Shown here: one piece after another, positions 1 through 64,000 of the stretch
Layout: each line of letters opens with the position of its first letter
Numbering within the stretch: position 1 is the stretch's first letter
Source of the DNA: Octopus vulgaris
Lineage: Eukaryota
Assembly (NCBI GenBank): GCA_951406725.2
Contig: OX597837.1
Coordinates: 28,086,001 to 28,150,000 of the forward strand
Length of the DNA stretch: 64,000 nucleotides
Direction: 5' to 3'
Program-made: the position numbers and the translations under genes
Notes under the pieces: model-generated
What the model was told of the DNA's origin: nothing
Databases searched by the model: none
What the model saw: the letters and a program-made list of their open reading frames with translations, nothing else

Positions 1-39
1 GATAATATAACGCAAAACCTCTGTGTGCATTGAGTGTGT

Positions 40-434
40 GTGAGAGAGATATTGTGTTGTGTGTGTATGTATGATAGGGGGGGACAGTGTATGTGTGTGT
101 GAGGGAGACTGTGTGTGAGTGTGTGTGTGTGTGACAGATATTGTGTTGTGTGTGTGTGTATGTATGATAGAAAGAGGGACAGTGTGTGTGAGAGAGAGCG
201 AGAGAGACTGTGTGAGAGAGAGAGACTCTGTGTGTGTGTGTGTGACAGATATTGTGTTGTGTGTGTATGTATGATAGAGGGAGGGACAGTGTATGTGTGT
301 GTGTGAGGGAGACTGTGTGAGAGAGAGAGACTCTGTGTGTGTGTGTGTGACAGATATTGTGTTGTGTGTGTATGTATGATAGAGGGAGGGACAGTGTATG
401 TGTGTGTGTGAGGGAGACTGTGAGAGAGAGAGAG

Positions 435-466
<32 letters not shown>

Positions 467-541
467 ACAGATATTGTGTGGTGTGTCTGTGTATGTATGA
501 TAGAAAGAGGGACAGTGTGTGTGTGAGAGAGAGAGAGAGAC

Positions 542-572
<31 letters not shown>

Positions 573-600
573 CTGTGTGTGTGTGTGAGAGAGAGAGAGA
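40..600. repeat. Composite minisatellite (~60-110 bp units) interleaved with (GT)n/(GA)n
   Basis: Recurrent blocks gacagatattgtgttgtgtg...tatgtatgatag...gggacagtgt...gagactgtgtg, about 5 copies with variable dinucleotide tracts. Confidence 0.85.
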
Positions 601-867
601 GACACACACACAAACACAAACTGTGAGAGTGTGTGACTGTGGAGTGTGTGGGGGAGGGAGAGAATGTGTCCGTGTGTGTGAAGTGGGGGGAATACATACA
701 TATATGTGTGTGTGTGTGTTGTAGTGTGAGAGTGTATGCAAGAGATAATGTGTGTGTGTGTGTGTATGTCATACAGCGGTATCATGAAAAAGCACAAGAC
801 AAAGCTCGAATTTAAACCCACACACATTCACACACACACACACACACACACAGACACACAGACACAC

Positions 868-1017
868 ACACACACAGAATTTCAGTTTGAAAGAAAAAAC
901 ACTCACACACACACACACAGAATTTCAGCCTGAAAGAAAAACACTCACTCACACACACACACACAGAAATTCAGTTTGAAAGAAACACACACACACAGAA
1001 CTTCACTTTGAAAGAAA

Positions 1018-1052
<35 letters not shown>

Positions 1053-1245
1053 TTTCAGTTTGAAAGAAAAACACACACACACACACACACAGAATTTCAG
1101 TTTGAAAGAAAAACACTCACACACACACACACACACAATTTCAGTTTGAAAGAAAAACACTCACACACACACACACACAATTTCAGTTTGAAAGAAAAAC
1201 ACTCACACACACACACACAATTTCAGTTTGAAAGAAAAACACACA
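868..1245. repeat. Tandem repeat: ~22-bp core aatttcagtttgaaagaaaaac separated by variable (CA)n
   Basis: About 9 copies of the core visible between 876 and 1240; spacers are pure CA/CACT microsatellite. Confidence 0.85.
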
Positions 1246-1420
1246 TACACACACAAACACGAACGCACTCACACGCATGACGCTTCTTAATTCCAGAGAG
1301 TAAAAACATACACAAAACACAACAGACAAAGCGGGAGAGAGAGAAAGAAAGAAAGAAAGAGACACACAAAAAAAAAAAGAAAAAGCGAATTATTAAATAA
1401 AAAAATCCAAATTTACTTAC

Positions 1421-1496
1421 ATTCTAAAGCAAAATTGGAATGCTCGCTTCCATCCATTGCTAAAATGACATTTCGTTTTTCACCTGTCGTCGCCAT
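1421..1496 (-). CDS. First coding exon of a universal stress protein (USP/UspA-domain) gene; gene continues beyond the left edge of the window
   Basis: Reverse complement reads ATG GCG ACG ACA GGT GAA AAA CGA AAT GTC ATT TTA GCA ATG GAT GGA AGC GAG CAT TCC AAT TTT GCT TTA GAA T|GTAAGT = MATTGEKRNVILAMDGSEHSNFALE(W). This fits the USP N-terminal motif R-x-[VI]-[LI]-[AV]-x-D-G-S-x-x-S-x-x-A-[LF]-x-W. Consensus GTAAGT donor at 1420-1415, phase 1 inside the expected Trp codon. Confidence 0.88.
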
Positions 1497-1743
1497 CGTA
1501 AATATATTATTATTTATATATCGATATATATATATTATATATTATATACTCCGTTATATATATATATAATATATATATATATTTCTATTTATATACACTC
1601 CGAATAGTGAAAGGGAAAATGGGAACGATATCTGTTGACTGACGCTTACGATTATCTCGTTCTTATTTTAAGAATAACCAGTTTCCAAATGTACGTAGAT
1701 CTTCCACACTGCTTCTTGAAATAATAATAATGACGACGATGTT

Positions 1744-1781
<38 letters not shown>

Positions 1782-1990
1782 TGTTGTGGTATGTTGTTGC
1801 TGTTATTGTTATTATTATGGAGCGACTGCTAATACAGAAAACAACAACCAGCTTCCACTACTTGCTTGCTTCCACTGACTGAGCTGCCCGAGTGCGACAC
1901 ACGCTACACTCTGCAAGCGGCAAACGAGCTGAACTCGGAGCGAGGCTCTCTACTCACCGTGTGCGTCTGTGTGAGCGTGAGCGCGCGCTT
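1497..1990 (-). promoter_or_regulatory. Putative 5' UTR / proximal promoter of the USP gene
   Basis: Unique sequence directly upstream of the ATG, with a locally CpG-rich tract at 1885-1990. A possible GTGAGT donor (actcac, 1952-1957) could mark a non-coding first exon. TSS not determinable. Confidence 0.35.
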
Positions 1991-2169
1991 ATGTGTTTGT
2001 ACGATTCTGTGCATGTGTGTGCATGTATATTTATGTATATATCTATGTATATATATATATATATGCGCGCGCGTTAAGATATCTATATCTCCCTCTCTCT
2101 ATATATATATATTTGTGTGTGTATATGATATACATATACAAACGTGCTCACATATCTATATTTCCCTGT

Positions 2170-2216
<47 letters not shown>

Positions 2217-2368
2217 CGTGTGTGTGTATATATATATATGTGTGTGTGTGTGCGTGTGTGTGTATATATATATATGTGTGTGTGTGTGCGTGTGTGTGTA
2301 TATATATATATGTGTGTGCGTGTGTGTGTATATATATATATATATATATGTGTGTGTGCGTGTGTGTG

Positions 2369-2399
<31 letters not shown>

Positions 2400-2472
2400 T
2401 CGTGTGTATATATACATATGTGTGTGTGTGTGTGCAAATTTAGATAGAAATATAGAAATGTGAGTGCGCGCG

Positions 2473-2515
<43 letters not shown>

Positions 2516-2786
2516 ACAGGGAAATATAGATATGTGAGCACGTTTGTATATGTATATCATATACACACACATATATCATATACACACATCATATATACAC
2601 ACACATATATCATATACACACAACATATAAACACGCACACACACACACACACACATATATATATCTATACACACACACACATAAAAAGAAAATAAAAAAT
2701 GGAACAAGAACGTAACAGACGACAACAAAAACATCCAGACAGACGATACAAAAAAGGACAGAAAGAAACAAGGAAACAAGGACGGG

Positions 2787-2829
<43 letters not shown>

Positions 2830-2936
2830 GACATAGACACACACACACACACATGCATAAACACATGTGGATGTGTGTATATAAGTCTCACTTTATATTT
2901 GTCTCTCTTTCTATCTGAGTGTGTGCATATTATTAC

Positions 2937-2984
<48 letters not shown>

Positions 2985-3709
2985 TATTATTATTATTATT
3001 ATTATTGTTATTATTATTATTATTATTAAGGGGCCGAAATGGCAGAACCGATAGAAAGTCGGACAAAACGCTCAGCGGCATTTCATCCTTACGTTCTGAT
3101 TTCAAATCCTGCCGAGGTCGACTTTACCTTTCATCCTTTCGGGGTCGATAAAATAAGTACCAATCAAGTACTGAGATTGATGTAATCGACTTAACCCCCA
3201 CCACACACTGAAATTGCTGGCCTTGGGCTAAAATTTGGAAAATTATTATTAATAGATATTTCACGTGTTCCGGTTATCGGACTGCGGCCATGCTGGGGCA
3301 CTGCCTTCAATTTTAGAACAAATCGATGCCTGTACTCATTTTTTAAAGCATGGTACTGGTTGCATACACACTCACTCACTCACTCACTCACACACTCACT
3401 CACACACACACTCACACACACACTCACTCACTCACTCACTCACTCACTCACTCACACACTCACTCACTCACTCACTCACACACACACTCACTCACTCACT
3501 CACTCACACTCACTCACTCACTCACTCACACACACTCACTCACTCACACACTCACTCACACACACACTCACACACTCACTCACTCACTCACTCACACACT
3601 CACTCACACACACACTCACTCACTCACTCACTCACATGGAGGGCTTTTTTCAGTTTCCGTCAACTACATCCATTCCCAAGGCTTTGGGCGGCCCGAGACT
3701 ATTGTAGAA

Positions 3710-3896
3710 CAGTGCGCCGCAACCCTTTTTTCACTTGCGGCACACTTTCATTCTTTTCAAAATTCGGCGGCACACCTGAACTAAAAATACAACTAGAAGC
3801 ATAGGGAAAAAAATTATACCCGAGTTGCACTGCAGCACACCTAACATTGTCTCGCGGCACACCAATGTGCTGCAGCATATCGGTTGCGGAACAATG
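3710..3896. mobile_element. hAT-like MITE nested in a decayed SINE (family A)
   Basis: Imperfect TIRs cagtgcgccgcaacc ... ggttgcggaacaatg; flanking 8-mers ttgtagaa / taatagag both resemble the host SINE sequence tagtagaa (decayed 8-bp TSD). Confidence 0.6.
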
Positions 3897-4087
3897 TAAT
3901 AGAGGAGGTGCTACGCAGTGGAACTGAACCCTGAACTATGTGGTCGGCAAACACTTATCACACGCCTGCATCTAGATGTGGGTCTACTTAATCGGATGCG
4001 CACATGTACGCCAAACAATTTCGCGTCTTTGTATCCGCTTTGATGTTTGTGTTTTTGTGGCGGGCTAAATGAATCGTCTACCCGAAG

Positions 4088-4686
4088 AGCGGTGAGCTGG
4101 CAGAAGCGTTAGCACGCCGGGCGAAATGCTTAGCGGTATTTCGTTTGCCGTTACGTTCTGAGTTCAAATTCCGCCGAGGTCGACTTTGACTTTCATCCTT
4201 TCGGGGTCGATTAAATAAGTACAGTTACGCACTGGGGTCGATATGATCGACTTAATACCTATGTCTGTCCTTGTTCGTCCTCTCTGTGTTTAGCCCCTTG
4301 TGGGTAGTAAAGAAATAAGTATTTCGTCTGCCGTTACGTTCAGAGTTCAAATTCCGCCGAGGTCGACTTTGCCTTTTATCTTTGCGGGGTCGATTAAAAA
4401 AGTACCAGTTACGCACTGGGGTCGATGTAATCGACTTAATCCGTTTGCCTGTCCTTGTTTGTCCCCTCTGTGTTTAGCCCCTTGTGGGTAGTAAAGAAAT
4501 AGGTATTTCGTCTGTGTTTACGTTCTGAGTTCAAATTCCGCCGAGGTCGACTTTGCCTTTCATCCTTTCCGGGTCGATAAATTAAGTACCAATGAAACAC
4601 TGGGGTCGATATAATCGACTTAATCCCTTTGTCTGTCCTTGTTTGTCCCCTCTATGTTTAGCCCCTTGTGGGCAATAAAGAAATAA
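4088..4686 (+). mobile_element. SINE family B (MetaSINE-like), one head plus 3 tandem ~184-bp body units
   Basis: Head gcggtgagctggcagaagcgttagcacgccgggcgaaatg, B-box gagttcaaattcc, Meta-domain-like gactttgcctttcatcctttcggggtcgataaattaagtacc, tail gccccttgtgggtagtaaagaaata; body repeated 3 times. Confidence 0.8.
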
Positions 4687-5596
4687 GAATCGTTTAACTG
4701 TCGGACAAAATGCTTAGCGACATTTCTTCTGTATCTTTACGTTCGGAATTCAAATACTGTCGAGGTCGATGTTGCCTGTCGCCTTTTCGGGGTAAATGAA
4801 ATGAGCACCTTTCGATCACTGCGGTCGATGTAATCGATATGCTCCCTCCCGAAACACTGCAGTCCATTGTTTTCGTGAATTTAGTCGAGGTAGGTTAGCC
4901 GTGTGTATGGAAGATGAGTGGAAGTGTAACGTGTTTACGTTCTCATCCTCACGCACTCACAAATGCTCTCACTCACACTTTCACACACATACAGACACAC
5001 ACACGCATTCGGGTGCGTACGTGTCTGAGATTGAACCCCCCTTGCCTCTTCTCGGCTATCACCTGTTCACAACATTTCAGAGGTCTAATGTTTCTGGGAA
5101 CAGCATGAATACCACTGGACCCGTTGTTGAATTTCCTCTAAAGTATGCCGGAAATATCGCTGCTTCAACTTCGAGTGAAAAACGGCTTTGTTTATTTTTT
5201 AGTTTTTAGCATAATTTCAAGTGTCGAGTGGAGCGGTTTTAGTTTCGTTACTGCTGGGAAAAGGAGGAGGAGGCTTTGGGGATTGAAAAAGGGACAAAGA
5301 AACTGAAAAGGGGACAAAATGGTATATTTAATAAAACTAAAGTTCTTATCTTTTAAACTAACGAGGGAATGTACCTCCGCTTTTCGCTATGATAGTGGTT
5401 TTTTAGCCCTTTAAATATACACATGTATTAGAATTTTCTCTGATTTTTCAGATTTTTGTATGCTAGGCTACTGGTTTTAAATTGATATTAATTAAATTAA
5501 TACTCAATTTATCTCCCTCATTATTTAAATGTTTATATTTGATTTTTTTTGATTTTTCCAGTTTCAGCTCATGAGCTGTGGCCATGCTGGGGCACC

Positions 5597-5639
<43 letters not shown>

Positions 5640-5845
5640 TGCAAAGGCGTGGCTGTGGGGTAAGAAGCTTGCTTCCCAGCCACACAGTTCGGGTTCAGTT
5701 CCATAGCGTGGCACCTTGGGCAAGTGTCTTCTACTATAGGCTCGTGTGTATGTCTGTGTTTGTCCCCCAACCAATGCTTGACAACTGGTGTTGGTTTGTT
5801 GATGTCCCCGTAACACAACGGCCCGGCAAATGACCGATATATATC

Positions 5846-6038
5846 CTCTTTACACTTTTACTTGTTTCAGTCATTTGACTGCGGCCATGCTGGAGCACCA
5901 CCTTTAGTCGAGCAAATCGGCCCCAGGATTTATTCTTCGTAAGCTTAGTACTTATTCTATCGGTCCCTTTTGCCGAGCCGCTAAGTTACGGGGACGTAAA
6001 CACACCAGCATCGGTTGTCAAGCGATGTTGGGGGACAA

Positions 6039-6102
<64 letters not shown>

Positions 6103-6262
6103 GTGACGGGCTTCTTTCAGTTTCCGTCCACCAAATCCACTCACAAGGCTTTGGTCGACCCGAGACTATAGTAGAAGACATTTGCTCAAGGTGCCACGCA
6201 GTGGGACTGAACCCGGAACCATGTGGTTGGTAAGCAAGCTACTTACCGCACAGCCACTCCTA
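5846..6262 (-). mobile_element. SINE family A (tRNA-derived head, CORE-like ccttgggcaagtg, internal CA/TA microsatellite, AAAAGAGT tail), full length
   Basis: Same sequence recurs more than 15 times in the window; A-box tggctgtgtggtaag and B-box gggttcagtccc in the head. Confidence 0.85.
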
Positions 6263-6271
6263 TACCGATTG

Positions 6272-6321
6272 AAAATATGGAACGCTTCACGAATTTGCGT
6301 GTCATCCTTGCGTTGGGGGCC

Positions 6322-6354
<33 letters not shown>

Positions 6355-6378
6355 AATATGTACCACCGTAGCTAGTAT
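6272..6378 (-). pseudogene. U6: Full-length U6 snRNA copy, diverged (probable pseudogene)
   Basis: Reverse complement ...tacatattctaaaattggaacgatacagagaagattagcatggcccccaacgcaaggatgacacgcaaattcgtgaagcgttccatatttt matches metazoan U6, including the ACAGAGA box and AGC triad. Changes occur in the 5' stem-loop and ISL (cccctgcg to cccccaacg). Upstream is (TA)n plus a Helitron, with no recognisable PSE. Confidence 0.9.
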
Positions 6379-6391
6379 AGATATATATATA

Positions 6392-6885
6392 TCTATATAT
6401 ATAAAACTCTAGTTGTGTGAGTGTCTGTCCCCTTCGATTTAGATTCCTAACTCCTCCCACATTTTGCGGTGCAGTTTAACCAAACTCGGGTATCTTATAG
6501 TCGTGATTCATATCGAGCCCGTCTGGCTATTAGCGCGCGTCAACGATGAGTCTACGATTTTAAAAATAATTTAACATCATTTTTTATTCCATTTTAATGC
6601 ATAATTTTTCGTGTGTCGATGGCGGCGGAGTTGGCGTCCATGGTCACACCTGCACCTGTGTTGCTTCTCCCCTTCCCTCCCTCGTGAAGCTGTAGGGAAG
6701 GGAGTGTAAAGAAATCAACGTCGTAATGCGTTGTCAATGAGACCAGCGTTCTTTTAGAACGACTTCATGGCTTGAAGACACCAAAACAGAAATGGCTAAG
6801 AAAGCCCGAATTGGCATCTATAAGGGAAGTAACTCTCTAAAAATGCTTATATAGTTATTTCCTTACAAACCCGAGCAACGCCGGG

Positions 6886-6890
<5 letters not shown>
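6392..6890 (+). mobile_element. Non-autonomous Helitron-like element (3' CTAG replaced by (TA)n)
   Basis: Starts A|TCtatatatataaaactctagttgtgtgagtgtctgtc; subterminal hairpin cccgagcaacgccggg; near-identical to 22141-22643, which ends in ctgCTAG|T. Confidence 0.7.
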
Positions 6891-6930
<40 letters not shown>

Positions 6931-6933
<3 letters not shown>

Positions 6934-7125
6934 GGAAAGTTCACGAAAGAAACAAAAGACGAAGACAGGTGATGTACAAAACAAACAGATGTATTAGTAT
7001 AACGCTCAGGAATAGAAAAAGTATTTTACGTTTCGAGCCTACGCTCTTCTACAGAAAGGGACACAGAAAGAAACAAGGAGAGAAAAAAATGTGTGTTGTG
7101 GCTAATGATCTATCATGGCGACTAG
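6931..7125 (-). mobile_element. Short Penelope-like (pLTR-type) element with hammerhead-like motif at 7058-7023
   Basis: Homologous over ~190 bp to 29295-29490 (opposite strand); contains ttt-CTGTAGA-A-GAGC-gtag-GCTC-GAAAC-GTA-aaa. Confidence 0.6.
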
Positions 7126-7311
7126 TGCCGGACAGAGGGGTCAGACAGGAGAGGGAAAGTAGGGGGTATATATATATAACGTATATATTTGTCGGAAAAC
7201 TTCTGATATGATGAAGTTTATAATATGCTTTTCACTTTACACCTTATATGCACATTCTGAATATTTTAATAACTTTTGTAACATGGTTATGACTGGGGCC
7301 TTTGAAAATTA

Positions 7312-7343
<32 letters not shown>

Positions 7344-8179
7344 TATTAATATTGTACACATTCTTTTTTATATTCAGAAGGAAATTAATGAGATTCTCTC
7401 TCATCAAAACCTATCTGTACATTTCAAAAAAGAAAAATAACACAAATGCAAGTGAAACAATTATTTAATACGACAGAATACATTTTTTTTCTTTGGTTTT
7501 TTATATTTTCATATAAAATTCTGTACAGGGTTCCAAAAACAGAAGATTTTTTTTTTTGACTGAAAAATAATCTCAACATTTTTGTTATGTTATTTCTATT
7601 TTTTTTCTTCTTCTTCTTCTAAACGGAACACCTGCAAATTGTTCTCGATAGAATTAGTTGATATTGAAATAAGCTGAAAATATTCTATTGTTCATTGAAG
7701 TAGGCAGAATAATAATAATATTAATAATAATAATAATGATAATTGGCAATCTCTTTACAGATCTGTTTCGAGTAATTATCTCTCATCAAAGATAAACCAA
7801 TTATTATTTGGTTATTCGGAGTCTGAATCTAAGCCGATATATGTGTGGGTATATGTGTGTATCTTATCAAAATATAATACTAATAGCATCCCGATTTGCA
7901 TAGAATAGGCTGGTCGGCCAACACACACACACACACACGTTCGCAAATACTAAGGGAGGGAAAGAAAATAACGGTACAATTGTTATAATTTTATAATAGA
8001 TGTGATTTTCTAAGCGATAAATATGACACTTGTGATGTGATAATACGATATTTCTGGCATAAAGTTTGAATTATGATACCGTTGGGAAATATAAGGAAAA
8101 AGGCGGAGGATAGAATCTTGAAAGATGTAGTACTACTGAGATGTTTGTGGTAATGTTATACGTGTATGGTAGCGTTGGT

Positions 8180-8565
8180 GGAGGCGCAATGGCCCAGTGG
8201 TTAGGGCAGCGGACTCGCGGTCGTAGGATCGCGGTTTCGATTCCCAGACCGGGCGTTGTGATTGTTTATTGAGCGAAAACACCTAAAGCTCCACGAGGCT
8301 CCGGCAGGGGATGGTGGTGACTCCAGCTGTACTCTTTCACCACAACTTTCTCTCACTCTTACTTCCTGTTTCTGATGTACCTGTATTTCAAAAGGGCCGG
8401 CCTTGTCACTCTCTGTGTCACGCTGAATATCCCCGAGAACTACGTTAAGGGTACACGTGTCTGTGGAGTGCTCAGCCACTTACACGTTAATTTCACGAGC
8501 AGGCTGTTCCGTTCATCGGATCAACCGGAACCCTCATCGTCGTAACCGACGGAGTGCTTCCATCC
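8180..8565 (+). mobile_element. SINE family C (tRNA-derived), full length with 12-bp TSD
   Basis: Head ggaggcgcaatggcccagtggttagggcagcggactcgcggtcgtaggatcgcggtttcgattccc (A and B boxes); TSD atggtagcgttg at 8166-8177 and 8566-8577. Confidence 0.9.
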
Positions 8566-8990
8566 ATGGTAGCGTTGAGATGTATGGAAGAGTTATTAAC
8601 AGTGGACAACTTTCAATGAAATAATGGAACTGACATTAATACAATAGGATGTAGTTGTATTAAATATTTTGCAATGAGTTGATTTGGAGGAAGGTTTTAT
8701 GGCTATGTCCATCTAGGCTTTCTTAGTTTTGTGAGACACTGTTAATGTACCTTTTTAACAATTGCAAGTTGACGACTGCAGGAAAAAATGTAAAAACAAA
8801 ATATTTCATTGTGATGATTCCAAAACTCGATAAACAAATAAGACCAGTTACCATTCTTAAGATTGAAAATCACCATGACTGTCTGTGCCAATCGTTGACT
8901 CTTGAAATTCTTAGGCTTTGGAGCTGTAATGCCATTTCGTGAACTGAGACTTCTAATCTTAATATTCTAATTTCCATTAATATTCTAATC

Positions 8991-9409
8991 TCTATATTAT
9001 AAATATATATATATAAAGCTGAAGTTGTCTGTGTGTGGCAGGTTTGGTAGCCTTCAACTGACACTATTTCCTCCGAGACCCTGCGGCGCAAGTTGACCAA
9101 AATTGAGAGTATGATAGAAGAAGGCTTGCTCTTCGTTCCGTAGAAGAAAAATTCAAATCGGACCATGTTAAGACCAAAAATTATTTACATCAAAAAGGTG
9201 CTTTTTTTCTATGAAAATCCCTATTTTTTACGATGTTTTGACTGCTGTGTCGCCATTTTTTGGTGTATTTCAATCAGAAAAATGTTCACTTAAAGAGAAT
9301 AACAAGCTACATAATGCAAAATTTTTGCATTATAACAAGCTACATAATGTAAAAATTCCAATTCTAAAGGGTCGAGACAAACCCGAGCAACGCCGGACGA
9401 TACTGCTAG
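8991..9409 (+). mobile_element. Non-autonomous Helitron-like element, different interior
   Basis: 5' tctatattat...atataaagctgaagttgt; 3' acaaacccgagcaacgccggacgatactgCTAG|T shared with the other copies. Confidence 0.65.
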
Positions 9410-9699
9410 TATTCATAAAGGCGGCGAGCTGGCAAAATGCTTAGCGGTTTTTCGACCGTCTTTATGTTTTGAGTTCAAAAGTCCGCCGGCATCGACTTTG
9501 CCTTTCAACCTTCTGAGGTCGATAAAATAAGTACCAGTTGAATACTGGGCTCTATATAATCGACTTAGCCCCTCCCCCGAACTTGCTGGTCCTGTACCAA
9601 ATTTTAAAACCAATTTTCTAATATTCATTTAATATAGTTTTTAATATCATTTTTTTCTCCCTCTCTGTCCCCCTTTTTTCCAGGTTTATCTATTATAGT

Positions 9700-10500
9700 A
9701 TTCGTTCTCTGGACACATTGGCTACTTCATTTCGTCTTACATCACCTTGTCAAGGTAAATATGGATTGCTTTCAGATTCTTTCTTGGTCTCTCTGTCCTA
9801 ATCTCTTCTTGCAGTTATTTGAGCAGCTCAGCGTATTTATTTGCTCGCTGTTCAAGGTACAGCTAAGTTCTAGAAAATCAAAGAAAATAACATCCTCGTT
9901 GTTCCTTTCAAAACAATCGCCATGACTTTCTGTGCCGATTGTTGACTCTTAGGCCTGGGAGCTGCGACGCCATTTCACGAACTAAGACATCGTTTTCAGA
10001 TTATAAAGATACGCCGATGTTTCCCTCACCCCGTCACCAGATCTTCGTTGTTCCTCAAACATTTCCAGCAGATCAGAGCACACTTCCACCCTTTTCTTCA
10101 TCAAATCGGGTATCAGCTATCGAGGCACCTACTTTTCACACAATTTCTAATACTCAAATTCTTCCGTCATATTCTGTAATGCTTTGCAGACACAGTCCAG
10201 TTGTCCACCAAGCTCGCATACTGTGACTCATCCGTCTGCACAAATCAATAAGTCCACTCGGTGGCAATTCGTCTCAATGGTCGTAGTCAATGGTTTCTCA
10301 CTGCGTGGTTTATCTTGAATGGTGATTTCTTCTTCGTTAAACTTCAACAGGGCACATTGCTTTTATCATCTCAATATACACACTATAGCCTTCTGTTGAT
10401 AACAGACAGCTTGTATAGCCCCGCTTCATCAAAACCTCAATGACGACACATCGTTTCTGCTTCGAACCTGTTATTTGCTTGTAATAAAGAAGAGCAAAAG
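9700..10500 (-). pseudogene. Decayed mariner (Tc1/mariner) transposase; a partial second copy lies at ~8870-8950
   Basis: Minus-strand translation with stops and frameshifts: IQDKPRSEKPLTT...KLCEK*VPR*LIPDLMKKRVEVCSDLL (WVPHEL-like linker) and KVMAIV..NNEDVIFFDFLELSCTLNSEQ (catalytic-domain segment). Confidence 0.75.
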
Positions 10501-11039
10501 CAGGAGTTACTACAGAGTAAAAGTTACTCTATATTGACCTTTAGAGGGTGAACGACCTGTATGAGTTAATAAAAAGATAGGTAAAGCCAGTTTAGTATTA
10601 CTCTCTGTACAACCATCGTATATTTATATATTTACAACAAACACTCGTCCTCCACACATACACACACATATACATACATACACACATACATACATACACA
10701 CGTACATACACACACACATACATACACACACATACATACATACATACACACACACATACACACACACATACACACACACATACACACATACATACATACA
10801 CACATACATACACACACACATACACACACACACACACACACATACATACACACATACACACACGCATACATACATACATACACACATACACACACACATA
10901 CATACACACATACACATACATATACACACGCACACACGCGCGCAGACTGTAAGTGACTTCATGTATGTCACTATGTTAACAACTGATACACGATAATGAT
11001 CAACAGCGACAGCCGTCGCATTTAAATCACATCTGCCGT

Positions 11040-11215
11040 AGTAGTAGTAGTAGTAGTGGTAGTGGTAGTGGTGGTAGTGGTGGTGGTGGTGGTGGTGGTG
11101 GTAGTGGTGGTGGTGGTGGTGGTGGTAGTGGTGGTGGTAGTAGTAGTAGTGGTGGTAGTGGTGGTGGTAGTAGTGGTAGTGGTGGTGGTGGTGGTAGTGG
11201 TGGTGGTGGCGGTGG
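11040..11215. repeat. (GGT/AGT)n trinucleotide microsatellite
   Basis: Direct reading; source of the poly-V/T/P/H ORFs in the track. Confidence 0.95.
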
Positions 11216-11569
11216 TACAAACATCGTCCATCATCAACTATATCGTTGCTACCAATTCCATTCTCACCACCGCCTCTGACAATCTCACGATACAAAACAT
11301 CACTGAACTAAAACCCGCCACCGCCGCGAACACAGCCTCAGTATAACCACCGCCACACCGCGAACCAAACGGCAACCGATTCAAGACTGTCACAACCAAT
11401 TCAAGACTGCAACCAACCAACCAACCAACCAACCAACCCACAACACAACCACACCGCGGCTACAACATTATACAACCACAACACAATGAATCCCTAATCC
11501 TAAGTACCCAAACCTCAGTCTTCGGTGAATCCTCTGTAGAATTAACGAAATTAAAGAAATGTCTACAAT

Positions 11570-11930
11570 GGCTATGTGGTAAGAAGCTTGCTTCCCAACC
11601 ACATGGTTCCGAGTTCAGTCCCAGTGCATGGCACCTTGAGCAAGTGTCTTCTACTATAGCCACGGGCCGACCAAAGACCTGTGAGTGGATTTGGTAGACG
11701 GAAACTGAAAGAAGCCTATCGTGTGTGTGTGTATATATATATGTATATGTAAGTTTGTGTTTTCCCCCACTACGGCTTAACAACCGGTGTCAGTGTGTTT
11801 ACTTCCTGGCAGAAGAGACTGATAGAGTAAGCACCAGACTTTAAGAAAGTACGAGGGTAGATTCATTCGACTAAAGCTTCAAGGTGGTGCCCCAGTATGA
11901 CCGCAGTCTGACTGAAACAAGTAAAAGATA
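11570..11930 (+). mobile_element. SINE family A, diverged copy
   Basis: Head tggctatgtggtaagaagcttgcttcccaacc through tail actgaaacaagtaaaaga. Confidence 0.8.
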
Positions 11931-12286
11931 TTTAAAATGGCAAAAAATGCGGTTGTTATTGTTTAGCCCCCAGGTCAGCATAGACTGAGCAGATATGTAT
12001 TGAAAGGCATTCCAATGATGACCGTCCCTTCTGATTTTGAGACAATGTAACTCGGATCATATTGTTCAATATATCCCTTTTATAAAAGACGTTGTTTGAA
12101 GAAAATAGTGGCTCTTTCGTTGGCTGCTTGCTCTTGGAGCATTGTTTAAACCACATGGTACCCCACAATTACTGCTACATAGAGCAAGTTATTTGCAAGC
12201 TAAGTGTTCTTACCACTGGGACAATTTGAAAACGAACCACCGATCTCACAGTTATTTATCCATCACTCTGTTCATGAACCAAATAT

Positions 12287-12860
12287 GGCAGCGAGCTGGC
12301 AAGAATCGTTAGCATACCAGGCAAAATGCTTAGCGGTATTTCGTCTGCGTTACGTTCTAAGTTCAAATTCCGCCGAGGTCAACTTTGCCTTTCATCCTCT
12401 CAGGGTCGATAAATAAAGTACCAGTTACGCACTGGGGTCAGATGTAATCGACTTAATACCTATGTCTGTCCTTGTTTGTCCTCTCTATGTTTAGCCCCTT
12501 GTGGGTAATAAAGAAATAGGTATTTCGTCTGCCGCTACGTTCTGAGTTCAAATTCTGCCGTGGTCAACTTTGCCTTTCATCCTTTCGGGATCGATTAAAT
12601 AAGTACCAGTTACGCACTGGGATCGATGTAATCGACTTAATCCGTTTGTCTGTCCTTATTTGTCCTCTCTGTGTTTAGCCCCTTGTGAGTGGTAAAGAAA
12701 TAGGTATTTTGTATGTCTGAGTTCAGATTCCACCGTAACCGACTTTACCTTTCATACTTTTGTTTCGATAAAATAAGGACCAGTTGAGCACTAGGGGTCG
12801 ATGTAATCGACTTTCTCCCTCCCCACGAAATCGCTGGCCTTGTGCTAAAGTTTGCCAAAT
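12287..12860 (+). mobile_element. SINE family B, multimeric
   Basis: Head ggcagcgagctggcaagaatcgttagc plus 2-3 body units. Confidence 0.78.
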
Positions 12861-12871
12861 AATCTTTCCTG

Positions 12872-13320
12872 AAGCTAACGTAAAAGCGGTGTTATTGTAT
12901 GGGGCTGAGACATGGCGAACAACAGTTAAGTCAAATAAGAAAATACAATCATTCATCAACAGATGCTTGTGTAGTATACTTAAAATTAGATGGCCCAAAC
13001 ACATAAGGAATATGGAGCTATAGGAAAGAACAAATCAAGTTTCGATTAGGGAGCAAATATTTAAGAGAAAGTGGAAGTAGATTGGTAGCATAATTAGAAA
13101 AGACACACCAAATGTAGCGAAAAGTGCTTAAAAGTGGAAACCGGTTGGATATAGAAAGAAAGGTAGGCCTAAGAACTCGTGGCGTAGATAAACACAAAAG
13201 GAACTAGAGAGAGGGGGACATTCATGGCAGAGTATTAGTACAGAAGTGAAAAATTATGCGACATGGAATTCAATTATAAGTGGCCTATACTCCACGTTGG
13301 AGGGATAAAGGAAAGAAAAA
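12872..13320 (+). pseudogene. 3' end of an RTE-clade LINE ORF (inactivated)
   Basis: NVKAVLLYGAETWRTT...IQSFINRCLCSILKIRWPKHIRNMEL*ERTNQ...KRKWK*IGSIIRK...KWKPVGYRKKGRPKNSWRR: LLYGAETW, WIGH-like and GRPK..W motifs of RTE C-termini; in-frame stops. Confidence 0.85.
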
Positions 13321-13389
13321 AAGTGCTAAAGTTTGAAACCGACATAAGCACTCTGAATAAAATATAGTGCAGTCTCTTGAACAGCATCT

Positions 13390-13729
13390 GGATGGTATGG
13401 GGGGAGCACTCCGTCGGTTACGACGACGAGGGTCCCAGCTGACAACGATCAACGGAACAGTCTGCTCGTGAAATTAACGTGCAAGTGACTGAGCAATCCC
13501 CAGACACGCGTACCACTAACGTAGTTCTCAGGGAGATTCAGCGTGACACAGAGTGTGACAAGGCTGGCCCTTTGAAATACAGGTACTACTCATTTTTGCC
13601 AGCTGAGTGGACTGGAGCAACGTGAAATAAAGTATCTTGCTCAAGGACACAACGCGTCGCCGGGAATCGAACTCACGACATTACAATCGTGAGCCGAATG
13701 CCCTAACCACTAAGCCACGCGCCTTCACC
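13390..13729 (-). mobile_element. SINE family D (tRNA head plus CORE-like segment, 3' half shared with family C), 12-bp TSD
   Basis: TSD tgaacagcatct at 13378-13389 and 13730-13741; head gaaggcgcgtggcttagtggttaggg...gagttcgattccc; decayed copy at ~54030-54295. Confidence 0.82.
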
Positions 13730-13741
13730 TGAACAGCATCT

Positions 13742-14115
13742 ATCCAACTGGTGAATTATTTCACCTTTCACCTTAAAAGGAAGATAGGGCTAGAGAGAAA
13801 ATGCCCGATTGAGAAAATATTTGAAAATCGATGGAAGAATGAAGCACGGATGTCGCGTGTGAATGTAACCCCATGAATGCGTTGCAGGACGTGTCTCGGG
13901 TGTCAGTGGCGAGGTGGGACTTGTGGGGTCCGGATTGAACCTACCTCCCCACTCCATCCGTAATGTTTTCCGGTCTGTCTCATCATTCGATTTATTTATA
14001 TTATTTTTGAATTTTTAACTTCATATTAATGTAATAACTATCCGTTCATCTGACCCCTATCAGATTGTGTTGTCCTTTATCCATGTTGTCCCCCTTGTGG
14101 GAAATTTTTAAAAAA
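13742..14115 (+). mobile_element. Probable 3' end (ORF2 C-terminus plus 3' UTR) of a Tx1/L1-type LINE
   Basis: Open frame IQLVNYFTFHLKRKIGLERKCPIEKIFENRWKNEARMSRVNVTP* resembles Tx1-clade C-termini (from recall, not searched); ends ttgtcccccttgtggg plus an A/T-rich tail. Confidence 0.45.
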
Positions 14116-15372
14116 TCACTTTACTGCACCAAAGTACCTGAGTTCGAATAATCACCACCGCCTCAAATTCTTGGCCCAAGAAAGTTTAAATGTCATCCAC
14201 AGCAAGATTTTTAACTCTGAGATTTACATTTATTCTTTAGTTGTTTTAGAAGTTTGTTTTTTTAGCTGTAAAGGCACAGGCTATGCTGGAGCATCGCCTT
14301 CCATATTGTAATGAATTTACTAGTTCTTTGCAATCTAGCCTTCTCTGCTACATTTTTTTTCTCTCCAAGACAAGATAACAGCAACAACAGTGAGGTGAGT
14401 GGAGGGGGGGATAGAGGAAATACACACAGTCACATGTGCGCTTATAGAGAGACATATACACACGCCTACAAACATACACTCATAGCTAAGAAAATATATG
14501 CACATACACACAACCCTACACAGATACAGGCACATACATATAAACACACACACACACACACACATGGATGCGCGTGCGTATTTATGACACATAGACACGC
14601 ACAGGTACACACACATAAATATAGATACACACGGGCATGCCTATATACATACCTACTCTCAGACAGTCACACACAAGCATACGCAGAAAAAAACACACAC
14701 ACACACAAACAAATGTACGCGAAACACCCCCAAGTTTATTCCAAGATGGCATTACTACCGAAAAACTGTTTCTTTTACTTTCAGGAAATTTTTATAAACT
14801 TGATTCCCACTTGGCAGCATTGCCATCCACATCTCACCAATATCTCTTGTATATTTTCACTCTCTTTTACAGTTTCCCCACACCCTCTCTATATTATCTC
14901 TCGCTCCTTCCGTTTGTCTCCCTCTTCGTCTCTCTGTATCTCTCTCTCTCTCTTTCTCTCTCTCTCTCCGCAATTATTTATTTTTTGTTTTACACGAACG
15001 ACTGTTGAACATATGGATTTCCACTTAGTGAAATGTTTCGTTAAACAACCGCAGCAGATTCTACATGTACGTACATCCACCCTCAAACACGTGCGCACAC
15101 GAATATACTACACATTCGTGTGTGTGTGTGTGTGTGTGTTTACTGGATAAGTTCATTCACACAGGTGAAGAGGTCTCGCTTGCTAACGTATACAAGAACC
15201 ATTTCTTGTGAACTGGAATTATTCTACCACTTAGCCAGGCCCAGTCTCTAACATTTTGCATGTGAAAATTATTACACATGACGGAAAAAACAAAACATCA
15301 TTTTTATAAAATGCCATGCTCCTCTTTAGCTGGGCTCGAACTTTTTACACCCATACTTTAAATTGAGCAATA

Positions 15373-15838
15373 TATTGGGTTGTCCGGAAAGTTCTTGCCG
15401 ATTTTTAAAGGAAAGAAAAAGGTCAATAAATACTTGCCATTACATTTTTAATCCACCAAATATGAACCATTTTGTTGCACAATGCATCTCCATCTTTCCT
15501 TTAATTTGAAAGTACCGTCTTCCCAGAATTGAGGTGGTTTCATGGCAAAGAATTCATCAAGGTATCTTTTTACGTCATCCAAAGAATATGGAGGGTGGAG
15601 TAACACATCCCAACCGAGTTGCAGCAATTTTTGTCTGGTTCCCAAGGCATCAAGTGCCGAAGATGAACTTTCTTATCTTCCATTTTAAAGGGTTACAGAA
15701 TTAACACAGGTTATAGGAACATAAACCTTTTTCCACGAAAAGATAGCTCAAACTGTGCTCTAAATGGAGGTGTAGTCAAATCCTATTTTATGGACTCAAC
15801 CATGTTCTAAAATAAGTCGAAAGGTAAGCTACTATAAA
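15373..15838 (-). mobile_element. Internally deleted mariner element
   Basis: Terminus TA-ttgggttgtccggaaagttc; translation TRQKLLQLGWDVLLHPPYS (HPPYSPDL motif) fused to ...FFAMKPPQFWEDGTFKLKERWRCIVQQNGSY (mariner C-terminus). Confidence 0.85.
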
Positions 15839-17547
15839 TGTCCTGGGGGTAGATTTCTTCGACTAAAACTTTTCGACGTGGTGTTCCAGCTTGGTCGCAG
15901 TCAAATGACCGAAACAAGTAAAAGAATAGAAAATATTTCAATATACGTATATTTATTTGAATACGTTTATTTACATTGTGCGTGTGTATGTAAAACCATA
16001 AGCATCACCTGTATGAGCTGATAGCTTGTACCATGCTTTCGCTAATTGTTTTCAGTGCCCATGTATTCGCGAGCAACCCGTAAACAGCCACTCGTTCACC
16101 TGACAGGAAAATAAAGTTTCGACATACAGGTGTCTTAAGAAAGATATCTCTGTCTTGACTGTCCTCCACACTTCCAGTTGATTACAAGGAACTTGGCTTT
16201 ACTCTCACAAAATTAAGAAGTTCCAGATACCCAAACTAAGCAATAACAGACTATGCTGATTCTTTTCTTTGTCACTGTTTACAATTATCGTTAAAAAAAA
16301 TTTTTTAAGCATCATATAGATATAATTTTTGACCATGGACCGGAATTTGCAGAAATGTTGCAGGAGTTCAAAGTTTGATCATTTTCAGAATTTTCAACCA
16401 ATCAGAAAACAGTGCGTTCGCACTGCCTCCTCCATCATCGGGATGGGGTCGGCATGTTAAAATATTGCTAGAAATAAGTCAAAACATTAAAATATACACG
16501 AATAAAGTTAACGTTAAAACATTCGCGAGCAACTTAAATATTTAAAAGCTACAAACAAACCAACGGAGTTGCTAGAAATAGGTCAAAGCGTTGTTTAAAA
16601 CAGATGTTTATTAGTTTAAAAAAATCAGGAACGACAGTTTTCAATACACTCTAGACTTTTATAAAATAAACTAGCTGACCACGCTTGTCAAAAATGACAG
16701 CTAATTGTAGTATTTTATATATAAATATGAATGGTAAATCACATTAATACACTTGTCAATAAATGTTCACCGTCTCACCAATTTGCTATCACCACTTCCT
16801 TCTTTGTTCATCTATCACTTCTTCCTTTCTCATTCATATGTTCTGACGGAGAAAAACACAAGAGTATTATTATAGTAGATTATCTTTCTCGTATCTCCTT
16901 TTCGTCCCTATGTGCATACGCAGCCTTTTTGGTTACTATGGAAACAGTTTTTCGCCATGGTGATGTGTAAAATGTGCGCTTCTGATAGGCTAAAATACCC
17001 AAATTTTGCAAATTTTAAAGGCTAATAACTTTTTAATTGTGGATTTATAGGAAAAATGAATTTCATTTCCATAGTTAGTTTACAAAACTTAATCCATATA
17101 CCAAATTTGAAAACAATTGGAAGAAAACTGTAAACATTGACGAAAACCACAAAGATCCCAGACGCCAAAGAGAAGAATAAATCTTGGTTTTGGTCCAAAA
17201 GAAAACACGTAAGAAAATGGCGCAAACAACACAAGCTGTTACTTGTTGCAGGGAGACTTGACTGAAGTTGTTAGATATGTTATTGATTTTGATTTTCGGT
17301 TTGGCAATCTTTTCAAAGTTCCTCGATATATCTTGGCTAAGTGATTTCTTCAGCTCTAATTTCTCTGTGACTGTTATTTCAGTCTCGTTTAGAATTATAT
17401 TCCTTTATTTATTTGATCAACGGAAATCTAGTTTCTTACTCCACTCCTTTTTTTTACCCCTACTTTTCCTCCTCGTGTTCTTTCACCATCATCATCATTA
17501 TCATCACTAACCTCACAATCATTATCACCACCGCCACTACTAACATT

Positions 17548-17963
17548 ATCTATTTCTTTATTGCCTACAAGGGGCTAAACACAGAGGGGACAAACAAGGA
17601 CAGACAAAGGGATGTCGATTACATCGACCCCAGTGCGTAACTGGTACTTAATTTATCGACCCCAAAAGGAGGAAAGGCAAAGTCGTCCTCGACGGAATTT
17701 GAACTCAGAACGTAACGGCAGACAAAATACCTATTTCTTTACTACCCACAAGGGGCTAAACACAGAGAGGACAAACAAGGACAGACAAACGGATTAAGTC
17801 GATTACATCAACCCCAGTGTGTAACTGGTACTTAATTTATCGACCCCGAAGGGATGAAAGGCAAAGTCGACGTCGGCGGAATTTGAACTCAGAACGTATC
17901 GGCAGACGAAATACCGCTATGCATTTCGCCCGGTGTGCTAACGTTTCTGCCAGCTCGCTGCCT
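17548..17963 (-). mobile_element. SINE family B dimer
   Basis: Two body units plus head; flanks share actaacattatc / attaacattatc (TSD-like). Confidence 0.8.
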
Positions 17964-18172
17964 CACTATTAACATTATCATTATCGCAATAGTAGCCATT
18001 GTCCTCATCACGACCTCACCCTTTTCTCCTAACTCCTTCTTCTCACCTCCTTGTTCCCCACTCCAACCATCACCATCATCATCATAGATACGAACAGATA
18101 GCCCCTTTTGTATCCACCAAGGGAACCACTAAACTACCACCATAACCTTCCATTATCAATACTTGCATCATT

Positions 18173-18580
18173 ACCTATTTCTTTACTATCCACAAGGGGC
18201 TAAACACAGAGAGGACAAACAAGGACAGACAAACGGATTAAGTGGATTATATCGACCTCAGTGCATAACTGGTACTTATTTAATCGACCCCGAAAGGATG
18301 AAAGGCAAAGTCGACCTCGGTGGAATTTGAACTCAGAACGTAACGGCAGACTAAATACCTATTTCTTTACTACCCACAAGGGGCCAAACAGAGAGAGGGC
18401 AAACAAGGACAGACAAACGGATTAAGTCGATTATATCGACCCCAGTGCATAACTGGTACTTATTTAATCGACCCCGAAAGGATGAAAGGCAAAGTCGACC
18501 TCGGCGGAATTTGAACTCAGAACGTAACGGCAGACGAAATACAGCTACGCATTTCGCCCGGCGTGCTAACGGTTCTGCCA
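18173..18580 (-). mobile_element. SINE family B dimer
   Basis: Two body units plus head. Confidence 0.8.
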
Positions 18581-19177
18581 GACCATCGTCAATTGCTAAC
18601 ATCGCTACCATCACAGCCACTCCCCCACCACTCGCTAACACGAACAGTAATTCCACTACCACTGCCATCATCATCATCATTATCATCATCACGTTTCGCC
18701 ATCAACACCATCTTCAAAGCATCACACACATATACACATAATCCACCCCGATCATCTGTCAACACCGGATGAACTAGCACCACCCCGTTATACTATCGCC
18801 ACCATAACACGCTAATGGCCGACAGTTGACATTTATTTTAACTGTTTGGGTTTTGACGGGATTGTTGTTATTCTCTTTATATTTTGGTTTCTCTGGTTCC
18901 GTTTACTGAAAATATTTCTGACCTTTCAATTGTCCTGCCATTCTCTCCATCCGTTCTGTGGGAAAATTTCAATATTTGTCTAAAAAATATAACAAATTTC
19001 TGTTTTCTTCCATTGTGCATTTTCTTCTAAAGTGAATTTTATCGTCAGCAATCTCAAAATTGTATCTTGTCATTTTCTTTGCTTCCGCTCTCTGCCTCAC
19101 CCTTTATATTCCTAACTTCGAAGTCCCTTATTTCTATCTCCGTCTCTACTACATTCAGTCGTTTGTCGTCTTCTTGC

Positions 19178-19216
<39 letters not shown>

Positions 19217-19740
19217 GATTCCTCTAAGTTTCCCCCCTTACAACACGTGACTTCATTCTATTTCCTTCAGCTTTACTGTCCTCACTTATTCCTCTTCTAC
19301 TCCTGACTACCTCTCTCTGTCTTTCTTTCACTTTGTCCTCTTACTGTTGTTTCACCTCCTCCTAATTTACCGTTTGCTATCTCAAAAATATTTCATTGTA
19401 ATTTTTCACCACTTCCTCTTCCCGCTCCTCACTCACACTCAGCTACTTTCGTCTGTACTCCCCACATTCAACAATGTTCAACTTTTCTCTCTCACTCTGT
19501 CTCTCCCTCTCTCCCTCTGAGTTCTCTTCCATCGTTTCCTCGCCTCTTAAGTGTGAACACTAACGTCGCTAGTTTCCTTCTTTCAGACCAATTTACTCAC
19601 TGGTTTTCACGGCATTTTATGGCAAGAGCAACACGGGAATGGATGTGCAACACGGATAAAATAAAATATAGCATTTTTAACTGACGCACCGGTTTATTGG
19701 CGTTCTTGCCGATAAGTAAAATTTCAACAGTGTACACACA

Positions 19741-19875
19741 CACATTTATCGTCTGCTACATCCACATTTATCGTCTGCTACATCCACATTTATTGTCTGC
19801 TACCTCCATGTTTATCGTCTGCTACATCCACATTAATCGTAATCTCTTTCTCCTCATCGTCTGCTACATCCATAT
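19741..19875. repeat. 22-bp minisatellite cacatttatcgtctgctacatc, about 5 copies
   Basis: Direct reading. Confidence 0.8.
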
Positions 19876-20671
19876 TAATCTTAATCTCCTTCTCCTCTAA
19901 CTTCTCCCTCCACTCTCCGCTGGTTTCTTTAACGTCTACCTTTATATACATTCCAGTTCATTTATCCATTTTCTGTTGTTTGACCAGTTAGAAATGGCAG
20001 CCAAATATCTCTTAAAGCACACCTTATCAATCTGAAGAACATATTGGACAATGTTTTTCTTGGTATAAACAATACAGAATGGTCCTGATTATAACATTTT
20101 TGGTCATAGGTATGTCCTAAGATTAAACAGCATCAGTAATAGCTTTTCGATCTTTACGTCCTTCCATTTTGTCCCTTGTCGTTTGTTATTTCCAAATCTT
20201 CTCTCACTATTTATATTTGCTTCCCAGCTTCCTTGACGTTCTTTACCTTTTCCTTCTCTTCTTAATCTTTCTTCTTCCACTTCCTCTTCACATTTCTTCT
20301 CATTCCCTTCTTCCTCTATATCCTCTCATTCCGCTCTCATTTTCTCCAAGTTGTTTGCAAATCGCTTTTTCCACCTCTCCTCTTTTTTTCATTTTACCTC
20401 CTTCTTTATCTCTTTCTCTCTCTTTCAGATTCTATCTCTCACTATTTGTATTTGCTTCCCACTGCTAACCCCTAAACTTTATCTGTCGTTCCCATAACCT
20501 CTTTCTCGTTTCTCTCTACCTCTTCCTTCATCACCATCATCACCATCTTCACCGCCCATCTTAATTGGGTATGTTTCCCAATCGCCAACCCCATCTTAAC
20601 TACTACTTTACCTTCTATACCTGGGTCAGAGGTGGAAGGTCAAACATTATGACCTTCCATAAGACAGCAGA

Positions 20672-21059
20672 GTGTGTGGAAGCACTCCGTCGGTTACGAC
20701 GATGAGGGTTCCGGTTGATCCGATGAACGGAACAGCCTGCTCGTGAATTTAACGTGTAAGTGGCTGAGCACTCCACAGACACGTGCACCCCTAACGTAGT
20801 TCTCGGGGATATTCAGCGTGACACAGAGAGTGACAAGGCCCTCCCCTTGAAATACAGGTACAACAGAAACAGGAAGTAAGAGTGAGAGAAAGTTGTGGTG
20901 AAAGAGTACAGCTGAGATCACCACCATCCCCTGCCGGAGCCTTGTGGAGCTTTTAGGTGTTTTCGCTCAATAAACACTCACAACGCCCGGTCTGGGACTA
21001 GAAACCGCGATCCTATGACCGCGAGTCCGCTGCCCTAACCACTGGGCCATTGCGCCTCC
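20672..21059 (-). mobile_element. SINE family C, full length
   Basis: TSD ataagacagcaga / ataagacaacaga. Confidence 0.88.
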
Positions 21060-21248
21060 ATAAGACAACAGAATCTGCTAAAGGAAGGGAGATAGTTAAA
21101 GAAAGAGACAGACTCCACGACTGCCAGATCCCAATTAACCAATTATTTCTGTCTGCATAGTCAAAGGTGGGTTTCGCCGGCAAAGAAGGTTCTTTCCCGA
21201 ACGATTACTTCACTGCGTTTCGCACCTCAAACATACGATAGCAGGCCC

Positions 21249-21446
21249 TTACTCTTTTACTCTTTTACTTGCTTCAGTCATTTGACTGCGGCCATGCTGG
21301 AGCACCGCCTTTTAGTCGAGCAAATCGACACCGGGACTTATTCTTTGTAAGCCTAGTACTTATTCTATCGGTCTCTTTTGCCGAACCGCTAAGTGACGGG
21401 GACGTAAACACACCAGCATCGGTTGTCAAGCGATGTTGGGGGACCA

Positions 21447-21482
<36 letters not shown>

Positions 21483-21529
21483 TACATACATACATACATA
21501 CATACATACATACATACATACATACATAC

Positions 21530-21563
<34 letters not shown>

Positions 21564-21716
21564 ATTTATATATATATATGACGGGCTTCTTTCAGTTTCT
21601 GTTTACTAAATCCACTCACAAGGCTTTGGTCAGCCCGAGGCTATAGTAGAAGACACTTGCCCAAGGTGCCACGCAGTGGGAATGAACCCGGAACAATGTG
21701 GTTGGTAAGCAAGCTC
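21249..21716 (-). mobile_element. SINE family A
   Basis: Tail (ctctttta)n, body and head with internal (CATA)n. Confidence 0.85.
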
Positions 21717-22095
21717 TCCTGCACCCTTATTGGAGAACTACATGCATCATCTATGTAGTGTGAACCAACGAGGCAGACGTCAATGTAATTGATCGATCGA
21801 TCGATCTGTTAGTATTAGCAACCAAATCTCCCTCAAAAATATTTCACATGTGGTTCTCTACGCACTGTTTGGGGAAAGATACAGGACGGTCATAGTTGGA
21901 ACGCCTTTGACAAAGGTCAACTCAATCAGGGTTGATCTCGCGAGGATAAACAACAAATAACAGTACCGTGAAAGTGGAGGGCGCAGTACGAAGCAGAACG
22001 ACAAAACGTTGAGTTTTACTTCTTTCTTCATGTTTACTTTCTCCTCAAGATGCCACACCCGTTCCAATCCCTCCCTCCCCCTCGTACATACAGGC

Positions 22096-22140
<45 letters not shown>

Positions 22141-22154
<14 letters not shown>

Positions 22155-22940
22155 TCTAGTTGTGTGAGTGTCTGTCCCCTTCGATTTAGATTCCTAACTC
22201 CTCCCACATTTTGCGGTGCAGCTTAACCAAATTCGGGTATCTTATCGTCGTGATTCATATCGAGCCCGTCTGGCTATTAGCGCGCGTCAACGATGAGTCT
22301 ACGATTTTAAAAATAATTTAACATAATTTTTTATTCCATTTTAATGCATAAAATGCATCGTGTGTCGATGGCGGCGGAGTTGGCGTCCACGCTCACAGCT
22401 GCACCTGTTTGCTTCTCCCCTTCCCTCCCACGTGAAGCTGTGGGGAAGGGAGTGTAAAGAAATCAACGTCGTAATGCGTTGTGAAGGAAACCAGCGTTCT
22501 TTTAGAACAACGACTTCATGGCTTGAAGACACCAAAACAAAAATGGCTAAGAAAGCCCGAATTTATAGGGGAAGTAACTCTCTAAAAATGCTTATATAGT
22601 TATTTCCCTTACAAACCCGAGCAACGCCGGGCGATACTGCTAGTATATATATAAAAGTGAAGTTGTGTGTCTGTCTCCTACAATTTAGATTCCTAACTAC
22701 TCCCACATTTTGCGGTGCAGTTTCACCAAAACCGGGTATCTTATAGTCGTGATTCATATCGAGCCCTTCAGGGTATTAGCGCGCGTCTACGATGAGTCTA
22801 CGATTTAAAAAAAAAATTACCATCATTTTTTCCCATCTTTAATGCATTTTTTTGCTATTATATAAGGGAAGTAACTCTCTAAAAATGCTTATATGGTTAT
22901 TTCCCTTACAACCCCGAGCAACACCGGGCAATACTGCTAG
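22141..22940 (+). mobile_element. Two head-to-tail non-autonomous Helitron-like elements (22141-22643 and 22645-22940)
   Basis: Each ends with hairpin cccgagcaacRccggg followed by atactgCTAG|T; the second lacks ~200 bp of interior. Confidence 0.75.
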
Positions 22941-22955
22941 TATATATATATATAG

Positions 22956-23181
22956 GTGAGCTGGCAGAAACGTTAGAGCGCCGGGCGAAATGCTTAGCGG
23001 TATTTCGTCTGCCGTTACGTTCTGAGTTCAAATTCCGCCGAGGTCGACTTTGCCTTTCATCCTTTCGGGGTCGATAAATAAAGCACCAGTTTCGCACTGG
23101 GGTCGATATAATCGACTCAATACCTTCGTCTGTCCTTGTTTGTCCCCTCTATGTTTAGCTCCTTGTGGGTAATAAAGAAAT
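22956..23181 (+). mobile_element. SINE family B monomer
   Basis: Head plus one body unit. Confidence 0.8.
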
Positions 23182-23472
23182 ATATATATACGTGTGTGTG
23201 TGTGTGTGTGTGTATATGTGTATGTTTGTATGCGTGCATGTTCACATATATACATTCAATGCATGTGCGTAAACACGTGTGTCCATTTCTGTGGTAATGT
23301 TTTCCGGTGCAAACCGATATATCGAGTTGCGTCCCTTGATGGCATAATGCCGAAATCAGTAATCAATTGATATGATAAATAAAAATCTATAGTCCAGGTT
23401 GTAGACAGAAACAAGTAACGATATATATATATATATATATATTTATATTTATTTATTTATTTATTTATTTAT

Positions 23473-23664
23473 TCTCTTTTACTCTTTTGCTTGTTTCAGT
23501 CATTTGACTGTGGCCATGTGGAGCACCGCCTTTAGTCGAGCACATCGACCCCACGACTTATTCTTTGTAAGCCTAGTACTTATTCTATCGGTATCTTTTG
23601 CCGAACCGCTAAGTTACGGGCACGTATACACACCAGCATCGGTTGTCAAGCGATGCTGGGGACA

Positions 23665-23737
<73 letters not shown>

Positions 23738-23879
23738 GACGGCCTTCTTTCAGTTTCCGTCTACCAAATCCACTCACTTTGGTCGGCTCGAGGCTATAGT
23801 AGAAGAAACTTGCCCAAGGTGCCACGCAGTGGGACTGAACTCGGAACCATGTTGTTCGTAAGCAAGCTACTCCTACGCC

Positions 23880-23880
<1 letters not shown>
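23473..23880 (-). mobile_element. SINE family A
   Basis: Family similarity. Confidence 0.8.
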
Positions 23881-23913
<33 letters not shown>

Positions 23914-24619
23914 TCTATAAGTGGGGCGGAAAAAAAACTTTAATGGTGGTACTTTAGCGTGACCGCTATCCAGTGACTTAAACCAGCAACATGTTAAGAG
24001 TATATATATAATATATACACACACACAGACGTGTTTATATGCATGCCGTAGCCTTTATACTAGTGAAACACAACTGCAGCTAGTACTGTAGCCTCTACTA
24101 CCACAACTGCGATGAGCGCAACTTCTAGTAGGACCACGACCATCACTACTACTCCTCTTCCGCCTCCTCCTAATACCACTTCTACTACTACTACTACTAC
24201 ATATAATGATTTTAAGAAAGACGGATGTTAATGCTGTTGTTAGCGGCGCTACTATTACGACCACCTCCACCGCTACTGTAAGCACTTGCTAATACAACCA
24301 CCGTCAGTATCACCTGTACTATCACTACTATTACTGCTGCTGCTGCCGCCGTTGCTGCTTTCGGTAGCGTTCAGCAGTGTCGCCATTTTCGCACGTTTCG
24401 TCGATTGATTTTTGAGGAAGGCAGATCGATAATGAAAGTAAAAATGATGTGATCGTCTACCGAAGCAGCAGACTGGACACCAGAGGTGACACTGACATAA
24501 CAGGAAAAATAATTATTTATTCATTTACTTCGTCGTTACTCCGAGTTTTAGGCTCTCTGCTTTCATTTATCTACGACAGGGGATGGATACAGCTAGGGAT
24601 TGTACGAGGGAGCTCTCTC

Positions 24620-24815
24620 TCTCTTTTACTCTTTTACTTGTTTCAGTCATTTGACTGCGGCCATGCTGGAGCACCGCCTTTAGTCGAGCAAATCGACCCC
24701 GGGACTTATTCTTTGTAAGCCCAGTACTTATTCTATCGGTCTCTTTTGCCGAACCGCTAAGTGACGGGGACGTAAACACACCAGCATCGGTTGTCAAGCA
24801 ATGCTAGGAGGACAA

Positions 24816-24862
<47 letters not shown>

Positions 24863-25030
24863 CATATATACGACAGGCTTCTTTCAGTTTCCGTCTACCA
24901 AATCCACTCACAAGGCATTGGTCGGCCCGGGGCTATAGCAGAAGACATTTGCCCAAGATGCCACGCAGTGGGACTGAACCCGGAACCATGTGGTTGGCTA
25001 GCAAGTTACTTATCACACAGCCACTCCTGC
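24620..25030 (-). mobile_element. SINE family A
   Basis: Family similarity, near full length. Confidence 0.85.
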
Positions 25031-25286
25031 TGTATAATTTTAGACATGTTTCGGTGTACAAACGGGATGAAATAACTACTAGATGTATTTTGATGTACGA
25101 ACGGGATAAAACGAGTACTAGAGTACTCTAGTAACTTTTGTTCATTCGAAGCTGATGTCACGCTCCGTCGCTTCTCGAAAGTTGACGTTTTTTACGTTTG
25201 AGTAACGTTATTAGATAATGTAGACAGAACAGATATAGTGCCTGTTGGGTATTGAGTGTCGTGAGCTCAGGTGTAATGTACTGAAT

Positions 25287-25673
25287 GGATGGAAGCACTC
25301 CGGTTACGACGACGAGGGTTCCGGTTGATCCGATCAACGGAACAGCCTGCTCGTGAAATTAACGTGTAAGTGGCTGAGCACTCCACAGACACGTGTACCC
25401 TTAACGTAGTTCTCGGGGATATTCAGCGTGACACAGAGAGTGACAAGGCCGGCCCCTTTGAAATACAGGTACAACAGAAACAGGTAGTAAGAGTGAGAGA
25501 AAGTTGTGGTGAAAGAGTACAGCAGGGATCACTACCATCCCCTGCCGGAGCCTCGTGGAGCTTTTTTTAGGTGTTTTCGCTCAATAAACACTCACAACGC
25601 CCGGTCCGGGAATCGAAACCGCGATCCTACGACCGCGAGTCCGCTGCCCTAACCACTGGGCCATTGCGCCTCC
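25287..25673 (-). mobile_element. SINE family C with 20-bp TSD
   Basis: TSD tcaggtgtaatgtactgaat at 25267-25286 and 25674-25693. Confidence 0.92.
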
Positions 25674-26997
25674 TCAGGTGTAATGTACTGAATAGCTCAC
25701 ATACAAATGACATGATTAATTGAAATATGAGAGAAAGGAAACAAAGGCCTGAGAATCTCAGAACTAATGTGGACCTGGATCGATCTGGCATTGGTGCTTT
25801 GAATTAACGAAGCGAAACAAGGTAGAACCCAAAAGCAGTACGTTCTATTGATGTGAAAAGTAAGAATATTATTCCGAGGCTTTCTTAAATGAGGGACATC
25901 TCACAACTAGAAGATAATGCAGAATGGCAAAGTCTGGCAGTAGAGAAACCAAAGTATTGACCAAACATGAAAGACAAAGGATATATATATATATATATTC
26001 TATAAGTGGGGCGGAAAAAAACTTTAATGGTGGTACTTTAGCGTAATCGCTATCCAGTGACTTAAACCAGCAACATGTTAAGAGTATATACACACACACA
26101 CACACACACACGTGTTTATATGCATGTCGTAGCCTTTATACTAGTGAAACACAACTGCAGCTAGTACTGTAGCCTCTACTACCACAACTGCGATGAGCGC
26201 AACTTCTAGTACGACCACGGCCATCACTACTACTCGCCTTTTGTATGTGAGCTATTCAGTACATTACACCTGAAGTCACGGCACTCAATACCCAACAGGC
26301 ACTATATCTGTTCTGCCTACATTTTCTAATAACGTTACTCAAATGTAAAAACGTCAAGATGAAGAAAAGGATTATTAATGGCCGATTTTGAAGATGTTGC
26401 TAGAGAAGAAAATCGGTTCGGAGTTGACTAGGCCAGGTCAAGTTATCCGACTTGTGAATGGGACAAACTCTTAAAAAGTATTCCTACAAATTGGAAATAG
26501 ACTCTTCCCTCACGTGAGAGAAATATTGTAGTGTTTTACTACAATGGAGATAGCTGTTGAGTTTTACTGATGGGGAGAAATAATAAAGACAGTCACGTCT
26601 GTTTACTGTCTTGAAGTGATGCGAGGCAGTTTGGCACTATGTCAACTATGTGTTTATAATGATGTGATATATTTTTCATCTCTTTTACTTATAGTAATCA
26701 TTAGACTACGGTTATGCTGGAGCATCGCCCTGTGTTCATTATTTATTTATTGTAAGCCTGGTGCTTATTCTATTGATCTTTCTGTCGAACTTGTAAGATA
26801 GGAGGACATAAACACTCTAATACCAGTTGCCAAGTGATGATGAGGGAAGCATACACATACACTACGGGCATCTTCGTTTCTTCAACAAAATCCGCCCACA
26901 AAGCTTTGGCCGGCCCGAGGCTGTAGTAGAAGACACTTGCCGAGGGCGCCACGCAGTAGAACTGAACCCGGAACCATGTGGGTGGGAAGCAAACTTC

Positions 26998-27228
26998 TTA
27001 TTTCTTTTTTACCCACAAGGGGCCAAACACAGAGAAGACAAACAAGAACAGACAAACGGATTAAGTCGATTATATCGACCCCAGTGCGTAACTGGTACTT
27101 ATTTAATCGACCCCGAAAGGATGAAAGGCAAAGTCGACCACGGCGGAATTTGAACTCACAACGTTACAGCAGATGAAATACCGCTAAGTATTTCACCCGG
27201 CGTCCTAACGTTTCTGCCAGCTCGCCGC
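26998..27228 (-). mobile_element. SINE family B nested in the head of an older family A SINE
   Basis: TSD gcaaacttctta on both sides; the host SINE resumes with ccacacagcc. Confidence 0.82.
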
Positions 27229-27479
27229 AAACTTCTTACCACACAGCCACGCCTGCGCTTATAGGTGAAGATTTTTACAGGCGGTGGCAAATATAATGGA
27301 TATCAAGTCAGAATTCTGCAAAGATAACAGAGACCCTCTTAATAGGGGACTAAAAGGATTTTTTGTAATTTCGGAGCTGGGACAACTTACCATTCTGTAC
27401 ACAAGTCACTGTACTAATCTAATGTTTGTTTTGTTACAGCCATGAAGATCGTGGCTAAATACACTCAGTTGCGATGTGT

Positions 27480-28328
27480 AACTTCTTGTTGGTGTTTTAG
27501 TTAGGAAACAATCTTGTGGCATTGGAGGTTGTAACCGTTTGGTTGTATGGAAGATAGGCATATTTTACTGGGAGGATTTCGGTTACCCGTTTAGTTTTTC
27601 TCCATGGGTTAGACACATTTACAGATTACGGCAGTTAATAGAGAACTCATCGTCTATCACCCTTGTACCTTCTCTATGTCCCTATGGCTTTTTCTCTCTT
27701 TCTCGTCCCCCCCCCTAATTCTTTAACCCCTCTACCCACTACCTCTCTCCTTTCCTTCCACGTGACCGGTGTTCGGCCAAGCATGATTTTTCGTTGTTAG
27801 ATCGACCGCCAGACACGAAGCATCACTGATTCCCATCTCCTGACTTTCATCTCTTATTTTCATCTCTGATGTTCATCTATGTCTTCTGCCTCATGGCTTT
27901 CACTCCTCACGTCAGCTCAACTTGATTCGTCTTTCTTAGTCGAAAGACACCTGTTGCTATTTTCTTGTTGCTTGTAATTGAGTAACAATTTCTGCATTTA
28001 TTTTTGTGTGTGTAGAATTCTCGTTTGTAAGAGCAGTCGAGTTTATTTCAGATATTCTCATTTTAAAAATTATCTCCGACTAATCGTTGAGAGGACGTTG
28101 GTGTTACCTTGGCGGAGGTTTGCGCTCTCTGAGTATCTTTGAACAGACTCAAATGTAGCCGGCAGAAACTGTAAGGATGATCTGGAAACTTGACTGAGGG
28201 GATAAGGACACGAACGGCCCGTCCTTGTTTTGTCCTGTCCGTATTTTGTTGTTTTTCTTGTCCGTCTTCGTATCGTCTATCTGGCCGAATGTTTTATCGT
28301 CGTCTATTGCATTCTTGTTCTATGTTTT

Positions 28329-28330
<2 letters not shown>
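27480..28330 (+). mobile_element. Possible decayed Penelope-like element 3' region
   Basis: RLVFLHGLDTFTDYG/NREL resembles the GIY-YIG C-terminal L-x-T-x-x-P-x-G-L-N motif; 28200-28330 is similar to the reverse complement of 2700-2790. Confidence 0.35.
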
Positions 28331-28392
<62 letters not shown>

Positions 28393-28649
28393 GGTTTAAG
28401 TAATTGAGATTCAAGTGAATTCTAATGAATTCTAAACTCACACCCTCATCTGTATCTACCCCTTTTGATGTTTGGGAATCTCTGATGTTTTTTCGGCTGA
28501 CGAGTACGAGCCATCTATATTTACTGCATTTTTTTGTAGCTTATTAAAGATGTCCTCGTACGAAACAATTGTACCGATATTTTAATCCATTCTTGTTGCT
28601 TTTTTCCTATATATATATATATATATAAATTTGAGTCCAACTCCTGCTA

Positions 28650-29095
28650 CAGATGTGCAACATTGCTGGGGTTCTGTATTTTCTGCGACTTTCGTATCGC
28701 CTGCGTAGCTAGCAAGGGTCGATATCCGGGCAGTTGAGGGCGTATGAAAAGCAGTGTTCCCAAGACAGTGCCGTGGAACACCGCTCACTATTTGTGTTTT
28801 CATTGAGGTGGCTCCATTGGCCACTACTGCCTGACGTCTATCTTTCAGAAAGTCACGTAACCACTCTCCAAGTTTTCCAGCTACGCCGAAATCACGCAGT
28901 TTGTGGCATATCAAACCATGGTCCACGTTGTCAAAAGCTTTTGCAAAATCAAGGTATATTACGTCAACAGTTGAGTTGTTGAGTAACTGCTTCAACATCC
29001 AGTCATAATGTTGTAAGAGCTGAGTCAGGCAGCTCCTACCTGGTCGGAAGCCATGCTGGGTATCACTCAGCAAGTTATTTTCTTCAAAGAATGCG
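28650..29095 (-). pseudogene. CR1/L2-type LINE reverse transcriptase fragment
   Basis: FFEENNLLSDTQHGFRPGRSCLTQLL...VDVIYLDFAKAFDNVDHGLICHKL...WLRDFLKDRRQAVVANG...SGVP: conserved RT motifs; frameshift at GVPQG. Confidence 0.92.
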
Positions 29096-29176
29096 ATTTT
29101 TTTAGATTTGCTGCTGCTGATAATAATAATAATAACAATAACAACTTTGCGAGTATTCATCTGAATATTTACTCAC

Positions 29177-29294
<118 letters not shown>

Positions 29295-29490
29295 GTCGCC
29301 ATGATAGATCGTTAGTCACTACACACATTTTTTTCTCTCCTTGTTTCACTCCTTGTTTTTTCTGTGTCCCTTTCTGTAGAAGAGCGTAGGCTCGAAACGT
29401 AAAAGACTTTTTCTATTCCTGAGCGCTATACTAAGACATCTGTTTGTTTTGTACACCACCTGTCTTTGTCTTTTGTTCGTAAACTCTCCC
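29295..29490 (+). mobile_element. Short Penelope-like (pLTR-type) element flanked by (TA)n
   Basis: Second copy of 6931-7125; carries the hammerhead-like motif followed by ttcctgagcg. Confidence 0.6.
29370..29405 (+). ncRNA. Minimal type I hammerhead-like ribozyme, A6U core variant
   Basis: cttt-CTGTAGA-A-GAGC-gtag-GCTC-GAAAC-GT-A-aaag: stem I cttt/aaag, stem II GAGC/GCTC, palindromic ACGT stem III, GUA cleavage triplet; activity untested. Confidence 0.55.
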
Positions 29491-29832
29491 TATATATATA
29501 CCATGCACTGAAATGCTGAATTTGGCGCGTGACTTATTCAAAGCGTAATGGATTACAAGGAAGCGAGATGGATTTTTTTTTATTTTAGGTAGAGCAAGAT
29601 TTGCTGAGGAGAAATGAGGCACAAGCCAAATTTCGAAATCGTGATCCAGGTATATCTGCTACCTCATTCGACGGCTTTTTGGCTGAGATGGCATGTTAAA
29701 TTTTGCTCGTCTGCCAGATTTCTGTTGGCCCGTTGCGTATTCTCAGTGAGATTAATGGTTAAGTTGGATGGAGGTTACTTCCTCTTTCTAGCAAGCTGGT
29801 GCTTCGTGTACCCTCTAATATAATTATGAAAA

Positions 29833-29868
<36 letters not shown>

Positions 29869-29872
29869 TATA

Positions 29873-30035
29873 GGCGTAGGAGTGACTGTGTGGTAAGTAG
29901 CTTGCTTACCAACCACATGGTTCCGGGTTCAGTCCCACTGCGTGGCATCTTGGGCAAGCGTCTTCTACTATAGCCTCGGGCCGACCAAAGCCTTGTGAGT
30001 GGATTTGGTAGACGGAAACTGAAAGAAGCCCGTCG

Positions 30036-30068
<33 letters not shown>

Positions 30069-30265
30069 TTGTCCCCCAACATCGCTGGACAACCGATGCT
30101 GGTGTGTTTAAGTCCCCGTAACTTAGCGGTTTGACAAAAGAGACAGATAGAATAAGTACTAGGCTTACAAAGAATAAGTCCCGGGGTCGATTTGCTCGAC
30201 TAAAGGCGGTGCTCCAGCATGGCCGCAGTCAAATGACTGAAACAAGTAAAAGAGTAAAGAGTAAA
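29873..30265 (+). mobile_element. SINE family A, full length
   Basis: ggcgtaggagtgactgtgtggtaag ... aacaagtaaaagagtaaagag. Confidence 0.88.
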
Positions 30266-31063
30266 AAAGAGAGTATGGTTTGTGTCTCAGTGAAATACAT
30301 TTTGAGGCTAATTGGTTGTGATTGAGGCGATGTGTTAATGGATGAAGGTTGAACCGGGTCCATAGATGGTGTTATATTCACCAGTCAGCGGTCGATGGCA
30401 GAAATGTCCTACAGTCTAGCTTCATTACATAACGGGTGGAGTGGGTGTTGATTCAGGGTGGCATCGATTCACTGAAGAATAGTTGTATGTATTGAGAGAG
30501 CTGAAGAGCAGGTGTTTATGTGTGTTAGAGTGAGTTATAAAACATAATCGATAGTTATTGTACTATACACACACATATATATTATTGAATATAGAATTAA
30601 AAATAATTGTATGTATGTATGTATGTTTTAGGAAGTGGAATACTAGAAAATTGTTATGATGGAGAGTTAAGTAGAATTGTAGACAAGTATAAGCAAGAGA
30701 TTGCAAATACATACATATATACACACACATGAATTCTATATTATTAGATTACATATATCAATATAATGTGTGTGTATGCAAACACACACACGCACACATA
30801 CAAAAAAAAAACATTTTCATAATGGGAGGGGACAGACTGATACAAATATACTGAGATATGAGGGGAGAGAGAGGGGGGAGGAGAAGAGAAAGAGAAAGAG
30901 GGTGTAGTAAAGATAGAAGGGACCGATATATATATAGGTTGATAGTGTCGGAGGAGACTGATAGAGGGTGATATGAAGGGGGAAGCTGAGAGAGGAGAGG
31001 AAGAGTGTCGGGTATGGCCGCTGTCCAATAACTGAAACAAGCAAAAGAATAAATTGAATAGCT

Positions 31064-31113
<50 letters not shown>

Positions 31114-31231
31114 GTGATTCGAAGTAAGAGTGACTCAGGGTCCGAGAATTTCGCGCGTTGGCACTTAACAAAATATTAATAAAAATATACATGTACTTAT
31201 ATTGTGAGTTCCTGCTTGCATCATACCAATA

Positions 31232-31303
<72 letters not shown>

Positions 31304-31408
31304 AAAAATAAAAAAATCACCCCGCATATTTTTATGGGTAACACCATAAAAAATTCTGGTGCATTTAAATTAAGTACCATATTCATTTGAATCTAAATTG
31401 TTGCTGAA

Positions 31409-31455
<47 letters not shown>

Positions 31456-31490
31456 ATATATGTGTGTGTGTGTATATATATGTGTGTATA

Positions 31491-31533
<43 letters not shown>

Positions 31534-31679
31534 TGTGTGTGTGTATATATATATATGTGTATATATAAATTAATCAAAATATATATATATGCATATGTGT
31601 ATATATATATATATATATATATGGGTGTATGTATATATGTATATATATATATGTATGTATATATATATATGTATATATG

Positions 31680-31736
<57 letters not shown>

Positions 31737-32109
31737 ACATACATCTGATAGATAGATAGATAGACAGATCTAACTCGAGTGGTAGACAAATGATTGATGT
31801 TTATTGAGGAAAAACCTAGACACAGTATTAAGAGGGATAAAGCGACGGAGATTAATGGAATGCATGTAATAATAACGTCTGGTGCAAAGGTATTGCCTGG
31901 AGGTGACAGATCTCTCGATATTACATTTAGACACACCTATCGGTGGTGGTGGTCAGTAGTGGCATTGGTGTTGCTTGTAGTGGCGTTGTTATTGTTGATA
32001 ACGATGGTGGGGGGGGGGCTGTTATTTTTCGTGGTTTTCTTTCTCCTGTTGTTTGTGTTGTTGCTTTGGTTTCTCTGTGATGTTTGGCTTTGTTGCTGTT
32101 ATTGATGAT

Positions 32110-32944
32110 AGAGGTGGTGGTGGTTACTGTTATTGATGGTGGTGATGGCTGTGGTGGTGGTGGTGATGGTGGTGGTGGTGGCTGTGGTGGTGGTGGTTAC
32201 TATTATTGATGGTTGTGGTGTTGGTGGCTGTGGTGGTGGTGGTGATGATGATGGTGGTGGTGGTGATGGTGGTGGTGGTGGCTGTGGTTGTGGTGTGATG
32301 ATGGTGGTGGTGGTGGTGGCTGTGGTGGTGGTGGTTACTATTATTGATGGCTGTGGTGGTGGTGGTGGTGGTGGTTACTATTATTGATGGTGGTGGTGGT
32401 GGCTGTGGTGGTGATGATGGTGGTGGTGGCTGTGGTGGTGGTGGTTATTATTATTGATGGTGGTGGTGGTTGTGGTGGTTCGTGTCTTTTGTTCAGCCCT
32501 AGGTCAACTCCGGACCTATAAAACTTTTGCTCAACAGCCTTCCAACAGTGACCATCTCGTGACTACAACAACAATAGCAGCAGCAACTGCAACAACAACA
32601 GCAGCGGCAGCAACTGCAACAACAATAACAGCAGCAGCAACTGCAGCAGTAACAGAGGCAGCAGCAACTGCAGCAGTAATAGTGGCAGCAACAGCAGCAT
32701 GAACTGCAGTAGTAGTGACTGCTGCAGTTCATGTGACGTAACCAATCGATAAAAATTATCATCAATACCGCACAATGCCTGGCATGACAGATTATTACCT
32801 GGCTTATCATTGATTGGAATATGCTTGATAATAATGGTGGTGGTAGTGGTGGTTGTGGTAGTAGTAGTAGTAGTAGTAATTATGATGTTGATGCTGGGTA
32901 TGGTGGTGGTGGTGGTGGTGGTGATGACTGTGGTGGCGATGTCG

Positions 32945-32986
<42 letters not shown>

Positions 32987-33450
32987 ATTATGATGTTGAT
33001 GCTGGGTATGGTGGTGGTGGTGGTAGTGGTGGTGGTGGCGATTTTTGGTGGTGGTAGTAGTAGTAATTATGGTGTTGATGCTGGGTATGGTTGCGGTGGT
33101 AATGGTAGTGGTGGTGGTGGTAGCAGTCAAAGGCTGTAGTAGCAATGGTGGTGGTGGTGGTGTGGTGCGTGTGTTAGTTGCGGTGGTGATGATAATGATA
33201 CTCGTAGTTGAGATGGTGGGTGTGATGGTTGTGGTGGTAGTAGTAGTAGTTATGGTAGTGATGGTAGTGGTAAGGGCGATGACGTTGATAATGGCTGTGA
33301 TGGCGGTAGTAGTAGTAGTGGTAGTTACGGTGATAATGATGCTAATGTAACGGTAGTAGTAGTAGTAGAGCTGAGGATGGTAGGGGTGGTAGTTCCGGTG
33401 TTAGTGGTAATGAGTGGTATAAGTGTAGCGGAAGTGGTGGTGGTGATGAA
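32110..33450. repeat. Low-complexity (GGT/GAT/AGT/GCA)n region with a thrice-repeated 27-bp block aattatgatgttgatgctgggtatggt
   Basis: Direct reading. Confidence 0.85.
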
Positions 33451-33457
33451 TATATAC

Positions 33458-33871
33458 CTATTTCTTTATTACCCACAAGGGGCTAAACATAGAGGGGGAC
33501 AAACAAGGACAGACATAGGTATTAAGTCGATTGCATCGACCCCAGTGCGTAACTGGTACTTAATTTATCGACCCCGAAGTGATGAAAGGCAAAGTCGACC
33601 TCGGCGGAATTTGAACTCAGAACGTAACGGCAGACGAAATACCTCTTTCTTTACTACCCACAAGGGGCTAAACACAGAGAGGACAAACAAGGACAGACAA
33701 ACGGATTAAATCGATCATATCAACCCCAGTGCGTAACTGGTACTTATTTTATCGACCCCGAAAGGATGAAAGGCAAAGTCGACCTCGGCGGAATTTGAAC
33801 TCAGAACATAAAGACAGACGAAATACCGTGAAGCATTTCGCCCGGCGTGCTAACGATTCTGCCAGCTCGCT
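33458..33871 (-). mobile_element. SINE family B dimer with TSD
   Basis: TSD gtgatgaatata on both sides enclosing head plus two units. Confidence 0.85.
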
Positions 33872-33929
33872 GTGATGAATATACACCGGGATAATAAGGG
33901 TGGCGGTGATGCTACCACGCAGGTTCATG

Positions 33930-34134
33930 TAGGATGGGGTGCTGAAAACTTCCTGGCTTTAAGGGAGTCGCAAAAGGCCTAGGTGGAGGCCCAACCTTCA
34001 AAGTTCTTTTATAAGGCTTAGAAAAACTGAAGGACTGCGACGATGTGTGAATCTGAGAGGGAAACTCGTTGAATACAATTGTAATTAACTGATTCTTCTG
34101 TACCAAAGCAAGGAACTTTTCAGCAGCCCCTTTT
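33930..34134. mobile_element. Mariner-type MITE
   Basis: TIRs ggggtgctgaaaacttcctggcttt ... aaagcaaggaacttttcagcagcccc with TA nearby on both sides. Confidence 0.7.
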
Positions 34135-34212
34135 AGTTAGTGGTGGTTATTGTGATGCTGTTGTTGTTGTTGTTGCGTAGTTGTTGTTGTGGTGGTGGTG
34201 GTATAGTGTCAT

Positions 34213-34444
34213 AAGGCGGCGAGCTGGCAGAAACGTTAGCACGCCGGGCGAAATGCTTAGCGGTATTTCGTCTACCGTTAGGTTCTGAGTTCAAATTCCG
34301 CCGAGGTCGACTTTACCTTTCATCCTTTCGGGGTCGATAAATTAAGTACCAGTTACGCACTGGGGTCGATGTAATCGACTTAATCCATGTCTGTCCTTGT
34401 TTGTCCCCTCTATGTTTAGCCCCTTGTGGGTAATAAAGAAATAG
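34213..34444 (+). mobile_element. SINE family B monomer with 15-bp TSD
   Basis: TSD ggtatagtgtcataa on both sides. Confidence 0.9.
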
Positions 34445-34799
34445 GTATAGTGTCATAATGGTGTAGTTGGGATGTAGTGGTGTAGCTCCAGGCCAGCTCT
34501 GAAGGAACAGCAGCTGTTGTTGTTGTTAAGCAACAAGACGGGTAAGGGTGATTAGGTGATGGTCTAGGGCTTAGGGGCGGGAGACCCCAGACCTTGGAAA
34601 AAAAAAACTTTGGTCATCTTGTTGTAGTCGAGGGCTCTTCGTTGACGCCCAACACCACTGGGAGGTGGCCCTCGAAGTCGCTGGAAATGGAGATCTCCAG
34701 GTCCAAATTCTTGAATGGCTGCTGTTGCAGCAGTGCTAATAAAGAGGAGGATGGCCGAGGCATAGTTGTTGTGAGTGGTTAAATACAAGTCAGTCCTAC

Positions 34800-34972
34800 C
34801 TGGCAGACTTATAGGGACTTTCCTACCATGACCATGCCAATTTTGCTTCTCGACAAAGGCAGACTTTAGAGACCTTTCTACCATGAACATGTCGACTCCG
34901 CTTCCTTCTCGACAATGGCAGATTTATAAAGACTTTCCTACCATGACCATGCCAAGTTTGCTTCTCGACAAT
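34800..34972. repeat. ~55-bp tandem repeat, 3 copies
   Basis: ggcagacttat...gactttcctaccatgaccatgccaa...cttctcgacaa repeated. Confidence 0.75.
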
Positions 34973-35634
34973 ATAAGTTACAATTTAAGATTCTCTCTAC
35001 AGATTTTCTTTAATAGCACTGCTAACACAGTAGAACGCAGTATTGACTTATAAAAATATATTTTGTAGTATATCATGGTTGCATAACGAAATACTGTGTC
35101 CAACAAATCATTAATACGTTACAACCATATCCAAAGTGTTCTTTTTATAGGACATTAAGTAGTTTGAGTGAAAATAGCTGCTATTTCTAGAAAGACAAAC
35201 TAGAGTGGCGCAATGTGAGGTGTATGGACCGCACAGGATGGCCACATCATATGTGGGTGTTTGCTGTAGTTGAAGGTATCTTTCCTTAAGGAAAAGAAGA
35301 TCCAATTTGGTTACTGCACAGGGAACGTAGGGGCCAAACCCACGTTATGCTATTGACGAGCGAGCAGTGAAAGCAATTTCCTAGTTATTTCGTATCGTGA
35401 TATAGAGAGGTGCCGGTGATACATAACTAAATACTAATTCTGTTCCCTCCATACTCACAACCGCTAACCCTCTATAAAACTCAGGTGAGATTCACAGTAA
35501 AGTGAAATTCTCCTCGCCTTTGGTTGGTTCTGTGGCTATACACAAACATAAACTCTACCCGAAAGAGGCAGATCAACGTATCTACAGTCACTATCACACT
35601 ACAATGTCTGATGATAGGAATTGTTGGTGGTATT

Positions 35635-35855
35635 GGCGAGCTGGCAGAAACGTTAGCACGCCGGACGAAATGCGTAGCCGTATTTCGTCTGCCGTTACGT
35701 TCTGAGTTCAAATTCCGCCGAGGTCGACTTTGCCTTTCATCCTTTCGGGGTCGATAAATTAAGTACCAGTTACGCACTGGGGTCGATGTAATCGACTTAA
35801 TCTCCTTGTCTGTCCTCTCTGTGTTTAGCCCCTTGTGGGTAATAAAGAAATAGGT
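35635..35855 (+). mobile_element. SINE family B monomer
   Basis: Family similarity. Confidence 0.82.
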
Positions 35856-36589
35856 ATTAGATGTCAGCTACATTCGGACATTTTCGGTTCCAGTTCACTC
35901 GTCTCTTCAATCTTTGAGTATATTGTGTCTATCCTTGACTCTTCACTAACCCCTACGCTCGCTTCTTTCTCCTTAAGATCATTAGTCCTGTCATTAGAAT
36001 GCCGGACAAAACTGGCTTGCGATATTTCTTCCGGCTCTTTCACATTTTGGGTTCAACACCCCCACCCCGAGGTCAACGCTGCCTCTCAACTTTTGGGGTT
36101 CGATTAAATGACGTATCTATGAAGAACTCGGGTCGATAATATCGACTAGCACTCCCACTCCACCCTACTGACAAAACTGTTGGCCTTCTACGTAAATTAA
36201 AAGCAATTATTTTATTTTGCTGTATCTCGAGAAGATCTCTATGCTAATAATAAACACACGCACTGGTTCGATCTTACTTCTTTAATATTCGTTTATTCAT
36301 TAAGTTTTTAAGCATCTGTCTAATCGATTGTTTGAACAATCACTTGGTTCGAGAATCAGTCCCTCAGTTCTGTTTGTCAAAGTAATTTCGTTGCCATTCG
36401 CGACCACTTCAATTATGTCTTCGCTTCTCCAGGTCAGTTTCAGGTCAAAACAATTTCAACGCACACGAGTTCACATCGAGACTTTGCAAACCAAATACGA
36501 ATTATAAATCTATAATTTTGAGATGAGGAAATTTGTTATGATCACTATTCACATTAGTTGAACTGGTGTCCTCATTTTGATTGTTGCTT

Positions 36590-36634
36590 TCATTGCGTTT
36601 CGGCTGTCGTGCACTCCAGCCTTCATCAGGTGTT
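36590..36634 (-). other. Decayed hammerhead motif (canonical core, cleavage side lost)
   Basis: aacac-CTGATGA-A-GGCTG-gagtgcacga-CAGCC-GAAAC-gcaatg; no GUH triplet or stem I partner. Confidence 0.5.
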
Positions 36635-37317
36635 TTGTGTCGAATTCAGTTATTGTACCGAAATTTCGAAACTAACCTTTTATTTGATCCACAGGAATAC
36701 GGTGTTTTCATTCCGCTCTCTGCGTTTCGTGATATTTTTCACATATTTTTCACATAAGTTGTGTTTTTGTGAATTCACTTTAGTGCCTTGCCTGGGTTTG
36801 AACTCGGAACTCTAGCCTGAAACTGAGCTGGAGTAGCGATGACATGTCATTGAAGAAGTCACCTCTAGGTGTCTGCACAGCATTACCCAACGTCTTACTG
36901 CATTACACTCTACACTTTTGTATCTGTCTTTTGACGTTGGTTGTCGTTCTGACAGATATTTCTATATTCCGAAGTGGTCGATAGAATGGTTCTATCTGGC
37001 ACCATACGACCCCCAATCATAATGTTGTTATCCTCAAAAGGCTGGACCGTAATAACGTCCACTCTGTATCACAGTATAATTACTATATCAGCACAGACAC
37101 GACTATCAACACAGTCTACACGTACTCTCGACCTTCTCTCGTGTCGATTATTGGACTATTTATAATGGCTGGTTACTACCACTTTTTATCAGGAGTGGTG
37201 TACAGTTTCAGCATACATCAGCTTATGTGGTCTATTATAATTATTGTTGTAGCAATCTGACCTTTTCTTTCTTAATTATTGGTTCCCATATTGTATTCAT
37301 CTCTGCACTTGACATGC

Positions 37318-37400
37318 TTAGAGGGTTGTATGTCCTGGCATATACGCTGCTTCTTTAAGTCTTCTAATTTTCCAGTGATGATCTTTATCAATTAGTTCAA
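37318..37400 (-). pseudogene. Penelope-like GIY-YIG endonuclease fragment
   Basis: LIDKDHHWKIRRLKEAAYM resembles the ILD-x-E-x-x-W-x-x-R-x-x-K-E-A-x-x-I segment of PLE endonucleases. Confidence 0.5.
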
Positions 37401-37769
37401 AACAACTGAATAAGACTGGCGCGTACAACAGCCGAAAGGTAGAGAAAGCAGCATCTAAGACAAAGACACTAGCAGTCCGACTAATATAAACAGTATACAT
37501 AAAGACGAGCTACTTTATTATACTCCAATATGTTCCTTGGACTTACTCTTTTACTCGTTTCAGTCATTTGACTGTGATCATGCTCGAAATTTCAAGCCGA
37601 ACCCTTTTGGGTCACAAAGGGGAGAATGTTTTCATTCTGTATACCACACCAGGGATATCCCTCTGCTAGATATTCATCTACTTATGATGTAGCAGGATCG
37701 TTCCATTTGAAATAATGTGTGTGTGTGTGGGGGGGGGCTCACTGTATTGGATGTTGCTGTATATTGATG

Positions 37770-38040
37770 GTCACAGTATGCTTCCAATTCTTTCTTGATT
37801 GCGCCATCCGTCTCAATCCTGGCCCAAATATTTTAACTAAACCCGAGTGACCCTTCTCGATCTTTTGGATACCATTCGGCAACCGCAAGGGCTCGCCTCT
37901 TATCTATGAAATTTGCGATATGTCCGGCCCAGAGGAACTTATGCCTTCGGTATTCTGCAATTCACGTCGTTCACTCGGCTCTGTTCGCAAATTATTTCAT
38001 TTTGGATATGCTCTCGCAATGATATTCCTAGCATGAAACT
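37770..38040 (-). pseudogene. RTE-clade LINE C-terminal fragment
   Basis: MLGISLREHIQNEII...KFLWAGHIA...AVAEWYPKD (WAGH and W.P motifs), frameshifted. Confidence 0.7.
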
Positions 38041-38089
38041 TTCAATGAACTCTATCTGAAACTTTATCTAAACTCGATGTAGTATCAGG

Positions 38090-38665
38090 CAGTGACCCTC
38101 GTGGCTTCTAATCTTAACTGATTGGAAGTCTTATCTTGTACATGTTTTGTCTTCGTGTAAAAGATGGGCTACAGCAAATATTCTGCTCAATACCACAGAT
38201 TTGCTTATCAGTTGTTTGACCGTAACCAGTTGAGCATGTCCCTTAGTGGCTGACGATATGTGCATCTCTGATCGCGAGCAGAAGTAGTAGGGGAGCATCA
38301 TAGCCACGTGTTGAGAGGAATTCTTTGGGGTGTGAATAATTCACTTCTGGAAACATGGGTGTTTCGTTCAACATCTTTAAACAATCCTTATTCAGGGACC
38401 TTTTGAGCAGGATGGGCTACTCGACCAGAAGAAAATTCTAACTGGGCTCCACCTGCAAGGTCATGCGCTCTTTATTTTGATATGAAATCACAATGTCGCG
38501 CACATATGGTTGTGCTGCATGTACCTGGTGTACCTTTCTCGGAAGGGTAGTTATGATGGGTATACTGAGCTTCGTATATTTTACCCCTGTGTCACTTTGA
38601 TGACGTACACCGCTCTCTCACTCAGTAATAATAATAATCATAATAATTAATAATAATAACAATAA
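38090..38665 (+). mobile_element. Probable retroposon (SINE or LINE 3' UTR) with (AAT)n tail
   Basis: Complex ~540-bp block ending ctctctcactcagtaataataataat; single copy in the window, so the family call is inference. Confidence 0.4.
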
Positions 38666-38850
38666 ATGCACATACATCTCACGAGTGAAAGTAAAAGCGA
38701 AAGTAGTACTCAACCCATTAAGAGTTTAACCTTATACTATATCACTTAAAGTTTCGTGGACATATAGGATATGTCTTCGTCATTCGAACATCTGATGAGG
38801 TAGATGCGTCATTCGTTCACAGAAATTTAATGTGGAGTAGTAAGACGTGT

Positions 38851-38903
<53 letters not shown>

Positions 38904-39467
38904 CATGTGACGCTAATGACAAAATTAGAAGCAAACAGCTTCGAAACGACTTCGGAAGGACCAGGAAGTATAGAGTTCGGCGGAGATTTGAAAGAAAACG
39001 TGAAGAGGATTTGCTATAAAAACAAGCTGAAGGAAAAATTCCAAATATGACGATGACGTTAATCGCCGTCATCATCACCATCGTTGTCGTCATCGTCATC
39101 CGCCTCGTTCTCATCCTCTTCCATTACCGTTATGATGGCGACCTCCGCCCACGGAAATTTAATGCCACCACCATCCTCGCCACCACCACCGCCATCATTG
39201 TTGTAGTTATTCTCCTCCTCATCTTTAGCGTCATTTTTATCACTGTCATCGCTGTCATCATCAACATCACCGTCGTCATCCTCTTCGTTCTTCTCGTCAT
39301 CCTCTTCATCTTTCCACTACATGGAAGCTGACATTCTCATGATTGATACATCTGCCAACTGACCCTTGCTCCTGACACAGGGATGGATTTTTGCCAGCTG
39401 GAAGTTGATGGATATTCAATACGACCACAACGTCCATGGTGATATCGCTTCATTCCACACACACACA

Positions 39468-39513
<46 letters not shown>

Positions 39514-39974
39514 TATATAGGAAATGTTCACGTACACAAACACAAGCAATTAATAGTTTAGATTTATGATGTCCCCTTCCGTCCCCCACTCCTTTACAAG
39601 GTACCGACACCATTTTCTTCCCTCCCCCCCGACATTGTGATTCACTTTAATAAATATCAACGAAATGGCAACCATGGCAGACTATAGGATATGCGACTGA
39701 TAAATCAAAACAAAATGGTGTTTGCGTTTTCAGGTCACATGACATGTTTTTCCATTTGGTCACGTGAGGCAATATGCCGACTGCTCAACATATCCGTTTC
39801 TTTCTCTCTCTCCCCCCTCTCTCTCTCTCTCTCATCATTTCCACATATTTGGCTACATTTCTGGATAAATAATCTGGATAAATAGTAAATAGTGGATGGA
39901 TGGAACGATGGACAGACAGATGTTGGTTGGATAGAACGATGGATGGATGGAACGATAGATAGGTAGACGGATAA

Positions 39975-40402
39975 AGCGGCGAGCTGGCAGAAACGTTAGC
40001 ACGCCGGGCGAAATGCTTAGCGGTATTTCATCTGCTGTTACGTTCTGGGTTCAAATTCCACCGAGGTCGACTTTGCCTTTCATCCTTTCGGGGTCGATAA
40101 ATTAAGTACCAGTTACGCACTGGGGTCGATGTAATCGACTTAATATCCTTGTCTGTCCTCTCTGTGTTTAGCCCCTTGTGGGTAATAAAGAAATAGGTAT
40201 TTCGTCTGCTGTTACGTTCTGAGTTCAAATTCCGCCGAGGTCGACTTTGCCTTTCATCTCATCGGGGTCGATAAATTAAGTACCAGTTACGCACTGGGGT
40301 CGATATATATTTCTTTATTTTTTTTATATATCGACTTAATCCGTTTGTCTGACTTTGTTTGTCCTCTCTGTGTTTAGCCCCTTGTGGGTAGTAAAGAAAT
40401 AG
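39975..40402 (+). mobile_element. SINE family B dimer with 15-bp TSD
   Basis: TSD taggtagacggataa on both sides. Confidence 0.88.
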
Positions 40403-41551
40403 TTAGGTAGACGGATAACAAGTAAGATGGATGGATGGATGGATGGATGGATAAATAGATAGATGGAGAGATATACAATTTTCGCTAAAATCATCATCAG
40501 ATTTGATATCCATTCTCAACCTTATGCTCCATTCACTCTTAACGCCCCCCCACCCCCCGCAACCATCATCATCACCACTATCAACAACACAATTAACCAT
40601 TAACAGTAGCGCCATCACGCACCATCATCCCCGTAAGCACCACGTGACAACGTTGTTGATGCTCAGCATCCTCCTCCTCTTCATCATCATCATCATCATC
40701 ATCATCAACAACAACGAGAACCTCTACAGCGAACGACAGGCTGTTGTTCAGTCAAACGTGTCGAGTGAAGTATAGGGAGAGAAGGATGCAGAGAGAGAGA
40801 GAGAGAGAGAAAGGGAGGGGAATAAGCTTAATGGCGAAATAAATGAAGCGTGGTATTGATTGATCTACAGTGACTCCACCACCACCATCACCACCACAAC
40901 CGATTGCTTCTTTGCCTCCTCATCCTATTACCCATCTCAGTATATACATTTCTGCCTCTCTGCAATGCACCATCAATTTACAAGATATGCCACCCTCAGT
41001 GATATCCAGCAGTGAAGTCATTAGAACACTTCTGGCCTCGGTGAAAGAATTCTTCTCGAATCAGCTGAAGAGGAGGCCATCAAAATTCAGAGAAAATCTC
41101 ACGCTTCGACGAGTTTGTTTTTCTGTAATTGCTTCGAGGACTCGATGTTAAATCTGAGCTAGATCTTTGTTGACGATACTGTGGTTGTTGTTGTTTTGCT
41201 TGTTTCAGTCATTAGAATGCGGCCATGCTGGGGCGTCGCCTTGAATTTTATTTTTTCTAGTCGCATGAATCGATCCCAGTACTTGCTATTTTTAAAGCCT
41301 GGTATGTACTCTATCGGTCCCTTTTGCCGAACCGCTACCTCACGGGGACGTAAACACACCAACACTGGTTGTCAAGCGTTGGTGGGGGAACAAACAAACA
41401 CAAGCACAAAGACACACAGACACATACACGAGCGGCTTCTTTCCGTTTCCGTCTGCCAAATCCAATCACAATGCTGTGGTCAACACGAGGCTATAGTGGA
41501 AGACAATTGCCCAAAATGTCCCGGAAACAATGTCATTAGGAAGCAAGCTTC

Positions 41552-41850
41552 TTCATCATCATCATTGTTCGACCGTGGTCGAGACAATGGAATTTACCAT
41601 GCTACGCCAGACTTCACGGTCCATCATGGCATTACGGAGGTCCTGTTGCTGGATGCCTGTATCCCTGGAGATTACATCAAGGTAGGAGAGTGTGCGCTCT
41701 CTGGTATTGCGAGTAGATGGCTTCCAGAGGAGAAGAGTAGAAATTGCCTCGTTTTCAGCTCTACAACAATGTCCAGCAAACTGGACTCTCCAGCCTTTCA
41801 CAAGAGATGACACAGGTGGTAGTTTCCCATATATTTGCATTTTGGTTGAA
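41552..41850 (-). mobile_element. 3' end of an RTE/RTEX-like LINE with (TGA)n tail, adjoining a family A SINE
   Basis: ...RVQFAGHCCRAENEAISTLLLWKP...TLSYLDVISRDTG...LRNAMMDREVWRSMV...* followed by tgatgatga. Confidence 0.75.
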
Positions 41851-42088
41851 TGGCGCTTCTATGAGAGATTTTGAGCTCTCATAAGGAGGCGAGTGCAGGT
41901 TCCATCCAACCGCCTCTCAAGCTTCTTTGATAACGTCCATTCTTACCATTCAGCCACACCGGCGCCAATGAAATTCCAACGTCTCTGGCTGGTTTCGAAA
42001 CCCCATCCTTTTGGCTATCCGAAAAATATATTAAAATAACATTGAAAGACTCCTGTCATTTGAATATTGAGAATTGCATTGCCTAACA

Positions 42089-42567
42089 CAAGGGTTTCAC
42101 AACCATTTTTCATCTCTGGACCCCTTTGATTATCATTTTATTCTGGTGGAACCTCTCCTTAGTCATTCGATATTTAAAAACTAGTTTTATAGAAATTTCT
42201 TTCAAAATTCCTATTTTGACTTTTCACTCATTAACTTGTCAAAAATTAGGTTTAAAAAATATGGGAGTTTCCTACACATCGATAGTATTATAGTCCCTTA
42301 CAAAACCCTTTTTCCAAATTTTAAGCCCTCAAAATTAGGGAGTTCAACAAAACCTTTTTTCCAAAATTTAAGCCCTCAAAATTAGGGGCTTTATATACGA
42401 GGGTTCCTTATACTCATTAAAATACGGTACATCTAAATCAATTTTTTTAGGAGCACTTAAAATACTATTGTGGATTCCCAATTACTATTTTGTTGCAGGA
42501 CACCCCTCCCACCGCAATTCTTATATGGCTCTTTAGGGGCCATATGGATCCAGGTTGAAAACACCTG
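42089..42567. mobile_element. hAT (Charlie-like) MITE
   Basis: TIRs caagggtttcacaacc ... ggttgaaaacacctg; 8-bp TSD gcctaaca / gtttaaca. Confidence 0.65.
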
Positions 42568-42707
42568 GTTTAACACAATCTTTAAGGAATGAATTTTGGG
42601 AATTTTTACTGCTATTTTCGACATAAATATACACACCTAGAAAATCACCAGTGATATAGATCGTGTATGTGTGTGCGTGCATGCGTGCACCATCTGGGGC
42701 GGGCCTT

Positions 42708-43113
42708 GGATCTTTTCGGTTTGAACGGCAGTTTTTTCTAGCGGTGTCATATGAAATTGTCACCCATAATTATGACCCTAGTATCGATCTATTGCATTTC
42801 AATCTCTTTTAGGGTTAGGGAGAAGGGTAACTTTTTTCTTCACAAATGTAAATAAACCCAATCTGTTTCTCAAACGAGGGACATATTCATACGGCACAGA
42901 ATGTTTTTTAACTCAATAGACGTCATTGATTGGTTGAAATTGCAGAAATTGAAGAAAAAAACAACAAATATCTTACAAACTATGGAATTTTCTCAATAAA
43001 GCCAAGAGAAAAAGATGTATTATAAACACATTCTACCAGTATACGAAGTTTAAAAGTGTTTAGTTACGTGGAAATTATTTTAAAAAAAACTGCCGTTCAA
43101 ACCGAAAGGATCC
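42708..43113. mobile_element. MITE with ~30-bp TIRs and 8-bp TSD
   Basis: ggatcttttcggtttgaacggcagtttttt ... aaaaaactgccgttcaaaccgaaaggatcc; TSD cgggcctt / cggccctt. Confidence 0.85.
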
Positions 43114-43794
43114 CGGCCCTTAACTGTAACACCCCGTGCCCCGGCTTTACAGACTTATACAGTAAACCCAATTGCGCCACCCACATAAAGCGTTGTTCGA
43201 AGCGACCTCGCCCCCTGCACCTTCCACCGCAGCCTAGCCACGCTGCTACTGATACATACGTACTTAGAACAAGAGACAAGTTGACAGTCTGGTCGATAAC
43301 TGTCGTTTTTATTATACGGACATTAATCTAATTGGTAGTATATGAATACGAAGGAGACAATCAGAGAATGAAAATGAATATTATAAAACGTACGAGGAAG
43401 GAAAGAAGAGAGGGGAATATAAACGTCAGCCAATGACTATAAAACTGTCAAAACATGTCAGCCTAAAGAGTAATGATTAAAGATAATGTTGCGAAATATA
43501 AACAACTCCGTACTTCGTCTGCTTCAAGACGATGTCATGACCTTTTGCGTTTACCTAAATCTGTCAGAACAATGGCTTTACATATTTCGTAAACAAGTTT
43601 GATGGATTGGAGAGAATGACGTAGTAGCTTTTGTTGCCGTAGTAACATAGTCCTTCCTAAATCAGCAAGCAGTTTTATAACGCGTTGTTAGTTGGCCGAA
43701 TGATGAGACCTGGTCCCTACAGATCCCGTCTACCCCATGTCTTGGTCTTAACTGAAGACGAATCGTGTGTGTAAGAGGGACACTGTCAAGCAAT

Positions 43795-44505
43795 ATCTAT
43801 TTCTTTATTGCCCACAAGTGGTTAAATATAGAGGGGACAGATAAACGGATTTTGTCGATTACATCGACCCCAGTGCGTAACTGGTACTTATTTAATCGAC
43901 CCCGAAAGGATGAAAGGCAAAGTCGACCTCGGCAGAATTTGAACTCAGAACGTAGCAGCAGATGAAATACCTATTTCTTTACTACCCACAAGGGGCTAAA
44001 CACAGAGAGGGCAAACAAGGACAGACAAACGGATTAAGTCGATTATATCGACCCCTTTCGGAGTCGATTAAATAAGTACTAGTTACGCACTGGGGTCGAT
44101 GTAATCGACTTAATCCGTTTGTCTGTCAATGTTTGCCTTCTCTGTGGTTGGCCCCTTGTGGGTAGTAAAGAAATAGGTATTTCCTCTGCCGTTACGTTCT
44201 GAGTTCAAATTCCGCCGAGGTCGACTTTGCCTTTCATCCTTTCGGAGTCGATTAAATAAGTACCAGTTACGCACTGGGGCCGATATAATCGACTTAATCC
44301 GTTTGTCTGTCATTGCTTGCCCTCTCTGTATTTGGCCCCTTGTGGGTAGTAAAGAAATAGGTATTTCGTCTGCCGTTACGTTCTGAGTTCAAATTCCGCC
44401 GAGGTCGACTTTGTCTTTCATCCTTTCGGAGTCGATTAAATAAGTACCAGTTACGCACTGGGGTCGATATAATCGGCTTAATCCGTTTGTCTGTCCTTGT
44501 TTGTC
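43795..44505. mobile_element. SINE family B fold-back array (minus-strand units joined to plus-strand units at ~44055)
   Basis: Junction gattatatcgacccc|tttcggagtcgattaa. Confidence 0.8.
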
Positions 44506-45003
44506 GAATGACTGAAACAAGCAAAAGAATAAAGGAATAAATGAGAAGAGGAGAGAGAGAGAGGGAGAGAGATGTATTGGTATATTTGATTGGTAAACCT
44601 GTCAATCCATCGGTTTCTATTTAAATCCTTCTTTAAGGCTAAAGTAGGCCATTGTCATTCCTCTGTTCCATTTCCGTCTCATTGTTATTCCTCATCGTTT
44701 ATTCACTTTCATCCTCTGTCATTATATCAGTCCAGAGAACGACAAATACTTTTGTTATTCCTGATCGTTTATTCAATTCAATTCCATTACATTGTTAATC
44801 CGGCAGCACACAATGTTACATATTTTCGCAGCTGCATCCTCTCTAGCTTGGAAGACTTCAAAGGTAGGCTTCAATGCACATCAGCATCTATGTGAGTGTG
44901 TGTTTATGCGCCTGTACCTCTGTGTGTGCACGCTTCTGCCCTAACCGCTCTATGTGTGCCGGTGTGTTTGTATGTACTCCATTTTGACTGTGACATTTGG
45001 CAG

Positions 45004-45034
<31 letters not shown>

Positions 45035-45265
45035 ATATATGTGTGTGTGTGTATATATGTGTGTGTGTATATATGTGTGTGTGTATATATGTGTGTGTGT
45101 GTGTGTATGTGTATGTGTGTGTGTATATATATGTATATGTGTGTGTATATATATATGTGTGAGTGTGTGTATATGTGTGTGTATATATATATGTGTGAGT
45201 GTGTATATATAACTGAGTATATATATGTGTATATATATATATGTGTGTATAAACATGTGTATATG

Positions 45266-45302
<37 letters not shown>

Positions 45303-45388
45303 TTCTAATATAGGATAACATTTTTTTCCCCAAAAAATTTCATCAAAGTGGCAGCATATTAAAATACCTTTAAGGGTGAAAATTATAA

Positions 45389-45528
45389 ACAATTTATAAA
45401 CAAGGGCAAAAGAAAAAAGATTTCTATGCCAATATGCTGAGAATAGACTTAAATTGTCAATCATCACAAATCTATTCTCAGCATATTGCATAGAAATCTT
45501 TTTTCTTTTGCCCTTGTTTATAAATTGT
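45389..45528. repeat. Near-perfect inverted repeat, 59/58-nt arms, 23-nt loop (copy at 57112-57251)
   Basis: acaatttataaacaagggcaaaagaaaaaagatttctatgc(c)aatatgctgagaataga pairs with tctattctcagcatattgcatagaaatcttttttcttttgcccttgtttataaattgt. Confidence 0.92.
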
Positions 45529-45742
45529 ATGACTGTGGGTGTGGGTGTGTGGGTGTGTGTATATATATGTGTGTGTGCGTATATGTATGTGTGTGTATAT
45601 ATATATATGTATGTGTGTATATGTATGTGTGTATATATATATTGTGTGTGTATATGTATGTGTGTATATATGTATGTGTATATATATGTGTGTGTGTGTG
45701 TGTATATATATGTGTGTATGTGTGTGTGTGTATATATATATA

Positions 45743-45783
<41 letters not shown>

Positions 45784-45914
45784 GAGTAAATGTGTGTATA
45801 TGTATGTGTGTGTATATGTATGTGTGTGTATATATATGTATGTGTATATATATATATATGTATGTGTGTGTATATATATATATGTATGTGTGTATATATG
45901 TATGTGTATATATA

Positions 45915-45949
<35 letters not shown>

Positions 45950-45992
45950 GTGTATGTGCGTGTATATATATGTGTGTATATATATATATATA

Positions 45993-46034
<42 letters not shown>

Positions 46035-46323
46035 GAGTAAATGTGTGCAATTTTCGTAGTTCCTATGTAGAGACACAACCAAAACTATGCATTATAAAGA
46101 ACGAAACAGAGAGAATGAGAAACCGATAAACTAAGCGCACAACTATAAAACGTAGATACATCGGTGTAGTCCATGCGTTGATAATACACATAGAAATCTT
46201 TTACATGAAAACACTTTATATGTTCTTTTATAGACAACAGGGAATCGCTGTACACTACGTAACGAATGATTATTTAAAGATGTTTTATGTACGAGTATTG
46301 TATGCATGGGCGAATGAATAGCA

Positions 46324-46411
46324 ATGCTGAATTGGGAACAACGTCGTATTAGAATTTGCTCCCATTCAGCGGGACTTTGGGCAGGTTTATTCTATTTTGG
46401 ACTAATATCTG
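46324..46411 (+). CDS. Candidate first coding exon encoding a signal-peptide-like N-terminus (product unknown)
   Basis: MLNWEQRRIRICSHSAGLWAGLFYFGLIS+G|GTGAGT (phase 1); upstream acceptor tgttcttttatag at 46233; unique sequence; no homology recognised. Confidence 0.33.
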
Positions 46412-46762
46412 GTGAGTGGAATTTTATAGATATTACTGTACAGGGCCCTTCGTGTATGTGTATACACACTTATACACACAGAACCAATATTTTTATAATC
46501 AGCTCAGTGTGATATCACAGATATTGCCTATATATACTCCTTGTTCTTTACTCTTTTACTTGTTTCTGTCATTTGACTGCGGCCATGCTGGAGCACCGCC
46601 TTTTAGTCGGGCAAATCGACCCCAGGACTTATTCTTTAAAAGCCTAGTACTTATTCTATCGGTCTCTTTTGCCGAACCGCTTTTGCCGAACGTAAACACA
46701 CCAGCATCGGTTCTCAAGCGATGTTGGGGAGGGGGGAGGAGGAGACAAACACAGACGCACAA

Positions 46763-46801
<39 letters not shown>

Positions 46802-46925
46802 AAATATAATATAAATAATATATAAATATATGCATATATACATACATATATGTATTTACCTACATCTGTATGTATATATACATGCATATATGGGTACATT
46901 GAACACAATGAGAAACGAAAAAACA

Positions 46926-46965
<40 letters not shown>

Positions 46966-47061
46966 GCACATATATACACGCGTACACATATATACAGACA
47001 CATATACACAAATTGCGCGCGCGAGCACACACCCGTATCTTATATATATATATATATATAT

Positions 47062-47650
47062 ACGTAGGAGTGGCTGTGTGGTAAGTAGCTTGCTAACCAA
47101 CCACATGGTCCCGGGTTCAGTCCCATTGCGTGGCATCTTGGGCAAGTGTCTTCTGCTATAGCCCCGGGCCGACCAATGCCTTGTGAGTGGATTTGGTAGA
47201 CGGAAACTGAAAGAAGCCTGTCGTATATATATATATATGTATGTGTGTGTTTGTGTGTCTGCTGTGTTTGTCCCCCTAGCATTGCTCGACAACCGATGCT
47301 GGTGTGTTTACGTCCCCGTCACCTAGCGGTTCGGCAAAAGAGTCCGATAGAATAAGTACTGGGCTTACAAAGAATAAGTCCCGGGGTCGAATTGCTCGAC
47401 TAAAGGCGGTGCTCCAGCATGGCCGCAGTCAAATGACTGAAACAAGTAAAAGAGTAAAAGAGTAAAGAGAGTATATATATATATATACATACGACGGGCT
47501 TCTTTCAGTTTCCGTCTACCAAATCCACTCACAAGGCTTTGGTCGGCCCGAGGCTGTAGTAGAAGACACTTGCCCAAGGACTCACGCAGTGGGACTGAAC
47601 CCGGAACCATGTGGTTGGTAAGCAAGCTACTTACCACACAGCCACTCCTA
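47062..47650. mobile_element. SINE family A full copy (+) followed by an inverted head (-)
   Basis: 47062-47470 plus strand; 47492-47650 reverse complement of the head. Confidence 0.85.
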
Positions 47651-47947
47651 TGTTAAAGAAACATCAAATTATCAAAAATAAATAAATAAATAAATAGATA
47701 AATAAATTTTGTTTTGCAAATGTTTGTGTGCACGCGCGCGCGCGCATCTATGTGCGTATAAGGCGTTGGTTATTTCCATATTGAACCACAACGGACATCT
47801 GTCTCGGTGCCAATAACGGGATGTTTTGGTGCTTTGAGATCGGCCAAATATAGAATTCCAATGGCCATAGATTGCAAGTGTCGTAGAACACATGCAAACC
47901 GCGTCAACTGTGTATATGTGTGTGTGTATATGTGTGTGTGTGTAGTG

Positions 47948-47980
<33 letters not shown>

Positions 47981-48388
47981 GAGTGCGCGCACATTTGTGT
48001 ATACATGTGTGTGTGTGTACGTGTGTGTGTGCGCGCATGGTTGTGTATACGTGTTTGTGTGCGTGCGCGCGTACGTTTGTGTATACGTGTGTGTGTGTGT
48101 GTGTGTGAGCGCGTTTGTGTATGTGTGTATGTGCGTGCGCGCGCGTTTGTGTATACGTGTGTGCGTATGCGCGCGTTGGTGTATACGTGTGTGTGTGTGT
48201 GTGCACGCGTTTGTGTATGTATGTGTATATATGTGTGCGCGTGTGTATATATGTGCGTGTGAGTGTACATGTGTAAGTATGTGTATATAGTGCATATATG
48301 TGCATGTATATATGTGCGTATGTGTGTATATAACATATATAATATATATATATGTGCATGTATATATGTGCGTATGTGTGTATATAAC

Positions 48389-48421
<33 letters not shown>

Positions 48422-48998
48422 GTGCGCGTGTATATATGTGTGCATGTATGCATGTATACATGTATCTATCTATATATATATATATATATATGTGCATGTG
48501 TGTGTATTTATATTTGCGTATGTATATGCGTGTGTATACATATATAAAACAAATCCACCTTCGTACACAGAGACCACCTCATACGCAAACGCGATTACGT
48601 CGTAGTTCTCCCCATCCGACCCCCAACCCCGTCCCACTCCGAATTAAACGCATGCGTATACGTATATTCCAGAAAGCCAAGATTTATGTGAATGTCGCTG
48701 ATAATTGAGATCCGGAAACTCAGACAAGCTGATGGGAATAAAATCGATACAAAAATATACACCCGGCGATCAAATAACGCTCGTTTTAATTTGCACACGC
48801 TCAAACGTATCGTTATGGAATTATGTAGCAATTGTAAACATGTTGGCGCAGGAGTGGCTGTGTGGTAAGTAGCTTGCTTACCAACCACATGGTTCCGGGT
48901 TCAGTCCCACTGCGTGGCACCTTGGACAAGTGTTTTCTACTATGGCCTCGGGCCGACCAAAAGCCTTGAGTGGATTTGGAAACTGGATGAAGTCCATC

Positions 48999-49045
<47 letters not shown>

Positions 49046-50865
49046 TAAGGGTAGAAATTGATATTTATCAATTAAGACCAGTGGTCTAGCATATTAAAAA
49101 AAAGAATCCGTAGATGGTAACTTAATTTATCGACCCCGAAAGGATGAAAGGTAAAGTCAACCTCGGCGGAATTTGAACTCAGAACGCAATGCCAGATGAA
49201 ACACGGCTACGCATTTCGCCCGGCGTGCTAACGTTCCTGCCATATATTAGAGTGTTCAGAAACCACTATATGGATACCCATATGCTAGAAATATATCCGC
49301 AAATTGAGATAGGGGCTGTAAATGCAACCCTCCATGGGATAACATATATCCAATTATGTACACTGATTTGTTCTGCTTTTTATATTTAACCCTACAGTCT
49401 CTTATGTGGTGGTTTAATAAAGTATGTGATTGAGTATTATCTGGTAATTGATATTTGATTTAGATGTATTTCTCCGTTTTCTTATCTTGTATATATATAT
49501 ATATATATATTAGAGGGAAACCACTATGTGGACACCCATATGCTAGAAATAAATCCGCTACGGTCTCACCACTAAGAAATGTTCTCAAGAAAAATTTAGC
49601 AAAACAACCAAAACGTAATTGAGTGGGTGTCCACATAGTGGATTCTCTCTAATACAATTTTACTGAACCTTCAGTTTTTTTTATGCTAGACCACTGGTGT
49701 GAAATCGATGTTAATTAAATTAATATCTAATTTCTCACCATCATTTTAAATTTATATATATATATATATGTTTGTGTGTCTGTGTTTTCCCCCCGACATT
49801 GCTTCACAACCGATGCTGGTGTGTTTACGTCCCCGTAACTTAGCGGTTCAGCAAAAGAGACCGATAGAATAAGTACTAAGCTAACAAAAAATAAGTCCTG
49901 GGGTCGATTTGCTCGACTGAAGGCGGTGCTCCAGCATGGCCGCAGTCAAATGACTTATTCTATCGGTCTCTTTTGCCGAACCGCTAAATTATGGGGACGT
50001 ATACACACTACCATCGGTTGTCAAGCGATGTTGGGGGGACAAAATACAGACACACAAACATGTATATATACATATATACGACGGGCTTCTTTCAGTTTCC
50101 GTCTACCAAATCCACTCACAAGGCTTTGGTCAGCCCGAGGCTATAGTGGAAGACACTTGCTCAAGGTGCCACGCAGTGGGACTGAACCTGGAACCATGTG
50201 GTTGGTAAGCATACTACTTACCACACAGCCACTCTGTCTGTGTTTGTCACCCCCAAACATCGCTTGACAACCGATGCTGGTGTGTATACGTCCCCATAAT
50301 TTAGCGGTTCGGCAAAATAGACCGATAGAATAAGTACTAGGCTTACAAAGAATAAGTCCTGCGGTCGATTTGCTCGACTAAAGGCGGTGCTCCAGCATGG
50401 CCGCAGTCAAATGACTGAAACAAGTAAAAGAGTAAAAGAGAGGAACACAAAACTTTGGACATTGAACTCCAACACATTCATTAAGTTTCTGCTGATAACT
50501 TGACCGTTTCCTTCTCTTACATTGGTCTCTGAACAGCTGGAATGCTGTGCGACCCACATAATCTGACCACCACGGCGTAAACGCTAAAACTCTGTCGTCA
50601 TTCCAACACTACAATCGAAAAGAATGAACAACGGATACGTATTCCACACACTCACACACATTTGGTGTCAGTATTCGTTTCTCAATCTACACACATGACT
50701 TCAGCATTGCTTCAAAGATTAATACATATGTAATCCTATTGTTTTCAATATTGTACGCTTTCTCCTTTTACATAATATTACTTTTGTATTAGAAGGTATC
50801 GTGACTTGGTTCACGTTTTATGATTACATATCTACCTGTCTGCCGTTCTATATACGTGTCTTCGT

Positions 50866-51251
50866 GGAGGCGCAATGGCCCAGTGGTTAGGGCAGCGGAC
50901 TCGCGGTCATAGGATCGCGGTTTCGATTCCCAGACCAGGCGTTGTAAGTGTTTATTGAGCGAAAACACCTAAAGCTCCACGAGGCTCCGGCAGGGGATGG
51001 TGGTGATCCCTGCTGTACTCTTTCACCACAACTTTCTCTCACTCTTACTTCCTGTTTCTGATGTATCTGTATTTCAAAAGGGCCGGCCTTGTCACTCTCT
51101 GTGTCACGCTGAATATCCCCGAAGAACTACGTTAAGGGCACACGTGTCTGTGGAGTGCTCAGCCACTTACACGTTAATTTCACGAGCAGGCTGTTCCGTT
51201 GATCGGATCAACCGGAACCCTCATCGTCGTTACCGACGGAGTGCTTCCACC
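50866..51251 (+). mobile_element. SINE family C (duplicate at 62346-62731)
   Basis: TSD atacgtgtct(t/g)cgt. Confidence 0.88.
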
Positions 51252-51549
51252 ATACGTGTCTGCGTATATATATATATATATATATATATGAGAGCGAGAT
51301 GTATAGGTGCAGACATGGCTACGTGGTTAGCAAGTTCACTTTGGAACTAAGTAGGTCAGGGGTCAGCTCCAGTGCGCAGTATTTTGGGCAAGTGTCTTCT
51401 ACGATATCTTTCGAGTTGACAAATGCCTTGTGAGCGAATTTGATAGACAAAAATTGTGTGGAAGCCTGTTATACATCCAATCATATACACACACATACAT
51501 ATACATCTAAACATATGCATACACATACAGGTACACAAACATAGACACA

Positions 51550-51592
<43 letters not shown>

Positions 51593-51782
51593 GGAGTGCT
51601 TCCATTATACCTACCACCTCCTACACCCAGATGCTTGGATGTCTCCCCCTTTCAACATGCTTCACTGTCTCTCTGTTGTCCTGTTTCTAACCCTTTGGCA
51701 TATTCATCCTGGATTTAACGATATTTTCCTCACCTGTGAAGCCCTAAGACCATATTCTGTCAATCTATTTGTTCCTTTGGAG

Positions 51783-52750
51783 AAGGCGGCGAGCTGGCAG
51801 AAACGTTAGCATGTCGGGCGAAATGCTTTGCCGTATTTCGTCTGTCGCTACGTTCGAAGTTCAAATTCCGCCGAGGTCGACTTTGCCTTTCATCCTTTCG
51901 GGGTCGATAAATTAAGTACCAGTTACGCACTGGGTTCGATGTAATCGACTTAATCCCTTTGTCTGTCCTTGTTTGTCCCCTCTGTGTTTAGCCCCTTGTG
52001 GGTAGTAAAGAAATAGGCATTTCGTCTGCCGTTACGTTCTGAGTTCAAATTCCGCCGAGGTCGACTTTACCTTTCATCCTTTCGGGGTCGATAAATTAAG
52101 TACCAGTTACGCACTGGGTTCGATGTAATCGACTTAATCCCTTTGTCCGTCCTTGTTTGTCCCCTCTATGTTTAGCCCCTTGTGGGCAATAAAGAAATAG
52201 GTATTTCGTCTGCCACTACGTTCTGAGTTCAAATTCCGCCGAGGTCGACTTTGCCTTTCATCCTTTCGGGGTCGATAAATTAAGTACCAGTTACGCACTG
52301 GGTTCGATGTAATCGACTTAATCCCTTTGTCCGTCCTTGTTTGTCTCCTCTGAGTTTAGCCCCTTGTGGGTAATAAAGAAATAGGTATTTGGTCTGCCAC
52401 TACGTTCTGAGTTCAAATTCCGCCGAGGTCGACTTTACCTTTCATCCTTTCGGGGTCGATAAATTAAGTACCAGTTACGCACTGGGTTCGATGTAATCGA
52501 CTTAATCCGTTTGTCCGTCCTTGTTTGTCCCCTCTGTGTTTAGCCCCTTGTGGGCAATAAAGAAATAGGTATTTCGTCTGCCGCTACGTTCTGAGTTCAA
52601 ATTCCGCCGAGGTCGACTTATCTTTCATCCTTTCGGGGTCGATAAATTAAGTACCAGTTACGCACTGGGTTCGATGTAATCGACTTAATCCCTTTGTCTG
52701 TCCTTGTTTGTCCCCTCCGTGTTTGGCCCTTTGTGGGTAGTAAAGAAATA
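51783..52750 (+). mobile_element. SINE family B with five tandem 184-bp units (duplicate from 63263 to window end)
   Basis: Unit starts at 51836, 52020, 52204, 52388, 52572. Confidence 0.9.
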
Positions 52751-52861
52751 TATTTGTTTGTTTGGATGTTCACACTTCGTCTAGTTTGTTTTCGTATTTG
52801 TCCCCGCGTCCGTCCATTAACAGTCTCATCCTGAATCGCATTTATTTCATGTTTGTATGCA

Positions 52862-53272
52862 TAGGTGCAGGAGTGGCTGTGTGGTAAGTAGCTTGTTTAC
52901 CAACCACATGGTTCCGGGTTCAGTCCACTGCGTGGCACCTTGGGCAAGTGTCTTCTGCTATAGCCCCGGGCCGACCAAAGCCTTGTGAGTGGATTTGGTA
53001 GACGGAAACTGAAAGAAGCCCGTCGTATATATGTATATATATATATGTATGTGTGTGTGTTTGTGTGTCTGTGTTTGTCCCTCTAGCATTGCTTGACAAC
53101 CGATGCTGGTGTGTTTACGTCCCCGTCACTTAGCAGTCCGGCAAAAGAGACCAATAGAATAAGTACTGGGCTTACAAAGAATAATAAGTCCCGGGGTCGA
53201 TTTGCTCGACTAAAGGCGGTGCCCCAGCATGGCCACAGTCATATGACTGAAACAAGTAAAAGAGTAAAAGAG
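52862..53272 (+). mobile_element. SINE family A, full length
   Basis: Family similarity. Confidence 0.88.
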
Positions 53273-53493
53273 ATATTTGTTTATTTCCTGTTGTTTGTTC
53301 ACTTCCATGTCCTGTTTGGTCTCTTGTTCGTTAGCTCGCCATTTCCCGGTGGCTTTTTGCTGCCGGCGCCACAAAGGGGAACAATATCATTGTTGATGGC
53401 GCGAAATTGCGCTTATACCCTCTGACTAATAACTGATGAAGAATTGACACACACACATACATACATACATACACATATATACATACAAACACA

Positions 53494-53553
<60 letters not shown>

Positions 53554-53650
53554 GTTAATCCAAACAAGAAAACACAGAAAAAAACACAGCAACGCGAGGA
53601 CGTGGAACAATTAAAGTATTATTTGACGCTCAGGAAAGAAGGGAAGGAGG

Positions 53651-53685
53651 GTTTAACGTTTCGAGCGGAGCTCTTCGTCGGAAAC
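53651..53685 (-). ncRNA. Minimal type I hammerhead ribozyme, U4C core variant, inside a Penelope-like short element (~53550-53730)
   Basis: gttt-CCGACGA-A-GAGC-tcc-GCTC-GAAAC-GT-T-aaac: stem I gttt/aaac, stem II GAGC/GCTC, palindromic ACGT stem III, GUU triplet; downstream ttcctgagcgt shared with the 7023 and 29370 elements. Confidence 0.65.
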
Positions 53686-53765
53686 AAAGATAAGGAAAGA
53701 TCCCAAGAAGGGAAGACAGAGGAAAAAAATATATTTGCTGGTGGTGCTCAAGAGATCACATGTTG

Positions 53766-53821
<56 letters not shown>

Positions 53822-54619
53822 TTGTGTGTATATTTTTATGTGTGTTTATGTATGTATATATATTCTTTAATCGGTTTCGGTCGTATGGTCATATTGTTTT
53901 GATAACCAATTCAACTTATTTTTTACACGTTAACATCTCCTCCAAACATTTGTCTGAATCATGTTTGGGTGTAGAATTGGCGAGTGGCGCCTTTTCAGAT
54001 AATTTCATTTCGTACATACATAAAACACACAACTGGCACTCCGTCGGTTACAACGACGAGGGTTCCAGTTGGTCCGATCAACGGAAGAGCCTTAATGTAG
54101 TTCTCACGGAAATTCAGCCTGACACAGAATGTGACAGGTTTGGCCCTTTGAAATACAGCTACACGTTATTTTTGCCAGTGAAAAGGACTAGCGTAACGTG
54201 AAATAAAGCGCCTTATTCAAAGACACAACACGCTGCTTGGAATTGAACGTACGATCGGAAATCGAAGACCCTAACCACTAAGCCACGTGCCTTCATACAT
54301 ATATATCTCGGTGCAGATGTCGCTGTGTGGTAAGAAACTTGCTTTCTAACCACTCGGTTTCAGGTTCAGTCTCACAGCGTGGCACCTTAGGTAAGTGCGT
54401 TCTATAATAGCCTCGCACCGACTGAAGCCTTGTAAGTGGATTTGATAGACGGGAACTGACAGCAGGCCGTCGTATATACATAAATATGTGCGTGTCTATG
54501 TGTGTGTGTGTCTGTTTTTGTCATTGTCCTCCACCCACGGCACCTCTTGACAACTGGTGTTGGTGAGTTTACGTCCCCGTAACTTAGCGGCTCGGCAAAA
54601 GACACCGGTAGAATAAATA

Positions 54620-54730
54620 TCAGGCTTGATATTGGCTGGTCGAAGTGGTGGCTTCTTTCTTGCTGCTCTGCCATCGTAGCCAAGTTTGTGGAGATACTTG
54701 ACAGCTGTTTCTGGGACTGACATCAACTTG
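54620..54730 (-). pseudogene. Tc1-like transposase fragment
   Basis: SVPETAVKYLHKLGYDGRAARKKPPLRPANIK matches the Tc1 second HTH / ARKKPLL linker. Confidence 0.7.
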
Positions 54731-54901
54731 TTCTGCTATGAAATAAAGAGTATCCTCCACACTTCTCTTAACATAGCGAAGGGTTCTGTCAGAGGGCCCT
54801 ACGATGTGAAGTGAATAATTTCCCGTCTGGTGAATTGCATAATCACTCTATTAACTGTAGAAAGTGGGTCCCAAGAGTTTCTCCGATTTTACGCGAAGTC
54901 C

Positions 54902-55327
54902 ACTTTGAGATTGACTCACAATACGGTAACTTTGAGATTGACTCACAATACGGTAACTTTGAAATTGACTCACAATACGGTAACTTTGAGATTGACTCAC
55001 AATACGGTAACTTTGAGATTGACTCACAATACGGTAACTTTGAGATTGACTCACAATACGGTAACTTTGAGATTGACTCACAATACGGTAACTTTGAGAT
55101 TGACTCACAATACGGTAACTTTGAGATTGACTCACAATACGGTAACTTTGAAATTGACTCACAATACGGTAACTTTGAGATTGACTCACAATACGGTAAC
55201 TTTGAGATTGACTCACAATACGGTAACTTTGAGATTGACTCACAATACGGTAACTTTGAGATTGACTCACAATACGGTAACTTTGAGATTGACTCACAAT
55301 ACGGTAACTTTGAAATTGACTCACAAT
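54902..55327. repeat. 27-bp minisatellite actttgagattgactcacaatacggta, at least 16 units (last one partial), truncated by the gap
   Basis: Perfect head-to-tail units; G-to-A variant in units 3, 10 and 16. Confidence 0.97.
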
Positions 55328-55427
55328 NNNNNNNNNNNNNNNNNNNNNNNNNNNNNNNNNNNNNNNNNNNNNNNNNNNNNNNNNNNNNNNNNNNNNNNNN
55401 NNNNNNNNNNNNNNNNNNNNNNNNNNN
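55328..55427. other. Assembly gap (100 N)
   Basis: Direct reading. Confidence 0.99.
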
Positions 55428-56816
55428 AATGATGAGACCTGGTCCCTACAGATCCCGTCTACCCCATGTCTTGGTCTTAACTGAAGACGAATCGTGTGTG
55501 TAAGAGGGACACTGTCAAGCAATATCTATTTCTTTATTGCCCACAAGTGGTTAAATATAGAGGGGACAGATAAACGGATTTTGTCGATTACATCGACCCC
55601 AGTGCGTAACTGGTACTTATTTAATCGACCCCGAAAGGATGAAAGGCAAAGTCGACCTCGGCAGAATTTGAACTCAGAACGTAGCAGCAGATGAAATACC
55701 TATTTCTTTACTACCCACAAGGGGCTAAACACAGAGAGGGCAAACAAGGACAGACAAACGGATTAAGTCGATTATATCGACCCCTTTCGGAGTCGATTAA
55801 ATAAGTACTAGTTACGCACTGGGGTCGATGTAATCGACTTAATCCGTTTGTCTGTCAATGTTTGCCTTCTCTGTGGTTGGCCCCTTGTGGGTAGTAAAGA
55901 AATAGGTATTTCCTCTGCCGTTACGTTCTGAGTTCAAATTCCGCCGAGGTCGACTTTGCCTTTCATCCTTTCGGAGTCGATTAAATAAGTACCAGTTACG
56001 CACTGGGGCCGATATAATCGACTTAATCCGTTTGTCTGTCATTGCTTGCCCTCTCTGTATTTGGCCCCTTGTGGGTAGTAAAGAAATAGGTATTTCGTCT
56101 GCCGTTACGTTCTGAGTTCAAATTCCGCCGAGGTCGACTTTGTCTTTCATCCTTTCGGAGTCGATTAAATAAGTACCAGTTACGCACTGGGGTCGATATA
56201 ATCGGCTTAATCCGTTTGTCTGTCCTTGTTTGTCGAATGACTGAAACAAGCAAAAGAATAAAGGAATAAATGAGAAGAGGAGAGAGAGAGAGAGAGAGAT
56301 GTATTGGTATATTTGATTGGTAAACCTGTCAATCCATCGGTTTCTATTTAAATCCTTCTTTAAGGCTAAAGTAGGCCATTGTCATTCCTCTGTTCCATTT
56401 CCGTCTCATTGTTATTCCTCATCGTTTATTCACTTTCATCCTCTGTCATTATATCAGTCCAGAGAACGACAAATACTTTTGTTATTCCTGATCGTTTATT
56501 CAATTCAATTCCATTACATTGTTAATCCGGCAGCACACAATGTTACATATTTTCGCAGCTGCATCCTCTCTAGCTTGGAAGACTTCAAAGGTAGGCTTCA
56601 ATGCACATCAGCATCTATGTGAGTGTGTGTTTATGCGCCTGTACCTCTGTGTGTGCACGCTTCTGCCCTAACCGCTCTATGTGTGCCGGTGTGTTTGTAT
56701 GTACTCCATTTTGACTGTGACATTTGGCAGTATATATGTATATATATATATGTGTGTGTGTATATATGTGTGTGTGTGTATATATGTGTGTGTGTATATA
56801 TGTGTGTGTATATATA

Positions 56817-56847
<31 letters not shown>

Positions 56848-56986
56848 GTATATATATGTGTATATGTGTGTGTATATATATATGTGTGAGTGTGTGTATA
56901 TGTGTGTGTATATATATATGTGTGAGTGTGTATATATAACTGAGTATATATATGTGTATATATATATATGTGTGTATAAACATGTG

Positions 56987-57025
<39 letters not shown>

Positions 57026-57387
57026 TTCTAATATAGGATAACATTTTTTTCCCCAAAAAATTTCATCAAAGTGGCAGCATATTAAAATACCTTTAAGGGT
57101 GAAAATTATAAACAATTTATAAACAAGGGCAAAAGAAAAAAGATTTCTATGCCAATATGCTGAGAATAGACTTAAATTGTCAATCATCACAAATCTATTC
57201 TCAGCATATTGCATAGAAATCTTTTTTCTTTTGCCCTTGTTTATAAATTGTATGACTGTGGGTGTGTGGGTGTGGGTGTGTGTATATATATGTGTGTGTG
57301 CGTATATGTATGTGTGTGTATATATATATATGTATGTGTGTATATGTATGTGTGTATATATATATATATATATGTATGTGTGTATAT

Positions 57388-57431
<44 letters not shown>

Positions 57432-57740
57432 ATATGTATGTGTGTGTGTATATATATATATATGTATGTGCGTATATATATATGTATGTGTGTATATGTA
57501 TGTGCGTATATATATATGTATGTGTGTATATGTATGTGCGTATATATATATATGTATGTGTGTATATGTATGTGTGTATATATATATATATATATGTATG
57601 TGTGTATATGTATGTGTGTGTATATGTATGTGTGTGTATATGTATGTGTGTGTATATATATATATATGTGTATATATATATATATGTATGTGTGTGTATA
57701 TATATATATGTATGTGTGTATATATGTATGTGTATATATA

Positions 57741-57777
<37 letters not shown>

Positions 57778-57804
57778 GTGTATGTGCGTGTATATATATG
57801 TGTG

Positions 57805-57865
<61 letters not shown>

Positions 57866-58593
57866 GAGTAAATGTGTGCAATTTTCGTAGTTCCTATGTA
57901 GAGACACAACCAAAACTATGCATTATAAAGAACGAAACAGAGAGAATGAGAAACCGATAAACTAAGCGCACAACTATAAAACGTAGATACATCGGTGTAG
58001 TCCATGCGTTGATAATACACATAGAAATCTTTTACATGAAAACACTTTATATGTTCTTTTATAGACAACAGGGAATCGCTGTACACTACGTAACGAATGA
58101 TTATTTAAAGATGTTTTATGTACGAGTATTGTATGCATGGGCGAATGAATAGCAATGCTGAATTGGGAACAACGTCGTATTAGAATTTGCTCCCATTCAG
58201 CGGGACTTTGGGCAGGTTTATTCTATTTTGGACTAATATCTGGTGAGTGGAATTTTATAGATATTACTGTACAGGTCCCTTCGTGTATGTGTATACACAC
58301 TTATACACACAGAACCAATATTTTTATAATCAGCTCAGTGTGATATCACAGATATTGCCTATATATACTCCTTATTCTTTACTCTTTTACTTGTTTCTGT
58401 CATTTGACTGCGGCCATGCTGGAGCACCGCCTTTTAGTCGGGCAAATCGACCCCAGGACTTATTCTTTAAAAGCCTAGTACTTATTCTATCGGTCTCTTT
58501 TGCCGAACCGCTTTTGCCGAACGTAAACACACCAGCATCGGTTCTCAAGCGATGTTGGGGAGGGGGGAGGAGGAGACAAACACAGACGCACAA

Positions 58594-58632
<39 letters not shown>

Positions 58633-58756
58633 AAATATAATATAAATAATATATAAATATATGCATATATACATACATATATGTATTTACCTACATCTGT
58701 ATGTATATATACATGCATATATGGGTACATTGAACACAATGAGAAACGAAAAAACA

Positions 58757-58796
<40 letters not shown>

Positions 58797-59776
58797 GCAC
58801 ATATATACACGCGTACACATATATACAGACACATATACACAAATTGCGCGCGCGAGCACACACCCGTATCGTATATATATATATATATATATATACGTAG
58901 GAGTGGCTGTGTGGTAAGTAGCTTGCTAACCAACCACATGGTCCCGGGTTCAGTCCCATTGCGTGGCATCTTGGGCAAGTGTCTTCTGCTATAGCCCCGG
59001 GCCGACCAATGCCTTGTGAGTGGATTTGGTAGACGGAAACTGAAAGAAGCCTGTCGTATATATATATATATGTATGTGTGTGTTTGTGTGTCTGCTGTGT
59101 TTGTCCCCCTAGCATTGCTCGACAACCGATGCTGGTGTGTTTACGTCCCCGTCACCTAGCGGTTCGGCAAAAGAGTCCGATAGAATAAGTACTGGGCTTA
59201 CAAAGAATAAGTCCCGGGGTCGAATTGCTCGACTAAAGGCGGTGCTCCAGCATGGCCGCAGTCAAATGACTGAAACAAGTAAAAGAGTAAAAGAGTAAAG
59301 AGAGTATATATATATATATACATACGACGGGCTTCTTTCAGTTTCCGTCTACCAAATCCACTCACAAGGCTTTGGTCGGCCCGAGGCTGTAGTAGAAGAC
59401 ACTTGCCCAAGGACTCACGCAGTGGGACTGAACCCGGAACCATGTGGTTGGTAAGCAAGCTACTTACCACACAGCCACTCCTATGTTAAAGAAACATCAA
59501 ATTATCAAAAATAAATAAATAAATAAATAGATAAATAAATTTTGTTTTGCAAATGTTTGTGTGCACGCGCGCGCGCGCATCTATGTGCGTATAAGGCGTT
59601 GGTTATTTCCATATTGAACCACAACGGACATCTGTCTCGGTGCCAATAACGGGATGTTTTGGTGCTTTGAGATCAGCCAAATATAGAATTCCAATGGCCA
59701 TAGATTGCAGATGTCGCAGAACACATGCAACCCCGCGTCAATTGTGTATATGCGTCGGTGTATATGTGTGTGTGTG

Positions 59777-59807
<31 letters not shown>

Positions 59808-60757
59808 GTATATATATACACATATATATATATATGAGTGCGCGCACGTTTGTGTATATGTGTGTGTGCGCGCGCGTACGTTTGTGTATACGTGTGTGTG
59901 TGTGTGTGTGAGCGTTTGTGTATACGTGTGTGTGCGTGCGCGCGCGTTTGTGTATACGTGTGTGCGTATGCGCGCGTTGGTGTATACGTGTGTGTGTGTG
60001 TGTGCACGCGTTTGTGTATGTATGTGTATATATGTGTGCGCGTGTGTATATATGTGCGTGTGAGTGTACATGTGTAAGTATGTGTATATAGTGCATATAT
60101 ATGCATGTATATATGTGCATGTATATATGTGCATGTATATATGTGCGTATGTGTGTATATAACATATATAATATATATATATATATAAGTGCGCGTGTAT
60201 ATATGTGTGCATGTATACATGTATCTATCTATATATATATATATATATATGTGCATGTGTGTGTATTTATATTTGCGTATGTATATGCGTGTGTATACAT
60301 ATATAAAACAAATCCACCTTCGTACACAGAGACCACCTCATACGCAAACGCGATTACGTCGTAGTTCTCCCCATCCGACCCCCAACCCCGTCCCACTCCG
60401 AATTAAACGCATGCGTATACGTATATTCCAGAAAGCCAAGATTTATGTGAATGTCGCTGATAATTGAGATCCGGAAACTCAGACAAGCTGATGGGAATAA
60501 AATCGATACAAAAATATACACCCGGCGATCAAATAACGCTCGTTTTAATTTGCACACGCTCAAACGTATCGTTATGGAATTATGTAGCAATTGTAAACAT
60601 GTTGGCGCAGGAGTGGCTGTGTGGTAAGTAGCTTGCTTACCAACCACATGGTTCCGGGTTCAGTCCCACTGCGTGGCACCTTGGACAAGTGTTTTCTACT
60701 ATGGCCTCGGGCCGACCAAAAGCCTTGAGTGGATTTGGAAACTGGATGAAGTCCATC

Positions 60758-60796
<39 letters not shown>

Positions 60797-63029
60797 ATAT
60801 TTCTTTATTGCCCACAAGGGGCTAAACACAGAGGGGACAAACAAGGACAGACAAACGGATTAAGTCGATTACATCGACCCCAGTGCGTAACTGGTACTTA
60901 ATTTATCGACCCCGAAAGGATGAAAGGTAAAGTCAACCTCGGCGGAATTTGAACTCAGAACGCAATGCCAGATGAAACACGGCTACGCATTTCGCCCGGC
61001 GTGCTAACGTTCCTGCCATATATATATTAGAGGGAAACCACTATATGGATACCCATATGCTAGAAATATATCCGCTACGGTCTCACCACTAAGAAATGTT
61101 CTCAAGAAAAATTTAGCAAAACAACCAAAACGTAATTGAGTGGGTGTCCACATAGTGGATTCCCTCTAATACAATTTTACTGAACCTTCAGTTTTTTTTA
61201 TGCTAGACCACTGGTGTGAAATCGATGTTAATTAAATTAATATCTAATTTCTCACCATCATTTTAAATTTATATATATATATATATGTTTGTGTGTCTGT
61301 ATTTTTCCCCCCGACATCGCTTGACAACCGATGCTGGTGTGTTTACGTCCCCGTAACTTAGCGGTTCAGCAAAAGAGACCGATAGAATAAGTATTAAGCT
61401 TACAAAGAATAAGTCCTGGGGTCGATTTGCTCGACTGAAGGCGGTGCTCCAGCATGGCCGCAGTCAAATGACTTATTCTATCGGTCTCTTTTGCCGAACC
61501 GCTAAATTATGGGGACGTATACACACTACCATCGGTTGTCAAGCGATGTTGGGGGGACAAAATACAGACACACAAACATGTATATATACATATATACGAC
61601 GGGCTTCTTTCAGTTTCCGTCTACCAAATCCACTCACAAGGCTTTGGTCAGCCCGAGGCTATAGTGGAAGACACTTGCTCAAGGTGCCACGCAGTGGGAA
61701 TGGACCCGGAACCATGTGGTTGGTAAGCCAAGCTACTTACCACACAGACACTCTGTCTGTGTTTGTCTGTGTATACGTCCCCATAATTTAGCGGTTCGGC
61801 AAAATAGACCGATAGAATAAGTACTAGGCTTACAAAGAATAAGTCCTGGGGTCGATTTGCTCGACTAAAGGCGGTGCTCCAGCATGGCCACAAGTCAAAT
61901 GACTGAAACAAGTAAAAGAGAGTAACACAAAACTTTGGACATTGAACTCCAACTCTTTCATTAAGTTTCTGCTGATAACTTCACCGTTTCTTTCTCTTAC
62001 ATTGGTCTCTGAACAGCTGAAACGCTGTGCGACCCACATAATCTGACCACCACGGCGCAAACGCTAAAACTCTGTCGTCATTCCAACACTACAATCGAAA
62101 AGAATGAACAACGGATACGTACTCCATACACTCACACACATTTGGTGTCAGTATTCGTTTCTCAATCTCCACACATGACTTCAGCATTGCTTCAAAGATT
62201 AATACATATGTAATCCTATTGTTTTCAATATTGTACGCTTTCTCCTTTTACATAATATTACTTTTGTATTAGAAGGTATCGTGACTTGGTTCACGTTTTA
62301 TGATTACATATCTACCTGTCTGCCGTTCTATATACGTGTCTTCGTGGAGGCGCAATGGCCCAGTGGTTAGGGCAGCGGACTCGCGGTCATAGGATCGCGG
62401 TTTCGATTCCCAGACCAGGCGTTGTAAGTGTTTATTGAGCGAAAACACCTAAAGCTCCACGAGGCTCCGGCAGGGGATGGTGGTGATCCCTGCTGTACTC
62501 TTTCACCACAACTTTCTCTCACTCTTACTTCCTGTTTCTGATGTATCTGTATTTCAAAAGGGCCGGCCTTGTCACTCTCTGTGTCACGCTGAATATCCCC
62601 GAAGAACTACGTTAAGGGCACACGTGTCTGTGGAGTGCTCAGCCACTTACACGTTAATTTCACGAGCAGGCTGTTCCGTTGATCGGATCAACCGGAACCC
62701 TCATCGTCGTTACCGACGGAGTGCTTCCACCATACGTGTCTGCGTATATATATATATATATATATATATGAGAGCGAGATGTATAGGTGCAGACATGGCT
62801 ACGTGGTTAGCAAGTTCACTTTGGAACTAAGTAGGTCAGGGGTCAGCTCCAGTGCGCAGTATTTTGGGCAAGTGTCTTCTACGATATCTTTCGAGTTGAC
62901 AAATGCCTTGTGAGCGAATTTGATAGACAAAAATTGTGTGGAAGCCTGTTATACATCCAATCATATACACACACATACATATACATCTAAACATATGCAT
63001 ACACATACAGGTACACAAACATAGACACA

Positions 63030-63072
<43 letters not shown>

Positions 63073-64000
63073 GGAGTGCTTCCATTATACCTACCACCTC
63101 CTACACCCAGATGCTTGGATGTCTCCCCTTTCAACATGCTTCACTGTCTCTCTGTTGTCCTGTTTCTAACCCTTTGGCATATTCATCCTGGATTTAACGA
63201 TATTTTCCTCACCTGTGAAGCCCTAAGACCATATTCTGTCAATCTATTTGTTCCTTTGGAGAAGGCGGCGAGCTGGCAGAAACGTTAGCATGTCGGGCGA
63301 AATGCTTTGCCGTATTTCGTCTGTCGCTACGTTCGAAGTTCAAATTCCGCCGAGGTCGACTTTGCCTTTCATCCTTTCGGGGTCGATAAATTAAGTACCA
63401 GTTACGCACTGGGTTCGATGTAATCGACTTAATCCCTTTGTCTGTCCTTGTTTGTCCCCTCTGTGTTTAGCCCCTTGTGGGTAGTAAAGAAATAGGCATT
63501 TCGTCTGCCGTTACGTTCTGAGTTCAAATTCCGCCGAGGTCGACTTTACCTTTCATCCTTTCGGGGTCGATAAATTAAGTACCAGTTACGCACTGGGTTC
63601 GATGTAATCGACTTAATCCCTTTGTCCGTCCTTGTTTGTCCCCTCTATGTTTAGCCCCTTGTGGGCAATAAAGAAATAGGTATTTCGTCTGCCACTACGT
63701 TCTGAGTTCAAATTCCGCCGAGGTCGACTTTGCCTTTCATCCTTTCGGGGTCGATAAATTAAGTACCAGTTACGCACTGGGTTCGATGTAATCGACTTAA
63801 TCCCTTTGTCCGTCCTTGTTTGTCTCCTCTGAGTTTAGCCCCTTGTGGGTAATAAAGAAATAGGTATTTGGTCTGCCACTACGTTCTGAGTTCAAATTCC
63901 GCCGAGGTCGACTTTACCTTTCATCCTTTCGGGGTCGATAAATTAAGTACCAGTTACGCACTGGGTTCGATGTAATCGACTTAATCCGTTTGTCCGTCCT
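55428..64000 (+). repeat. Copy 2 of the large direct duplication (alternative haplotype or recent segmental duplicate)
   Basis: Begins exactly at the gap edge; differs from copy 1 by microsatellite lengths, scattered SNPs and a few structural changes. Confidence 0.95.
58155..58242 (+). CDS. Duplicate of the candidate signal-peptide exon
   Basis: Same peptide and splice signals as 46324-46411. Confidence 0.3.

Follow-up and report, generated by a model that had tools for sequence, protein, structure and literature searches.

A hammerhead motif with U at core position 6, conserved across subfamilies of a Penelope-like retrotransposon in Octopus vulgaris

Here, we describe a Penelope-like retrotransposon lineage of Octopus vulgaris whose minimal type I hammerhead motif carries U instead of A at core position 6, a letter treated as invariant, while the rest of the motif is constrained, and whose sister family in the same genome combines the same stem II with canonical A6. 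We favor, with a probability of roughly one half, an attenuated ribozyme kept by selection, which is predicted to cut at a slow pace, tandem transcripts being the probable setting in which it acts as a dimer. Such a natural U6/A6 pair lets one ask whether Penelope-like elements (PLEs) need cleavage, cleavage tuned to a low rate, or the fold alone. The motif lies in a stretch of 64,000 nucleotides (the window; GenBank assembly GCA_951406725.2, contig OX597837.1, positions 28,086,001 to 28,150,000).

Results

A hammerhead variant in the window

The motif reads cttt-CTGTAGA-A-GAGC-gtag-GCTC-GAAAC-GT-A-aaag, letter for letter as a first-pass annotation of this DNA had it, with C3 at 29374, U6 at 29377 and H17 at 29401 (Table 1). 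It displays the structural features of the minimal PLE hammerhead: an extra nucleotide after A9, the G10.1-C11.1 pair, a palindromic stem III and an NUH triplet. Compared with the consensus core C3 U4 G5 A6 N7 G8 A9 / G12 A13 A14 A15 U16 H17, it fails at position 6 and keeps the remaining core positions, and because of this failure we class it as a hammerhead variant and not as a proven member. Rfam scans of the window, which included 29340-29440 at E ≤ 10, returned no hammerhead among the matches listed. As the annotation had anticipated, core-constrained searches miss the motif, and about 14,000 copies of it in the present genome alone escape descriptors fixed on CUGANGA.

The element is present twice in the window, as had been noted, and the motif of the second copy has a broken outer stem I pair. 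A copy of the sister family on the reverse strand reads GUUU-CCGACGA-A-GAGC-ucc-GCUC-GAAAC-GU-U-AAAC, with stem I GUUU/AAAC and the same stem II as the window motif; it departs from its own family by U4C, sister-family copies among the matches listed being mostly CUGACGA. The letters of the two motifs bear out the differences first described between them, namely that the outer stem I pair switches from C-G to G-C and loop II changes while stem II is kept.

Table 1 Features of the window related to the hammerhead motif
Feature	Position	Strand	Remarks
Minimal type I hammerhead motif	29370..29405	+	Stem I CUUU/AAAG, core CUGUAGA, extra A, stem II GAGC/GCUC with GUAG loop, GAAA, palindromic ACGU, GUA triplet
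Core position 6 = U (consensus A)	29377	+	Majority state in six of six subfamilies examined
Predicted cleavage site	29401/29402	+	After H17 (A here, U in other subfamilies); genomic 5' ends show no pile-up
5'-truncated copy of 3' pseudo-LTR, Neptune/Nematis-type Penelope-like element	29295..29490	+	Inserted in (TA)n/(CT)n/(CA)n microsatellite
Tail, predicted cut site to fixed 3' insertion end	29402..29490	+	Young copies: same end 103 nt past the cut site, then TATATAT at the unit-to-unit junction
Second truncated copy, same subfamily, slightly longer	6933..7166	-	Motif at 7023-7058
Sister-family copy (A6 core, 3-nt loop II)	53554..53767	-	Motif at 53651-53685; U4C in this copy

The host is a Penelope-like element

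Thirty close copies of the element have the same 3' end, which adjoins a (TA)n run, and vary in how far they reach on the 5' side; one of them has an inverted head-to-head partner. Going back from the 3' end, longer copies include a 3' UTR rich in C/T and C/A and, beyond it, coding sequence for a GIY-YIG domain, for the linker CSRPRCRTC and for an RT in which the motifs DKG and YIDD are present. Because the 3' ends are fixed and the longer copies run into the RT/GIY-YIG ORF, the supposed ~190-bp mini-element is the 5'-truncated end of an autonomous element. The proposal of a non-autonomous lineage thus did not hold, whereas the Penelope-like link made alongside it did. A retrozyme reading is rejected for the same reason, since the variable 5' ends are continuous with the RT-EN ORF.

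The young family of the element shows 87-89% identity and has open frames of up to 1,214 codons (protein search, 138 of 13,895 candidates scored). The 14 young copies that were read comprise pLTR-ORF-pLTR units of ~4.5 kb and one head-to-tail array; the motif is visible in 12 of the 14, with U6 in every case. In one young copy, a single ORF gives 1,080 amino acids from the first Met, with the DKG and YIDD motifs of a PLE-type RT. The C-terminal GIY-YIG follows a CX2-5CxxC linker, here of the form CX4CxxC (CSRPRCRTC, then NIIYCISCSLC..LYIGQT..RF.EH). Pfam matches on a decayed fragment fall under the curated cutoffs both for RVT_1 (E=8.4e-6, 26.1 bits against 29.6) and for GIY-YIG (E=8.3e-4, 20 bits against 22.6).

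Hammerhead-bearing pseudo-LTRs, partial tandems, 5' truncation and a (TA)n target are all Penelope-like traits. The linker with a C-terminal EN is described as the mark of the Neptune and Nematis clades (PMC8557442), and the window element is accordingly classed as an EN+ PLE of Neptune/Nematis type, the clade being given by linker and EN motifs and not by a tree. Like the elements of these clades (Craig 2021, PMC8557442), it has one ORF with RT followed by C-terminal GIY-YIG, partial tandem and inverted arrangements and (TA)n targets; unlike theirs, its hammerhead core is non-canonical.

The 3' end of the ORF differs with age. In young copies (L099, oriented ~6290-6650), the frame continues for ~120 codons past the end of GIY-YIG into the C/T-rich UTR, whereas older copies stop at GLNSP..FI, where the young frame reads on.

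U6 is the family state of the motif

A search of the genome (2.8 Gb, 227 contigs) with the 32-mer of the window motif, positions 6 and 7 left free, returned 3,625 exact matches and none for the reversed control. These two positions read TA in 94, CA in four, TT in one and AA in one of the first 100 of the 3,625 listed. As 94 of these 100 have the CUGUAGA core, A6U is a family trait and not damage to a single copy. The pattern in which N7 is not A gave a further 10,578 exact matches; among the first 100 of them listed, 96 carry U6 and 98 have A or U at H17, with U, C and G all represented at N7. Both patterns together, which overlap slightly, amount to about 14,000 exact core copies. A6 with the GUAG loop, by comparison, has 184 genomic matches only, and 30 such copies are scattered over all subfamilies and are mostly back-mutations. 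In a motif-blind sample of 105 copies, position 6 was U in 101, A in two, C in one and a gap in one. Copy-specific decay of A6 is thus rejected, as U6 dominates both the exact matches listed and the motif-blind copies.

Position 6 looks more heterogeneous in the oldest subfamily, in which the first 100 of 745 copies listed have 77 U, 14 C, 8 A and 1 G. C6 and A6 are above background there (p about 1e-4 to 6e-3), and early source elements may have been mixed at this position; linked diagnostic sites for a distinct A6 or C6 source subfamily were sought in 49 copies, and none was convincing. In contigs of three other organisms (three studies), A occupies position 6 in 0.2-0.8% of depth, contig depth not being equivalent to copy number, and N7 and H17 vary freely.

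Motifs that resemble the U6 type and have a different stem II produced 821 matches (control, 42). Reading 30 of these loci, we found mostly mutated copies of the window lineage and rejected them as separate lineages; the exceptions were two copies of an A6 family and three from a hairpin family that is unrelated and has G at position 17. The latter (L160, L162 and L166, motif at ~1500-1540) belong to a hammerhead-like repeat, CTGTTGAG-GTAG-cgaa-CCAC-GAAACGTGGTT, with a stem II mismatch and G17, which makes up about 12 of the 100 matches listed for the other-stem-II pattern. At two loci (L142 and L143, motif at ~1500-1530), U6 occurs with UUCG in place of the GUAG loop, forming a C(UUCG)G tetraloop, and both carry a change at 10.2; they are possibly a small old subfamily.

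The motif is constrained while its surroundings diverge

For the comparison across subfamilies, 216 copies were clustered on their flanks with a filter of at most six substitutions from the core, which drops truncated and badly decayed copies. The main comparison used the six subfamilies with at least six members, minus copies picked for carrying A6. Variation between the six consensuses affects 39 of 111 flank columns and, within the motif, none of the 30 constrained positions (Fisher p=1.8e-5). A motif-blind set was drawn from 90 of the first 100 matches listed for a pattern placed only downstream of the motif (7,706 matches). With motif-blind copies alone (105 copies, five subfamilies, one having been dropped for n=1), 42 of 111 flank columns vary and one of 30 motif positions does (p=9.5e-5), the sole motif change being a CpG change in a cluster of n=4.

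Divergence elsewhere in the element is considerable. The ORF DNA of the subfamilies, taken from decayed copies, differs by 10-23% from that of the young family, and differences in their flanks reach 29 of 108 sites. The window subfamily and the young subfamily differ at 52 of 304 four-fold sites, a rate at which zero change across 30 positions has p=0.004, and their motifs differ at N7 and H17 only. A copy of the oldest subfamily that is ~77% identical to the young ORF DNA still reads CUGUUGA.

N7 and H17 are also the only motif positions that vary between the six consensuses. N7 takes all four letters across copies; H17 is A or U in every consensus and never G, an avoidance based on just one or two source-element changes. 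The chance that two varying positions of 36 would be exactly those that a hammerhead leaves free is about 1 in 630.

Cross-subfamily conservation of this kind indicates that the motif is not a dead one decaying neutrally. In keeping with this, the idea that a dead ribozyme was carried along neutrally by a source element that happened to succeed, for which the seemingly looser position 6 of the oldest subfamily could be cited, is largely refuted and very improbable, given that the motif was conserved while ORFs and flanks diverged. Conservation at the level of DNA deserves separate consideration. Further short blocks of the pLTR are conserved as well (GAGCG, CTAATACA and CTGTCTTCGTC), and promoters are reported to reside in PLE pLTRs (PMC6765202), so the motif could be an internal pseudo-LTR promoter element whose hammerhead look is a leftover. 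However, an invariant block of 36 nt is long for a factor-binding site, the stem pairs are compensated against relatives, and the free variation falls precisely on N7 and H17; we therefore regard a promoter element as decidedly improbable.

Sister family, relatives and the direction of change

The sister family has canonical A6, the same stem II and a 3-nt loop II. Among the matches listed for a pattern with other loops (7,056 matches), a three-nucleotide loop goes with A6 in 71 of 73 and a four-nucleotide loop with U6 in 27 of 27. In 17 sister-family copies, inspection of the 1.5 kb on the upstream side revealed no ORF. We also scanned 80 metagenome loci with related ORFs (28-69% identity). 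Canonical CUGANGA was present in seven, in two of which the motif lies ~146 nt behind the ORF end and has stem I CGCU/AGCG; one further locus has UUGAUGA, two weak two-mismatch matches are probably due to chance, and a CUGU core was found at none of the 80. Since the sister family and the relatives from other organisms carry canonical A6 with a compensated stem I, U6 is the derived state.

In a hand-picked alignment of 15 rows, 94% of cells pair and six of eight pairs change on both sides, which upholds the structural covariation claimed by the first-pass annotation. As the rows are related, the alignment supports homology and structure and is not a significance test, its shuffle figures not being probabilities. 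An extended stem I compensation (GUC/GAC versus GUA/UAC) was considered and is unsupported: each of the two changes is present, but in the copies that were read they are for the most part not linked.

Several further observations concern the two families. Chimeric copies (L213:1430-1625 and L443:1440-1540, in motif orientation) have an A6 sister 5' flank joined inside the hammerhead to a U6-family 3' part, which suggests template switching or recombination at the common motif. A TTCCYGAGCG block ~20 nt past the cut site (window 29416-29427, and 53620-53635 on the reverse strand) is common to both families and complementary to the 3' strand of stem II; its predicted pairing is 0.83 in the sister copy and 0-0.04 in U6 copies. 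Another hammerhead-like motif, CUGAUGA-A-GGCUG-loop-CAGCC-GAAAC-GC-A at window positions 36590-36633 of the reverse strand, appears to be a degraded member of one more family, which has a canonical core and a 10-nt loop II and also occurs at L152, L169 and L176.

Genomic traces of cleavage

If cleavage products served as templates, genomic copies could begin at the cut site. None of the 44 mappable copies among 49 long young copies examined has its 5' end there: 31 continue through the 5' motif, reaching 239-1,272 nt upstream, and the other 13 begin 12-1,160 nt downstream. In most long copies, reverse transcription went on without a break across the upstream motif. For short copies, 89 matches flank the cut-site window and 57 flank a control window in loop II. 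Reading 30 loci of each gave 10 and 16 true truncations, respectively, or about 30 in each set, and intact downstream anchors are similarly frequent (28 of 90 and 24 of 90). As the estimated truncations are about equal, there is no excess of cleavage-defined ends. Contigs of runs guessed to be RNA cover the motif without ends, which speaks neither for nor against cleavage, and raw DNA runs gave 7 and 80 reads.

The absence of cut-site ends is moderate evidence against cleavage, and only moderate, because a PLE hammerhead that cuts in vitro, that of Poseidon PAc, likewise left no RNA ends at its site (Frangieh 2024, PMC11167929). The first-pass annotation had left a choice between an unusual active core and a dead but retained fold; neutral decay drops out of this choice, and genomic traces of an active core were not found.

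Those same data bear on the idea that some other factor (the GUAG loop, dimer geometry, Mn2+ or a protein of the element) makes up for U6, so that the motif cuts about as well as canonical PLE hammerheads and re-ligated circles are the templates. The youngest subfamily keeps U6 with no reversion, the more-than-unit insertions (31 of 44) fit circular templates, and the PAc precedent makes missing ends weak evidence. Against this, no second core change able to compensate occurs among the subfamily consensuses, CUGA mutants were rescued only by a C3-G8 swap in the relevant passages of a deep scan (PMC9901934), and linear cut products would yield ~100-nt insertions from the cut site, of which no excess is seen. 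Full compensation is, in our assessment, improbable.

Folding of the motif

In the isolated motif, stem II is predicted with a probability of 1.0, and the hammerhead register of stem I is not predicted; in a longer context, the probability of stem I is near 0. U6 permits the pairs U4-G16.2, G5-C15.2 and U6-A15.1, which would form an extended rod. For the G5-C15.2 pair of this rod, the predicted probability is 0.86 when position 6 is U and 0.10-0.45 in three natural copies with A6. In the predicted rod, C3 and U16.1 have no partner, yet both are fixed. Thermodynamic co-folding gave an extended duplex and no double hammerhead, by a method that is unable to test the dimer model.

The main rival to an attenuated ribozyme is a fold that does not cut and is kept as an RNA signal (a binding site for the RT/EN protein, a folding switch or a translation element), possibly as the U6-stabilised rod. 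The pairing preference of U6 and the lack of a genomic trace of cleavage are in its favor, as is the association of U6 with the GUAG tetraloop among the matches listed, as if the element had been remodelled once. Cleavage was, moreover, dispensable in vitro for another PLE, insertion by the Poseidon element being unimpaired in dead HHR mutants (PMC11167929). A pure RNA signal, however, gives no account of why the varying positions are just the two that hammerhead chemistry leaves free, why C3 and U16.1 are fixed though unpaired in the rod, or why H17 stays A or U. We consider it possible, if the less probable of the two.

Discussion

Considering (i) the lack of a 5'-end pile-up, (ii) the slow cleavage published for changes in the CUGA turn and (iii) the predicted hairpin favored by U6, efficient cleavage by the motif is hard to sustain. 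Slow cleavage by an attenuated ribozyme, on the other hand, fits constraint on every core position except the one that lowers the rate, and we give about even odds to a motif that still cuts RNA, but slowly, in a lineage in which A6U became fixed at an early stage and the remainder of the motif has been preserved.

We propose the following model for an attenuated ribozyme. The endonuclease would nick (TA)n, and the RT would prime at an internal UAUAUAU ~103 nt 3' of the cut site, paired to the target; in six young copies, the 3' end of the element and the unit-to-unit junction both read CCCGT and then TATATAT, 103 nt past the cut site. The RT would then copy back through the hammerhead, the UTR and the ORF, and in many cases past the length of a single unit. 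If a template were cut at the 3' hammerhead, it would lose its priming site and give a copy of only ~100 nt unless re-ligated, so slow cleavage would cost little and might help. U6 would weaken the CUGA turn and add the U6-A15.1 pair, favoring the inactive rod; most templates would therefore stay whole, and the cut minority would release units from long read-through transcripts, or circles.

A bolder extension is that A6 is not obligatory, a working CUGUNGA core having evolved with compensation by the GUAG loop, dimer geometry, a metal ion or an element protein, and U6 acting as a switch between rod and active fold, by which the moment of cleavage would be set with respect to reverse transcription. 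This is unlikely, but if it were true, fixed-core searches would miss a whole class of abundant active ribozymes.

Minimal PLE hammerheads are known to cut weakly and as dimers or multimers (Cervera and de la Pena 2014, PMC4209133). The motif resembles these metazoan examples in its presence in both pLTRs, short stem I, extra nucleotide between A9 and 10.1, G10.1-C11.1 pair, palindromic 15.2-16.2 without loop III, presumed dimer cleavage and thousands of single truncated copies. It differs in its core, CUGUNGA instead of CUGANGA; the core variant described in that work is U3-A8, and CUGUUGA and CUGUAGA are absent from the searched text of its supplement. We found no natural A6U hammerhead in the literature searched; the PLE variants of Lunse, Weinberg and Breaker 2016, outside that search, may cover position 6, and the introduction and early results of PMC11014351 hold no information on it.

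The closest natural precedent is the A6C hammerhead of phage Bcep176, which has low activity and cleaves in Mn2+ (Perreault 2011, PMC3088659; Naghdi 2020, PMC7151607). In one construct, A6C lowered k_obs from 0.3 to 3.55e-6 per min at 0.3 mM Mg2+ (PMC7151607). Both are natural changes at position 6 with the remaining core intact. The phage motif, however, has C6 at a single locus and was tested, being slow in Mg2+ and better in Mn2+, whereas the U6 motif is a putative ribozyme whose change is fixed over ~14,000 copies and several subfamilies. The passages used from the deep scan report low activity for single mutants of the CUGA turn, the value for A6U itself lying outside them (PMC9901934).

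With respect to the element's replication, the lineage is similar to Poseidon PAc in having a presumed internal RT start 3' of the hammerhead, in unprocessed RNA apparently being the main template and in lacking cut-site ends (PMC11167929). PAc differs in that its core is canonical and shown to cut and in that it primes without target homology, while the 3' end here lies at an internal TATATAT that would match the (TA)n target. Naiads spread without canonical HHRs, and the role of the hammerhead in PLEs is described as an open question (PMC8557442). Metazoan non-LTR retrozymes also carry a type I hammerhead related to that of PLE pLTRs (bioRxiv 10.64898/2026.07.22.740005), but they are non-coding tandem repeats, unlike the truncated ends of a coding element described here.

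Other features of the window

A repeat lies beside the element at window positions 29875-30200, which we take to be SINE-like, and part of it recurs at about 53100-53270. A near-identical long duplication spans about 44700-51600 and 56400-63100, at an offset of about 11.5-11.8 kb, in a window that contains 100 N; it is either a tandem duplication or an assembly artefact. A U6 snRNA copy at 6271-6378 on the reverse strand (Rfam RF00026, 91.6 bits) shows a few departures from the consensus and is possibly a retro-copy.
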